Positions 1-41,648 of a DNA stretch of 41,648 nt are shown here, one piece after another. Positions within the stretch are counted from its first letter, which is position 1. The number at the start of each line of letters is the position of its first letter. Made by a program: the position numbers and the translations under genes. Under the pieces are notes generated by a model that saw only the letters and a program-made list of their open reading frames with translations, had not been told where the DNA came from and searched no databases. The stretch is from Candidatus Woesearchaeota archaeon (GTDB lineage Archaea > Nanobdellota > Nanobdellia > Woesearchaeales > GW2011-AR15). The stretch spans positions 1-41,648 of the forward strand of contig WJJD01000016.1 of NCBI GenBank assembly GCA_014729915.1, written 5' to 3'.

Positions 1-1
1 A

Positions 2-613
2 ACAGATGCCGATAACCGGTCTGATGAAAAAGGAACAATAACAACAGTTGTTCTGGATTCTATCCAGCAGGATTACAAATGGAAAGCCTATGTGGGAAAT
101 GTGACTTCAACATTCACATTGGATGATGAGGCAGATTATACAATTTATCAATGGGATGTTGATCAGTTCTCAGGTGAAATTTTTGCGACACGAGCAAGCA
201 CAACCCCTACATGGAGCAATGTAAACTGCAGCAACACAACAAACAAGGAATCAGAAGATACTGCGTTAGGTCATACTTCAACAAGTCCGGATAGTATTAA
301 CCAGACTTTTGATACGACGACACATAAATCATTTGAGGTTGCAGGAAAGACATTTCAGGCAAGTGACTGCTTTGCTATTGCAACTTGGATAAATAACACG
401 GAAAATATTTTAGCAGAAGATGTCTTATTTCAGGAAGTATTATTGTATGATGGTACAAATACAATATATACAACTTTTGTAGAAAATGACAAACATGGCT
501 ATACTGACAGGGAGAATGAGACATTTGATTTCCAGCTAATTGTTGCAGAAAATGCTTCAATTACTGCACCGGATATCCAATATTATTTTTATGTTGAGTT
601 GGAATCGAATTAA
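2..613 (+). CDS. hypothetical Thr/Asn-rich (probably extracellular) protein, 5'-truncated by window edge
   Basis: The frame of ORF 92..613 stays open back to base 2, so the gene starts upstream of the window. It has many N-x-S/T sequons and no catalytic motif I recognise. Confidence 0.45.
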   Translation, partial: TDADNRSDEKGTITTVVLDSIQQDYKWKAYVGNVTSTFTLDDEADYTIYQWDVDQFSGEIFATRASTTPTWSNVNCSNTTNKESEDTALGHTSTSPDSINQTFDTTTHKSFEVAGKTFQASDCFAIATWINNTENILAEDVLFQEVLLYDGTNTIYTTFVENDKHGYTDRENETFDFQLIVAENASITAPDIQYYFYVELESN

Positions 614-666
614 ATATAAAAGTGTTTTTTCCTCCTTTTATATTTAGATATGATTTATTATTGATG

Positions 667-708
667 CCAAATTTGCTCTGAATCTGAACATAAAATGTAT
701 CCTATTTG
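667..708 (+). repeat. ~43-bp intergenic repeat element, copy A
   Basis: CCAAATTTGCTCTGAATCTGAACATAAAATGTATCCTATTTG is about 35/42 identical to 3295..3337. Confidence 0.75.
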
Positions 709-740
709 TTATTTTAAATCCTTTATTTTTATCAGTAATC

Positions 741-748
741 TTTATAAA
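741..748 (+). promoter_or_regulatory. TATA-box-like element upstream of rpl21e
   Basis: TTTATAAA lies about 30 nt upstream of the ATG at 777. This spacing fits an archaeal leaderless or short-leader promoter. Confidence 0.4.
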
Positions 749-776
749 CTATCCTTTTTTCCTGATTTAAATAAAA

Positions 777-1079
777 ATGGCAAAAAGACAAGGCGGATTC
801 AGGAGGAAATCAAGGCATAAATTAAAAAAGCATTATAAAAAAAAAGGAAAATTGTCAATAACAAAGTTTCTTCAGGAATTTAAACAAGGAGAAAAGGTTG
901 TATTGAATGCAGAACCTTCTTATCAAAAAGCAATGTATTTTCCCAGGTTTCACGGAAAAATTGGCACAATACATTCAAAAAGAGGAAAATGTTATGAAGT
1001 AATAATCAGAGATAATAAAAAAAAAAAAATTGTCATTGTCCATCCGGTCCACCTTAAAAAAGCAGGAGTGAAAAAATGA
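777..1079 (+). CDS. rpl21e: 50S ribosomal protein L21e
   Basis: The 100-aa basic protein (RRKSRHKL..., FPRFHGKIGTI, VHPVHLKK) matches the L21e family. It sits in the conserved L21e-RpoF-DUF655 archaeal gene order. Confidence 0.92.
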   Translation: MAKRQGGFRRKSRHKLKKHYKKKGKLSITKFLQEFKQGEKVVLNAEPSYQKAMYFPRFHGKIGTIHSKRGKCYEVIIRDNKKKKIVIVHPVHLKKAGVKK

Positions 1080-1432
1080 ATCCTCAGATCATCTCAGAAG
1101 AAGCTGTCAGTATTTATAATATGTCCAAAGAATTAAAAAAAATTAAAAAAAGGGATGGAGAACTGAATATCAGGACAAAAAAACTAGAGGAATATCTGAA
1201 CAGTTTTTTAAATCTTAAGCAAGAACAGGCAGAAGAACTTGAAAAAGAGCTCGTAAAGCTAGATGTTCCAAGATTAAAAGAGATGTATATTAAAAAGATA
1301 ATCGATCTGATGCCTTCAACTTCAGATGAATTAAAACTTATTTTAAATGCATATCCGATTACAGTTAGTAAAAAAAATCTGGATAAGATTGTTTCTGTTT
1401 TAAAAAAATATATTCCAAAAGAGACAAACTAA
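1076..1432 (+). CDS. rpoF: DNA-directed RNA polymerase subunit F (Rpo4)
   Basis: The 118-aa protein has an ATGA start/stop overlap with rpl21e. Its pattern (L..YL..F..LK.EQAEEL...L ... KIIDLMP...DELKLIL) and position are typical of archaeal RpoF. Confidence 0.75.
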   Translation: MNPQIISEEAVSIYNMSKELKKIKKRDGELNIRTKKLEEYLNSFLNLKQEQAEELEKELVKLDVPRLKEMYIKKIIDLMPSTSDELKLILNAYPITVSKKNLDKIVSVLKKYIPKETN

Positions 1433-1475
1433 CACAAATTTTAAATACAACTCATTCTTATTATATTATTAGTGG

Positions 1476-2042
1476 GTGAAAATGAGAAAAGAAAACAGGG
1501 AGGAATATGTGATTGTTCTGGATTATCTTCCGCACGGATATCCTTTTGATGATACACCAGGCTATAAGAAAACTCCTATAATACAATGTCTTGGAGAGAT
1601 GCATCTCACACTATTAGAAGCAGTTCCAAAAAAAAAAGCAATTATAAAAACACGGGACAAGATTTATATTGGAGAGGGTAAACGGGAGAGGGTTCATCAT
1701 ATAAACGGAAGACTAAGTCCTGATAAGCTCACAACTTCTGCAAAAGCAGAACTTGATTATGTGTTGACAAAATTTGTTACAGAAAAAGAAGAAAAATATG
1801 TAGAATTCTTTAATAAAGCTCCACCGTTAACAACAAGGATGCATACACTGGAATTACTCCCTGGACTTGGAAAGAAACATATGTGGGAAATAATTGAACA
1901 GAGAAGAGATGAAAAATTTAAATCATTTGAAGATATAAAAAAAAGGGTAAAACTACTTCCCGATCCAAAAAAAATAGTTGTTAAGAGAATAAAATCAGAA
2001 CTATTGGGTAAAGAAAAATATAATTTGTTTGTCAGAAAATAG
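1476..2042 (+). CDS. DUF655/COG1491-type OB-fold plus helix-hairpin-helix nucleic-acid-binding protein
   Basis: VLDYLPHGYP...LLEAVPK...LELLPGLGKKHMWEII is typical of the family that follows rpoF in archaea. The ATG at 1482, preceded by GGTGA, may be the true start. Confidence 0.75.
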   Translation: MKMRKENREEYVIVLDYLPHGYPFDDTPGYKKTPIIQCLGEMHLTLLEAVPKKKAIIKTRDKIYIGEGKRERVHHINGRLSPDKLTTSAKAELDYVLTKFVTEKEEKYVEFFNKAPPLTTRMHTLELLPGLGKKHMWEIIEQRRDEKFKSFEDIKKRVKLLPDPKKIVVKRIKSELLGKEKYNLFVRK

Positions 2043-2056
2043 TATTAGGGGATAAT

Positions 2057-3241
2057 GTGAAATATAAAATTTTCTTATTTTCAATATTATTTATATTTGT
2101 GTGTTCTTTTTCTGTAAATGCGGTAATCATTGGAGTTTCCCCGAGTATCTTAAAATTCAATAAGATGATAAAGCAGGGGTATGCAGAAAAAACAATCACT
2201 GTAAGTACATCTTCTCGAGAGATTTTGAGTGGTCATTTTGAAGTTGAAGGAGATGTGTCTGATTGGATTTTTTTCAGACCAAATTCAACACAGTTTAATG
2301 TATCGTCAGATAATCCTTATCGTGTTTCATTGATAATCAGACCCGGAAGAGATACAAAAAATGGAAACTATTCTGGTATTGTTCGCATCTTAACCGACAA
2401 TGTTGCTAAAGTAGAAAAAGGTGCAGGAAGTTCAGTCATTGCAGCTGTTGCATTAAGAGTTTATATTGAGGTAATAGGAGAAGAAATAATAGAATGTAGA
2501 GCAGGAGCTTTTTCAGTTCCTAATATAGAAGTAGGTCTTCCTATTCAAATAATGTCAAATGTTTACAATGATGGTAATGTAAGATTAAAGCCGGAATTTA
2601 AAATAGAAATCTATGATAAGTTCAGAGAAAATATTTTACTAAAAAAATCACTCATTGGACAGGAAATTTTACCTACTTTATATGATCGAATTTTTCTTGA
2701 GATTGATAATGAACTTTCACCAGGACAATACTTTATTAATGTGCTTATCAAAGAGTGTGCAGTTTCAAGACTATTAACCTTTGATGTTCTTGAAAAAGGA
2801 GGGATTGTTGATGAAGGAAATTTTGTGGGAATAAGAACAAAAAAGATAAGTTATGTTGGTGAACCAACACCAATACTTCCTGTTTTTAAGAATGTAGGAC
2901 CAAGAAGAGTATTTGCGAAATTTAAAGGGGAGATAAGGTCTCTTGAGACAGACAGAATAATTGAAGTTATTGAATCAGATGAGATTGTACTTGAATCTGG
3001 CAAACAAGTTGAATTTCCTTTATTTTTTGTTCCAAAAGATACCGGAACATATCAGATATCAGGCAGGGTTATCTATAATAATAAAATCACTATTGAAGAA
3101 AAAAGTAAAACAATAAAGGCTGTTAAATCAAAACAAAAATTCAAGATGAATATTTTTTTTTTAATGTTGATATATCTTATTATTGGATTGACAATACTTA
3201 TTCTCATCGGAAAGATCAAAAAAGAGAAAAGGAAATACTAA
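2057..3241 (+). CDS. secreted/membrane-anchored surface protein (Ig-like/CARDB-like repeats inferred)
   Basis: GTG start. It has an N-terminal signal peptide (FSILFIFVCSFSVNA) and a C-terminal TM helix plus KKEKRKY tail. The beta-rich repeats suggest the fold but do not establish it. Confidence 0.6.
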   Translation: MKYKIFLFSILFIFVCSFSVNAVIIGVSPSILKFNKMIKQGYAEKTITVSTSSREILSGHFEVEGDVSDWIFFRPNSTQFNVSSDNPYRVSLIIRPGRDTKNGNYSGIVRILTDNVAKVEKGAGSSVIAAVALRVYIEVIGEEIIECRAGAFSVPNIEVGLPIQIMSNVYNDGNVRLKPEFKIEIYDKFRENILLKKSLIGQEILPTLYDRIFLEIDNELSPGQYFINVLIKECAVSRLLTFDVLEKGGIVDEGNFVGIRTKKISYVGEPTPILPVFKNVGPRRVFAKFKGEIRSLETDRIIEVIESDEIVLESGKQVEFPLFFVPKDTGTYQISGRVIYNNKITIEEKSKTIKAVKSKQKFKMNIFFLMLIYLIIGLTILILIGKIKKEKRKY

Positions 3242-3294
3242 AAAGTTTTCTTAACACAAAAAATATTTTAACACTTGATGAGTTTTTTTTTTTG

Positions 3295-3337
3295 ACAAAT
3301 CTGCTCTGAACCTGATCACAAAATCTATACTATTTAG
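3295..3337 (+). repeat. ~43-bp intergenic repeat element, copy B
   Basis: ACAAATCTGCTCTGAACCTGATCACAAAATCTATACTATTTAG. Confidence 0.75.
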
Positions 3338-3346
3338 ATTAATCCC

Positions 3347-3769
3347 TTATTTTTTTCCCTTTTCAAGATCATATACAGGTTTTTCTATCTCCTGCAGCCA
3401 CATCAGACCGATTCTCATCATGTCCTTGTTGAACTTGTTTGAGATTTTGTATTTTTTCGTATATAGATCGTAATTGACCATTCCCATGGATTTCATCGGA
3501 GTAAGAATCCTGTCATAGAACTGCCTTTTATTGTATGAGATCTTGACTTTTTTTCCCTTGAACGGAGCTTCGTCTAAAACACTGATAAGCTCTCCTTCAT
3601 GAAGTTTTGTAGCAAACAGACTCATCTCTGTTTTTCCGATTTCCCGGCCGTTCTCTTTCATGTATCTTATCAATAATTTTGCTACAATTTTCTGCTGTTT
3701 GGTCGAGAAAATAATCTCAAAAATATCTTCCGGCAGGTTATACCTGTCATACAAAATTACCATAAGCAC
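3347..3769 (-). CDS. hypothetical 140-aa protein, possible winged-helix DNA binder
   Basis: Intact ORF with a TATA-like TTTTTATAAT upstream, bracketed by an inverted 18-19 nt repeat (3314..3332 and 3820..3837). No family recognised. Confidence 0.5.
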   Translation of the reverse strand: MLMVILYDRYNLPEDIFEIIFSTKQQKIVAKLLIRYMKENGREIGKTEMSLFATKLHEGELISVLDEAPFKGKKVKISYNKRQFYDRILTPMKSMGMVNYDLYTKKYKISNKFNKDMMRIGLMWLQEIEKPVYDLEKGKK

Positions 3770-3812
3770 CCCCTAATATATATAGAAGTATATTACTATT
3801 ATAAAAATTTTT

Positions 3813-3850
3813 CCTATTTTAGTATAGATTTTGTATCAAAATTTGCTAAA
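3813..3850 (-). repeat. intergenic repeat element, partial inverted copy C
   Basis: The reverse complement contains GATACAAAATCTATACTA, matching the core GATCACAAAATCTATACTA of copy B. Confidence 0.65.
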
Positions 3851-4025
3851 AACAAATTTTGATTGGACTATCCGGCCGTAATGAAAAGAGTTTTCGGGGA
3901 GGGGGTGTGGGGTGTATCTATAGGAAAAAGTAAAAGAGAAGAAAGGAGTGATATTGTATTACTTCAGATAGGTATATATATAAGAAATCATTCATTAACT
4001 TAAATGTAGTGATAGGGAGTAAAAA

Positions 4026-6167
4026 GTGACAGACATAATAGGGACAGATATATTTGTATCAAACAGAGGTATAGGTTTTAATCTTAACAATAAAGGAGAG
4101 CTTTCTCTTGAAAGTATCCTAAGGCCTCCAAGTGCAGGAGGGCTGGCAGCAGCATTGGTGGGGTCCGGACTTGAAATTGAAGTTCCGAACAAAGCTTATA
4201 GTTCTGCTGAAAAACTAATTGAGTATTTGTCGAAATATATAGATGAAAACGGGCACAAAGCTCCAATCTGGATAACTGGAGCAATGAAGTCCGGAGATCT
4301 TAAGGTCGCTTCAGGGGAGTATGATAATTTATTTGAAAAAGCTGTTGAAATACGATTTTCACTGGAAGAAATTAATAATTCAGCGGATATTTTTTTTGTG
4401 AAAGGGGATAATGATGATTCGACTTCTTTTTATCTGATTTATAACGGAAAACTTATCCGTATGAAAAAAGTAGAATTTGAAAAAAAATCCTATAATCAAT
4501 TTTACCAAAACCCTGTAAATTCTTTTTTCTGGCCATTAGCACATCTTAAAGGAGAAAACACATTTGAAATAGTGAAAGGGTTTCCAAGACCAAAGTTAAG
4601 AAAAGATGATTATTCCTTATACACTAATACTGATAATATTTTTGCTCATGTAATTCTTAATGAGATAAAAAGGATTAGAAGTGGCAAAAAGGATACCGAA
4701 TATAGTATTAATCTGAGAATAGATGATTACCAATTAATGAATGTAGGCTGCCAGGTGCAGAAATTATTTTCTGATGAAGAAGATTCCAGCGAAGCATTTG
4801 GGGAACAGAGTTTTAGAAATACCGGGTTTTTTAATCATATTCCTGTTCCAGATGTGCAAGCAATTAAAAAGTTATTAGAAAGAGAAGAAACAGATCAAAA
4901 GATCTTTTTAAGTGACAAAGACAGGAATTCATTTGCATATAAACCTGCAAAAAAGATTGATGAGCCATTGAAAGCAGTTATGGCTGACACATTTTACAGG
5001 ATGCTCACCGGACACTCAATGCTTGGATTTCACACAAAAGAGTATGTTGAGAATTTTGTTGATTTAGCACAATATTTTTTTGGAAGTGAAAACATAAATG
5101 CTGACTTTTCAGAAGATGGTTTCTCGTGCATGCTTTCTTATAATCTTAACAGAAATGAAGACAGTGTCCTAATTGGTACATTTCCTATCGGTATAGATCT
5201 TGATTGGGCAGGACCAGAGAGATTCACAGAAGTACCTGAATTAGATTATAAAATGAAAAGGGTTGTAAGAAGAAAAAATAAATGGAGGCACATCCTGGAC
5301 AAACTACTTTGCAGGATTATTCCAAATAAAAAACTCAAACCACACATTGATGTTTTTAAAGCAGAGGAACATGAAAAGTTAGATATTGGAAACTTAGTTA
5401 AAGAAACAAATAAAAATGGTGCAGTTTTTTCAGCAATGGGAAGAAGTGATTATACAAAGAATTTTCACCTGGCAGTTGAGGGTTTTGGAGAACTTGTTAA
5501 AGAGCAGCTTGAAAAATATAAAGATCCAAGAGAAAACGGAATGCCTCTTCATCTCCTGCTTTTGACAGCTCCTTCAAGAATGAATGTTGAAGCATATAGG
5601 AATAATTTTGAAATTCTATTAAGAAGAGTTGAAGAAATAAATAAACTATTTGAAAACCCGGAGTATGAATTTGGTAGGGGTAACAAAAAGTATATAACAC
5701 CAACAGGAGAAGCACCGATAATATTTGCTCCTGAGAGAGTAACTGATAAAAACAAAGCTGCAGTTTTCTTAAATACAATAAGTGTTTATCCTCCGGATAG
5801 AGATGGACAGAATATAATGCCTATGGAGGAATGGACTGTTGCAGACGATACATTTGAAAAATTCCCTTATACAATTATCGGAAGAGATATCGGACTTGCA
5901 CAGACATTGATCCAGGATTATCAGGACCAAAAAATATTTCTAAACAAAGATGCTAATAGAGAAGTTCCTGAAGGTGTTGAGCTAGTTGATACCCGAAGTA
6001 AAGACAGGGTTGTTCAAATGAAGAAGGCAATGGAAAATTCCATTGGAAAATATGCTTCCCCCGAATTAATGAAATATGTGCATCAATATAGAAATGTTCA
6101 GAACTGGACTGATGCAATTATGAAGACAATCAGATCAGGAGAATATCAACATCCTTACAGAAACTGA
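4026..6167 (+). CDS. GT20-family glycosyltransferase, trehalose-6-phosphate-synthase-like (divergent, with insertions)
   Basis: OtsA-like motifs occur in order: VSNRG...SAGGLAAAL, FYQNPVNSFFWPLAHL, IDDYQLMNVG, GFFNHIPVP, LGFHTKEYVENF, GRSDYTKN, LLLLTAPSRMNVEAY, PPDRDGQNIMPMEE. GTG start preceded by GGGAG. Confidence 0.75.
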   Translation: MTDIIGTDIFVSNRGIGFNLNNKGELSLESILRPPSAGGLAAALVGSGLEIEVPNKAYSSAEKLIEYLSKYIDENGHKAPIWITGAMKSGDLKVASGEYDNLFEKAVEIRFSLEEINNSADIFFVKGDNDDSTSFYLIYNGKLIRMKKVEFEKKSYNQFYQNPVNSFFWPLAHLKGENTFEIVKGFPRPKLRKDDYSLYTNTDNIFAHVILNEIKRIRSGKKDTEYSINLRIDDYQLMNVGCQVQKLFSDEEDSSEAFGEQSFRNTGFFNHIPVPDVQAIKKLLEREETDQKIFLSDKDRNSFAYKPAKKIDEPLKAVMADTFYRMLTGHSMLGFHTKEYVENFVDLAQYFFGSENINADFSEDGFSCMLSYNLNRNEDSVLIGTFPIGIDLDWAGPERFTEVPELDYKMKRVVRRKNKWRHILDKLLCRIIPNKKLKPHIDVFKAEEHEKLDIGNLVKETNKNGAVFSAMGRSDYTKNFHLAVEGFGELVKEQLEKYKDPRENGMPLHLLLLTAPSRMNVEAYRNNFEILLRRVEEINKLFENPEYEFGRGNKKYITPTGEAPIIFAPERVTDKNKAAVFLNTISVYPPDRDGQNIMPMEEWTVADDTFEKFPYTIIGRDIGLAQTLIQDYQDQKIFLNKDANREVPEGVELVDTRSKDRVVQMKKAMENSIGKYASPELMKYVHQYRNVQNWTDAIMKTIRSGEYQHPYRN

Positions 6168-6169
6168 AA

Positions 6170-7720
6170 ATGCAGAAAAAAAAAGATAAGAAAACACTGG
6201 ATGATGTTCTTGGTTTTGTAATGGCTGGAGGCGAAGGTACAAGATTAGGTCTTCTGACCCAAAATCAGGCAAAACCTCTTGTTTCTATCGGAAGATATAG
6301 ACTAATTGATTTTCCTCTATCAAATTTGTATAATACTGGACAAGATGATGACAGGATTGATAATGTTATAATTGCCACACAAGCACATGCTGAAGGTCTT
6401 GAAAAATATTTGGATAGAGCAAATGATCCTCCTACATCACATATAGATGGGGATGGAGAGAGGAAAAATGTCTGGCAATTTAAGAAATACATATTTGCAA
6501 GAGGAACAGAGCAAAATCCTTACACAGGAACAACAGATAGTGTCAGAAAAAACAAACATACAATTAAAGCACTAGAAGATAAAAGAGATAGAATGTTTGA
6601 AGAAGTATTGATTCTTGGAGGAGATCATGTCTATAACATGACGTATAATAATGCTATTGAAAATCACAGAGAAAATGAATCTGATCTTACTGTGTTTGTA
6701 AGCCCTGTTCCAAAGAATAGGGCAAAGGCACTTGGCATATTGCGGGTTGATGCTAACGGAAAAATAATAGGATTTAAAGAAAAGCCGGGTGAAGAGATTG
6801 ACAACAAATATAGTGAATTCAAACTTACTGGAGAACAGGTAAAAGAATATGGCTTAGAGGAATCTGAGGCATGGTATCTGGCATCAATGGGAAATTATAT
6901 TTTCAACAGAGATACTTTATTTGAGTGTCTTACAGATGAAAAGGATTATATTGATTTTGGAAATCATGTAATTCCTGCTTTAGTCAATAATTCAGAAGAA
7001 AAGAAAGGTACAATGATATATGCTGAGATATACACAGGGTATTGGGCAGATGTTGGGACAATTGATGCATGGTATGCTGCACATCTGGATGCTACAGAAA
7101 GCTATTGGGTTTCAAGAAAGCAAACAAGAAGAAAACTGGATACTAAAAGAAAGCTTAGTCTGGAAAAAATGCATACTCTAACAGAAAGATTTGAAGAAAG
7201 AAGTAACTCAGAATCAGAGTATATATCTGATGGAATAGAATCAGATATCGGAAGACCGGTTAGATTTGAAACAGGATCTGAAGATAAACCCAGGCTTTCC
7301 AATTCTGTAATTGTTAATCATGTAGAAATCTTGGGAAACACAAATATTAAGAATTCTGTAATTTATGGACCTGAATCTGAGGATTTAAAAGTAATGGGGT
7401 ATACGAAAATAGATAATTCATCTCTGGAAAATGTAGTCATGATGCCGGGATCTTCTGCAAAAAAGGTAGCAATTTCTCCGGACGGATATAGAACTGAATC
7501 TATGAATAGATCAACAAAAGGATATAGTGCAGAGTTCAATTATTCAGAGTATGTTGCTGAAAAAATAGAATCCTGGGAAAAAGAAAATAATAAAAACTTC
7601 CCTCTGACAATTTATGATCCGAGTGACAGGGAATCTGGAGGAGACATCCAGATAGTTGATGATCTTAATCTATTTATTGTAGGAGAAGGAGTAAAACTTC
7701 CTGAAGGATTTAATGTTTAA
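6170..7720 (+). CDS. GlgC-like NDP-glucose pyrophosphorylase (glucose-1-phosphate adenylyltransferase family) with extended C-terminal region
   Basis: Family motifs: AGGEGTRLGLLTQNQAKPLVSIGRYRLIDFPLSN, GGDHVYNMTYN, ASMGNYIF, GYWADVGTIDAWY. It starts 3 nt after the GT20 stop. Confidence 0.75.
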   Translation: MQKKKDKKTLDDVLGFVMAGGEGTRLGLLTQNQAKPLVSIGRYRLIDFPLSNLYNTGQDDDRIDNVIIATQAHAEGLEKYLDRANDPPTSHIDGDGERKNVWQFKKYIFARGTEQNPYTGTTDSVRKNKHTIKALEDKRDRMFEEVLILGGDHVYNMTYNNAIENHRENESDLTVFVSPVPKNRAKALGILRVDANGKIIGFKEKPGEEIDNKYSEFKLTGEQVKEYGLEESEAWYLASMGNYIFNRDTLFECLTDEKDYIDFGNHVIPALVNNSEEKKGTMIYAEIYTGYWADVGTIDAWYAAHLDATESYWVSRKQTRRKLDTKRKLSLEKMHTLTERFEERSNSESEYISDGIESDIGRPVRFETGSEDKPRLSNSVIVNHVEILGNTNIKNSVIYGPESEDLKVMGYTKIDNSSLENVVMMPGSSAKKVAISPDGYRTESMNRSTKGYSAEFNYSEYVAEKIESWEKENNKNFPLTIYDPSDRESGGDIQIVDDLNLFIVGEGVKLPEGFNV

Positions 7721-7757
7721 CCATATTTTTAAATAATTCTTTATTTATCATTTATTT

Positions 7758-8576
7758 ATGTCAATAATAAAAGCTATCAAAAAAACAAAATCCCTCCTCT
7801 CCTCATGCACTCTCTGCCCCAGAAGATGCAGAGTCAACCGGTTAAAAGGAGAAAAAGGCTTCTGCAGGGCAAAAACACAAGCAAGAATATTTGGTTCTCA
7901 TGTGCATTATGGTGAAGAGCCTGAACTTGTTCCCTCAGGAACATTATTTTTTGCAGGATGCACAATGCATTGTGTCTACTGCCAGAATGCGCCTGCTTCA
8001 GTAAACCCTGAATTAGGAGAGGGATGGTCTGATAAAAAAATTGGACAATGGATCAATAAAATATCAAAAAAATGTAAAAACATCAATTTTGTCTCACCAG
8101 ATGCCTATCTTTTAAATATCGCAGAATCCTTGAAATACAAACAATCAGACCTTCCTGTTGTCTGGAACTCTTCATCCTACTATTCAGAAGATGCTGCTGA
8201 TATTTTAAAAGAATTTGTTGACATCTATCTTCTGGACTTCAGGTATTTTTCTCAGAAATGCTCAGATAAATACAGCAATGCTCTCGGATATGTAAAAGCT
8301 GCAAAAAAAAATCATATCATAGCAAAAAAACATGGAAAACTTATTGTAAGATTACTAATTCTTCCCGACCATATTGACTGCTGTGCAAAACCTATTCTGA
8401 AATGGATAAGAAATAACTTAGGAAAAGATACAAGAATAAATATCATGGATCAGTATTATCCCTGCTATAAGGCAGAAAAATATCCTGAAATAGACAGGAG
8501 ATTAAGAACACAGGAATACATAGAAGTTTTAAAATATGCTAGGAGTCTGGGACTTGTGAATACGACCTGTAATTGA
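7758..8576 (+). CDS. radical SAM protein, PflX/COG1313-like (PFL-activase-related)
   Basis: An N-terminal Cys cluster CTLCPRRC...GFC is followed by the radical SAM motif AGCTMHCVYCQN. Confidence 0.75.
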   Translation: MSIIKAIKKTKSLLSSCTLCPRRCRVNRLKGEKGFCRAKTQARIFGSHVHYGEEPELVPSGTLFFAGCTMHCVYCQNAPASVNPELGEGWSDKKIGQWINKISKKCKNINFVSPDAYLLNIAESLKYKQSDLPVVWNSSSYYSEDAADILKEFVDIYLLDFRYFSQKCSDKYSNALGYVKAAKKNHIIAKKHGKLIVRLLILPDHIDCCAKPILKWIRNNLGKDTRINIMDQYYPCYKAEKYPEIDRRLRTQEYIEVLKYARSLGLVNTTCN

Positions 8577-9246
8577 TAAGAAGTTCTCTTGCAAGACGGT
8601 AATTTGCTTTGATTAATCCTAAATAAAGCTTTTCATAATCTTGTTTACATATTCCATCCTCATTGTTAATTATCGGCATGTTAAAGAATCTTTCTTTTTT
8701 AACAGGTTCAGTATCCAAATATAATGATACTAAATTTAGATATACTGCACCAGCCCAATAATATACTTTCTCTGAAAAATTTTTAAAATTGTTTTTTTCA
8801 GATATGGATTTTGCAGTAATATATCTCCAGTCATCTTCATTACCAATATTTTTGTCAAATATAAATTCTGATAAATCATAATTGCATCCTATAAGATCTG
8901 GTAGTTCCTCTTTAGTATCTTTTTTAATATCTTTTAAATCTAGATAGCTGCCTTTTATTAAATTTAAAATTTCCTGATCCTGCTCATCTAAACTAGCGTA
9001 TTTCTCAAGAAGAATATAAGTTGCTTCGGAAATACCGTAGGCTAACAAAACCGGATCTTTTTCTTCAAGATTACATATAATTCTTGGTCCTTTGACTATA
9101 TTTCTAAAAAATTCTCTTACTTTATTTCCTATAGATTGTGTCTCATCTTTTCGAGGTACAAGTTTATCCCCATGCCCTATAAATGCATTTTGATATACTA
9201 TTTCTGCTTGTTTTAGCACTTCATCAATTGTCTTTTCGTGATGCAT
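8539..9246 (-). CDS. hypothetical protein
   Basis: Intact 235-aa ORF, convergent with the radical SAM gene and overlapping it by 38 nt. No family recognised. Confidence 0.5.
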   Translation of the reverse strand: MHHEKTIDEVLKQAEIVYQNAFIGHGDKLVPRKDETQSIGNKVREFFRNIVKGPRIICNLEEKDPVLLAYGISEATYILLEKYASLDEQDQEILNLIKGSYLDLKDIKKDTKEELPDLIGCNYDLSEFIFDKNIGNEDDWRYITAKSISEKNNFKNFSEKVYYWAGAVYLNLVSLYLDTEPVKKERFFNMPIINNEDGICKQDYEKLYLGLIKANYRLARELLINYRSYSQVPDS

Positions 9247-9320
9247 AGTTTCTTACTAAAAAGTAAATATAGATTTAAAGATTACCGAAATTAAATTTAT
9301 ATATCACAACATTCTATCAA

Positions 9321-9905
9321 TTGTCGATGAAAAAAATTAAAAATATTTTTTCAAAATATATCTTTAAAAAAGATAGGATAAACTTTTTCCTGTTGATAAA
9401 CATAACACTAGTTCTTTTACTTACATTATTTGTATTCTTTAAATTCAGAAAGATTTGGCTCATAATAATCTTTTCAGCAATAATTTTTCTGATTCGATTG
9501 AGAAGAAAGATGTTTGGTATTCATCTCACACTTGAACCGGTTATTCTTTTCTCTGTTTTAATCCTGAAAACATATGGTTTAAGATACGCTGTAATTGTTG
9601 CGGTTTTTCCCTTGTTTTTATCAGATATAGCAAGCGGAAGGTTTGCAATGGATTCTATAATAAGCCTCCTTACAAAAATTATAGTCCTTTATGCAATAAT
9701 GTTTTTTCCGAGTTATAATCTTGTAATTGTCACAATGATCTCATACATATTATTTAATGAAGGAATAGGAACACTCCTGGCATTATATTCATCTGTCCCT
9801 ATGGATCAGGTCCTAACACAGGTAATGACTTCAACTGTAATCAGGTTAGTGTATTTAAACATATTTCTCTATCCATTATGCGGACTTCTCGGAAGCATCT
9901 GTTGA
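9321..9905 (+). CDS. polytopic membrane protein, unknown function
   Basis: It has 5-6 hydrophobic helices. The likely real start is the ATG at 9327 (MKKIKN). It is a distant look-alike of ORF 14889..15452. Confidence 0.55.
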   Translation: MSMKKIKNIFSKYIFKKDRINFFLLINITLVLLLTLFVFFKFRKIWLIIIFSAIIFLIRLRRKMFGIHLTLEPVILFSVLILKTYGLRYAVIVAVFPLFLSDIASGRFAMDSIISLLTKIIVLYAIMFFPSYNLVIVTMISYILFNEGIGTLLALYSSVPMDQVLTQVMTSTVIRLVYLNIFLYPLCGLLGSIC

Positions 9906-9947
9906 TTTTCAAAAAACTTTTAATTTAAACATAACTTCTTTTTTATT

Positions 9948-10838
9948 ATGCAAATAATAAAACACAATGAATTAATACCTGAAAAAAAATGGATACAGGA
10001 AATTAGTTACCTGAAAACCAAGAAAATCCTTTCAGACAAGAATGAAATTCTTAAAAAATTAAAAAAAATATTGATAGAATCTGTAAAAAAAAGAATTCCT
10101 GAAAAAAAATTCGGGATACTGTTTTCCGGAGGAATTGATTCAACATTAATAGCATATATCTGTAAAAAACTAAATAAAGATTTTACTTGTTATTCAGTGG
10201 GGCTTTCAAATTCAAAAGATGTCATAAGTGCAGAAAAAACAGCAAAAAAACTAGATTTTGACCTTAAGATAAAAAAATACACAATCAGTGAAGTTGAGCC
10301 TCTCTTAAAAAAAACAATAAACGTTCTTGGTAAAAATTATGCAAATGTTGTCAATGTAGGTGTAGGTTCAGTAATCCTTGCAACAATTAAGTTAGGAAAT
10401 AAAGACAATATAGATTATTTTTTTTCGGGCCTGGGGTCAGAAGAGATCTTTGCAGGATACCAGAGGCATGAAGATGCAAAAAATATAACTAATGAATGCT
10501 GGAACGGCCTAAAAAACATGTGGAAAAGGGATTTTTTAAGGGATTACAGGATAGCAAAATACAGTAAGGTGCAGGTTGCATTTCCATTTCTGGATAAAAA
10601 ATTAATCAAATACTCTATGCAGATTCCCGAAAAATACAAGATTACTGATAACATAAAAAAATATATCTTAAGAAGAGCAGCTGTAAATATGCAAATTCCA
10701 GAAGAATTTGCATTAAGGAGAAAAAAAGCAGCACAATACGGAAGCGGGTTTGATAAAGCAATGCATAAGCTTGCAAGAAAAAACAACTTTAAATATAAAA
10801 GCAGCTATCTAAAACATCTAAAAAAATCAATTGAGTAG
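9948..10838 (+). CDS. asparagine-synthase-like PP-loop ATP pyrophosphatase (synthetase domain only)
   Basis: PP-loop motif GILFSGGIDSTLIA. It shows AsnB C-terminal-domain-like features and has no glutaminase domain. Confidence 0.7.
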   Translation: MQIIKHNELIPEKKWIQEISYLKTKKILSDKNEILKKLKKILIESVKKRIPEKKFGILFSGGIDSTLIAYICKKLNKDFTCYSVGLSNSKDVISAEKTAKKLDFDLKIKKYTISEVEPLLKKTINVLGKNYANVVNVGVGSVILATIKLGNKDNIDYFFSGLGSEEIFAGYQRHEDAKNITNECWNGLKNMWKRDFLRDYRIAKYSKVQVAFPFLDKKLIKYSMQIPEKYKITDNIKKYILRRAAVNMQIPEEFALRRKKAAQYGSGFDKAMHKLARKNNFKYKSSYLKHLKKSIE

Positions 10839-11096
10839 ATTCTCTTGATAGACACAGTAGTAGAATATATACTTGCATGTAAAGGATATCAAATACTTCT
10901 GCATTCTATTTAAGACATTATCAATTAAGCGCACTTGGTAACTTTTCTTTTCAAAATTTATTGGAATTTTCTTAGAAGAATCAAAAGATCACATCTTAAA
11001 TATCTATCGGGAAAATTTCAGGAAAAAAGCTTATGTGAGATGTAGTCTCCTATTTAGAAAAGTTTATAAAACTTTTTGATATAATAAAATTCAGAA

Positions 11097-11561
11097 ATGA
11101 AAATATTAGTCGTCTATTATTCAAGAACCGGAAAAACTGAGGAGGTTGCTAAAAAAATTTCAAAGAGGTTAAAAGCAGATATAGAAAAGATTATTGATAA
11201 AAAATCCAGGAAAGGAATTCTTGGGTATATTTCCGGTGGGAAAGATGCTGCAACCAGAAAATTGACAAAGATTGGAAAAATAAAGAATGATCCTGAAAAA
11301 TATGATCTGGTCATTATCGGAACACCTGTGTGGGCAAGAACAATGGCTCCTGCAATAAGAACATACCTGACTAAAAACAAACTAAAAAAAAAAGTAGCAT
11401 TTTTTTGCACCTGCGGAAGCTATGGTATTGAAAAGACCTTCCGCCACATGAGAGAACTTACAAATCATGCAGAATATGTTGCAGGGATAGGACTTACTTC
11501 AAAAGATCTGAACTATGATTATTCAGACAAGATTGAAATGTTTACAGAAAGCCTAACATGA
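11097..11561 (+). CDS. flavodoxin-like protein
   Basis: MKILVVYYSRTGKTEEVAKKI is an FMN phosphate-binding loop. Size is 154 aa. Confidence 0.75.
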   Translation: MKILVVYYSRTGKTEEVAKKISKRLKADIEKIIDKKSRKGILGYISGGKDAATRKLTKIGKIKNDPEKYDLVIIGTPVWARTMAPAIRTYLTKNKLKKKVAFFCTCGSYGIEKTFRHMRELTNHAEYVAGIGLTSKDLNYDYSDKIEMFTESLT

Positions 11562-12010
11562 GATTTGAAAGATTCTCGATATTTGGATTTTTGATACCGA
11601 TTCTTAGCAGTCTGATAGGACTAGTTGGAGCAGTTCTTATAATTCTTATTCTTAAGCTTATAAATATATTTATAGAAAGTGCAATAATTGCTGATATTTC
11701 CGGTCTGATTTATAGCAACCTATTACTTTTGTTCTTTATCTCTTTACTTACATCCTATGCAAATTACTTTTTAAAATTCAGATTCACTTTGGGAGTCATC
11801 TCTCCATTGATAAGCTCAGCTGCCGGAGTTCTTATAATCTATTTTATTCTTAAGATATTTACTGTAATAAATAAACATATCAATCTTGAAATCATTACTG
11901 TTATCAGCAGTTTTTTTAGTGAAAATATACTGACAATACTTGTATTACTTCTTATTCTGAGTTATCTGGGATTTGTCATAGAAACAGCCAAAGAACTCAA
12001 AGCAAAATGA
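11558..12010 (+). CDS. small membrane protein, unknown function
   Basis: ATGA overlap with the flavodoxin gene. It has four hydrophobic helices. Confidence 0.5.
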   Translation: MRFERFSIFGFLIPILSSLIGLVGAVLIILILKLINIFIESAIIADISGLIYSNLLLLFFISLLTSYANYFLKFRFTLGVISPLISSAAGVLIIYFILKIFTVINKHINLEIITVISSFFSENILTILVLLLILSYLGFVIETAKELKAK

Positions 12011-12074
12011 GCCTGGGATAAAAAAAATTCTAAAAAACAAATTTTTGAACCTCCAGTTCATTTTTTGACAAAAA

Positions 12075-12165
12075 TGAGCCTGGAGGGATTTGAACCCCCG
12101 CCAGCCGGTCCGAAGCCGACCGCCCTTTCTGGTATGCAAATATATCCAGACTAGGCTACAGGCCC
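12075..12165 (-). tRNA. tRNA-Arg (anticodon TCG) with a ~16-nt insertion in the D-loop
   Basis: Hand-folded from the reverse complement. The acceptor GGGCCTG/CAGGCTC has discriminator A; the anticodon arm is GTCGG-CTTCGGA-CCGGC; the T arm is GGGGG-TTCAAAT-CCCTC. The D stem GCCT/GGGC encloses 27 nt instead of about 10. An oligo-T follows the 3' end and CCA is not encoded. Confidence 0.8.
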
Positions 12166-12187
12166 ATAAGTAGGAAAAAACTTGTTG

Positions 12188-12200
12188 AAATATATAAAAT
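12188..12200 (-). promoter_or_regulatory. TATA-box-like element for tRNA-Arg
   Basis: ATTTTATATATTT on the minus strand lies 23-35 nt upstream of the tRNA 5' end. Confidence 0.45.
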
Positions 12201-12433
12201 TATGTCAAAAGAAGGCTTTGTAGAAATGCTGTCAAAATGAAATTTCTTTGAAAAAATTGAAATTCCTTTTTTCACATCATTGATTTTCAAAACCAGTAAT
12301 TTTTTCAAAAAAACCTAAGGATTTCTACAGAGCCTCAAAAGAAAAATTATTATCAAATATAATTCTTAAAAAAAAAACAAATATTAGTAATGATTGTAAC
12401 AATAATGGATTTTTTTCTAAAAAATCCATAAAT

Positions 12434-12715
12434 TTACTTTTTCTTAAGCAATAGCTCGATTGTTGATACTCTGATCTGTTTTCCTTCCTTATTCTCAAAC
12501 TCTTCAGAATCAACTTTTACGTCATCAATCTCTACTTGTCCCTTAAGAAACCTTTTAGATGCAACCTCAGCAACATCAACAGCTCTGCTGATGAACTTTC
12601 CCCTTGCCTTTACTAAAACTTCTTGTTCATTCTTTGTTGTAAACTGCATCACAACGCCAGTCACATAATTCATAAAGGGCTTATTTCCAATAAAAATAGT
12701 GTTGTCATCTGACAT
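12434..12715 (-). CDS. albA: DNA/RNA-binding protein Alba
   Basis: The 93-aa protein (IFIGNKPFMNYVTGVV...VLVKARGKFISRAVDVAEV) is an Alba/Sso10b family signature. Confidence 0.9.
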   Translation of the reverse strand: MSDDNTIFIGNKPFMNYVTGVVMQFTTKNEQEVLVKARGKFISRAVDVAEVASKRFLKGQVEIDDVKVDSEEFENKEGKQIRVSTIELLLKKK

Positions 12716-12739
12716 TCGTACTCTACCTCCTTACATTCA

Positions 12740-12934
12740 TTAAATTTCTTTTCTTGTCTTTACTATTCTTGTAATGTAGCCTGCAAGAATATTTCTCATC
12801 TTTTTAGAAGGCACATCAACAAGTTCATTCAAAATCTCTTTATTCTCCTTGAAATTCTTCTTGAATTTATCTCCATGTTTCTCTATTAATTCTTCTGTCG
12901 CTCTCTTGATTTTCTGTGTTTTTATTCTGCCCAT
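12740..12934 (-). CDS. rps17e: 30S ribosomal protein S17e
   Basis: MGRIKTQKIKRATEELIEKHGDKF...SKKMRNILAGYITR matches archaeal S17e. Confidence 0.9.
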   Translation of the reverse strand: MGRIKTQKIKRATEELIEKHGDKFKKNFKENKEILNELVDVPSKKMRNILAGYITRIVKTRKEI

Positions 12935-13151
12935 AATCTTAAACAGGAAAATATACGCAATTTATAAATATTGTGGAATGAGTTCTCCAACTACCAGAAG
13001 GAAAATTTGAACTTTCCAAAAAAACATATTTTTCCTTGTTTAAATTCATTTTCTGAACAAATGATTTTTTAATGAAGTCATATGGAAGTTCATCACAGAA
13101 AAAATTACTTTATCAAAAATTATTAAAAAACAAAATAATTTTAGTAAATTA

Positions 13152-13565
13152 ATGGAAACAATAACAATTCTGACCTTATGCCTGGTCTTTATAATAATCC
13201 TTTATATCGGATACAGGCTGGGGTTAAAAAAAGCAAAGATTGAAGTCCATAAGAAATGGGAAAAAATAGTCCCGGACATAAGAAAAGATGCTGTAAAAAA
13301 ATCAAGAGAAGTTCTTACAGGAAAATTCTCTGAGCAATTGGCTCCATATCTTCCTCATTTTCCATATTCTCCGACAGAAGCAAGGTTCATCGGAAACCCT
13401 ATTGATTTTATAGTCTTTAAAGGGATAGACAATAAGGAGCCTGAAGAAGTCATATTTATTGAGGTAAAATCACAAAAATCAAAACTATCGACAAAAGAAA
13501 GAAAACTTAGGGACATAATAAAAAAAAAGAAAGTATCCTGGGAGGAATACAGGATAAGTCTATGA
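13152..13565 (+). CDS. membrane-anchored Holliday-junction-resolvase-like endonuclease (COG4741 type)
   Basis: An N-terminal TM helix is followed by ARFIGNPIDFIVFKG...VIFIEVKSQKSKLSTKERKLRDII, which is typical of this family. Confidence 0.65.
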   Translation: METITILTLCLVFIIILYIGYRLGLKKAKIEVHKKWEKIVPDIRKDAVKKSREVLTGKFSEQLAPYLPHFPYSPTEARFIGNPIDFIVFKGIDNKEPEEVIFIEVKSQKSKLSTKERKLRDIIKKKKVSWEEYRISL

Positions 13566-13589
13566 ACTCAACTTATATTTCAATACAAA

Positions 13590-14372
13590 TCAGCACAACT
13601 CAACCGCAATCTTAGCTGCAAGCTTAACAGTTATATTATTTACATCCTTTTTCGGGTTGACTTCAACAATATCTGCCATTTTAAGATTTTTTAACATTCT
13701 TATCCTCTGTATGAAAAAAAGTAATTCTCTTGATGTAAATCCTCCCGGCTCAATATAACCTGTGCCCGGAGCAAAAGCAGGATCAACAACATCAATGTCA
13801 ATTGAAAGATACAAAGCATCAAATCTTCTTGATACATTCATGAAAGCATCTGAAACTTCCATACAGCCGTCACAGGAAAATTCTTTCATTGCAAAATATT
13901 TTATCTTATTCTTTTTTAGAAATTCAAGCTCTTTTGAATGCATGTTCCTTAAGCCTACAAGAACAACATTTTCTGCCTTAACATGATTCTTAATAATTAA
14001 AACTTTTAAGAAATCTTCGTGGGTGGGAGGAGAAAAATTATTCTCACAATCCGGGTGAGCATCAAAAATAATAAGACCGGGATTATCAAATTTTTTAGAA
14101 AACGCCTTAAAACAAGGATAGGTAATAGAATGATCTCCTCCGAGAATAACTGCAGGACAGTCAGTCTGAGCAATATATTCAAAAATCTTTTTATTATTAT
14201 TTTGCATATTAAGACCATCCACATCAATTTCTGAGACATCAAATATAGGAAGAAGATCATTTTCTTTTAGAAAAAAATCTTTCATATGTTTTACAATCAG
14301 GCCAGGAGCAAGTTCTATTCCTTTTTTTTTATCCATCGCTCCAATATTTGATGAGATTTTTATAAATTTCAT
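13590..14372 (-). CDS. arginase-family ureohydrolase (agmatinase-like)
   Basis: Mn-binding motifs GGDHSITYP, IFDAHPD and LSIDIDVVDPAFAPGTG. Confidence 0.8.
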   Translation of the reverse strand: MKFIKISSNIGAMDKKKGIELAPGLIVKHMKDFFLKENDLLPIFDVSEIDVDGLNMQNNNKKIFEYIAQTDCPAVILGGDHSITYPCFKAFSKKFDNPGLIIFDAHPDCENNFSPPTHEDFLKVLIIKNHVKAENVVLVGLRNMHSKELEFLKKNKIKYFAMKEFSCDGCMEVSDAFMNVSRRFDALYLSIDIDVVDPAFAPGTGYIEPGGFTSRELLFFIQRIRMLKNLKMADIVEVNPKKDVNNITVKLAAKIAVELC

Positions 14373-14878
14373 TTTCCAATCAGTTGTATCAGAAGAATAG
14401 CAATAAAAATTACAAGTATTACATTAATTAAAATTACAACCATCATTCTTCTGTTCTGGACATACATCCTGTTTGTTGTCAATAAAATATCGGTTTTAGT
14501 GATGTATCCAATTATTTTTTTGTTTTTTAAGACCGGAAGCTTGCTTATATTATTTTTTTTCATAATATTGCTTGCTTTACCAATAGAGGTGCCGGGTGAA
14601 ATGCTTTTGAGATTCTTGCTCATTATTTTTTTTATCATTATTTTTTTAGGATCCTTATTTTCAACAATTATCTTTTTAATGATATCTCCTTCACTGAAAA
14701 TACCAATAGGTTTTTGATTGTTATCTACAACAATAAGACCACTTATACCCTTATTTGCCATAATGTTAACTGCTTTAAAAACAGTATCATCCTGATTAAT
14801 TGTTCTTACTCGGGTTATCATAATTTCTGATACAGGGATATCAGTAACAAATTTCCAGAAACTCTTGTTTTTTTTCAT
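14369..14878 (-). CDS. CBS-domain pair protein with C-terminal TM helix
   Basis: Two CBS repeats (GISGLIVVD..., ISKLPVLKN...) and a hydrophobic C-terminus. It overlaps the downstream gene by 4 nt. Confidence 0.7.
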   Translation of the reverse strand: MKKNKSFWKFVTDIPVSEIMITRVRTINQDDTVFKAVNIMANKGISGLIVVDNNQKPIGIFSEGDIIKKIIVENKDPKKIMIKKIMSKNLKSISPGTSIGKASNIMKKNNISKLPVLKNKKIIGYITKTDILLTTNRMYVQNRRMMVVILINVILVIFIAILLIQLIGK

Positions 14879-14888
14879 TTTTTCACCT

Positions 14889-15452
14889 TTAATATAGATT
14901 TAATGCACTTAAGACTTGATATATCAATCTAATGAAATGAATTGTTACAAAAACATTAAACATCCAATCTCCTACTGCGTGAGTAAAATTTTTTACCATG
15001 TTTGGATTAACTACCTGCATAACAGGGAAACTTAAAAGGGATCTTATAGTAAAACTGATAACAAACGCAATCCAGAAAGTATCATAACCAAGTGATGCAA
15101 ACAGGTTACCAAGAACTCCTGAAAGACACATAAAAAGTATCATAGTTATAGAGATAAGATTTAATCTGGAAATTTTAATAAAACCATAAGCTCCAAAAAT
15201 TAATGCAAAAAGAACAGCAATCTGCCAGTTATAGATATATCCAAGAAGAATAGCCGAAGCACTAATGGATTCAATGGAAATGTGGGGAACCATTCTTGTT
15301 GCAAGAAGAGAGTATACACCTGCAAAACCTAAAAGAATGAACAGGGTTATTAACACAATAAAATCATTTAATAATATAAGAGCTATTATTCCGGCAAGTA
15401 GCAATCTTATATTTTCTTTAACAAAATTAATTGTTTTAATTTTTGTATTCAT
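14889..15452 (-). CDS. polytopic membrane protein, unknown function
   Basis: 187 aa with 5-6 helices. It resembles ORF 9321..9905 in length and in a segment (VPHISIESISASAILL versus FGIHLTLEPVILFSVLI). Confidence 0.55.
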   Translation of the reverse strand: MNTKIKTINFVKENIRLLLAGIIALILLNDFIVLITLFILLGFAGVYSLLATRMVPHISIESISASAILLGYIYNWQIAVLFALIFGAYGFIKISRLNLISITMILFMCLSGVLGNLFASLGYDTFWIAFVISFTIRSLLSFPVMQVVNPNMVKNFTHAVGDWMFNVFVTIHFIRLIYQVLSALNLY

Positions 15453-15487
15453 TGTCTGAAATCAGAGATTCCTGAAAAAATAAGATC

Positions 15488-17185
15488 CTACATCTCATTT
15501 AAGGCTTCTATTCCAAGAATATTCAGTCCCTGTTTTATAACTATACTCACTGCATAAATCAGTATTATTCTGGATTTAGTCAGCTCTTTTTTTTCTGACA
15601 GTATCCTGTGTATATGATAATAATTATTAAACGACTGGCATAAATCAAGTAGATATCTTGAGATAATGCTTGGTTTATATTCTTTTGTACTTTTTTTTAC
15701 AGTTTCAGGAAAATTCGAAAGATATTTGATTAACTCTTTTTCTTGTTTTTTTATAAGAAGTTTAGGATTAAATTCCTTGCTTAGATTCTTTTTATACTTT
15801 TTTAAGATACTTTTAATTCTTGCATAAGTATATTGTATATATGGACCTGTTTCTCCTTCAAAAGATATAGATTCCTTTTGGTTGTAAGTAAAATCTTTCA
15901 TCGGATCATATTTTAAAATATAAAATTTGATTGCAGACATTCCTATCTGTTCAGCTCTTTTTTCAATTTCTTTTTCTGAAAGATTTTTATTTCTTTTTTT
16001 TACTTCTATTTTTGCAAGTTTGTGCATCTCATCAGCAAGATTGTCAGCATCAACAACTTTTCCCTGTCTTGATTTCATTTTTCCTTCGGGAAGATATATC
16101 ATGCCGTAAGCTAAATGATAACAGTCATCTGCAAAAGGATATTTTAGTTTTTTAAATATTTCAAAAAGCACCTTGAAATGATAGATCTGCTCATTTCCGA
16201 CAATATATATCATTTTATCCATCTTATAATCTTTATAGCGAAGATCTGCAAGGACAAGATCCTGGGTGATATATATTGATGTGCCGTCTGCCCTTAATAC
16301 TACCTTTTTACCTAGATTCTTTTCTTCAAGATCAATTATGATATTTCCTTCTTCATCCTTTTCAAAAAGCCCATTTTTCAGGCCATCAAGAACCAATTTT
16401 TTTCCTTTTTCATAATGTTTTGATTCCGGATATGCCTTATCCATCTCAACACCGAACCTCTCATAAGTTTCTTTAAACCCTTCTATTGCCCATGAATTCA
16501 TCTTTTTCCATAATTCCCTTGTTTTTTTATCATTATTTTCCCATTTTACAAGCATATCTCTTATCTCTTGTTCAAGTTCAGGGTTTTGTTTTACTCTTTT
16601 TGAAAACAGCACATAAAAATCTCCGACAAAATGATCAGGTTTTTTATCAGGTTCTTTATTATCTGCGTATTTTTTATAGGCAAGCATTGATTTGCAGATA
16701 TGAACACCACGATCATTGATAATATCAACCCTTACAGTATCATAACCAGAAAACTCATATAGGTTCACAAGAGCATTTCCAAGAACCATGTTTCTTACAT
16801 GGCCAAGGTGAAGCGGCTTGTTTGTGTTTGGACCGGGTGATTCTATCATCACAGTTGTATCTTTTTCTTGTCCTCTTCCGTAGTTTTCTTTTTTTTTAAG
16901 CACATCTTTGAGTATATTTTCAGCAAGTTTTACCGAAGAAACAAAGAAATTCAGATATGGTCCTATTATTTTGATCTCAGAAAAATAATCTCCTACTTGT
17001 ATGTTATCCATAAGTACCTTTGCAGTCTCATTGGGTGATTTTTTACACTCTTTGGCAAGCTTAAAGCAGGGAAGGGCGTAGTCTCCTAAATTTGGATCGG
17101 GTGGGATTTCGATATCATCTGCAGATATATTATTATTAATATGCTTATTTACAGAAGAAACAATCATTTCTTTTAGGTCAATCAT
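15488..17185 (-). CDS. argS: arginine--tRNA ligase
   Basis: 565 aa. It has a class I HIGH-type motif (PNTNKPLHLGHVRN) and an ArgRS anticodon-binding C-terminus ending LNEM. Confidence 0.92.
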   Translation of the reverse strand: MIDLKEMIVSSVNKHINNNISADDIEIPPDPNLGDYALPCFKLAKECKKSPNETAKVLMDNIQVGDYFSEIKIIGPYLNFFVSSVKLAENILKDVLKKKENYGRGQEKDTTVMIESPGPNTNKPLHLGHVRNMVLGNALVNLYEFSGYDTVRVDIINDRGVHICKSMLAYKKYADNKEPDKKPDHFVGDFYVLFSKRVKQNPELEQEIRDMLVKWENNDKKTRELWKKMNSWAIEGFKETYERFGVEMDKAYPESKHYEKGKKLVLDGLKNGLFEKDEEGNIIIDLEEKNLGKKVVLRADGTSIYITQDLVLADLRYKDYKMDKMIYIVGNEQIYHFKVLFEIFKKLKYPFADDCYHLAYGMIYLPEGKMKSRQGKVVDADNLADEMHKLAKIEVKKRNKNLSEKEIEKRAEQIGMSAIKFYILKYDPMKDFTYNQKESISFEGETGPYIQYTYARIKSILKKYKKNLSKEFNPKLLIKKQEKELIKYLSNFPETVKKSTKEYKPSIISRYLLDLCQSFNNYYHIHRILSEKKELTKSRIILIYAVSIVIKQGLNILGIEALNEM

Positions 17186-17936
17186 ATAGTGTTAAAATTA
17201 GATATATTTTAAAAAATTAATTGAAAAAGACGAGTATTTAGTCTGGGAAAAACATAAATAAGGAAATTTTTTTGTTACTATTCACTGTTCAAGTAACTCC
17301 TCTATAAGTTATTTGCGTTTATAATAAAATTATTGAATAATCAAAAAGCTTGCTTTTTGTGTACTTCAAATTCTTTTTAGAATTTGTAGACCTAAAAATT
17401 TGTTTACAAATTTTAAGTACCAAAAATCCTTTTCTGATTTTTCAGTACCCATTACACGGAATGGGTTGTTGTACCCAAAGTCAATTCCCATTGATTAATA
17501 CCTCCATTGTTTTATGCATTTGTTCTTATAGAAAATTTTCAAATTATCCTTTTTTTTTGGATAATTTTAAATTTGCTTACGTAAAAAACTCTACTGCATT
17601 TTTTTGTACAAGAAAATACAAAGTATTGTCAAAGCTCATACCCTCCCACCAGTGAATCGCTTCACTCAACACTGGTGGAAAGCTTAAATTCTAGCTCATT
17701 CTTCATTTTTTTAATTTAAAAACTTGATTCTTAAGAAAAATCTTCTTGATGCTTCTACTTGCTCATCATTGTCAAATCCTAAAACTTCGCAGGCATATTG
17801 CCTCATTCGATCTTGAATTAAATCTTTAAGTCTAACTAAACAAGTTCTTGGGTGGGATTTCACAATCTATTTACTTCTTGTATTATGACAAATTAATTTA
17901 GTTACATTTATATATAAGTTCATCTTTAAATAAAGT

Positions 17937-18368
17937 ATGAAAAAAATCAAACTAAAAAAAAAAGAAAAAAAATTTCTAAAAGAATATATTAGTAAAGGAA
18001 AAAAGAAAGCAAGATCAATTGCAAGAGCAAATGTACTGCTCTTACTTGATCAAAGATGGGACAACAAAAGTATTACTGCAAGTACAGGACTACATAGGCA
18101 AAGCATATGGAGAATTAAAAAAAGATATCTTAAAGAAGGAATAAAATCAGCAATAACTGAGAAACCAAGACCTGGTCAACCAAAGAAATATTCAAAAAAA
18201 GATAAAGCCACACTAATAGCAACAGCATGCAGTGATCCTCCCAAAGGTAGAAAAAGATGGACAGTTAGGTTGTTAGCAAAGGAAATGCGAGAAAAAGAAG
18301 GGATGAAAACTATGAATCGTGAAACAGTACGTTTAATTCTAAAAAAAACAAAACAAAACCTTGGTTGA
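17937..18368 (+). CDS. IS630-family transposase, N-terminal HTH part
   Basis: The HTH/winged-helix region ends in an A-rich slippery run (AAAAAAAACAAAACAAAACC). Confidence 0.7.
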   Translation: MKKIKLKKKEKKFLKEYISKGKKKARSIARANVLLLLDQRWDNKSITASTGLHRQSIWRIKKRYLKEGIKSAITEKPRPGQPKKYSKKDKATLIATACSDPPKGRKRWTVRLLAKEMREKEGMKTMNRETVRLILKKTKQNLG

Positions 18369-18862
18369 AAAAAAGATGGTGTATACCAAAATTAACACCC
18401 GAATTTAAGAGAAGAATGTATGATATTCTCGATCTTTATGAAACACCATACGATCCAAAAAACCCCGTAATTGTAATTGATGAAAAACCTATTCAATTAA
18501 TAGATCATATAAGAAAACCAATTCCTACAAAACAGGGAAAGATTGCTAAACAAGATTATGAATATAAAAGAAATGGTACAGCAAATATTTTTATTGGTGT
18601 TGAATTCAAAGCAGGAAAAAGAATTACAAAAGATACAAAGATAAGAACAAAAAAACATTATGCGCGATTTGCCAAAAGAGATTACACCTTAGAAGTGCAT
18701 GTTGACCACTTAATGCAAATTACTAGTGGAAGTATAGTATTTTATGATCCTGAAACACAACACAAGAGAGGAAGAAGAGATAAAATGAACAGAAGTGAGT
18801 TAATAGATCAGGCAGGGAAACTTGGGATGGATGAACACAACTTATTACCTTTCAAAGAATGA
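18365..18862 (+). pseudogene. IS630-family transposase, DDE part, truncated
   Basis: The (L)KKRWCIP...VIVIDEKP...YEYKRNGTANIF core is present. The C-terminal third of the catalytic domain is replaced by unrelated sequence. Confidence 0.65.
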
Positions 18863-18909
18863 AAACCTCCTGCAGCTCTTGAAGGTGAGCATTTTTTTAA
18901 ATGAACTAC

Positions 18910-20826
18910 TCAATAACTTTTTGCAAAGTTAATCCAGTACTTGGCTTTTTTATCGCAGTGGATACATTTCCCTTTTACATTTTTTGGAGAATCAAAAGGA
19001 ATATTTAATGTCTTGACACCTGTTGTCTTGTGCTTTATCCAGTCCTCACATTCCTCTTTTCCGCAGTGAAGTGCTTTTATCATTTTCCTGTCTCTGGCAT
19101 ATTGTTTAAATTCTTCCCAGGTTTCTGCTGTGACCTGGTTTTTTTCCATGAATTTCTTTGCTTTATTGTAAAGGTTCTCATGTATCTTATTGCTTATGGT
19201 TCTTACCTGTTCTTTCAGATCTTTTATTTTTACAAAAATCTTTTCTCCGGTGTCACGTCTTACAATCACTGCCTGATTTTTTTTTAAGTCTCTTGGGCCA
19301 ATCTCGATTCTTATCGGAACACCTTTAAGCTCCCATTCATTGAATTTCCAGCCGGGTGTGTAATCCTCCCTGTCATCTAGTTCAACTGAAAATTCATCAA
19401 GCAGTTCTTTTATTTCCTCAGCTTTTTTAAGGACTTGTTTTTTTGTTTTTTCAAACAATATCGGAACAATTACAACCTGGATCGGTGCAACCCTTGGAGG
19501 AATTACAAGGCCTTTATCATCTCCGTGCATCATTATCATTATTCCGATGCTTCGCGTTGTTATTGCCCATGAATTCTGCCAGGGATATCTTTTTTTGCTG
19601 TTCTCATCCAAAAAAATTATATCAAAGCTTTTTGCAAAATTCTGACCGAGTGCATGTGATGTTGCACCTTGTATTGCTTTGTTGTTCGGAAGAAATATCT
19701 CAACTGAAGTTGTGTAATCTGCTCCTGCAAATTTTTCTTTGTTTGATTTTTTTCCTTTAATTACTGGTATTGCATAAAGCTCTTTAAAGCAGTCTTCATA
19801 TAAATTAAGTATATCAATTACCTCCTGGTCTGCTTCTTTTTTGGTTGCAAATACAGTATGTCCTTCATGCCAAAGGAATTCCCTTGTCCTTAAGAAGGGC
19901 ACAGCATACTTGAATTCCCATCTTACAACATTGTTCCACTGGTTCAATCTTAATGGGAGATCCCTGTATGATCTTATCCATTTTTTATATGAATCATACA
20001 TTATGGTTTCAGATGTGGGTCTTACTGCTAATTTTTCGTTGAGTTTTGAGTTTCCTGCATGTGTGACCCAGGCAACCTCAGGAGAGAACCCTTCAACATG
20101 GTCCTGCTCTTTTACTAATAATTTTTCCGGGATGAACAACGGAAAATAAGCATTTTTTACTCCCATTTCTTTAAGTCTTTTATCAACATATTCCTGGACT
20201 TTTTCCCAGATGCGGTATGAATACGGACGAAACACAATGCATCCTGAGACTTGTGTATAGTCTGCCATCTCTGATTTCTGGATGACCTGTGTGTACCACT
20301 CGCTGAAATTTTCTTCTCTTGTGACATTCAGTCCTAATGTTGATTCTTTTTTCTTTTGCTTTTTTTCAAATTCAATAATTTCAGGATTAACCAGATCTAT
20401 ATAATCTTCATTTGATATCTCGATTGTTTTTTTGTGTGAGCCGGGACTGAAGTATATCTTTTTGCTCTTTAATAATGACTTATCCAGATAGGTTTTTGTG
20501 TTCATCAGGTTTCCGAATGGATAGACTGCACCTGGATTGCAATCTGCAATATCTTTGACTTCGTTTGCTGTTGCAAGCTCAAGATCTTTGTCTAATATCT
20601 TTGATAATTTTTTCTTATTTACACTTTTATCTCCGGGACCTACAACAAGGATGAATTTATTGTCTTTTGTTTTGAATAATAATGATTTAGCTATTGCATT
20701 TTGGGAAACTTTTGCTTTTTTGGCCTGTTCTTTACAGGTTTCTATTCTTTCGTGTTCAATTATCTTTATCCCGATCTCATTTTTTTCTAAAAAATCAATA
20801 ATTTTTTTTTCCATTAGTTTCACCAT
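18910..20826 (-). CDS. proS: proline--tRNA ligase (archaeal type) fused to an N-terminal YbaK/ProX-like deacylase domain
   Basis: Residues ~1-155 look like YbaK (KSLLFK...LVVGPGDKSVNKKKL...PGAVYPFGN). From ENFSEWYTQVI...VSGCIVFRPY onward it is class II ProRS, with a C-terminal zinc domain ending FAKSY. Confidence 0.88.
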   Translation of the reverse strand: MVKLMEKKIIDFLEKNEIGIKIIEHERIETCKEQAKKAKVSQNAIAKSLLFKTKDNKFILVVGPGDKSVNKKKLSKILDKDLELATANEVKDIADCNPGAVYPFGNLMNTKTYLDKSLLKSKKIYFSPGSHKKTIEISNEDYIDLVNPEIIEFEKKQKKKESTLGLNVTREENFSEWYTQVIQKSEMADYTQVSGCIVFRPYSYRIWEKVQEYVDKRLKEMGVKNAYFPLFIPEKLLVKEQDHVEGFSPEVAWVTHAGNSKLNEKLAVRPTSETIMYDSYKKWIRSYRDLPLRLNQWNNVVRWEFKYAVPFLRTREFLWHEGHTVFATKKEADQEVIDILNLYEDCFKELYAIPVIKGKKSNKEKFAGADYTTSVEIFLPNNKAIQGATSHALGQNFAKSFDIIFLDENSKKRYPWQNSWAITTRSIGIMIMMHGDDKGLVIPPRVAPIQVVIVPILFEKTKKQVLKKAEEIKELLDEFSVELDDREDYTPGWKFNEWELKGVPIRIEIGPRDLKKNQAVIVRRDTGEKIFVKIKDLKEQVRTISNKIHENLYNKAKKFMEKNQVTAETWEEFKQYARDRKMIKALHCGKEECEDWIKHKTTGVKTLNIPFDSPKNVKGKCIHCDKKAKYWINFAKSY

Positions 20827-20952
20827 TCGTCAAAATAAGAAATTGAATGTTATTTAAGAATATTTTTATGGATTTCTTGCAGAAATCCATTTGTGTTAGG
20901 AATTGTGAAAAAATAAATTACTGTCTACAGAACAGTGAAAAGTTTTGAATTC

Positions 20953-21738
20953 TTACTTATTTTTCCCTAGTTCTTTGCTTTTATTTACAGCTGCCAGAAC
21001 TGTGTTATCTATAACTTCTTTTATATCAGACTTTTCTAAGACTTTTCTTCCCTCTATTGTAGTCCCGCCGGGAGAGCTTACCATTGTTATCAACTCTTCC
21101 GGACTCAGATTTTTTTTCTGAAGAAGCTTTGCAGTTCCTAAAAAAGTCTGGACAGTGAGTTGTCTTGCAGTTTTTTCTGATAGTCCTGAATTTTTTCCGG
21201 CTAAAATAAAATAATTGATAAGCCTTGCAACAAAGGCAGGGCCTGAACCTGAAAGGCCTGTTACTGCATCAATCAGATTTTCGTCTAATTGGACTGCAAC
21301 ACCTGCTGTGTTTAACAGTTCATTTACAATTTTTTTGTCTTGCTGTGTTGCATCATCGGAAAAAGAATATCCAGCAGCCATCTCCCCTACTAAACAGGGA
21401 GTGTTTGGCATGACTCTTGCTATTCTTGAACCTGGTATTGATTCCTTTATCTGTCTTATTGTGATTCCTGCTGCAATCGAGATTACAAGACCTGAAAACT
21501 CAGAAATTTCTTTTAAGACAGGTTGAATATATTGAGGTTTTACTGCAAGAAGAATAATATCTGAATTTTTTGCAAGTTCATAATTATCATCAAACATCTT
21601 TATTCCGTATTGTTGGCTAATCATTTGTCTAGTTTTGTTGTTGACATCACTTCCTATAATCCTGTATTCTAAGTGGATAATACTTTCAATAAGCGCCTCT
21701 CCCATCTTTCCTGTTCCGATAATACCTATTGTTTTCAT
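20953..21738 (-). CDS. proC: pyrroline-5-carboxylate reductase
   Basis: MKTIGIIGTGKMGEAL is a Rossmann motif, and ...RVMPNTPCLVG...GSGPAF...SSPGGTTIEG follows. I place the start at the ATG at 21738; the 50 codons upstream in the track ORF look non-coding. Confidence 0.88.
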   Translation of the reverse strand: MKTIGIIGTGKMGEALIESIIHLEYRIIGSDVNNKTRQMISQQYGIKMFDDNYELAKNSDIILLAVKPQYIQPVLKEISEFSGLVISIAAGITIRQIKESIPGSRIARVMPNTPCLVGEMAAGYSFSDDATQQDKKIVNELLNTAGVAVQLDENLIDAVTGLSGSGPAFVARLINYFILAGKNSGLSEKTARQLTVQTFLGTAKLLQKKNLSPEELITMVSSPGGTTIEGRKVLEKSDIKEVIDNTVLAAVNKSKELGKNK

Positions 21739-21835
21739 ATTTAGATATTTTGAAAAGTTTTGAATTATAAAAAGGATATAGCACAACTTATTAGTAATTA
21801 TTAAGATATATTTAAAAATAAGAACAAAACTACCG

Positions 21836-22840
21836 TTGTTTATGACAAGGGATTTTTTTGATAGAATACTTGAATTACTTAAACACATAAATCCAAGTCT
21901 TTCATACTTTGACCATTGTTATTATGATATTTGTGTAATCGGTCCTCCAGGGGATTTATCAAGTGAGCTTCTTTCAATTGTTGTTCATTCAGAGAAACAT
22001 CCTTTAAAAGGTGTGGCTGGAACTTCAAATTTACAGGGAGGGTTAAGTGTAATTCTTGATGACAGGGTCTATGCAACTTTTGATTGTGATGGAAATTTAA
22101 TTGGTAGAAAAGGAGGTTCTGTTGAACGGAATCTTCAGAAATTAATCATTCCTTCTTTAATAACCGCTGTAAATAATCCTAAAAAAGCAAAAAAACAAGT
22201 GTATATTCACACTGAATACAAAAATTCAAGTGATCTGGCTGTTAATCATTATTCTGAAGATAAACTGGAAAAAAGAAAAAAAAGACTTATTACGTTAACT
22301 CGTTCAAGTTCATTAGTTCCTAATTATATTCAAAACAATAATGATTTAACAGTTGGAAATTATCTGAGGGCAGCTACAATTGTCTCAAATGTTTTATTAG
22401 AGGATAATATTGAATTGCTTAGTCCTGATAAGTTGAACAGAGTCAATCTTAAAAAATATGTTTATCAAGAGGATAAAGAAGTTTATGATTCAGAGAACAG
22501 GGATTCTGCAAGTTTTGATCTTGCAAAATATGCTGAAGAAAAGCCAAGTAATCGTACAGAAATAATTAATGGAACCTGCATGCTCTTAAGGGAAGATGAA
22601 GATGATTCAGAAAAAGGGTATAGAATCGAACTAGCTAACAGATATCCATTTACAGAAAGAAAACAAGGAAAAGATGATAAAGAAACCATGGACCATGATT
22701 TGGAACAGCTTGCTGAAAAATATTTAAATGCATATGAAGCGCTTAATAAAGCCGGATTTCCAATAAATATAGACAGGTTTACGAGAAAAATAATGTTGGG
22801 AGAATATAATCTGAATAAAGGTAGTTTATTTATTGATTAG
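21836..22840 (+). CDS. hypothetical protein
   Basis: Intact 334-aa ORF divergent from proC, with a TTG start or an ATG at 21842. No family recognised. Confidence 0.5.
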   Translation: MFMTRDFFDRILELLKHINPSLSYFDHCYYDICVIGPPGDLSSELLSIVVHSEKHPLKGVAGTSNLQGGLSVILDDRVYATFDCDGNLIGRKGGSVERNLQKLIIPSLITAVNNPKKAKKQVYIHTEYKNSSDLAVNHYSEDKLEKRKKRLITLTRSSSLVPNYIQNNNDLTVGNYLRAATIVSNVLLEDNIELLSPDKLNRVNLKKYVYQEDKEVYDSENRDSASFDLAKYAEEKPSNRTEIINGTCMLLREDEDDSEKGYRIELANRYPFTERKQGKDDKETMDHDLEQLAEKYLNAYEALNKAGFPINIDRFTRKIMLGEYNLNKGSLFID

Positions 22841-22920
22841 TGAATCTAAGTGTAAAATGGTGTAGGTATTTTTTTACAGTTCCTTTATTAAAGTAAGTTA
22901 AAAAACAGTGATTTTCCCTA

Positions 22921-23697
22921 TTAAAGAATTTCCACAAATCTTAACGGATGCGGAGAGGGTTTTACCTCAATTGTATCAAGCTCATTGAATTCATATTCAT
23001 TGCTTACTGAATCTGCAACAAGAATCCCCTGAAAACTTTTTATCCTGATTTTAATCTTTTGATTTTTTGATAATATTACATTTATTACTTCAGGTTTTTT
23101 ATTTAATTTACCGACATAAGGCTCTCTTACAAGCAGCTGGAAATTATCAGATTCAAGGGGCATCTTTTTTCCACCTGCAGAATCAAGCCAGGCATAACTT
23201 CCGGATGGTGTTCCAACCAGAATTCCGGAGCTTCGCTGGTACTCATTAATTTTCCTGATTTTAAGCTCGTAATTGAATAAATAATATGGCTTTCTTGGAC
23301 CAATATAAAACTCATTAAGAGCAAGATCAGGTACCGTATTTTCATTTATTTTTGTCTGGAGTCTTAAAAGTTTTAGAATCTTAAATTTACCTTTAAGGAT
23401 TTTTATAATATCTTTCTTAAACTTGTTTTTGTTGGTTCTTGTAAAAAAGCCCTCTTTTTTTTTCGGAAATTGATTCAAACCTAACTGAAGCTTGTCTTTG
23501 TTAAAATGCGATGCTCTTAAAAATGTTCCGTCACCACCTATTGTTATAATCAGATCTGTTGTTTTAAAACAGTTTTTGGCAAGCTCTGCACGATCTAAAA
23601 AATTATATCTTATATTTTTTTCAGAAAGAAACTTTTTTACGGACTTTAAAAATTTCTCAGAAATTTTTAAATGATATACAAAACAGATATGTTTCAT
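22921..23697 (-). CDS. nadK: NAD kinase
   Basis: It has the IITIGGDGTFLRA (GGDG) motif and a later GTPSGSYAW (Gly-rich NAD-kinase) motif. Confidence 0.85.
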   Translation of the reverse strand: MKHICFVYHLKISEKFLKSVKKFLSEKNIRYNFLDRAELAKNCFKTTDLIITIGGDGTFLRASHFNKDKLQLGLNQFPKKKEGFFTRTNKNKFKKDIIKILKGKFKILKLLRLQTKINENTVPDLALNEFYIGPRKPYYLFNYELKIRKINEYQRSSGILVGTPSGSYAWLDSAGGKKMPLESDNFQLLVREPYVGKLNKKPEVINVILSKNQKIKIRIKSFQGILVADSVSNEYEFNELDTIEVKPSPHPLRFVEIL

Positions 23698-23720
23698 AAA
23701 TTAAAGAAATAAAAAGGAAT

Positions 23721-23963
23721 TTATTTTTGTTTTGCTTTTTCTCTTGTATCTGGATAAGGTCTTTTTACTGTTATTGGAATTTTTCCTTGTGCAAATTCTC
23801 TTTTTGCAATCTCTAAAGGTCTATATTTGATCTCTTCAAGTTCCTCTTCTGTCATCTCTATCAGGAGAGGTGCACCGGATGCTATCTGCAGGGCTCTACT
23901 CCCAATCATTCTTGCTTTTTCAAACTTTGTATATTTCTTTTCCTTTTTTTTTTTCTTTGCCAT
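23721..23963 (-). CDS. rpoK: DNA-directed RNA polymerase subunit K (Rpo6)
   Basis: YTKFEKARMIGSRALQIASGAPLLIE...PLEIAKREFAQGKIPITVKR matches Rpo6/omega-like subunits. Confidence 0.88.
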   Translation of the reverse strand: MAKKKKKEKKYTKFEKARMIGSRALQIASGAPLLIEMTEEELEEIKYRPLEIAKREFAQGKIPITVKRPYPDTREKAKQK

Positions 23964-23969
23964 TTTAAA

Positions 23970-24746
23970 TCACTTTTTCATGATTTTCCTGATCTCTTCT
24001 GATTTTTCAAGGGCAAGATCTATCATCTTTTCAATATCCTCAAGTGATAATGGTTCGTCTCCTGCTTTCTGCAGAGAGCATATTTTCTTATCCTTTGTTG
24101 TAGTTATAGTCAATCTGGAATCAAGAACCTTTTCTTCTTCAACTAAAGGATCCACAATAAAATGCTTTCCAATCTTTAATACTGTTATTGGTATAGGAGT
24201 CTTTTTTATTGAAAGTTTTGTTTTTGTAAGGCTCTTATAATCGACATTCTCACCTTTTCTTGACGGATATCTTGCAGTCTTTAATGCAATGATTGCAGCA
24301 AGGCCAGCTGCATCTAAAATATTTCCGGCATGGTTTAGAGTACAGATATCAATCGCTACAATCCATACAAGCTCTCCTTTTTTGACACAGAGTTTTTTCA
24401 TGTCAAGTGCTCCTGATTCTCTTATGCCCCTGTCAACAACTCTTGCTATCTCAATTGCATCAATTCCAGGAGGTCCCGGCTCAAAATCAGGAGAACTCAT
24501 TGGCAAAAGCTCTGTGTTTACAGTTATTGTCCCCTGGTCCAGTTTATCCGGATAGGGTTTTCCAAGCTCAAATTTAACTCCGACTAAAACGTCTGTTTTT
24601 CCGATTTTTACTCTGCATGAACCTTCGGCAGTTTTGATACAGTCAGGCTCAATGCTCACTTTCCTGAACTCTGTGAGTTTCCTGTTATCGTAACGTGTAT
24701 TACTGTTAAGATATTTTTCAATGTGTTTTTTTAATTCTTTATTCAT
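23970..24746 (-). CDS. rrp42: exosome complex component Rrp42
   Basis: RNase PH-like inactive subunit (RYDNRKLTEFR...) in the operon position after rrp41. Confidence 0.85.
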   Translation of the reverse strand: MNKELKKHIEKYLNSNTRYDNRKLTEFRKVSIEPDCIKTAEGSCRVKIGKTDVLVGVKFELGKPYPDKLDQGTITVNTELLPMSSPDFEPGPPGIDAIEIARVVDRGIRESGALDMKKLCVKKGELVWIVAIDICTLNHAGNILDAAGLAAIIALKTARYPSRKGENVDYKSLTKTKLSIKKTPIPITVLKIGKHFIVDPLVEEEKVLDSRLTITTTKDKKICSLQKAGDEPLSLEDIEKMIDLALEKSEEIRKIMKK

Positions 24747-25456
24747 TTTTTAGCACCCTGAATCTCAAATTTCTTTTTTAATGCTTTTTTCTGTATTTCA
24801 TTGATCTTTAATAATGGTTCTTTTATGATTTTCAATGCATTTAGAAGTGTCTTTTTGTCAATGATTCCGTCCATTTGAAGTAATGTTATTTCACCTGTAC
24901 TTGGTATCATTGCAACAGGAATGTCAGAAACTTCTGCATCCAATGCTTCTTCTTCATAATCAAGATCAACAACTATCTTATCATCCACTTTTCCTACTGA
25001 GACCGCCGAAATTAGATCTGTCATGACAATTCCAGCGTCAGCCAGAGCCATTGAAGCAGCACAGATTCCTGCACATCTTGAACCTGCATCTGTTTGTGAT
25101 AATTCAACAAACACATCAACAACTGTGTTCGGATATGAATCAAGATCAAGAACAGGAAGCAATGCTTTTTCTGTTACCATAGAAATTTCTTTACTTCTTC
25201 TTGAAGGTCCCGGTCTTACACGATCTCCGCTTCCCGAAAAAGGCATCATGTTATAATTGCACCTTAACATTGCCTTTGTCGGATCCTGTAGAAAACTTGG
25301 ATAAAGCTCTCTCGGTCCGTAAACAGAAGAATACGCCTCTGTTTTACCTATCTTAAAATATGCTGAGCCTCTCGCATTAGGAATGATTCCGACTTTTGCT
25401 TCAATTTTTCTGAGCTCATGAAAATCTCTTCCGTCTACTCTTTTCTTATAAGACAT
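24743..25456 (-). CDS. rrp41: exosome complex exonuclease Rrp41
   Basis: RNase PH domain (RVDGRDFHELR, GPSRRSKEI, QTDAGSR) with a 4-nt overlap with rrp42. Confidence 0.9.
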   Translation of the reverse strand: MSYKKRVDGRDFHELRKIEAKVGIIPNARGSAYFKIGKTEAYSSVYGPRELYPSFLQDPTKAMLRCNYNMMPFSGSGDRVRPGPSRRSKEISMVTEKALLPVLDLDSYPNTVVDVFVELSQTDAGSRCAGICAASMALADAGIVMTDLISAVSVGKVDDKIVVDLDYEEEALDAEVSDIPVAMIPSTGEITLLQMDGIIDKKTLLNALKIIKEPLLKINEIQKKALKKKFEIQGAKK

Positions 25457-26173
25457 TTATTTCACCTTCTCTGATTTTATAAATTCGTTGATCCTGTTTG
25501 TTAGTCCTGAAACATGACTTTCTTTTTCTATTATTTTTATTGCTTCTGATGCAATGTATTCATCTTCAGGTTCACCTTTTATCCAGATGACTCCGTTTTG
25601 TCCGACAATTATATTACATTTTGTAGAATTTTTTATCATCGAAACCATCGATCCCCTTTTTCCAATTATTCTAGGAACCTTTGTCGGATCAATAATCACT
25701 ATTCTTCCGCTGTTTAATTTTTTTAATCCAGGTCCTTTCATAGATAGGTCTATCAAATTCTGGCTTGTAACATTTGTAATTTTTGTTAAAATAAAATCTC
25801 CGACTTCAAAATATTTTGTAAGGTCGGCTCCTTTAGGGATGTAGTCTGATGACGCATCCTTCATAGAAAGCATTGCAACATACGCAGAGTTTGTCTCAAC
25901 CCTCCATCCTGAAAAATTAATATCTTTAATTTTTCCGATGATAACATCCCCTTTTTTCGGAAGATATTTTCCTGAAAGCGGTATTAATTTAATTACTTTC
26001 CCGTCAATTCGGACTAAACCTAATTTTGAGGATAATATATTTTCTTTTAGTCTGTATGTCCCGTGGCTGGGCAGATAATTCATTCCCTGTGCCAGCAGTT
26101 CTCCCGGAACTACAATATCATTATCTGATACTTTTAATTTTGATTTATTCATATTTTTCACCTTTTCATTCAC
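25457..26173 (-). CDS. rrp4: exosome complex RNA-binding protein Rrp4
   Basis: S1 domain (GDVIIGKIKDINFSGWRVE) plus KH domain (VPRIIGKRGSMVSMI). Confidence 0.85.
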   Translation of the reverse strand: MNEKVKNMNKSKLKVSDNDIVVPGELLAQGMNYLPSHGTYRLKENILSSKLGLVRIDGKVIKLIPLSGKYLPKKGDVIIGKIKDINFSGWRVETNSAYVAMLSMKDASSDYIPKGADLTKYFEVGDFILTKITNVTSQNLIDLSMKGPGLKKLNSGRIVIIDPTKVPRIIGKRGSMVSMIKNSTKCNIIVGQNGVIWIKGEPEDEYIASEAIKIIEKESHVSGLTNRINEFIKSEKVK

Positions 26174-26885
26174 TAATCACTTTAGATTCAATCTCACCAT
26201 GAGTGAGCTTGTTCAATTTGTCAAAAAACTCATTTTGAATCCCTGCAGGAATCTCAACATTACAGACCCATGAACCATCTGTCTGCCAGTTGTCAAATTT
26301 TATTTTTGCCATACGATCTACAACAGAATATGCTTTTGGAGCGTGTTTTGGCCCGATTTTGATCTGAATTTCTTTTTTTGAAAATTTAATCGGAATTATG
26401 GGTCTAAGATCAGTTACTATGTCATCAACCTGGCTCTCTGCATCTTTTATCTCATCAATTTTTATATTGGCTTCTTCAAAAGCAGCTTCAATTCTTGTTT
26501 TCGGGTGAGGCAGTTTTGTCTGGGGATCAATTGCATTTCTTGTTATTATGTCAATTATTCTTTTTTTCTTTTCTTTTCTTATCTTGTCCCTGTATTCCTG
26601 TGTGAACTGTATCTCGCCCTTGTCCAGAATGTTTTTACCCACCTGGATGGGATCAGATGTGCCAAAGATTGATTTCAGATCTTTTTCTGAAGCTAAGAAT
26701 CCTTTTTTAGCATCACTAAATATTTTTTCATATCTTAAGATTTCTCTGGTTTCAACTTTTTTTTTTTCTTTGAATTCTATTATTTTATCAGGATCGATTA
26801 TCACTTCAAATGTTTGACCTCCCTTCTTAATTTTTGCCAGGTTGAATTTCACCTGCTCTTTGTCAAAGGTTTTTGTAGGCCTCAT
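26166..26885 (-). CDS. sdo1: ribosome maturation protein SBDS/Sdo1
   Basis: KKGGQTFEVIIDP...IFSDAKKGFLAS... and the superoperon position support the call. Confidence 0.85.
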   Translation of the reverse strand: MRPTKTFDKEQVKFNLAKIKKGGQTFEVIIDPDKIIEFKEKKKVETREILRYEKIFSDAKKGFLASEKDLKSIFGTSDPIQVGKNILDKGEIQFTQEYRDKIRKEKKKRIIDIITRNAIDPQTKLPHPKTRIEAAFEEANIKIDEIKDAESQVDDIVTDLRPIIPIKFSKKEIQIKIGPKHAPKAYSVVDRMAKIKFDNWQTDGSWVCNVEIPAGIQNEFFDKLNKLTHGEIESKVISE

Positions 26886-27619
26886 TTTTTCTTGATAATC
26901 TCACTGATCTTTTTGGAATCCATCCTTGTAAATGATCTCTTATCCGTACTGATGTATGATGCATCAACCCTGTCACTGTTAATTTCATCTCCAATGACCT
27001 TTTTTAAAGCATTGATTGCAAGCTTTAATGCTTCTTCAATTGTTAGTGTCTCTTTATATTCTTTGTAGAGTATCTCTTCGATTTCATTTCCATGTTCTCC
27101 AATCACTGTTGCCTTGTATTGGAAATAGATTCCTGTGGGATCTGTTTCAAACAGCTTTGGTTCATTATTATTATCTACTCCTCCGAGAAGAAGTGATACA
27201 CCGAAAGGTCTTAATCCTCCGCTCTGCGTGCACATCTGCTTTAAGTCACAGATGCTTTTTACAACACTTATTATATCAATGGGTGTATCATAAGTCACCC
27301 TGTGTTGTTGTGCTCTTATCTGGCCCCTGTCAATCAATACTCTGGAATCACTTAATATTCCGGATGCTGTTGCCATTATGTGCTCATCAATCTTCCAGAT
27401 CTTTTCTACTGCTTCTGGAACAATCAGCTTGTCAACAATTCTTTTATCTGTAACAAATAATACTCCGTCTTTGCAGACAAATCCCATAGCGGTTGATCCC
27501 TGTCTTACTGTTTTTTTAGCATATTCCACCTGAAGGAGCCTTCCGTCAGGAGAAAACATTGTAATTGCTCTGTCATATCCCATTACTTGATGCGGCATTG
27601 GTTGCATTTTATAGGTCAC
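26882..27619 (-). CDS. psmA: proteasome subunit alpha
   Basis: YDRAITMFSPDGRLLQVEYA is the alpha-subunit signature. Confidence 0.92.
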   Translation of the reverse strand: MTYKMQPMPHQVMGYDRAITMFSPDGRLLQVEYAKKTVRQGSTAMGFVCKDGVLFVTDKRIVDKLIVPEAVEKIWKIDEHIMATASGILSDSRVLIDRGQIRAQQHRVTYDTPIDIISVVKSICDLKQMCTQSGGLRPFGVSLLLGGVDNNNEPKLFETDPTGIYFQYKATVIGEHGNEIEEILYKEYKETLTIEEALKLAINALKKVIGDEINSDRVDASYISTDKRSFTRMDSKKISEIIKKK

Positions 27620-27681
27620 CTCGAAACTTTGTTTTTGGTCATGGGTTTTGTGTACTTAGCTGTAAGAACCCATAACTGATA

Positions 27682-27707
27682 AAAAAGTGAACTTGTGTTC
27701 ACTTTTT
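27682..27707. terminator. perfect A5-stem-T5 palindromic hairpin between rnp2 and psmA
   Basis: AAAAAGTGAAC-TTGT-GTTCACTTTTT has an 11-bp perfect stem and abuts the rnp2 stop codon. A second hairpin, ATGGGTT...AACCCAT, lies at 27641..27673. Confidence 0.5.
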
Positions 27708-28054
27708 TATAAATATCTTGATTTAGCTTTTTTAATCATACCGGATACTCCGATACAATTGATTATAACTTTAATGTTGTCAATCTTTTTTATTATTGAT
27801 AAACTGAAACGGACCTGGTCAACAAATTTATGATTTACCCGAATCATTCCTCTCTTAAGGTCTTTATTAAAATTCTCTTTGAGAACAACTATTCCTGCTC
27901 TACCCAATCCAATTGATCCAAATAGTTTTTCAAATGAGTCAAGAATTTTCTTGTAAATCTTTTTCTCTGGAATTTTTTTTTCAGATATGATTTCAAAGAC
28001 CATATACCTTTTTTTCTCTTTTAAAGAGGGTAAAAGAGGTTTATTTGCTTTCAT
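27707..28054 (-). CDS. rnp2: RNase P protein component 2 (Pop5 homologue)
   Basis: LPSLKEKKRYMVFEI...GMIRVNHKFVD...INCIGVSGMIKKAK closely parallels archaeal Pop5/Rnp2. It is the first gene of the superoperon. Confidence 0.85.
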   Translation of the reverse strand: MKANKPLLPSLKEKKRYMVFEIISEKKIPEKKIYKKILDSFEKLFGSIGLGRAGIVVLKENFNKDLKRGMIRVNHKFVDQVRFSLSIIKKIDNIKVIINCIGVSGMIKKAKSRYL

Positions 28055-28189
28055 TATAATTTTAATGGAGAAATATCATTCTTCTTTTTTCTCTCCCGAT
28101 ATTTTGGATTATTAAGATATTTATAAAAGTTACTGAGAATGAATTGAAAAAACTTATATATTTTTATTATTTAAGTAAAAATTTGAAAA

Positions 28190-29485
28190 ATGGTTATATC
28201 TCATCAGGCAAAAATTCTTAATGATTTGATAAAAAATGCAAATCAGGGTGTTTATGATCTTCTCTCTGTAAAAGGTAAAGGGATATATTTTCCTTCAGGA
28301 GGAATATTAGCCCAGGCAGGAGAAGCAAAAGAAAAAAACATTAATGCTACTATAGGACAGGCAATAGATGATGACGGTTCGCCTATGAGGGTTAAGGCGA
28401 TTGACAAAAACATCATGTTACCTCCTGAAGATGCATTTTTTTATACTTCCAGTTTTGGAAAGCCTGAATTAAGGAGAAAATGGAAGGAGCTAATCCTTAA
28501 AAAAAATCCTTCTCTTAGTTCAAAAATCAGTATTCCTGTCGCAACAAATGCTTTAACACATGCATTAAGTATTGCAGGATATATGTTTGTTGATCCGAAA
28601 GATAGGATAATACTTGCTGATAAATTCTGGGGAAATTATAAGTTGATATTTACAAATGGATTTTCAGGAATCCTTGATACTTTCAACACTTTTAAAGACA
28701 ATGGTTTTGATACAGAAGCATTTTCAGAAGTTCTTTTAAGCGGACCCGGAAAAAAAATTGTGCTTTTGAATTTTCCTAACAATCCTTCCGGCTATACACC
28801 AACTGAAAAAGAAGCCCAAAAGATCATAGATATTTTAAAAAATGCAGCTGACAATGGAGAAAAGATTGTTGTTTTGCTTGATGATGCTTATTTTGGTCTT
28901 GTTTATGAAGAAGGGATATACACGGAGTCATTGTTCTCAAAGATTGCAGATCTTCATAAAAATATTCTTGCTGTAAAAATTGACGGTCCAACTAAAGAAG
29001 ATTATGTGTGGGGATTCAGGATAGGCTTTATAACTTTCGGAATTAAAAAAGGTAATAATGAATTGTATTCTGCTCTTGAAAACAAAACTGCTGGAGCAAT
29101 CAGGGGAAATATTTCAAATGCCTGCCATCTTTCTCAGAGCCTGCTTTTGGAGGCTTATAATAATCCAAAATATGATCGGCAGAAAAAACAGAATTACGTT
29201 GTTTTAAAATCACGCTATGAAAAAGTAAAAGAGGTTTTAAAAAATCAAAAGTATACTGAATATTTTCGATCTCTTCCCTATAACTCTGGATATTTTATGT
29301 GTGTGAAGATCAATGAAAATATTGATGCAGAAAAATTAAGAAGAGTACTTTTGGAAAAATATTCAACAGGTATCATTGTTATGGGAAATATTGCAAGGAT
29401 TGCTTATTCTGCAGTATCTAAAGAAAAGATACAAGACCTTTTTTCAAATCTATTTAAAGCTTGTAAAGAAGTAATGGAGGGATAA
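28190..29485 (+). CDS. class I/II PLP-dependent aminotransferase (aspartate-aminotransferase-like)
   Basis: It has the NFPNNPSGYTP motif and the LDDAYFGLVYE motif. The Lys region is PTKEDYVWGFRIGF. Confidence 0.75.
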   Translation: MVISHQAKILNDLIKNANQGVYDLLSVKGKGIYFPSGGILAQAGEAKEKNINATIGQAIDDDGSPMRVKAIDKNIMLPPEDAFFYTSSFGKPELRRKWKELILKKNPSLSSKISIPVATNALTHALSIAGYMFVDPKDRIILADKFWGNYKLIFTNGFSGILDTFNTFKDNGFDTEAFSEVLLSGPGKKIVLLNFPNNPSGYTPTEKEAQKIIDILKNAADNGEKIVVLLDDAYFGLVYEEGIYTESLFSKIADLHKNILAVKIDGPTKEDYVWGFRIGFITFGIKKGNNELYSALENKTAGAIRGNISNACHLSQSLLLEAYNNPKYDRQKKQNYVVLKSRYEKVKEVLKNQKYTEYFRSLPYNSGYFMCVKINENIDAEKLRRVLLEKYSTGIIVMGNIARIAYSAVSKEKIQDLFSNLFKACKEVMEG

Positions 29486-29486
29486 T

Positions 29487-31358
29487 ATGAAATTTAAAGA
29501 ATTAATTGATAGAGAGAACTATGAAAAACTCAAATCACTTGATAATGAAAAGATAATTGAGAAAGTAAAAAAGTATGCTGAAATATGCAAACCAGCCAAA
29601 ATTACTGTTGTTTCTGATTCACCTTTTGATATAAATTATATAAGGAATCTTTCTTTAGAGTGTGGTGAAGAAAAAAAACTGAAAACAAAGGGCCATACTT
29701 ATCATTTTGACGGATATTATGATCAGGCAAGGGACAAGCAAAATACAAAGGTTCTTGTTGAAAAGGGGAGGAAATTAAGCAGGGTTATAAATACGATTGA
29801 AAGAGAAAAGGGCTTAAAAGAAGTTCATCAATACCTTGAAGAGGCTATGAAGGGAAAGGAGATGCTTGTAAGATTCTTTTGTCTTGGTCCAAAAAATTCT
29901 GACTTTTCAATCCTTGCCCTGCAGATAACAGATTCAGCATATGTTGCCCACAGCGAAGATATCCTGTACAGGCAAGGGTATGAAGAATTTAAGAAAAATC
30001 CTGACAAAGATTTCTTTTTTCTGGTGCATTCTGCAGGAAAGTTAGATGAGAGGAAAAACAGTGCTGAGATTGACAAAAGAAGGATTTATATTGATGTTTT
30101 AAAAAACAGGGTTTTTACTGTAAACAACCAGTATGCAGGAAACAGTTTAGGTCTGAAGAAATTAGCTTTGAGGCTTGCAATAAATAAGGCGCATAAAGAA
30201 GACTGGCTTTGTGAACATATGTTTATCATGGGAGTAAAGCCAGAAGATAAAAACAGGACAACTTATTTTACAGGAGCATATCCCAGTGCATGCGGAAAAA
30301 CTTCTACTGCAATGATTCCGGGCCAATCTATTATTGGTGATGATATAGCTTATATCAGGCCAGGAGAAGACGGAATTGCTTATGCTGCAAATATTGAGCA
30401 GGGAATTTTTGGTATTATCAGGGATGTTAATCCTGATGATGATCCGATTATATATAATGCACTCAACAAGCCCGGAGAGATAATCTTTTCAAATATTCTT
30501 GTCAAGGATAAAAAGCCTTACTGGCTTGGTATGGGCAGGAAGCTTCCTGGAAAAGGAGAGAATTTTTCCGGGGAATGGCACAAAGGAAAAAAAGGACCTC
30601 ACGGCAAAGAGGTGCCTCCTGCACATAAGAATGCCCGATATACACTAAGGATAAAAGAATTAGAAAATGCGGATTTTAGGTTGGATGACCCTAAAGGTGT
30701 TCCGGTTCAGGGCATTATTTACGGTGGGAGGGATTCAGATACTTCAGTTCCTGTGTATGAGAGCCTTTCCTGGAGCCATGGTGTCTTTATCGGAGCTTGT
30801 CTAGAGTCTGAGACAACAGCAGCAACACTTGGAAAAGCAGGGTTAAGAAAATTAAGTCCGATGGCGAATATGGACTTTATTGTTGTTCCGTTAGGGACCT
30901 ATATAGAGAATCATCTCAAATTCGGTGAAAATCTTGATTTTTGTCCAAAGATTTTTTCAACCAACTATTTTTTGAAAGAAAAAGGAGAGTTTTTAAATGC
31001 AAAAACTGATAAAAAAGCCTGGATTATGTGGATGGAAGGAAGGATACATGAAGAATATGATGCTGTTGAGACACCGATAGGAAAAATTCCAAAATATGAG
31101 GATATAAAGGATCTTTTTATGAAACTTTTTGGAAAAGATTTTTCAAAAAATGATTATGAGAAGCAGTTTTCTATCCGGTTAAAGAAGTTTCTTGAAAAGC
31201 TTGAGAGAGTTGAAGAGATCTATTCTCAGGAAGAAGAAATCCCCAAGTTTTTTTACAAGCATCTGGAACAAGAGAGAGAAAGGATAAAGACAGCGATACA
31301 AAAGTTCGGAAAGGATGTTGTAAGCCCTTTTGAGTTTAAAAAAATGATTAAAAAATGA
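29487..31358 (+). CDS. pckG: phosphoenolpyruvate carboxykinase (GTP)
   Basis: The YPSACGKTS kinase-1a motif, GDDIAYIRP and size (623 aa) fit GTP-PEPCK. It starts 2 nt after the aminotransferase stop. Confidence 0.9.
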   Translation: MKFKELIDRENYEKLKSLDNEKIIEKVKKYAEICKPAKITVVSDSPFDINYIRNLSLECGEEKKLKTKGHTYHFDGYYDQARDKQNTKVLVEKGRKLSRVINTIEREKGLKEVHQYLEEAMKGKEMLVRFFCLGPKNSDFSILALQITDSAYVAHSEDILYRQGYEEFKKNPDKDFFFLVHSAGKLDERKNSAEIDKRRIYIDVLKNRVFTVNNQYAGNSLGLKKLALRLAINKAHKEDWLCEHMFIMGVKPEDKNRTTYFTGAYPSACGKTSTAMIPGQSIIGDDIAYIRPGEDGIAYAANIEQGIFGIIRDVNPDDDPIIYNALNKPGEIIFSNILVKDKKPYWLGMGRKLPGKGENFSGEWHKGKKGPHGKEVPPAHKNARYTLRIKELENADFRLDDPKGVPVQGIIYGGRDSDTSVPVYESLSWSHGVFIGACLESETTAATLGKAGLRKLSPMANMDFIVVPLGTYIENHLKFGENLDFCPKIFSTNYFLKEKGEFLNAKTDKKAWIMWMEGRIHEEYDAVETPIGKIPKYEDIKDLFMKLFGKDFSKNDYEKQFSIRLKKFLEKLERVEEIYSQEEEIPKFFYKHLEQERERIKTAIQKFGKDVVSPFEFKKMIKK

Positions 31359-31376
31359 ACTGAAAGTTCATTTTTT
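31356..31376 (+). terminator. hairpin plus T6 after pckG
   Basis: TGAACT-GAA-AGTTCA is followed by TTTTTT and overlaps the pckG stop codon. Confidence 0.5.
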
Positions 31377-31381
31377 AATTT

Positions 31382-31448
31382 TGTCAGGATGCGGGATTTG
31401 TGTGAGAATTATGAATTATGTCAGGATGCAGGATTTGTGTGAGAATTA
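31382..31448 (+). repeat. two tandem 30-nt direct repeats (1 mismatch, 7-nt gap)
   Basis: TGTCAGGATGC(G/A)GGATTTGTGTGAGAATTA occurs at 31382..31411 and 31419..31448. Confidence 0.9.
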
Positions 31449-31524
31449 GTAAATTTTTGGGAATGGATTATTTTTTGAATTTTATAGTTCTGCCAGCTTA
31501 GTTTATCATATATAATATAAAAAA

Positions 31525-31569
31525 TTTTAAACGTTTTGGTTTAAAATTTTTTAACCGAACATTTATAAG
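31525..31569 (+). promoter_or_regulatory. 45-nt promoter/operator module, copy 1 (TTAAAC/GTTTAA half-sites plus TATA)
   Basis: 37/45 identical to 34077..34121. It ends in ACATTTATAAG about 22 nt upstream of the ATG at 31591. Confidence 0.6.
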
Positions 31570-31590
31570 TAAGTCCAATAAAATAATTTT

Positions 31591-31725
31591 ATGACTACAA
31601 AGAAAAGACACTGTTTGATCTGTGAAAATATTTTTCTTACAAATAAGAGCTATGTTTATGTATGCAAGGAATGTGTTATTTCTGTTTATAAGAAAGGAGA
31701 GTTCTCAAAGCCTGTTGTAGGATGA
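31591..31725 (+). CDS. 44-aa Cys4 (zinc-ribbon-like) small protein
   Basis: MTTKKRHCLICENIFLTNKSYVYVCKECVISVYKKGEFSKPVVG has CxxC-(13)-CxxC. It lies below the ORF-track size cut-off, and a TATA box sits upstream. Confidence 0.5.
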   Translation: MTTKKRHCLICENIFLTNKSYVYVCKECVISVYKKGEFSKPVVG

Positions 31726-31796
31726 ATCGTACATATTTATAAAATAGATAATCAAGAAAAATAATAAAAATAAATACTTTTTTCTATTATATTAAT

Positions 31797-33155
31797 ATGG
31801 TAGTAAAAACATTACTATTAACTTCTTACTTTGATAGAGAATATGTAGGTTTTCCTTTGGGTATTGCATATCTGGCCTCAGTTTTAGAGAAAAATGGGAA
31901 AAAGGTTGATGTTCTAGATGTTAACGCAAAAAATATATCAAAAAAAAAACTTCATAGAATAATCAAAAAGGAAAAACCAGATTTGATAGGTATCAGTTGT
32001 AATACAGGGACATATAAAGAGGCTTTGGAAATTGCAAGAATTTCCAAGGATGCACATAAAAAATGCAAAGTTGTTATTGGAGGTCCTCATTCAACGTTTA
32101 GTGCAAAGACTATTCTTGAATATCATCCTCAAATTGATTTTTGTATATTAGGAGAAGCAGAATATACACTACTTGAACTAGTTGATAAACTTGAAAACAA
32201 TATTAATTATTATTCTATCAAAGGATTAGGATACAGAAACGGTAAAAAAAATAAAATTTTCATAAATCCGTTGAGGAGATTTATTGAAAATCTCGATGAA
32301 ATACCCTTTCCGAGTTGGCATTTGTTTGATCTTAATAATCCAGAGGTTGAGCAAGCATATAATCTTCCGATTTTTAAGGGAGATAAATCCATTACTATTA
32401 TTTCTTCACGTGGTTGTTATTTTACTTGCTCTTATTGTTATTCTGAGAAATTTTGGGGAAATAGGATAAGATACAGATCACCAAAAAATGTCCTGAATGA
32501 ATTGAAGAAATTGAAGAAAATAGGATTCAAGTCAGTTTTTTTTGAGGATGATACATTTACCATGGATAGAAAAAGAGTGATTGACATTTGTAAATTGATA
32601 TTACAAGAAGGTCTTGAGATTAAATGGGGATGTGCATCTAGAGTGGATCGAGTTGATTTACAATTATTAAAAACTATGAAAAAAGCAGGATGTATCTATA
32701 TTTATTATGGTATTGAATCTAGTAATCAGGAAATTATAGATAGGGCCGGAAAAGAGATTAAAATTGAAGATTCTGAGAAAGCTTTTGAGTTGATGCGAAA
32801 AGTTGGAATAACTTCGGAAGCATCAATCCAATTTGGATTGCCCGGGGAAACAATTGAAACTGCAAAAAATACGATTTATTGGTTAAAAAACAAACTAAAA
32901 CCTGATAGAATTGCAATTTCACTAACGTCTTTGTACCCTGGAACCGTTTTGGCATATACATATAACATTGATGGAAATGATTATGAAAAGGGATATAAAA
33001 AGGATTTATTTAGTCAATGGAAAGAAAATAAATTCATTCATGGAGTAAATGTTTATCAAACAGATTTTTGCAATGAAACAAATCTTAAAATAATCTATAA
33101 GTTAGTTAAGAAACATCTTGGAGCAAAAATAGTTGGCGGATATATTAATAAATAA
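31797..33155 (+). CDS. B12-binding (class B) radical SAM enzyme
   Basis: An N-terminal cobalamin-binding-like domain (DLIGISCNT...VVIGGPH) is followed by SRGCYFTCSYCYS (CxxxCxxC). Confidence 0.8.
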   Translation: MVVKTLLLTSYFDREYVGFPLGIAYLASVLEKNGKKVDVLDVNAKNISKKKLHRIIKKEKPDLIGISCNTGTYKEALEIARISKDAHKKCKVVIGGPHSTFSAKTILEYHPQIDFCILGEAEYTLLELVDKLENNINYYSIKGLGYRNGKKNKIFINPLRRFIENLDEIPFPSWHLFDLNNPEVEQAYNLPIFKGDKSITIISSRGCYFTCSYCYSEKFWGNRIRYRSPKNVLNELKKLKKIGFKSVFFEDDTFTMDRKRVIDICKLILQEGLEIKWGCASRVDRVDLQLLKTMKKAGCIYIYYGIESSNQEIIDRAGKEIKIEDSEKAFELMRKVGITSEASIQFGLPGETIETAKNTIYWLKNKLKPDRIAISLTSLYPGTVLAYTYNIDGNDYEKGYKKDLFSQWKENKFIHGVNVYQTDFCNETNLKIIYKLVKKHLGAKIVGGYINK

Positions 33156-34049
33156 TTATTTTATAAAATCAAAGTGTTCTAATGTTTTTCTCCTCACAGA
33201 ATCGATAATTTCTTTATTTTTATTTAAAACTATGAGTATTGGGTCTTGGTTTTTATACATCTTATTTAAAACTTCATTTATTTTAATGTCTCTTATTTCT
33301 TTCACACTTTTGTAAAGATCATCAAATATACTTAAAAAATTTGCACTATAATGTATTTCAACTAATAAAGTTGGAAAAAGCCAAATTTCTGACAAATCCG
33401 CACAATCAACTCCAGTCTTAAGAAAATAATTTGATTTTTTGTTTTGCAAATAGAAATCTCTCACCCATCTATCCAAAAGTGTGTCACCTTTGCATAATCC
33501 ATATGCCTTCATGTTTTTACTTTTAAGTATTTTCAGATAATTATATTCTTTTTGAGGAGCAAGGAGAGCTCCATAATAATGTATTGCATGATAACAAACA
33601 ATTCTTTCATCTGGGTCTATTTTTGAGATAAATTTTAACTGTTTTTCTCTCAATTTATTATAAAAAATATCAAGATTTTCTAATTTATTAAATGTTATTG
33701 ACTGAACCATGGAATTAGAATCAAGAAAAGAAATGCCTTTTTCAATTGCAGTAGGTTGGTCGCTATTAGTCTTTTTTTTAAGATGTTCAACAAAATTATA
33801 GAGCTGGTCTATCCATTTATCATTTATTCTATACTTATACCCTTTCTGCTCAACAACACCATCTTCAACCAATTGTTTCAGCAACTTATGCACTGCCTGG
33901 TATGTTACAGAGACACCGAATTTCTTTTTTAGAAGATGATGTATCTTTTTTGTCTTCAGACCTGGGTTTGAGCTTAGAATAAAAATTAGTTTATCTTTAG
34001 TTGATCCTGAGTTCAATGAAAAATTTGGTACGAATAGGTCTGTTGACAT
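33156..34049 (-). CDS. winged-helix transcriptional regulator with ~200-aa unknown C-terminal domain
   Basis: The N-terminal wHTH is KKIHHLLKKKFGVSVTYQAVHKLLKQLVEDGVVEQKGYKYRIN. Its stop codon abuts the radical SAM stop codon. Confidence 0.6.
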   Translation of the reverse strand: MSTDLFVPNFSLNSGSTKDKLIFILSSNPGLKTKKIHHLLKKKFGVSVTYQAVHKLLKQLVEDGVVEQKGYKYRINDKWIDQLYNFVEHLKKKTNSDQPTAIEKGISFLDSNSMVQSITFNKLENLDIFYNKLREKQLKFISKIDPDERIVCYHAIHYYGALLAPQKEYNYLKILKSKNMKAYGLCKGDTLLDRWVRDFYLQNKKSNYFLKTGVDCADLSEIWLFPTLLVEIHYSANFLSIFDDLYKSVKEIRDIKINEVLNKMYKNQDPILIVLNKNKEIIDSVRRKTLEHFDFIK

Positions 34050-34076
34050 GCAATTATTATGTGTTTTTTAAGTTAT

Positions 34077-34121
34077 TTTTAAACTTTTTGGTTTAACTGT
34101 ATTAAACGAAACATTTATAAG
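34077..34121 (+). promoter_or_regulatory. 45-nt promoter/operator module, copy 2
   Basis: TTTTAAACTTTTTGGTTTAACTGTATTAAACGAAACATTTATAAG contains GTTTAA-N5-TTAAAC. It lies in the divergent region between the regulator gene and tfe. Confidence 0.6.
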
Positions 34122-34201
34122 GAGAAAAGTTCAATTTTATATAAATCGGGGGTGTAACAGAGGTTACACTATACAAATATCATAATTAAAGGTGTAAACA
34201 A

Positions 34202-34705
34202 ATGAAAATAAAAAAAGAAATATTAATGAAAACTGCTGAAGAATATGTTGGTCGTGATTCTCTGACTATTGTTAATTATTTAATAGGTAAAGAAAAAATT
34301 TCGGAATTTGTAATCGCAGAAGAGACTAATATTGAGATCCATCAGGTAAGAAACATCCTGTACAGGCTGAATAATCATAATTTAGCTATTTATATCAGGA
34401 AAAAAGACAGAAAAAAAGGATGGTATATCAGCTACTGGACATTAAATTACAAGAGATTTCAGGAATTGTATGAAAAATATCAGAAAAAAAGGGTTGAAAA
34501 GCTTAAGGATAAACTTAAAAAAGAGCAGGAAAGCAGAGAGGGACTGTTTATCTGCCCGAAACTTTGCTCAAGAATGAGTTTTGATAAGGCTATGGAGCAC
34601 CAATTCAAGTGTCCTGAATGCGGAACAATTCTTCAGAAACAGGACAATTCCAGAACAATTGAACATCTTAAAGAGATGATCCAGAAGTTTGAAGCTGTTG
34701 CTTAA
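34202..34705 (+). CDS. tfe: transcription factor E (TFIIE-alpha homologue)
   Basis: A winged helix (EFVIAEETNIEIHQVRNILYRLNNHNL) is followed by a zinc ribbon (CPKLC...CPECG). Confidence 0.82.
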   Translation: MKIKKEILMKTAEEYVGRDSLTIVNYLIGKEKISEFVIAEETNIEIHQVRNILYRLNNHNLAIYIRKKDRKKGWYISYWTLNYKRFQELYEKYQKKRVEKLKDKLKKEQESREGLFICPKLCSRMSFDKAMEHQFKCPECGTILQKQDNSRTIEHLKEMIQKFEAVA

Positions 34706-34726
34706 TGGATTTCTTCCATAAATCCA
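34706..34726 (+). terminator. hairpin directly after tfe stop
   Basis: TGGATTT-CTTCCAT-AAATCCA forms a 7-bp stem. Confidence 0.4.
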
Positions 34727-34749
34727 TCTGGATAATACATTTCTTTTCT

Positions 34750-34881
34750 TATAGAGAACTTTGAATTACCTATAGAGAACTTTGAATTATCTATAAATTG
34801 ATCTCTATTTTCAGATGTTTATAGAGAATAATTCAAAGTTCTTCTTAAAGAATTTTGATGTTTTTCAAAATTCTCTATACC
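34750..34881. repeat. TATAGAGAA-box repeat cluster (21-nt tandem repeat x2 plus inverted partial copies)
   Basis: TATAGAGAACTTTGAATTA(C/T)C occurs at 34750 and 34771. The 13-nt inverse TAATTCAAAGTTC is at 34829..34841. TATAGAGAAT at 34820 pairs with ATTCTCTATA at 34870. Confidence 0.85.
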
Positions 34882-34888
34882 TTTAGAA

Positions 34889-36223
34889 TCAGGATCTGAT
34901 GATCTTGAGAACTTCAATTTTCTTTTCTTCCATGAGTTTCTTAGTATCAGCTTCAAGATTCAGCCTTAGCAAAGGTTCAGTGTTGCTGGGCCTAACATTA
35001 AACCACCAGGAATCAAATTCAATCGAAATGCCGTCAAGATAAAATATTTTTTTGGCATCTTTGTATTTTTCAGCAAGCTCTTTTATTTTTTCCTGTTTGT
35101 CATCAACTTCTGAATTTATTTCTCCTGTTGCATAATATTTATTTAATGGTTCAATTAATTCGGATAGCGTCTTTTCCTTTTTTGTGATTAATTCAAGTAT
35201 CCTTAAAATTATGAAGAATGGAGATTCAAAATAATAATTGTCTTTGAGATAAAAGTGTCCTGAAAGCTCTCCTGCAAATATTGCTTCTTCTTTTCTCATC
35301 TTCTCTTTTATAAAAGAATGGCCCACCCTGGTTATTATGGGCCAGCCTTTGTTTTTTTCAATGATTTCAGGTACTATTTTGCTTGATCTTAAATCATATA
35401 AAATCTTTAACTTCGGGGTCTCTTGTAACAAGTCTTGGGCGATTAAGGCAGTAATCTTGTCACTGCCGATTGTGTTAGTCTTTTCATCAACAAAAAACAG
35501 CCTGTCTGCATCTCCGTCCCAAGCAATACCAAAGTCCGCTTTTTCTTTTATTATAAGTTTTTTTAAATCTTTTAGGTTTTCTTCTTTTAGAGGATTTGCT
35601 TCATGGTTCGGAAAATTTCCATCCAGCTCAGAATAAAGAGGAACTATTTCACAATTTAGGTGGGGAAAAAATTTTTTTCCAATCAATGCACCCATACCGT
35701 TTCCGTAATCAACAGCAATTTTTAATTTTTTTAGTTTTTTAATTGTCTGAAAACTTAGTCCATTTAAGATATAATCCTGAAGAATATCTGTTCTCTGCTC
35801 AATTATTCCTCGATCTTTATTCTGGGCAAAATTCTTATTTTTTACGATTTTTTCAATGTCTTTGATTCCTGTTTTCCCGCTTAATGGAATAGCTTTTTCT
35901 CTTACAAATTTAAATCCGTTGTATTGTTTTGGGTTGTGAGAAGCTGTAATCATGATACCTGCATCATAACCGAATTTAGAAACAGCAAAATACATCATCG
36001 GTGTCGATGAAAGACCAATTGATATCACATCTCTTCCCTGATCAAGAATGCCTTCTATTAATGCCTCTTCAAGTTCATTTGATGAGTCCCGCATATCTTT
36101 TGCAACAACCACATTTTTACAGTCAAGAAATGTAACAAATGCACGTCCAATTTTATATGCTATTTCCTTATTTAGCTGGTCAGGATATGTTCCCCTGACA
36201 TCATAGGCTTTAAAGATTGACAT
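34889..36223 (-). CDS. phosphomannomutase/phosphoglucomutase (alpha-D-phosphohexomutase)
   Basis: It has the active-site loop ITASHNPKQYNGFK and the metal loop AWDGDADR. The sugar loop is GELSGH. Confidence 0.88.
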   Translation of the reverse strand: MSIFKAYDVRGTYPDQLNKEIAYKIGRAFVTFLDCKNVVVAKDMRDSSNELEEALIEGILDQGRDVISIGLSSTPMMYFAVSKFGYDAGIMITASHNPKQYNGFKFVREKAIPLSGKTGIKDIEKIVKNKNFAQNKDRGIIEQRTDILQDYILNGLSFQTIKKLKKLKIAVDYGNGMGALIGKKFFPHLNCEIVPLYSELDGNFPNHEANPLKEENLKDLKKLIIKEKADFGIAWDGDADRLFFVDEKTNTIGSDKITALIAQDLLQETPKLKILYDLRSSKIVPEIIEKNKGWPIITRVGHSFIKEKMRKEEAIFAGELSGHFYLKDNYYFESPFFIILRILELITKKEKTLSELIEPLNKYYATGEINSEVDDKQEKIKELAEKYKDAKKIFYLDGISIEFDSWWFNVRPSNTEPLLRLNLEADTKKLMEEKKIEVLKIIRS

Positions 36224-36308
36224 AGCTTTTTTATAATTTGTTAAGAATATTAAAATCTTTCGTTAGTAAGTAAATAGAAAGTCAGATACGGAAAATGGAG
36301 TTTTTTTT

Positions 36309-36470
36309 GTTAACATATTAAGTTGAAAAATTTTCGTTGAATGTCCAAGATGAAATTTTTTTTGACATTTTACATTCATCTTTTGCTGATTAATAGACAA
36401 TAAGAATAAGAAACATTCCGAAAATGGCAAAAAAAACCAGCATTCAACGGAAAGTCTATTCAATGTTAAC
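36309..36470. repeat. long-range inverted repeat (GTTAACAT...CGTTGAATG / CATTCAACG...ATGTTAAC)
   Basis: The arms at 36309..36343 and 36441..36470 share perfect 8-nt outer and 9-nt inner complementary blocks. Confidence 0.8.
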
Positions 36471-36496
36471 TAAAAAAATTTTCCATTGTACACATA

Positions 36497-36785
36497 AAAA
36501 ATCACAAGGTGATTTTTGGGCTTGAGAAATTTTGGATTTCCCAAATGTCGGAAATCCAAAGATTTCTGAGCACAGTCAAAAATCGCTTGGGCGATTTTCG
36601 ATGTGTTGGAAATGTTTTACATTTCTAATCATCGTCAGGAACCTTAATAAATCTGTCTGTCGGTTCCTGAGATGTCGGCAATCGGAGATTGCTGAGCATC
36701 ATCAGAAAAACGAAGTTTTTCCGAGATGTCGGAAACCCAAAGGTTTCTGAGCACAGTCAAAAATCGCTTGGGCGATTTTCGATGT
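36497..36785. repeat. tandem array of ~10 alternating stem-loops with conserved stem bases and linkers (candidate structured RNA)
   Basis: Hairpins: B0 36497..36517, A0 36526..36540, A1 36548..36569, B1 36576..36601, A2 36606..36628, B2 36635..36670, A3 36675..36695, B3 36702..36724, A4 36729..36750, B4 36757..36782. Compensatory pair changes occur between units. Confidence 0.85.
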
Positions 36786-36810
36786 TTTCCTCTGATTTTC
36801 TATTTATGTT

Positions 36811-36840
36811 ATTAAATTTCTTCTGATGAAGAAATTTAAT
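36811..36840. terminator. perfect 13-bp hairpin downstream of the 36896..37360 gene
   Basis: ATTAAATTTCTTC-TGAT-GAAGAAATTTAAT. On the minus strand, T-rich runs separate it from the gene's stop codon. Confidence 0.5.
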
Positions 36841-36895
36841 TAGAGTGGGGTGTTTGGCTCCTATAAAAATCTGAAAAAGTCAAGAAAAAACTTTT

Positions 36896-37360
36896 TCATA
36901 TTTTTATAATAATTGTTTTGTCTTCAAGTTCAGCTTCATCAAGAATCTGCTTTTTTTTTAATTTATTTACATATCTGTAAAATGTTGCTTTTGAACATAA
37001 TCTGTCTTCTTCAATAATAATGTCTCTAATTTCAGGAAGAGTTAGATTTCTTTTGTTAGCTAACTCTATGATTCTATTTTTTATTATGTATTTTTTATTT
37101 CTTTTTATTTTTCTATAAACCTTTTTTTTGTAAGGATCTTCTTGTTTTATATTTTTTATTGTTTCTGAAACAATTTCTTTTATTGTATTCTGGTCCAACG
37201 AACTGTTTTTTAGTTCTTTTCGAAGATTAATGTTTTCTTCTAATACACGCTTGTGTTCTTTTTTTAATTCAAGAAGTTCCTGATTCAGTTCTCTGATATC
37301 TTTTTTAATTTTTTCAAATGAATTTTTAAGAAGCTTCTTGTCAATATTTCCCCCACTCAT
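36896..37360 (-). CDS. coiled-coil protein with C-terminal HTH-like domain, unknown family
   Basis: The N-terminal heptad-rich region is IRELNQELLELKKEHKRVLEENINLRKEL. The C-terminal region is LTLPEIRDIIIEEDRLCSKATFYRYVNKLKKKQIL. Confidence 0.55.
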   Translation of the reverse strand: MSGGNIDKKLLKNSFEKIKKDIRELNQELLELKKEHKRVLEENINLRKELKNSSLDQNTIKEIVSETIKNIKQEDPYKKKVYRKIKRNKKYIIKNRIIELANKRNLTLPEIRDIIIEEDRLCSKATFYRYVNKLKKKQILDEAELEDKTIIIKI

Positions 37361-37444
37361 TATTTTTTATAATTTTTTTTGATATTTAAATTTTTTCAAG
37401 AAATTGTCTTCGTAAAAATATCAGAAAAATAATCAATTGAATTT

Positions 37445-37603
37445 TTGAGAAATTGTATTATTGAGACAGCTTTGAGACAGTCTCAGTATGTTTTGAGATT
37501 AATTTGAGACGGAATAATATCTTAATCTCCAGTCGAAATAAAGGGGTGTCTCAACAATGTCTCATGAGACTGTTTTGAGAAGAATAGAGACAGATTGAGA
37601 CAG
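37445..37603. repeat. cluster of ~11 TTGAGAC(AG) iterons in both orientations
   Basis: Direct copies start at 37445, 37461, 37472, 37493, 37504, 37575, 37586 and 37595. Inverted copies are at 37480..37485, 37548..37554 and 37559..37564. Palindromes are TGAGACAGTCTCA (37473..37485) and GTCTCATGAGAC (37559..37570). Confidence 0.9.
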
Positions 37604-37727
37604 AAAATAACTGAGCAATATTTAATATATTACTTAATAGTAAAAAAATAATGCTAATTTAAAGATTTTCACAACAGTTATTAATTAAATCATTTTTCTT
37701 TTTTTAATAAAAGGAGGTAAGAGAAAA

Positions 37728-38171
37728 ATGATAAAAGATTGTATTTTCTGTAAAATTATTAAAGGAGATATTCCTAGCGAGAAAATATATGAGGATGAGC
37801 ATGTCTATGCATTTTTAGATATTAATCCTGCTGCAAAAGGGCACACATTGGTTATCCCAAAGAATCACTCTGAAAATATCACTGACATTAAAAAAGAGGA
37901 TCTTAAACATACTATCTTTGTTGTAAAAAAACTTGCCCCTAAAGTAATGGAAGCTGTTTCTGCAGATGGTTTTAATATAGGGATGAATAATTTTCCTGCT
38001 TCAGGGCAGGCAGTCATGCACTCACACTTTCATATCATCCCGAGAAAAAAAGGAGATGCTATCAAGCTTCCTGTACAGGGAAAATATGAAAAAGGGGAAA
38101 TTGAAAAAGTAAAAAAGTTAATAATCCAAAAATTAAAAAACATAAAGCTAACATCATCCCAGCTTTTATAA
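37728..38171 (+). CDS. HIT-family (Hint-like) nucleotide hydrolase
   Basis: CIFCKII...AFLDINPAAKGHTLVIPK...HSHFHIIPR is a histidine triad. Confidence 0.85.
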   Translation: MIKDCIFCKIIKGDIPSEKIYEDEHVYAFLDINPAAKGHTLVIPKNHSENITDIKKEDLKHTIFVVKKLAPKVMEAVSADGFNIGMNNFPASGQAVMHSHFHIIPRKKGDAIKLPVQGKYEKGEIEKVKKLIIQKLKNIKLTSSQLL

Positions 38172-38225
38172 CATTAAGAACCAATAAATATAACGAGTCA
38201 CAACAAAGAAAAAAAACCTTTATAA

Positions 38226-38250
38226 AAAAATGAATCACAGATTCATTTTT
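38226..38250. terminator. perfect A5-stem-T5 palindromic hairpin between convergent HIT and L41e genes
   Basis: AAAAATGAATC-ACA-GATTCATTTTT has an 11-bp stem. Confidence 0.5.
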
Positions 38251-38355
38251 TTATCTTTTGATCTTTCTTTTTCTTTTCTGTTTTTTCATTCGTTTTCTTT
38301 GCCATTTCCATCTCATCTGGCCTTTTTTTTTCCATCTTCTTGAACTTCTTTTCAT
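38251..38355 (-). CDS. rpl41e: ribosomal protein L41e-like (34 aa, extremely basic)
   Basis: The hand translation is MKRSSRRWKKKGQMRWKWQRKRMKKQKRKRKIKR. The RxWKKKG.MRWKW..KR pattern fits my memory of archaeal L41e. AGGTGA lies about 10 nt upstream of the ATG. The gene is below the ORF-track cut-off and antisense to spurious ORF 38258..38473. Confidence 0.6.
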   Translation of the reverse strand: MKRSSRRWKKKGQMRWKWQRKRMKKQKRKRKIKR

Positions 38356-38385
38356 TTTATTAAATTTCACCTTTATTATCATGAA

Positions 38386-38516
38386 TGGCTCGTCCGGGAC
38401 TTTCATCAATCTTTTGAATTGTTTTGAACCCGGGTCACAGCCTTTCTTCTTTAGGTTCGAAAGGGCTGAATGATTGATTGTCCAAACATATGTTTTCCGG
38501 ACTACACCAACGAGCC
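38386..38516 (-). tRNA. tRNA-Glu (anticodon TTC) interrupted by three insertions (D-loop, anticodon loop, T-loop)
   Basis: Hand-folded from the reverse complement. The acceptor is GGCTCGT/ACGAGCC plus A, with the typical Glu D-arm start TGGTGTAGTCCGG. The anticodon stem CAGCC/GGCTG flanks CTTTCGA plus 14 extra nt. The T stem CCGGG/CCCGG encloses 30 nt starting TTCAAA. Total length is 131 nt against about 75 expected. Confidence 0.75.
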
Positions 38517-38541
38517 GTTAGCTTCTTTGAAATTTTTAGTT

Positions 38542-38554
38542 GTTTTTAAAAGTT
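38542..38554 (-). promoter_or_regulatory. TATA-box-like element for tRNA-Glu
   Basis: AACTTTTAAAAAC on the minus strand lies 26-38 nt upstream of the tRNA 5' end. Confidence 0.45.
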
Positions 38555-38621
38555 ACTATGAATTTCTAACAAATTTCATCTTGCTATACTTTTAAATATC
38601 ACTCAATTTTTTATTACATAC

Positions 38622-39251
38622 ATGGAAAATGACACTATTGGATTAACTTATGAACTTCTTTTTAAGATTGTAAGAAATGAAAGAAAAAATCCTGATCTCC
38701 AAAATATTGATAAAGACATCTATGAGAAAATTATAGATTATGTAAAAAACAAAGATGATATTTATCATAGTTCTAAGGATTCTGTCACTCAAAAAGAGCA
38801 AGAAAAGATCCAGACACAAATAAAAAATATAAAAAAGTTAATCAAACAATTATTCAATCTGCGAGAAAAAAAAATAATTATTCTTGCAATAAACACTGCA
38901 AGAACTAGCTCTGAAATCAAAATAAAAGATATTCTTCCAGAAGAAAAAAAATTGTATGATATTCTGGTTGAGGTTTTGTCAGAATTCAGAAAGAGTGTAT
39001 TAGATCATTTATTAAAAGGAACATATCCTGAGTATGTTGAAAAAAAGAAAACAAGAAGAAAAAAAGGAAAACAAAAATCTGAACAGGAAAATAAATCAAA
39101 TAAAATTAAAGTCAGATTTCTTGACAACATTCCAAAATTTGTCGGACCTGAATTAGAGATTTATGGACCGTTTGAACCAAATCAGATCTTCTTTCTGCCT
39201 ACTCAGATCGCAAAAATCCTTGTTGATAAAAAAAGGGCTGAAAAAATATGA
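38622..39251 (+). CDS. GINS complex subunit (Gins51/Gins15 family)
   Basis: LTYELLFKIVRNERKNPDLQNIDKDIYEKIIDYV is at the N-terminus. The C-terminal B-domain-like VRFLDNIPKFVGPELEIYGPFEPNQIFFLPTQIAKILV follows. Confidence 0.6.
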   Translation: MENDTIGLTYELLFKIVRNERKNPDLQNIDKDIYEKIIDYVKNKDDIYHSSKDSVTQKEQEKIQTQIKNIKKLIKQLFNLREKKIIILAINTARTSSEIKIKDILPEEKKLYDILVEVLSEFRKSVLDHLLKGTYPEYVEKKKTRRKKGKQKSEQENKSNKIKVRFLDNIPKFVGPELEIYGPFEPNQIFFLPTQIAKILVDKKRAEKI

Positions 39252-39365
39252 GAAACCATTCATTAGCAAATTCAGACTCTTCTATGTAATGATGCACAAA
39301 ATACATCATGTTTACACCAAAAAAAAGAGTATCAAATATTTTTCCAAATTATATATTGTTCTATC

Positions 39366-39770
39366 TCATAATAAGAAGTACAATATAACCGGCAATATCA
39401 AGCATCCCATCGCATGATTCCTCCCAATATTCTTCAAAGGAGCGATCAGGCCGATCGCAGTTGATGTAAATAAAACCAAGATCCCTATTGGTCCATTTAA
39501 AAATAAACTCATTGCAAAGATAAAAATAATTATTGAAACAACCAGCATCTTATAATTCACTTTAACTATTAATTTACTAAATATCTTTGAAAAAACAAAG
39601 TTAAAAAAACTGAAATACTACCAGCAACCAAAAATACAAAAACCAAAATTAAAAAAGAATTAAAATCAATCTCCATTAGTTTACTGATAACAACAATAGT
39701 CCCGTCCTTTGCTTTTCCCAAAGTATTGCTTTCATTTGACAAAAGAGCATTATTTAAATGAAGATCACAA
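39366..39770 (-). pseudogene. frameshifted paralogue of membrane-protein gene 40922..41317
   Basis: Upstream of track ORF 39366..39560, another frame reads LSNESNTLGKAKDGTIVVISKL...AGSISVFLTLFF, matching the paralogue. The two frames join only if one T is added to the T6 run (A6 at 39590..39595 on the + strand). There is no ATG start. Confidence 0.6.
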
Positions 39771-39790
39771 ATAAATCAAAAAAACCAAAC

Positions 39791-40639
39791 TTATTTTACC
39801 AAATTTATTAACATCATTGTTGCTTGTTCGTATTGTGGAGGAGGATTTCTCCTTATTTCATCTATTGAACAATAGATTATTCCTTCTTGAGTTGCATGTC
39901 TATCTGTAAAAAAAAGTTGTACATTTTCTCTAGGAATCTCTGCATTGCGACCTAAACGCTCCAAATCTTTCAGATTAAAATCTCTGAGATAAAATAATAA
40001 TCTATCTTCTTTATTCGGAACCCCATCTATTATAGGGACTCTTGCATATTCCCATGCCGAGCTTTCTCCATGAGCATAAAAAGATTCTATTATCATCTGC
40101 CCTCCTGGTAAAAGCGCATCATAATATCTTTTCAGTAAATTTGCTCTTTGTAAATCTGCTTCCTCAGAGCTAACTCCTGGATAAAGCACGTGCATAAATG
40201 ATCCCATCCATATTATCGCGTCATATTTCTGTGGTGCTTCTTTAGGGATTCTATCTTTCATGTCATGCACATACACGTTGAAACCGTATTGTTTAGCAAT
40301 ATCTAACATTTTCGCACTTAAATCAACTGCATGCACTTCAACATTTTCTAAGTCATCTCCTCCATATTCTCTTAGAATACTATATTCTACTGTTCCAGGA
40401 CCGCAACCCAAAAGTAATACACGAATAGGTTTACCTAAAAAAGATTCCTGCAACATTTTTAGTACCCTATCTGTAAGTTCATTTGACATATCAGCTTCAT
40501 TTCTATTCCCTTCATCATATGAATCTGATACAATTCCAAAATTTATTGCAAGCCTTTTATATTCTTCTTTTGAAATTTCTGATTCACGCAATGCTTTTGT
40601 ATAATCATCTCTTATTTTCCATTTTATTTCTGATGGCAT
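39791..40639 (-). CDS. class I SAM-dependent methyltransferase
   Basis: Motif I is VLLLGCGPGT. The acidic post-I residue is in VHAVDLS, and motif IV-like is IIWMGSFMH. Confidence 0.75.
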   Translation of the reverse strand: MPSEIKWKIRDDYTKALRESEISKEEYKRLAINFGIVSDSYDEGNRNEADMSNELTDRVLKMLQESFLGKPIRVLLLGCGPGTVEYSILREYGGDDLENVEVHAVDLSAKMLDIAKQYGFNVYVHDMKDRIPKEAPQKYDAIIWMGSFMHVLYPGVSSEEADLQRANLLKRYYDALLPGGQMIIESFYAHGESSAWEYARVPIIDGVPNKEDRLLFYLRDFNLKDLERLGRNAEIPRENVQLFFTDRHATQEGIIYCSIDEIRRNPPPQYEQATMMLINLVK

Positions 40640-40921
40640 ATTATTATTAAATGCAGAACCTATTTAAAAATTTAATTGATTGTTATTATTTGCTAAGGAC
40701 GATATGATGTCTTTACTAAAGTCTATCAACAAACTAATTTTATCCTGTTAATTATGAAAAATTGTATCCCAATCTAAAATTATTTTCGTTATTAAAGAAG
40801 AAAGTAAATGACAATTGGCTAAATAAGACATCCCATAACATGCGAGCCTTTAACCGCTCCCTTCGATCGCTAAAGGTTTGACCCAAACACGTGGCACTTT
40901 GCGCTTTCGCTTCAGTCCCAC

Positions 40922-41317
40922 TCATAATAAAAAGTATAATATGACTGGTAGTATCAAACACCCCATCGAGTGGTTTCTGCCTATACCTTTCAAAGGAGCA
41001 ATTAAACCGATAGAAGTAGAAGTTATCAAGACAATTAGTCCTATCCAGCCGTTCAAAAACAAGCTCATTAATAAAATAAAAACAATGATTGATATGACAA
41101 GAAGTTTATAATTTACTTTGACGATCAATCTTGAAAAAATCTTAGAAAAATACAATGTCAAAAATACAGCAACCGAACCTGCTATCAAAAAGACTACAAT
41201 AAGCAAATAAAATTTTAATTTATCTATCTCAAGCAATTTAGATATTACAACAATCGTCCCGTTCTTTGCCTTTCCCAAAGTATTGCTTTCATTTGACAAA
41301 ATATGTAATTTATACAA
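40922..41317 (-). CDS. small 3-TM membrane protein (unknown family), intact paralogue
   Basis: 131-aa ORF with a TTG start. Its C-terminus GLIAPLKGIGRNHSMGCLILPVILYFLL is nearly identical to that of 39366..39560. Confidence 0.55.
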   Translation of the reverse strand: MYKLHILSNESNTLGKAKNGTIVVISKLLEIDKLKFYLLIVVFLIAGSVAVFLTLYFSKIFSRLIVKVNYKLLVISIIVFILLMSLFLNGWIGLIVLITSTSIGLIAPLKGIGRNHSMGCLILPVILYFLL

Positions 41318-41507
41318 AATCTCTCTTTATTGGAAATAGAATTATTGATATAAACCTGGTTAATAGTTAAGTCAGAAAAAGTTTGAGATACATATGTTCA
41401 CCAAATTGGGCATCCAAAAAATTTTTATATTATTAAACTGTAGATAAGAATTGGTGATATTTATGAAAAAACAATTTATAACAATTATGTTAATTTTTTT
41501 ATCAATG

Positions 41508-41648
41508 TGGACTGACCCCCTTTTTTCGACAGGGAGATAAGCTACAGTATTGCCGATTTTTTTAACAATTCAAATTCTTCAGGCGGCAGATAACCGATTC
41601 CTGAATGCAATTGTTTTTTATTATACACCTCTTCTATAAAATTTTTTA
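41508..41648 (-). mobile_element. end of an IS3-family-like insertion sequence (continues beyond window)
   Basis: A terminal TGGACTGACCCCC... (IS3-type TG end) lies at 41508. It is followed on the minus strand by the 3' end of an rve-integrase-type transposase. Confidence 0.65.
41542..41648 (-). CDS. transposase OrfB (rve/DDE integrase core) C-terminal fragment, 5' part outside window
   Basis: The hand translation is ...KNFIEEVYNKKQLHSGIGYLPPEEFELLKKSAIL*. The YN..R.HS.LGY..P..F motif is characteristic of IS3/IS481-type transposases. Confidence 0.7.
   Translation of the reverse strand, partial: KNFIEEVYNKKQLHSGIGYLPPEEFELLKKSAIL

Follow-up and report, generated by a model that had tools for sequence, protein, structure and literature searches.

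Results

Genomic context and features of the array

The window, that is, the whole stretch of 41,648 nucleotides that we analysed, has a GC content of 32% and codes for TFIIE, GINS, exosome and proteasome subunits and Rpp14. The nearest relatives of its proteins carry the labels Woesearchaeota or Nanoarchaeota, and the organism is a DPANN-type archaeon. Our analysis concerns the 672-bp gap at 36224–36895, which is bounded by the start of a PGM/PMM gene on one side and by the stop of an HTH-like gene on the other. It contains a run of hairpins, and no comparable run is found in the rest of the 41.6-kb window. The features are as follows.

34889–36223, minus strand: PGM/PMM gene, with the gap at its start
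36262–36269, no strand: putative target-site duplication (TSD), left, GTTAGTAA; 7/8 match to 36808–36815
36271–36286, no strand: left terminal inverted repeat (TIR), TAAATAGAAAGTCAGA; 15/16 complementary to 36791–36806
36289–36487, no strand: nested long imperfect inverted repeat of ~190 nt, inside the TIR-bounded element and adjoining the array; a single long hairpin, z = −5.0 as DNA
36497–36517, plus strand: degenerate hairpin B0, AAAAATCAC-aag-GTGATTTTT, TC/GA closing pairs absent
about 36515–36545, plus strand: degenerate hairpin A0, only loosely hairpin-like
36546–36601, plus strand: unit 1, TG + A1 (36548–36569) + GCACAG + B1 (36576–36601); 71 bits with covariance model R1
36604–36670, plus strand: unit 2, TG + A2 (36606–36628, TTGG..CTAA) + TCATCG + B2 (36635–36670, 18-nt loop)
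36673–36724, plus strand: unit 3, TG + A3 (36675–36695) + GCATCA + B3 (36702–36724); included in the unit alignment
36727–36782, plus strand: unit 4, TG + A4 (36729–36750) + GCACAG + B4 (36757–36782); 66.9 bits with R1
36791–36806, no strand: right TIR, TCTGATTTTCTATTTA; partner of 36271–36286
36808–36815, no strand: putative TSD, right, GTTATTAA; partner of 36262–36269
36896–37360, minus strand: HTH-like gene (154 aa), with the gap at its stop

Four complete two-hairpin units lie within 36546–36782, with two degenerate hairpins upstream. All eight clear hairpins (A1–A4 and B1–B4) are found where a first-pass annotation of this DNA had placed them; their stems are 9–11 bp long and their loops mostly 3–4 nt. 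The degenerate B0 and A0 copies that it reported upstream are present at 36497–36545, and the linkers read as it gave them: GCACAG, TCATCG, GCATCA and GCACAG after the A hairpins, and TGTG, GATG and GATG after the B hairpins. A base-by-base check also bears out the compensatory changes it listed, from T36555-A36562 in A1 to C36736-G36743 in A4 and from A36504-T36510 in B0 to G36585-C36592 in B1, as well as the replacement of the conserved C-G by T36607-A36627 in A2. The repeat it described at an offset of 181 nt is real and 71 nt long: unit 4 is a near copy of unit 1 (36537–36607 versus 36718–36788, 93% identity).

Two of its statements have to be revised. The hairpins had been divided into two classes, A and B, but there is in fact one hairpin type: read on the minus strand, the B hairpins of the window have a TCGR...YTGA base and a G.T at stem position 3, just like the A hairpins on the plus strand. 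In the window the two therefore alternate in their asymmetry, A with a G.T and B with an A.C at stem position 3. In other contigs B is fully symmetric, so that its orientation is undefined there. The stem tops had been said to differ completely between units; the differences affect only one to three positions. Folding of 36490–36800 is far beyond chance on both strands (z = −9.3 and −10.1 against dinucleotide shuffles).

Other structures lie outside the array. A T-rich stretch (36870–36895) lies between it and the HTH stop codon. A perfect 13-bp hairpin, ATTAAATTTCTTC-tgat-GAAGAAATTTAAT (36811–36840), is found ~55 nt downstream of that stop; it overlaps the putative right target duplication and has no sequence relationship to the hairpins of the array. 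Two more hairpins, TCTATAAAT...ATTTATAGA and TCAAAGTTCTT...AAGAATTTTGA, lie at 34790–34858 between the convergent PMM and TFIIE genes. They match R1 weakly (15.6 bits, E = 0.05) and are probably unrelated 3′-end structures.

The enclosing element and the syntenic gap in relatives

The array lies in an element of ~537 bp (36270–36807) that has no ORF and is bounded by a 16-nt TIR (15/16) with an adjoining 8-bp direct repeat. The two copies of the putative TSD, GTTAGTAA and GTTATTAA, agree at 7/8 positions, which is weak evidence taken alone (null frequency 0.06); their offset from the TIR (−1/+1) is identical to the geometry of the F1 MITE family discussed below. The window contains about six inverted repeats comparable to the 16-nt TIR, whose specificity is moderate. 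Among the sequences compared there is no second copy of the TIR or of the ~537-bp element. The nested inverted repeat at 36289–36487 lacks a target duplication, and no further copy of it occurs among the same sequences.

Three distant relatives have kept the gene order HIT, HTH, PMM (L004 and L005 also TFIIE beyond PMM), and only 42–56 bp lie between their HTH and PMM genes. Judged from this comparison, the gap is lineage-specific extra DNA because the relatives have so little there. Excising the ~537-bp element together with one copy of the repeat would leave a spacer of 126 bp, with the promoter-like TTATAAAAAAG still in front of the PMM start. The first-pass annotation had named a lack of homologous arrays in relatives as an outcome that would speak against a functional folded element. 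At the syntenic site this is what the three relatives show; homologous units elsewhere do exist and keep their pairing. The HTH gene has its closest relative (49% identity) in L149, a contig that breaks off at 2752, 9 nt past the HTH stop codon and thus at the position of the insertion in the window. A repeat that breaks the assembly would fit this, and as it stands the contig end is uninformative.

One could argue that the element, although mobile in origin, has been exapted and now separates the HTH gene from the PMM promoter as a bidirectional terminator or insulator. It directly follows the HTH gene and lies upstream of the promoter-like sequence, it offers T-runs on both strands (TTTTTGA arms, with T4–T6 runs in the B arms), and REPs and MITEs have been reported to take part in termination and mRNA stabilisation (PMC3733652, PMC10969869). 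We nevertheless consider such a role quite unlikely. In the relatives a spacer of 42–56 bp suffices, and copies of the unit that lie in coding regions (see below) cannot terminate transcription. Moreover, archaeal termination requires oligo-T only.

Several further features of the window deserve mention. The region 17937–18368 codes for HTH_23/29/32 domains and is overlapped by an ORF at 18365–18862 with a weak DDE_3 match (E = 0.001), which together have the appearance of an IS630-type transposase that was split or has decayed. The 750 nt before it (17186–17936) are non-coding and contain several hairpins, for example CCACCAGTG...CACTGGTGG at 17647–17679. We rejected this transposase as the mobiliser of the 537-bp element: IS630 elements produce TA duplications, and the duplication here is 8 bp long. 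Inverted repeats of at least 16 nt bracket a single small gene in two places. At 3317–3835 this is an ORF of 140 aa without a Pfam match (3347–3769), and at 27704–28129 it is the Rpp14/Pop5 gene (27707–28054), with TATA-like arms TTTTTATAAATATCTTGATT / AATTAAGATATTTATAAAAG. Both brackets could mark additional mobile cassettes, or they could be promoter/terminator regions with a symmetric layout. Finally, ARAGORN calls a 93-nt 'tRNA-???' with undetermined anticodon on the minus strand at 12074–12166, where, as in the whole window, the Rfam tRNA model finds nothing at its gathering score. The call may be false, or it may reflect a tRNA that is atypical or contains an intron.

A family of two-hairpin units in archaeal contigs

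Outside the window the unit is found mainly in metagenomes. When we scanned species-representative genomes with a 38-bit sequence pattern, matches stayed at chance level except for one true A-B pair in the archaeal MAG contig L031. In metagenome contigs a 41-bit pattern matched 58 loci, whereas about 5 were expected, and both hairpins are intact in ~45 of the 58, even though the pattern left out the 3′ arm of hairpin B. In archaeal metagenome contigs the unit occupies more than 40 sites. Its consensus is 5′-TG-[TCRGAAA..TTTCYGA]-GCAYRR-[TCARAAA..TTTYTGA]-CA-3′. This is nearly two-fold symmetric (RTG-[hp]-GCATGA-[hp]-CAY), and R1 scores on both strands. The conserved single-stranded parts are the RTG flank and the GCAYRR linker.

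Pairing is maintained across the family. Among 23 distinct units, 98.3% of the cells are paired, compared to 30–61% in slid controls; both sides have changed in 8 of the 18 pairs, and 0 of 500 shuffles reach the observed values. The view that compensatory changes preserve the pairing, first put forward for the array, thus extends to many independent copies. R1 recovers more divergent copies on the contigs found with the pattern (2–4 copies per contig, often with TCAG...CTGA). The hairpins form a genuine family with conserved stem bases and linkers. The invariance of those parts of hairpin A that the pattern fixed is an effect of ascertainment. For the same reason we discarded a strand call based on an apparently invariant G.U in hairpin A, where the pattern itself had forced TCGG..CTGA. 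A micro-ORF starting at the conserved ATG was dropped as well, because loop lengths vary and the frame is not conserved. Viral carriage was rejected too: two scans of viral contigs and an R1 search yielded no genuine copy.

The unit shows mixed orientation relative to neighbouring genes and no conserved promoter distance, and no conserved insertion target was seen. Toxin-antitoxin-like pairs of MNT (a Polbeta nucleotidyltransferase with wHTH) and HEPN adjoin copies in L054 (3623–5922) and L064 (305–916); in the latter, 5 nt separate the end of the unit from the MNT-like ORF that follows. This proximity may be coincidence or a preferred neighbourhood.

The array contains at least 16 similar TCRGAAA half-sites in alternating orientation, and GINS and other replication genes lie nearby. 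Both would suit an array of binding sites in duplex DNA (operators, iterons or an origin element) for a dimer that recognises these half-sites. The spacing of the half-sites is hard to reconcile with such a dimer. Across copies, the two arms of a hairpin are separated by 3 to more than 40 nt and the intervening bases are still complementary, which a duplex-binding dimer would not need; a simple dimer site is therefore excluded, and recognition of an extruded hairpin is indicated. In addition, copies lie in coding sequence and in MITEs, and the site has neither a GC-skew switch nor an Orc1/Cdc6 gene. We regard a binding-site array as very improbable.

Insertion, MITEs and filled and empty sites

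In 17 contigs of one sample set the unit is part of a common 150-nt repeat with sharp ends and unrelated flanks. Contig ends lie within 130 nt of a copy in 12 of 38 contigs, where 2.9 would be expected (P about 1.5e-5); copies of the unit break assemblies. In peat metagenomes the unit lies inside elements of 156–244 nt. All seven of these elements have TIRs of 13–14 bp and flanking direct repeats of 7–10 bp (null 0–0.036); the element in L086, for example, has GCGCACTAA as a direct repeat on both sides. With these TIRs and direct repeats, the peat elements are MITEs. Two families in related contigs, F1 and F2, have all the hallmarks of MITEs: a TIR, a TSD, multiple copies and no ORF. Overall, a TIR with a TSD brackets 9/35 modules, compared to 4/164 control positions.

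At least two families of MITEs, whose TIRs are unrelated and whose target duplications measure 8–9 bp, share the unit. In one family, two sites just within the TIRs are occupied by the unit in some copies and vacant in others, and the unit has no duplication of its own there. Three comparisons of filled and empty sites gave the same result: there is no duplication, the flanks differ (GGAG^, TAGCA^, TAGC^) and no fixed target is evident. The MITE site that an A-B unit occupies in L071 and L053 contains two other hairpins, CAAAGAAATKC...GMATTTCTTG and AAGAAATTCC...GGAATTTCTT, in L044 (~8490–8547) and at the equivalent positions of L056 and L086. This hints at a larger set of hairpin cassettes that can replace one another.

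The window encodes no Y1/HUH (PF01797-type) protein. Among the 25 commonest of 115 families (150 ORFs of contigs that carry the unit, from partial genomes), no recurrent family, that is, one with at least two members, is a Y1/HUH protein, a transposase, a reverse transcriptase, Cas or TnpB.

In-frame copies inside genes

Some copies lie in frame within genes. They are on the opposite strand and always in the same frame, so that the peptide reads S-E/K-x..SD-x-AQK-xxx-SD. The host genes encode an O6-alkylguanine-DNA methyltransferase (MGMT; PF01035, E = 1.6e-20), with the unit in the active-site loop, a glycosyltransferase, with the unit in an inter-domain linker, and two low-complexity proteins. 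For the glycosyltransferase (L058), the comparison with the PDB does not cover the insert region. The MGMT copies are the following.

L069, 1884–2309, minus strand: MGMT with an 18–22-residue in-frame insert directly before the PCHR motif
L151, 697–1065: MGMT with an 18–22-residue in-frame insert directly before the PCHR motif
L152, 1501–1887: MGMT with an 18–22-residue in-frame insert directly before the PCHR motif

The insert lengthens the distance from NPY to VPCHRV to 21 residues, compared to 3 in the solved structure 1mgt_A. It is shared by three orthologues that are 62–72% identical, while seven homologues are empty and read NPY-A-PxVPCHRV: the 54-nt TG...CA unit splits the Ala codon beside the active site. 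In all three orthologues the DNA of the unit is intact and both hairpins are perfect, and their stem tops differ. Two of the three came from protein homology and are hence independent of the DNA pattern.

DNA or RNA

A functional structured RNA is the alternative that deserves most attention. It could be a transcribed multi-hairpin sRNA or scaffold, or a two-hairpin module for protein binding or processing that MITEs carry along. Covariation is strong, the folding z-scores are extreme, the flank and the linker are conserved although single-stranded, and hairpins with different stem tops persist in three MGMT orthologues. Such an RNA would be new. A search of the gap, the whole window and 16 homologous loci with Rfam 15 found nothing near the gathering score; the best matches in the gap reach 25 bits, where 50–83 are required. 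This confirms the earlier observation that the hairpins do not match hammerhead, twister, pistol, C/D, H/ACA, SRP or RNase P patterns.

The composition of the stems points away from RNA. In ~366 unconstrained cells there is one G.U, and 713/714 pairs outside stem position 3 are Watson-Crick. Stems this close to pure Watson-Crick pairing are expected of a palindrome that is constrained on both strands and are unusual for a diverged, AT-rich family of RNA helices. Neither strand folds better than the other, and the two-fold symmetry lets the unit score on both. Mixed orientation and variable promoter distance, insertion polymorphism, enrichment at contig ends, carriage by MITEs, in-frame insertion into unrelated genes and the missing array in the syntenic gap of three relatives all count against a functional RNA as well. 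A dedicated structured-RNA gene is less likely because the hairpins are copies of a mobile repeat that recurs in MITEs, in intergenic regions and in genes. Overall, we judge a structured RNA to be improbable, yet the strongest of the alternatives.

The candidates named in the first-pass annotation included a multi-hairpin sRNA, a scaffold and a leader of the PMM gene. These proposals are not supported, given the dispersal of the unit in many copies, its carriage by MITEs and its occurrence in frame and in mixed orientation; that the gap is extra DNA, that G.U pairs are nearly absent and that both strands fold equally well speaks against them too. Its other suggestion, an ssDNA element or a processing signal, comes closer to what the evidence favours.

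Several known identities were also considered and rejected. The 200–250-nt units of L044, L053 and others resemble CR-I/CR-V of RNase P RNA, but Rfam finds nothing at E<=10 (0 matches for the L044 unit at this permissive threshold), and the supposed P1 helix proved to be a TIR flanked by target duplications. In the Ga0209541 contigs the repeat has a sharp boundary that suggests an IS end, but an omega-RNA, TnpB or IscB end was rejected: the repeat is only ~150 nt long and no such genes are nearby. A C/D box K-turn (GAUG/CUGA), a bulge-helix-bulge intron and a hammerhead are by eye incompatible with 9-bp stems, and Rfam is negative for them. A CRISPR array can be dismissed as well, since the hairpins differ from each other, the linkers are 4–6 nt long, TRF finds no array and the window has no cas genes.

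Discussion

Our results show a discrete, multi-copy insertion unit in DPANN-type contigs that is present or absent at defined sites, both in MITEs and in MGMT. We think that the array is probably a tandem cluster of a selfish palindromic insertion element of DPANN archaea, similar to REPs and Rickettsia palindromic elements (RPEs). Four copies of its palindrome of ~50–60 nt would then be intact and two decayed, with all four arms of the unit being versions of TCRGAAA(Y). The MITE-like insertion of ~537 bp (36270–36807) would have landed between the HTH gene and the PMM promoter. Units 1 and 4 are apart by one compensatory pair, and the tandem arrangement may have arisen through segmental duplication (units 1 and 4), through insertion beside resident copies, or through both.

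How the element might move is a separate question. It may be selfish DNA that spreads by way of a single-stranded hairpin intermediate, with an enzyme supplied in trans that would read the conserved stem foot and the flanking and linker nucleotides, as HUH/Y1 enzymes do at REPs and at the ends of IS200/IS605 elements. A mechanism of this kind would explain why pairing in the stem tops is kept over sequence and why there is no target duplication. Supposing that the element is selfish, we give an HUH-like single-stranded mechanism somewhat less than an even chance. Several observations count against a selfish element: no mobiliser is found among the genes examined, the element in the window is single-copy in the sequences compared, its TIR and TSD are modest evidence when taken separately, no conserved insertion target is seen, and the hairpins stay perfect in the diverged MGMT orthologues. 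The dispersal of the unit rests on related contigs, where it is multi-copy.

REPs occur in many, clustered copies; each is a short, imperfect palindrome whose stem foot is conserved and whose stem is maintained by compensatory changes (PMC2817692, PMC3733652). The unit resembles REPs and BIMEs in its conserved stem foot and flanks, in its mostly intergenic copies, in the lack of a target duplication, in the compensatory upkeep of its stems and perhaps, judged from the window, in regularly spaced clusters with alternating asymmetry. In related contigs it is a short palindrome with many, mostly extragenic copies, as REPs are. It differs in having RTG 5′ and CA/TG 3′ as its flank and no GTAG or CGTC tag, in being a hairpin pair with a conserved 6-nt linker and AT-rich stems in an archaeal host, and in occurring in MITEs and genes, too. 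REPs are mobilised by RAYT, an HUH/Y1 transposase, whereas no RAYT (Y1/HUH) gene occurs in the window or recurs in the 25 commonest of the 115 families.

RPEs are selfish elements that are found, and tolerated, in frame in unrelated protein genes (PMC10969869). Our unit also lies in frame in conserved genes with filled and empty homologues, as in MGMT. However, RPEs are ~100–150 bp long and bacterial, whereas the unit has ~50–60 nt and occurs in tandem arrays and inside MITEs. MITEs that contain tandem repeats are known as well, for example DTC84 of Donax trunculus (PMC3879986). The 537-bp element of the window is similar, with its TIR, putative 8-bp TSD, internal short tandem repeats and no ORF, but its internal unit inserts independently and is common to MITEs with unrelated TIRs, and the element itself is known as a single copy only. 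Among archaea, MITEs are densest in DPANN genomes, one of them Woesearchaeal (PMC11602168). The non-autonomous elements derived from IS200/IS605 (PATEs) share with the unit two similar hairpins on one strand and the absence of TIR-dependent duplication. IS608 and ISDra2 act in single-stranded form. Unlike in PATEs, no conserved tetra- or pentanucleotide target is evident 5′ of the insertions of the unit and no TnpA/TnpB lies nearby, and the unit is far smaller. We know of no self-contained insertion unit smaller than ~54 nt.

Our literature search found no published description of the two-hairpin unit, and no archaeal equivalent that is carried by several families of MITEs, occurs as tandem arrays and also lies in frame beside an active site. 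The perfect hairpins in MGMT orthologues that have diverged to 62–72% identity leave room for selection on structure, which could act at the RNA level and go beyond selfish spread. The unit could even represent an undescribed class of archaeal mobile palindrome, which some enzyme would move and whose structure would be actively selected, but this is a tentative idea that we would not favour at present. If it were true, perfect pairing in the MGMT loop would mean one of two things: the unit keeps re-inserting or homing in a site-specific manner, or its hairpins have a function as RNA or ssDNA.

REP- and RPE-type palindromic elements have been described mainly in bacteria. For annotation, our results mean that an apparent structured-RNA locus can be explained as repeat DNA, and they are a reminder that covariation alone cannot separate functional RNAs from palindromic selfish DNA. 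The covariance model and the consensus can be used to flag the unit across DPANN metagenomes, where its copies fragment assemblies and lengthen proteins. The results also raise the question of which enzyme moves the unit. For the proteins that carry it, the unit provides a natural experiment on how insertions of 18 residues are tolerated.

Follow-up and report, generated by a model that had tools for sequence, protein, structure and literature searches.

To our knowledge, the control of replication in archaea is understood almost only from a few cultivated lineages. At the origins (oriC) of Pyrococcus, Sulfolobus and Aeropyrum, the origin recognition box (ORB) combines a dyad core, (A)TTTCC-N3-GGA(A/G), with a G/C-string 3–4 nt away, and ORBs occur there as inverted pairs accompanied by an AT-rich unwinding element. 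ORBs are treated as markers of origins that lie beside initiator genes, a rule on which Ori-Finder-Arch builds; in Sulfolobus, initiator genes do adjoin their origins (PMC3607249), and oriC1 needs both of its inverted ORBs (PMC12141716). Sulfolobus also provides two further systems with which the locus described here can be compared. At oriC3, where origin activity has been demonstrated, a lineage-specific protein (WhiP, which is tandem winged-helix and Cdt1-like) is encoded beside a locus with repeats of its own; and UBP, a beta-hairpin saddle protein that is not an initiator and has more than 300 genomic sites, recognizes ucm, a single 11-bp motif that lies beside ORBs, within the unwinding elements of true origins (Dhanaraju et al., 2025; PMC12141716).

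The present locus occupies the divergent intergenic region between a gene for a 154-aa protein (36896–37360, minus strand) and a HIT-family gene (37728–38171, plus strand; a neighbour in closer relatives only) in a 41,648-base stretch of DNA, the whole of which we call the window. Exact-string counting gave 20 copies of TGAGAC in the window, eight of them in the 140 bp from 37462 to 37601, where their density is some 150 times the background, and TGAGA occurs 11 times in 37440–37625 (a density of 59 per kb, compared with 2.3 per kb in the rest of the window). The densest 160-bp span holds eight copies of TGAGAC/GTCTCA, a number to be set against a maximum of three in 300 shuffles, and the Poisson estimate for the cluster, corrected for all positions in the window, is about 7e-12. 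The original prediction of a dense cluster of about 11 TGAGA(C) repeats of protein-binding type in this divergent region, some of them 10–11 bp apart and with two perfect palindromes, therefore describes a real array, but the longer core that it proposed, TTGAGAC(AG), has to be shortened: across relatives, the conserved core is the hexamer TGAGAC and not TTGAGACAG, a T preceding GAGAC in 92% of copies while the flanking bases are weakly conserved. Searched against Rfam, the cluster region had no match at the gathering score; at E up to 1, the matches were of chance level only.

Once degenerate copies are counted, the boxes number about 12–13. Starting from the side of the 154-aa gene, a degenerate TGAGAA (37446–37451, plus strand; read in the sequence from the list of TGAGA copies) is followed by a TGAGAC (37462–37467, plus) whose place in the alignment is taken in relatives by a conserved GTCTCA box and which precedes its neighbour by 11 bp (37462 to 37473). 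That neighbour is the first of the two boxes in the convergent palindrome TGAGAC-A-GTCTCA (37473–37485), read directly in the sequence as TGAGACAGTCTCA and kept in relatives as TGAGACTGT(A/C)TCA. Next come a degenerate TGAGAT (37494–37499, plus), likewise aligned with a GTCTCA box that is conserved in relatives, and a TGAGAC (37505–37510, plus), part of a conserved pair of boxes lying towards the gene from the ORB described below. On the HIT side of the ORB lie a TGAGAC on the minus strand (37548–37553, from the exact-string count), the divergent palindrome GTCTCA-TGAGAC (37559–37570; two boxes, also in the exact-string count, read directly as GTCTCATGAGAC), a degenerate TGAGAA (37576–37581, plus; TGAGA list), an AGAGAC (37586–37591, plus; read in the sequence) and, 10 bp on (37586 to 37596), the outermost TGAGAC (37596–37601, plus; exact-string count).

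The original prediction overlooked the element in the middle of the cluster. To judge from its sequence, this is a canonical archaeal ORB, of the kind that an Orc1/Cdc6 monomer binds: 22 bp on the minus strand (37526–37547), ACCCCTTTATTTCGACTGGAGA, made up of a C/G-string, a spacer of 3–4 nt and a dyad core. In the window the ORB reads TTTCGACTGGAG, with one substitution in the core (TTCG for TTCC, a C-to-G change), and its G/C-string, GGGG at 37543–37546, is 3 nt from that core; in relatives, CCCC(C) is followed by 3–4 nt. There is thus an asymmetric G/C-string at a fixed short distance from a dyad of the mini-ORB type, TTCC-N3/5-GGAA, the exact core of which is found in 48 of 59 relatives, as is the strict ORB pattern. 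Both the layout and the core at the window locus are those of the P. furiosus ORB1 and ORB2 oligonucleotides, the sequences of which are printed in PMC1904270. The minus-strand box at 37548–37553 abuts the C/G-string directly, giving the joint minus-strand reading TGAGACACCCC, and the junction of box and string, GAGACACCCC, recurs in most relatives. A search with the ORB pattern by itself brought up 120 loci in metagenomes, an Orc1/Cdc6 ORF lying beside the match in at least 27 of them, and the pattern finds sites adjacent to Orc1/Cdc6 genes in many archaea; one such ORF (L073) was confirmed in Cdc6 families and, as a query, matched Nitrososphaerales proteins only, and the corresponding query from another locus (L182) found Woesearchaeota Orc1. 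Because a canonical ORB stands at the centre of the cluster, we regard the link to replication as real, and this part of the suggestion that the cluster is a replication-related site stands, while the features expected of an origin are absent, as described below.

How widely is this arrangement conserved? Our comparison set comprised 59 species-level loci from Woesearchaeota/Nanoarchaeota, with one copy of the gene found per record. Four or more TGAGAC hexamers within 250 bp lie beside the gene at 50 of these loci, and the combination of such a group with a strict ORB was found at 44, always beside a member of the 154-aa protein's gene family. Across the relatives' loci the 480 bp upstream contain GAGAC at 14.7 per kb, a density that falls to 1.02 per kb elsewhere; spacings between boxes of the same orientation peak at 11 bp (83 cases), with further peaks at 22 bp (17) and 32–33 bp (13); and among close relatives the order of boxes is conserved by position. 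Clades differ in their divergent neighbour, and the array stays with the gene. On the complete chromosome CP010425.1 (Archaeon GW2011_AR15; 1,157,790 bp) the module is at about 870.4 kb. The array was found once in all the DNA available, and among the 120 metagenomic ORB loci only four were TGAGAC-rich, the gene being adjacent in both of the two that had enough flanking DNA. The link between array and gene is not absolute, since three loci (L035, L037 and L039) keep the gene with no array or ORB in the DNA examined. On this comparative evidence the cluster is a conserved composite region of protein-binding type on a DPANN (Woesearchaeota-type) chromosome, and the proposal of a cis-element joined to the gene of its probable binder is supported.

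The same comparison bears on the further proposal that the region is what is left of a plasmid- or virus-like replicon once integrated, in which the hairpin array on the other side of the gene, the gene itself and the iterons would form one mobile block. It is true that iteron-like repeats lie beside a small gene for a DNA-binding protein, and that in the window a MITE-like insertion adjoins this gene. However, the gene was found as a single copy in each of the 59 species records, the synteny of HIT gene, PGM and TFE is common to the window and its relatives (local gene order being conserved in close relatives, as had been asked), GC content is ordinary, and the space taken up by the hairpin block amounts to only about 45–55 bp in two relatives (L004 and L008), in which PGM follows the coiled-coil gene directly at that distance. 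No relative of the 154-aa protein was found in IMG/VR, PLSDB or PHROGs, the last of which gave nothing useful for placing the family either. A mobile origin is thus largely refuted, and we consider it highly improbable. The hairpin array, bounded by a 16-bp inverted repeat, is a lineage-specific insertion outside the module, to which it had at first been assigned.

The protein encoded beside the array is plausibly a DNA binder, as judged from its predicted structure. An AlphaFold2 model (pLDDT 83) has a long helix (residues 8–52, the N-terminal coiled coil) and then a winged helix, in agreement with the coiled coil and HTH-like C-terminus foreseen from the sequence. The best Foldseek matches were the DNA-binding domains of PerR/Fur (E about 0.02), among generic winged helices with E above 0.01. 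When winged-helix domains were taken in isolation, 23 of 25 matched the DNA-binding part of Pfam FUR (positions 16–67), the best of them at an E of 3e-5 with 24.6 bits, the cut-off being 23.1; the whole protein from the window fell below it, at 22.4 bits. The winged helix appears to resemble the Fur DNA-binding domain in both sequence and fold, but there is no metal-binding dimerization domain of the kind found at the C-terminus of Fur, the wing itself ending the protein at residue 154, so that oligomerization would come from the N-terminal coiled coil. For Fur boxes, one interpretation is that adjacent hexamers form an array and that the protein extends along it. The family is large (607 clusters at 50% identity), and its recognition helix, CSKATFYRY, is nearly invariant among the 165 members examined, as is the hexamer. 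Other searches with the protein gave no Cdt1 or Cdc6_C match in Pfam, no Rep family in Pfam, NCBIfam or PHROGs, only coiled-coil noise (such as YabA) in NCBIfam, coiled-coil noise or nothing significant in sequence searches of the PDB, and a probability of 0.3% when the family profile was aligned by hhalign with that of Orc1/Cdc6. From their co-occurrence with the gene, the TGAGAC hexamers are most likely a candidate binding array of the adjacent protein.

The reading that we prefer, with a rough probability of 45%, is that the central ORB is a non-origin Orc1 site set inside an operator array of the adjacent protein, through which the binder's own gene would be controlled. An Orc1/Cdc6 monomer would occupy the ORB; the dozen or so hexamers that flank it on both sides, mostly in the same direction, would by their 11-bp phasing be presented on one face of the helix, one of them directly against the G/C-string end of the ORB; and a coiled-coil oligomer with a Fur-like winged helix would cover the region in a cooperative manner. 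Relatives have their last box 5–15 bp upstream of a TATA-like element (TTTAAATA or TTTATATA), so that the array would be placed to act on the promoter of the binder gene; through the ORB this promoter control, or else the assembly of the complex as a whole, would come to depend on the replication initiator. A putative element of this kind was read by eye in the window as well (TTTAAATA, minus strand, 37383–37390, 23–30 nt before the ATG that begins the 154-aa gene), but about 60 extra bases separate it from the last box, and promoter occlusion is therefore less obvious here than in relatives. Two further observations tell against this scheme: about 12 sites spread over 160 bp around an ORB exceed the needs of a simple autoregulator, and the ORB core in the window carries the C-to-G change in TTCC.

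What would an origin look like in these organisms? Four Woesearchaeota orc1/cdc6 genes (at loci L187–L190, all in other Woesearchaeota assemblies than the genomes bearing the module) lie in orc1-dp1-dp2 clusters and have upstream ORBs of the same consensus. These form a clear inverted pair at L190; the pair at L188 is inverted too, though one of its arms is weak; and at L187 and L189 the opposite arms, read by eye, are degenerate or of mini-ORB type. Stretches of at least 95% AT, 54–463 bp long, occur at each of the four, and none of the four upstream regions contains TGAGAC. We place the main origin of Woesearchaeota upstream of orc1-dp1-dp2, where the ORBs are inverted and the AT-rich unwinding element is long. 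(L188 also has two direct ORBs 150–270 bp upstream of a TBP gene, which are extra-origin ORBs within the clade.) At the loci studied here there is no AT-rich unwinding element, AT content being 0.684 against 0.697 in other intergenic regions and the longest stretch of at least 95% AT having a median of 16 bp against 14 bp. Their ORBs are single, or two or three in tandem in direct orientation, with no inverted pair at any of the 59 loci; they are embedded in TGAGAC arrays; and they have no orc1/cdc6 neighbour, no such ORF having been detected within 4 kb at the 59 loci or in the 41.6-kb window (by a Pfam scan of most of its ORFs). Since unwinding element, inverted ORB pair and nearby initiator gene are all missing, the locus does not resemble an origin, whether canonical archaeal or of the iteron type that the original prediction had offered; nor do a 6-bp core and an 11-bp period correspond to the 17–22-bp iterons, with a Rep gene, of the latter. 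Regressing the GC skew of each gene on its orientation and on the side of the locus where it lies (434 genes at 59 loci) gave a side effect of 0.002 (t = 0.3), although the same regression at ORB loci with an adjacent Orc1 gene (5–11 usable loci) gave no positive effect either, so that its power is undemonstrated. The locus is probably not the main chromosomal origin.

Might it nevertheless be a secondary, non-canonical origin, with the adjacent protein as its specific factor in the manner of Sulfolobus oriC3 and WhiP? The TGAGAC array would then serve as iterons, and the ORB would bring in Orc1/Cdc6 for helicase loading. There are points of resemblance: the gene of a lineage-specific winged-helix protein adjoins a locus with its own repeats, an ORB that appears bona fide is present, the array is unique in the available DNA and lies beside the gene of its probable binder, as Sulfolobus origins lie beside their initiator genes (PMC3607249), the phased repeats could wrap and distort DNA, and in the window a GINS51 gene is about 1 kb away. 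This GINS neighbour is not conserved in relatives, however, and the protein here has one Fur-like winged helix and a coiled coil in place of tandem winged helices, with no match to Cdt1 or Rep. AT content and AT runs like those of other intergenic regions, set against the long runs of the four canonical origins, also weigh against this idea, as do ORBs that are single or direct and never an inverted pair, and the test of local GC skew and orientation saw no switch, for what a test of undemonstrated power is worth. Origin activity is thus doubtful here, and we think a secondary origin rather unlikely. A further comparison is with UBP (PMC12141716): in both cases a short specific motif beside ORBs goes with a protein that is not an initiator, but the candidate here is a winged-helix protein in place of a saddle protein, and a hexamer is repeated about 12 times at what is apparently one locus outside the canonical origin.

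The phasing of the repeats suggests another comparison. In plasmid centromeres of types II and III (parC/ParR and tubC/TubR), direct repeats phased at about one helical turn lie upstream of the gene for their binder. Just this layout is seen here, where direct repeats recurring every 11 bp precede a gene for a small, oligomeric DNA-binding protein, and the locus might by analogy be a centromere-like or chromosome-organizing site, the adjacent protein coating the phased repeats while a motor or condensin is encoded elsewhere. No second such site occurs in the DNA available, the weak Foldseek matches include TubR, and at two loci (L035 and L037) the family member is 67 bp downstream of a gene for a ParA-like ATPase. 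Yet these are loci without the array, and no repeats were found upstream of parA at either (L039, also without the array, is without ParA as well); at the other 57 of the 59 loci no gene for a motor NTPase such as ParA, ParM or TubZ adjoins the gene. The Foldseek matches are to generic winged helices with E above 0.01, and, unlike a plasmid centromere, the locus is chromosomal and has in its middle an ORB that segregation would leave unexplained. We therefore view a centromere-like role as distinctly unlikely.

The position of the ORB invites one more analogy, with datA and DARS of E. coli: an Orc1/Cdc6 site outside the origin, held in a nucleoprotein scaffold, could titrate the initiator or alter its nucleotide state and so set the timing of replication. 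In structures of Orc1 bound to an ORB, the AAA+ domain contacts the end of the ORB with the G/C-string, which is the side abutted here by TGAGAC. A high-quality ORB outside the canonical origin, conserved across the clade, with putative sites for a second protein at a fixed distance from the end that the AAA+ domain would contact and with one to three tandem ORBs at some loci, would suit such a role. The argument is pure analogy, however, and one to three ORBs would titrate little protein; we know of no datA- or DARS-like locus in archaea, and initiator control in this strict sense seems to us very unlikely. A wider formulation is somewhat less doubtful, though still tentative: that Woesearchaeota-type DPANN archaea possess a dedicated extra-origin initiator-binding locus, in which an Orc1/Cdc6 box would be held at fixed register in a filament of a clade-specific coiled-coil/Fur-like protein, and which may either control initiator activity and timing, by the logic of datA/DARS, or act as a secondary replicator that has no unwinding element and is set by a new initiator-like factor.

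What the sequences themselves show is how the locus is built, that it is conserved, that it goes with the gene and that it differs from canonical origins; both the identities of the binders and their physiological role we infer. On that footing, the locus seems to be a new control site and not the main origin of replication. It presents a clade-wide and precisely organized ORB that breaks the rule by which origins are predicted, lying away from orc1 and without an unwinding element, and tied both to a second motif, present as an array, and to an uncharacterized protein family. If the proposed binding is true, the locus would be the first candidate in DPANN for initiator-coupled regulation or for a non-canonical replicator; it would counsel caution in origin predictors that score isolated ORBs; and it would give a named function to a conserved 'hypothetical' protein.

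The dense TGAGA(C) cluster that the original prediction had described between the gene for the 154-aa coiled-coil protein (36896-37360, minus strand) and the divergent HIT gene (37728-38171, plus strand) is real: eight of the 20 exact TGAGAC sites in the 41,648 bases scanned (32% GC) fall in 37462-37601, TGAGA reaches 59 per kb in the cluster against 2.3 per kb in the rest of the window, and up to eight TGAGAC occur within 160 bp, a number that never exceeded three in window shuffles. Both the two palindromes and the 10-11-bp spacings were found exactly as claimed on reading the sequence, and about 13 boxes (degenerate copies included) lie between 37446 and 37601. The middle of the cluster is occupied by an element that had escaped that first reading. 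At 37526-37553 the minus strand reads TGAGAC-ACCCCTTTATTTCGACTGGAGA, a box joined to what is, judged by its sequence, an archaeal origin recognition box (ORB; 37526-37547, minus), with a dyad core, (A)TTTCC-N3-GGA(G/A), from which a G/C-string is separated by 3-4 nt. In the window copy a single base of the TTCC core is changed (TTCG), and the closest relative, L008, has the consensus.

As an ORB, this element belongs to a known class. Oligonucleotides of Pyrococcus furiosus ORB1 and ORB2 have the identical core ATTTCCACTGGA(A/G) and a C-string set off by a longer spacer (PMC1904270). When public metagenomes were scanned with an ORB-only pattern (CACCCC-N3-5-ATTTCC-NN-TGGA), at least 120 loci were matched, from archaea of widely differing GC content, and at least 27 of these have an Orc1/Cdc6 ORF beside the match (in one, L073, the Cdc6 families were confirmed); several show two inverted ORBs c. 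1.5-1.7 kb apart with the orc1 gene in between. Among the matches listed, only four (L102, L117, L131 and L179) are TGAGAC-rich, the remaining 116 having 0-1 TGAGAC within 220 bp, so TGAGAC is not a general companion of ORBs but is specific to the coiled-coil gene family; the coiled-coil gene adjoins the ORB in both of the TGAGAC-rich loci that have enough sequence.

How widely is the composite conserved? A protein-family search of one genome per species (GTDB) gave 59 loci, one per record, all from Woesearchaeota, Nanoarchaeota or Nanobdellota-type MAGs (some TPA record titles read 'uncultured Methanosarcinales') and including the complete chromosome CP010425.1; by source naming, the closest relatives of the gene are from Woesearchaeota or Nanoarchaeota. 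With strict patterns, an ORB stands by the gene in 48 of the 59 and at least four TGAGAC within 250 bp in 50; 44 loci combine the two. In the 480 bp preceding the gene GAGAC occurs at 14.7 per kb, compared with 1.02 per kb in the other c. 8 kb of each locus, the latter being about the expectation from base composition. The conserved core is the hexamer TGAGAC (T precedes GAGAC in 92% of copies), with 304 boxes oriented one way and 110 the other, and the spacing of same-orientation boxes has a sharp maximum at 11 bp (83 cases), followed by 22 (17) and 32-33 (13), which places the boxes on one helix face. In the closer relatives the order is positionally conserved as a series of seven elements: two direct boxes 11 bp apart, one more box, an inverted box that runs directly into the C-string of the ORB (GAGACACCCC), the ORB, two further direct boxes, a palindrome, and a final box that lies 5-15 bp upstream of a TATA-like element, itself c. 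25-30 nt ahead of the ATG. At 37391-37445 the window has about 60 bases more than its relatives between the final TGAGAC box and the gene's TATA-like element, and its sequence is degenerate where the relatives' TATA aligns. In more distant members the ORB is turned the other way, or two or three ORBs stand in tandem; an inverted ORB pair was seen at none of the relatives' module loci.

Across these loci the array constantly accompanies the coiled-coil gene while the divergent neighbour changes, being HIT in the closer relatives only and different genes in other clades. In 24 of the 59 loci, from more distant clades, a DUF192-like gene (so called by eye) lies directly downstream on the same strand, possibly forming an operon; it is absent from the corresponding position in the window.

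With an E cut-off of 0.001, the protein family comprises 607 representative clusters. No Pfam family scored above threshold with the whole protein, no NCBIfam model matched it, and a PDB sequence search gave nothing significant. The AlphaFold2 model (pLDDT 83) has a long N-terminal helix (residues 8-52), two more helices and, at the C-terminus, a winged helix with CSKATFYRY in its recognition helix. Foldseek found generic winged helices only (PerR/Fur at the top with E c. 0.02, then ArsR, F-93, TubR and RTP), and 23 of 25 isolated winged-helix domains matched Pfam FUR in its DNA-binding part with scores at about the threshold; the protein has no metal-binding domain, and hhalign found no relation to Orc1/Cdc6. 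In essentially all members seen, the recognition helix reads C-S-[KR]-A-[TS]-F-Y-R-[YH], an invariance equal to that of the hexamer. This precludes a test of covariation, and the pairing of an invariant helix with an invariant hexamer would fit a protein that reads the hexamer.

With an ORB in view, an origin of replication becomes the obvious hypothesis, and the original prediction had already named an iteron-type origin as one of several possibilities. Four Orc1/Cdc6 genes obtained with a DPANN Orc1 query (L187-L190, Woesearchaeota by source naming, with orc1 at 4001 in each) provide the comparison. All four stand in orc1-dp1-dp2 clusters (dp1 and dp2 encoding PolD subunits), the classic euryarchaeal origin context, and upstream of orc1 they have ORBs with the module's own consensus (e.g. 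CCCCTTCATTTCCTATGGAA in L188). The inverted pair is clear in L190 (3628 plus, 3953 minus) and has one weak arm in L188, and the opposite arms in L187 and L189, read by eye, are degenerate or mini-ORBs; the stretches flanked by these ORBs are at least 95% AT over 54-463 bp, and TGAGAC is absent from all four orc1-upstream regions. Unlike these, the 52 intergenic regions that precede the coiled-coil gene are ordinary in AT content (0.684, against 0.697 in other intergenic regions) and in AT runs (median 16 bp against 14), and an Orc1/Cdc6 ORF was found neither in the 41.6-kb window nor within 4 kb of any of the 59 loci. A local test on skew and gene orientation, of no demonstrated power, gave no signal of a switch at the locus. 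This evidence goes against the locus being an origin; it appears instead to be an initiator recognition site without the other defining origin parts. The shared taxonomy and ORB consensus lead us to infer that a canonical origin and the module coexist in one genome, the Orc1 loci being from other assemblies. The window carries archaeal markers (TFE-alpha, 34202-34705; GINS51, 38622-39251; exosome subunits; Rpo4/RpoF, Rpb4-like), which, with the naming of the gene's closest relatives, make its source a DPANN archaeon of the Woesearchaeota type. The GINS51 gene is c. 1 kb from the cluster, a proximity that looks coincidental because it was not found as a neighbour in any related locus.

The module had also been thought a possible remnant of a plasmid or virus. 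This is contradicted by a single match to the gene per record, synteny (HIT-gene-PGM-TFE) conserved in the close relatives L004 and L008, ordinary GC content, and the lack of any relative in IMG/VR, PLSDB or PHROGs. Nor does the hairpin array (36480-36790), formerly counted as part of the module, belong to it. It lies inside a 536-bp block (36271-36806) that has a 16-bp inverted repeat at its ends (36271-36286 and 36791-36806; TAAATAGAAAGTCAGA / TCTGATTTTCTATTTA) and contains a 71-nt direct repeat (36537-36607 and 36718-36788, 93% identical). RNA of 36500-36800 folds far more stably than shuffled sequence (z = -8.1), and no Rfam family matches the block. In L004 and L008 PGM follows the coiled-coil gene after only c. 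45-55 bp, so the block looks like a lineage-specific insertion, MITE-like or a structured-RNA cassette. Elsewhere in the window, two consecutive ORFs at 17937-18862, the first with transposase-type HTH domains (HTH_32, HTH_29 and HTH_23), are possibly a split IS630-like transposase, and ARAGORN gave a 93-nt tRNA of undetermined anticodon (12074-12166, minus), maybe an intron-containing archaeal tRNA, where Rfam at gathering score gave nothing.

In one Nanoarchaeota lineage (L035, 1742-3043, and L037) a gene for a ParA-like ATPase with a deviant Walker A motif is followed after 67 bp by a family member. Neither array nor ORB was found near this member, and the related L039 showed neither ParA nor array. 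We leave room for a centromere-like role of the array, which 11-bp direct repeats upstream of a small oligomeric candidate binder would fit, as would the position after ParA; yet the ParA-bearing lineage is without the array, and the other loci have no adjoining motor gene.

In the literature searched we found no description of a composite that combines an ORB, phased TGAGAC boxes and this protein family at a distance from orc1 and lacks an unwinding element, and on the origin of replication in Woesearchaeota only unrelated work; a preprint on Ori-Finder-Arch (2026) defines origins by adjacency to initiator genes. The nearest functional analogues, UBP/ucm (PMC12141716) and WhiP/oriC3, both of Sulfolobus, differ from the module in protein fold, motif, copy number and context.

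For the initiator recognition site, we consider it most likely that Orc1/Cdc6 would bind the ORB, with the coiled-coil protein binding TGAGAC boxes cooperatively on one face of the DNA to either side of the ORB, including the box abutting its G/C-string end, the end that the initiator's AAA+ domain contacts in known Orc1-ORB structures. The complex would control the promoter from which the binder itself is expressed, and occupancy by Orc1 would be an input to this control. Transcriptional roles of archaeal Orc1/Cdc6 proteins have already been noted in published work. In L188, two direct ORBs 87 bp apart (301-420) lie 150-270 bp upstream of the TBP gene, c. 3.6 kb from the orc1-adjacent origin; they may represent another Orc1 site outside the origin, or belong to an extended origin region, and they support the view that ORBs in the Woesearchaeota clade also occur outside origins, ahead of genes. 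The size and symmetry of the array are also compatible with a stranger role, for which we leave room: it may be a secondary replicator, or serve in control of the initiator or in chromosome organisation.

Follow-up and report, generated by a model that had tools for sequence, protein, structure and literature searches.

A tRNA-Glu(UUC) gene with predicted bulge-helix-bulge introns in the D-, anticodon and T-loops on a Woesearchaeota-like archaeal contig

In the 41,648-nt contig examined here (the whole stretch of DNA that was analysed, hereafter the window), a tRNA-Glu on the minus strand is interrupted by extra sequence in three places, which raises the question of whether it is a working gene whose inserts are removed as introns or a locus that has to be explained in some other way. 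On the strength of sequence, folding and comparison with relatives, we put at about 0.9 the probability that this is a real, functional and colinear tRNA-Glu(UUC) gene, composed of exons of 20, 20, 21 and 14 nt and three introns of the bulge-helix-bulge (BHB) type at positions 19/20, 37/38 and 59/60. The window itself is archaeal chromosomal DNA, with genes for L41e, L21e, RpoF, Alba, the exosome subunits Rrp4, Rrp41 and Rrp42, proteasome alpha, RNase P Pop5, ArgRS, ProRS and GINS51. Homologues of the last of these were labelled Woesearchaeota or Nanoarchaeota, at a best identity of 45 %, and Woesearchaeota belong to the kingdom Nanobdellati, i.e. to DPANN (NCBI).

Read from 38516 to 38386, the gene has the sequence GGCTCGT..ACGAGCCA (Table 1). 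The initial annotation had described a 131-nt minus-strand tRNA-Glu with perfect acceptor, anticodon and T stems, and this description holds. The acceptor stem is 7/7 Watson–Crick paired (GGCTCGT/ACGAGCC) and is followed by discriminator A73, the anticodon stem is 5/5 paired (CAGCC/GGCTG) with a loop CTTTCG..A that presents the anticodon TTC, and the T stem is 5/5 paired (CCGGG/CCCGG) with the loop TTCAAA..T. The D-arm GTGTAGTCCGG...ATCAT (in RNA, GUGUAGUCCGG..AUCAU) is an archaeal tRNA-Glu signature, and its exon 1 portion, GTGTAGTCCGG, was common to all the tRNA-Glu relatives compared. When the 19-, 14- and 23-nt inserts were deleted in silico, the canonical cloverleaf was restored, as is expected of BHB introns, and the remaining 75 nt were called as tRNA-Glu(ttc) by ARAGORN. 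Identity as tRNA-Glu(UUC) is therefore given by a UUC in a 7-nt loop, by the cloverleaf, by the D-arm signature and by the orthology described below. Its four exons lie colinearly in a stretch of 131 nt, and the gene is neither split nor permuted. The G+C content was 58.7 % in the exons and 26–29 % in the introns, with 31.9 % for the contig as a whole. As for the position of the inserts, those in the D-loop and the T-loop lie exactly where the initial annotation had placed them and contain, respectively, the palindrome AAACATATGTTT and the CAAT..ATTG hairpin that it had noticed there; its anticodon-loop insert had the right length of 14 nt and was placed 1 nt away from ours (38443..38456 instead of 38444..38457), a shift that reflects an A/A ambiguity and leaves the mature sequence identical.

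Table 1. Coordinates of the predicted tRNA-Glu(UUC) gene parts and of associated features in the window (^ marks a predicted splice site)
Feature	Position	Strand	Description
Whole tRNA-Glu(UUC) gene	38386..38516	-	Four exons and three introns, CCA not encoded; in-silico splicing, ARAGORN
Exon 1	38497..38516	-	20 nt: acceptor 5' strand, U8 G9, D-stem 5' strand, D-loop A14..G19
Intron 1	38478..38496	-	19 nt, AAAACATATGTTTGGACAA; D-loop between G19 and U20; BHB type HBh'
Exon 2	38458..38477	-	20 nt: D-loop 20-21, D-stem 3' strand, anticodon stem 5' strand, C32..G37 including UUC
Intron 2	38444..38457	-	14 nt, AACCTAAAGAAGAA; canonical 37/38; hBH / bulge-helix-loop type
Exon 3	38423..38443	-	21 nt: A38, anticodon stem 3' strand, variable region UGAC, T-stem 5' strand, T-loop U54..A59
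Intron 3	38400..38422	-	23 nt, ACAATTCAAAAGATTGATGAAAG; T-loop 59/60; T stem as outer helix
Exon 4	38386..38399	-	14 nt: U60, T-stem 3' strand, acceptor 3' strand, discriminator A73
Predicted exon-exon junctions			GTAGTCCGG^TCAATCATTC, CCCTTTCG^AGGCTGTG, GGTTCAAA^TCCCGGAC
TATA-box-like element	38543..38551	-	TTTTAAAAA, 27-35 nt upstream of G1; putative promoter
Ribosomal protein L41e gene	38251..38355	-	34 aa; same strand, 30 nt downstream of tRNA-Glu
tRNA-Arg(UCG)	12075..12165	-	91 nt; 17-nt D-loop intron 12127..12143 (20a/21; helix CUGG/CCAG)

The archaeal BHB motif consists of a 4-bp helix and two 3-nt bulges on opposite strands, with the splice site at the same position in each bulge; in the canonical motif the first two anticodon bases lie within the 4-bp helix (PMC4090602). 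We required the corresponding register, i.e. exon ..HHHH b1 b2 ^ intron b3 ... H'H'H'H' b1' b2' ^ exon, with cleavage after the second bulge nucleotide, and found a 4-bp helix with two 3-nt bulges at 3/3 sites. At the D-loop site (19/20) the helix is GUCC(15-17a)/GGAC, with bulges GG^A and AA^U and an inner helix AAAC/GUUU; at the anticodon-loop site (37/38) it is CUUU(32-35)/GAAG, with bulges CG^A and AA^A and the anticodon stem as outer helix; at the T-loop site (59/60) it is UUCA(54-57)/UGAA, with bulges AA^A and AG^U, the T stem outside and an inner helix CAAU/AUUG. The strict hBHBh' form was not seen: the D-loop motif has no outer and the anticodon-loop motif no inner helix, and the T-loop motif has both with an offset of one A. 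The D-loop (HBh') and anticodon-loop (hBH) motifs are relaxed. Relaxed BHB motifs are usual for non-canonical introns.

Pairing of this kind is not readily produced by base composition. At all three sites, intron positions -6..-3 pair fully with the exon segment that BHB geometry assigns to them, and shuffling each intron gave full H/H' pairing with p = 0.0047 (D-loop), 0.061 (anticodon loop) and 0.020 (T-loop), for a joint value of ∼6e-6. The whole precursor folded at -42.2 kcal/mol (z = -3.7). The initial annotation had suggested folding the junctions to look for BHB motifs, and 3/3 sites are in register, two of them relaxed, with the T-loop motif alone being the minimum free energy (MFE) structure; at the D-loop and the anticodon loop the BHB conformer lay 0.9 and 3.3 kcal/mol, respectively, above an MFE in an alternative register. 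Taken with the comparisons that follow, the interpretation that the inserts behave as archaeal BHB introns at all three sites is supported, and their excision is predicted.

A pattern scan of species-representative genomes, in which a D-loop of 1–31 nt was allowed, returned eight tRNA-Glu(UUC) genes, six of them in Woesearchaeota-labelled MAGs. D-loop and anticodon-loop introns were found in 0/8; five were intron-less and three (L010, L011 and L014) carried an intron at 59/60. The window's 59/60 intron ends in ..TGAAAG^T, as do those of the Woesearchaeota MAG loci L010 and L014, and L011 has ..TGGAAG^T at the same place, a U-A to U-G change. Two of the intron-less genes, L015 and L016, read GTCCGGTCAATCAT and TTCAAAT, which are exactly the junctions predicted for the spliced product of the window, where GTCCGG^TCAATCAT and TTCAAA^T are identical to their sequences.

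These genes also bear on the choice of splice sites. The gene could be real and yet be cut elsewhere, at 20/20a or 20a/21 in the D-loop, the latter being the site used by the tRNA-Arg of the window and by a second class of relatives, or at 38/39 in the anticodon loop. The anticodon-loop junction has an A/A ambiguity, the 5' junction of the D-loop carries an A, relatives do use the second D-loop site with a helix CCGG/CCGG, and in the MFE fold of the D-loop a 7-bp helix is favoured, at the cost of the 5' bulge. Against this, within the window only a 19/20 site yields the 4/4 helix with 3-nt bulges, only a 19/20 site reproduces the D-loop TCA of L015 and L016, and a choice between 37/38 and 38/39 leads to the same product. 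We consider different splice sites very improbable, and the three positions given in Table 1 are retained.

A metagenome scan that required a D-loop insert of 10–40 nt returned 56 loci, and 52 unique tRNA-Glu genes, that of the window included, were compared. Splicing in silico gave a 75-nt tRNA-Glu for 50 of the 52; the other two (L048 and L070) contain a further ATCAT within the intron, on which the automatic D-intron parser failed. The D-loop introns fell into two classes, one at 19/20 with the helix GUCC/GGAY, to which the window belongs, and one at 20a/21 with the helix CCGG/CCGG. An intron at 37/38 was present in 14/52 genes, with a 4/4 helix in 11 of the 14, and an intron at 59/60 in 23/52, with a 4/4 helix in 18 of the 23. 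All three introns occurred at the same positions in 8/52, namely the window and seven metagenomic loci (L022, L023, L031, L032, L036, L049 and L065). Position 34 covaried with its partner in the 37/38 intron, being U34-A in genes with a UUC anticodon and C34-G in those with CUC. We then aligned the 19/20 D-loop motifs of 25 distinct genes, using a linker in place of the variable loops. In this alignment 200/200 cells were paired (100 %); as the sequences had been selected for a GGRYAA intron end, so that the exon/intron helix formed part of the criterion, the inner helix alone provides an unbiased test, and there 4/4 pairs were changed on both sides (56 cells). The D-loop covariation score was 0.747, as against 0.185 for shuffles (0/500) and ≤ 0.22 for slid partners. 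Homologous introns therefore carry compensatory changes of the kind that marks a conserved structure.

Additional evidence came from gene order. In seven sequences (the window, L010, L011, L013, L014, L020 and L071) the tRNA-Glu gene is followed by that for L41e, and this linkage marks an orthologous tRNA-Glu locus. Intron content at this locus ranges from no introns (L013) through a T-loop intron only (L010, L011 and L014) or a D-loop intron only (L020 and L071) to all three in the window. Given that intron content varies at one locus whilst the exons stay intact, introns have been gained or lost there. Differences between acceptor stems are compensatory as well, the window having GGCTCGT/ACGAGCC where L016 has GCCCCGT/ACGGGGC.

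Viewed against these data, it is still less probable that the locus is a decaying pseudogene, i.e. a dead tRNA-Glu copy filled with junk inserts whilst an intact intron-less gene works elsewhere. The data consist of one 41.6-kb contig, so a second copy could sit elsewhere, and standard finders give no call on the gene. What speaks against decay is that the exons are free of it, with perfect stems and with U8, A14, G18 G19, U33, U54 U55 C56 and A58 all present; that the acceptor-stem differences from orthologues are compensatory; that each insert keeps the BHB register; that the order of tRNA-Glu then L41e is conserved; and that dozens of relatives have kept introns at these sites, with covariation. 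That the inserts are retained as expansion segments, or removed in some other way such as self-splicing, is scarcely credible, as at 14–23 nt they are nowhere near long enough to be group I or group II introns, all three have BHB geometry, retention in the D-loop and T-loop would abolish the G18/G19-U55/C56 elbow, and insert presence varies at the same locus with exon sequence unchanged.

The lack of a call from standard finders, which the initial annotation had foreseen, extends beyond this gene. ARAGORN made no call on the unspliced gene by default, with -i or at lowered thresholds, the last giving only noise elsewhere, and Rfam missed the unspliced tRNA-Glu both at the gathering threshold and at E ≤ 5. 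The intron-less orthologues were detected (58–60 bits with Rfam RF00005, and tRNA-Glu with ARAGORN), and both tools missed every intron-bearing orthologue tested. For the BHB models of tRNAscan-SE 2.0, training relied on Crenarchaeota, Euryarchaeota and Thaumarchaeota (PMC8450103), and in a 2026 preprint that used tRNAscan-SE, 96 of 208 complete Nanobdellota genomes had tRNAs for all 20 amino acids, leaving incomplete sets in the others. tRNA sets of DPANN and Nanobdellota are routinely reported as incomplete, and genes of this kind escape both ARAGORN and the Rfam tRNA model. The junction signatures GTCCGG^..GGAYAA^, CTYTCR^..^A and TTCRAA^..TGAAAG^T could be used to recover them.

Other tRNA genes are disrupted in a similar manner. 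The initial annotation had reported a second tRNA with a D-loop insert next to the first; such a gene exists, a tRNA-Arg with a 17-nt intron (Table 1), and it lies 26 kb away from tRNA-Glu. Unspliced, it was reported by ARAGORN as 'tRNA-???', and after in-silico splicing as a 74-nt tRNA-Arg(tcg). No further tRNA besides tRNA-Glu and tRNA-Arg was found in the window by inspection of GC-rich exon-sized islands or by a custom acceptor/T-arm scan. In three relatives (L020, L071 and L063) a tRNA-Ile(UAU) has introns at the same three sites and yields a tRNA-Ile when spliced in silico, and in L020 and L071 it lies just upstream of tRNA-Glu. That this lineage tolerates such introns is clear from the D-loop intron of tRNA-Arg on the same contig and by the three-intron tRNA-Ile(UAU) of syntenic relatives.

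From these observations a processing route may be proposed. The tRNA-Glu gene would be transcribed from its own TATA-like promoter; ATTTAAAA elements stand at about the same upstream distance in the orthologues L011 and L013, which is weak evidence in an AT-rich genome. [quoted passage not shown] By analogy with established archaeal tRNA splicing, EndA would cut both bulges of each motif, making six cuts in all, and an RtcB-type ligase would join the four exons; the ends would be finished by RNase P, RNase Z and the CCA-adding enzyme, as in established archaeal processing, with the CCA added after transcription since the gene does not encode it. G15-C17a are tied up by the D-loop helix, which leaves G18 G19 bulged, and U54-A57 by the T-loop helix. 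With G15-G19 and U54-A57 sequestered in this way, the elbow between the D- and T-loops cannot form until both introns are out, and the enzyme would thus probably recognize the local BHB motif rather than the mature tRNA body. Moreover, as the D-loop and anticodon-loop motifs are relaxed, an enzyme of broad specificity is expected, in line with the relaxed endonuclease that the initial annotation had called for.

Searches for such an enzyme gave no candidate close to the gene. Pfam scans found no tRNA_int_endo domain among the 40 ORFs of the 41.6-kb window, and tblastn with M. jannaschii EndA, the query sequence having been checked against PDB 1A79, gave no match in the window or in all 72 loci. 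A search seeded with the catalytic unit of ARMAN-2 EndA returned 47 matches that look like N-terminally truncated enzymes of the epsilon2 type; none of the 47 carried a Woesearchaeota label, their origin being unlabelled or Micrarchaeota.

Multi-intron tRNAs are established, mainly in Thermoproteales, in agreement with the initial annotation, which had named these and a few other archaea. In Thermoproteales (Pyrobaculum and Thermofilum; Sugahara et al. 2007/2008) there are up to three introns per tRNA gene (PMC4033280, PMC3218864, PMC8450103). As in the window, these are BHB introns at canonical and non-canonical sites, with relaxed motifs that are hard for gene finders, and they are removed by EndA. 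The Thermoproteales are hyperthermophiles within Crenarchaeota, and their (alpha-beta)2 EndA has an L1 (CSL) loop, whereas the window comes from an AT-rich, Woesearchaeota-like member of DPANN; and where their introns occupy many scattered sites, those of the window lineage recur at three hot spots (19/20 or 20a/21 in the D-loop, 37/38 and 59/60).

Closer parallels are found within DPANN. The micrarchaeon ARMAN-2 has a 13-nt intron at 59/60 in pre-tRNA-Cys(GCA), which is cleaved in vitro by its broad-specificity EndA, and two T-loop introns in tRNA-Pro(GGG), with three introns given as the known maximum (PMC3239211). It shares with the window the DPANN affiliation, the 59/60 T-loop site and a relaxed motif; it differs in that its EndA is an epsilon2 three-unit enzyme with an L2 loop, and the window gene combines D-loop, anticodon-loop and T-loop introns. 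Nanoarchaeum equitans, a related member of DPANN, likewise has a discontinuous tRNA-Glu (Randau et al. 2005, cited in PMC4090602 and in the 2026 Nanobdellota preprint), the pieces of which are joined via a BHB-like motif cut by EndA; its halves are separate genes joined in trans, in contrast to the colinear exons of the 131-nt gene. Kaneta et al. 2018 found that DPANN alpha4 EndAs with an L3 loop are accompanied by markedly more disrupted tRNA genes, in a sample that included one Woesearchaeota and one Pacearchaeota genome and in which some tRNAs remain undetected (PMC5829648). Their genomes belong to the same superphylum as the window and probably to the same phylum-level group. That study gave per-genome proportions; the three-site pattern in tRNA-Glu and tRNA-Ile and the covariation come from the present analysis.

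Published work thus already covers archaeal tRNAs with several introns, the 59/60 site and the raised level of tRNA disruption in DPANN, and the gene is not surprising to a specialist; we found no description of the three-site pattern, or of this tRNA-Glu gene, in the literature. What it adds is a well-supported DPANN case that links intron-rich tRNAs with broad-specificity splicing endonucleases, together with one orthologous locus at which intron gain or loss is cleanly seen, and the general picture of archaeal tRNA splicing is unchanged. Enzymes of the alpha4 type have classically been thought to need strict BHB motifs. A more far-reaching idea, which we offer tentatively and consider rather doubtful, is that the layout of D-loop, 37/38 and 59/60 introns is lineage-wide and vertically maintained in Woesearchaeota-like DPANN, in tRNA-Glu (UUC/CUC) and tRNA-Ile (UAU), and is processed by a homotetrameric alpha4 EndA whose specificity has been broadened via the L3 loop. 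Should this be true, such introns would be a main reason why the tRNA sets of these genomes look incomplete.

In relatives at 41–45 % GINS51 identity, tRNA-Glu was not kept next to GINS51, and synteny around GINS51 gave one intron-less tRNA-Glu(CUC), 8 kb away, in L001. In the window, a gene for a HIT protein neighbours tRNA-Glu.

The three-site intron layout of the window tRNA-Glu(UUC) (D-loop, 37/38 and 59/60) is shared by tRNA-Ile(UAU) genes, 149-162 nt long, of three related loci, L020, L071 and L063. Introns at 59/60 were also found in other isoacceptors of the related loci L033, L045, L062 and L067. Within the window itself, a D-loop intron interrupts tRNA-Arg(UCG), which in its unspliced form was returned by ARAGORN as 'tRNA-???' and was not detected at its locus by Rfam; deletion of the intron in silico yielded a clean tRNA-Arg of 74 nt. 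The ArgRS gene lies 3.3 kb from this tRNA (15488..17185).

The order of tRNA-Glu followed by L41e, the latter preceded in the window by AGGTGA, is kept in six relatives, and because this linkage is conserved, co-transcription of the two genes is suggested as a possibility. In one of these relatives, L020, the counterpart of the window region adjoins a complete archaeal 16S-23S rRNA operon, the spacer tRNA of which is probably intron-bearing; the 16S gene could provide a means of placing the lineage.

Features identified in the window and in related loci
Feature	Locus	Position	Strand	Remarks
tRNA-Arg(UCG)	window	12075..12165	-	one D-loop intron
tRNA-Arg(UCG) intron	window	12127..12143	-	17 nt; D-loop 20a/21; helix CUGG/CCAG
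tRNA-Ile(UAU)	L020	181..329		immediately upstream of tRNA-Glu
tRNA-Ile(UAU)	L071			immediately upstream of tRNA-Glu
tRNA-Ile(UAU)	L063	4998..5159		
Ribosomal protein L41e gene	window	38251..38355	-	34 aa; 30 nt downstream of tRNA-Glu
16S-23S rRNA operon	L020	1005..5706		adjoins tRNA-Glu/L41e orthologous locus
tRNA	L020	2523..2631		109 nt; in rRNA operon spacer
Non-coding stretch	window	36224..36895		~670 nt; near-perfect hairpins
G-rich island	window	3865..3916		contains CGGGGAGGGGGTGTGGGGTG
HTH_32/HTH_29/HTH_23 ORF, then overlapping 165-aa ORF	window	17937..18862		
Short ORF	window	41542..41628		ends ..GIGYLPPEEFE; contig end
Small membrane-protein gene region	window	39365..39744 and 40921..41301		present twice, copies diverged
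SAM-methyltransferase gene	window	39791..40639		between the two copies

The hairpin-rich non-coding stretch has fold z-scores of -9.3 (+ strand) and -10.1 (- strand), and contains a direct repeat of 71 nt, whose copies at 36537-36607 and 36718-36788 are 93% identical, as well as three occurrences of a GATGTCGG-hairpin-CTGAGCA motif, in which the hairpin carries compensatory substitutions (GAAATC/GATTTC, GCAATC/GATTGC and GAAACC/GGTTTC). Rfam returned nothing matching this stretch; possible readings of it are a cluster of unknown ncRNAs, a set of protein-binding sites and a repeated element. The G-rich island, which lies in a 256-nt non-coding gap upstream of a 713-aa glycosyltransferase-20-like ORF, likewise matched no RNA family.

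Two mobile-element remnants are present: the overlapping ORF pair, with its two-ORF, IS630-like transposase layout, and the contig-end ORF, the terminus of which is typical of a transposase/integrase (rve) C-terminus. Finally, the two membrane-protein region copies share 71-85% nucleotide identity; the second forms one 131-aa ORF, and the first is broken into ORFs of 57 and 64 aa.
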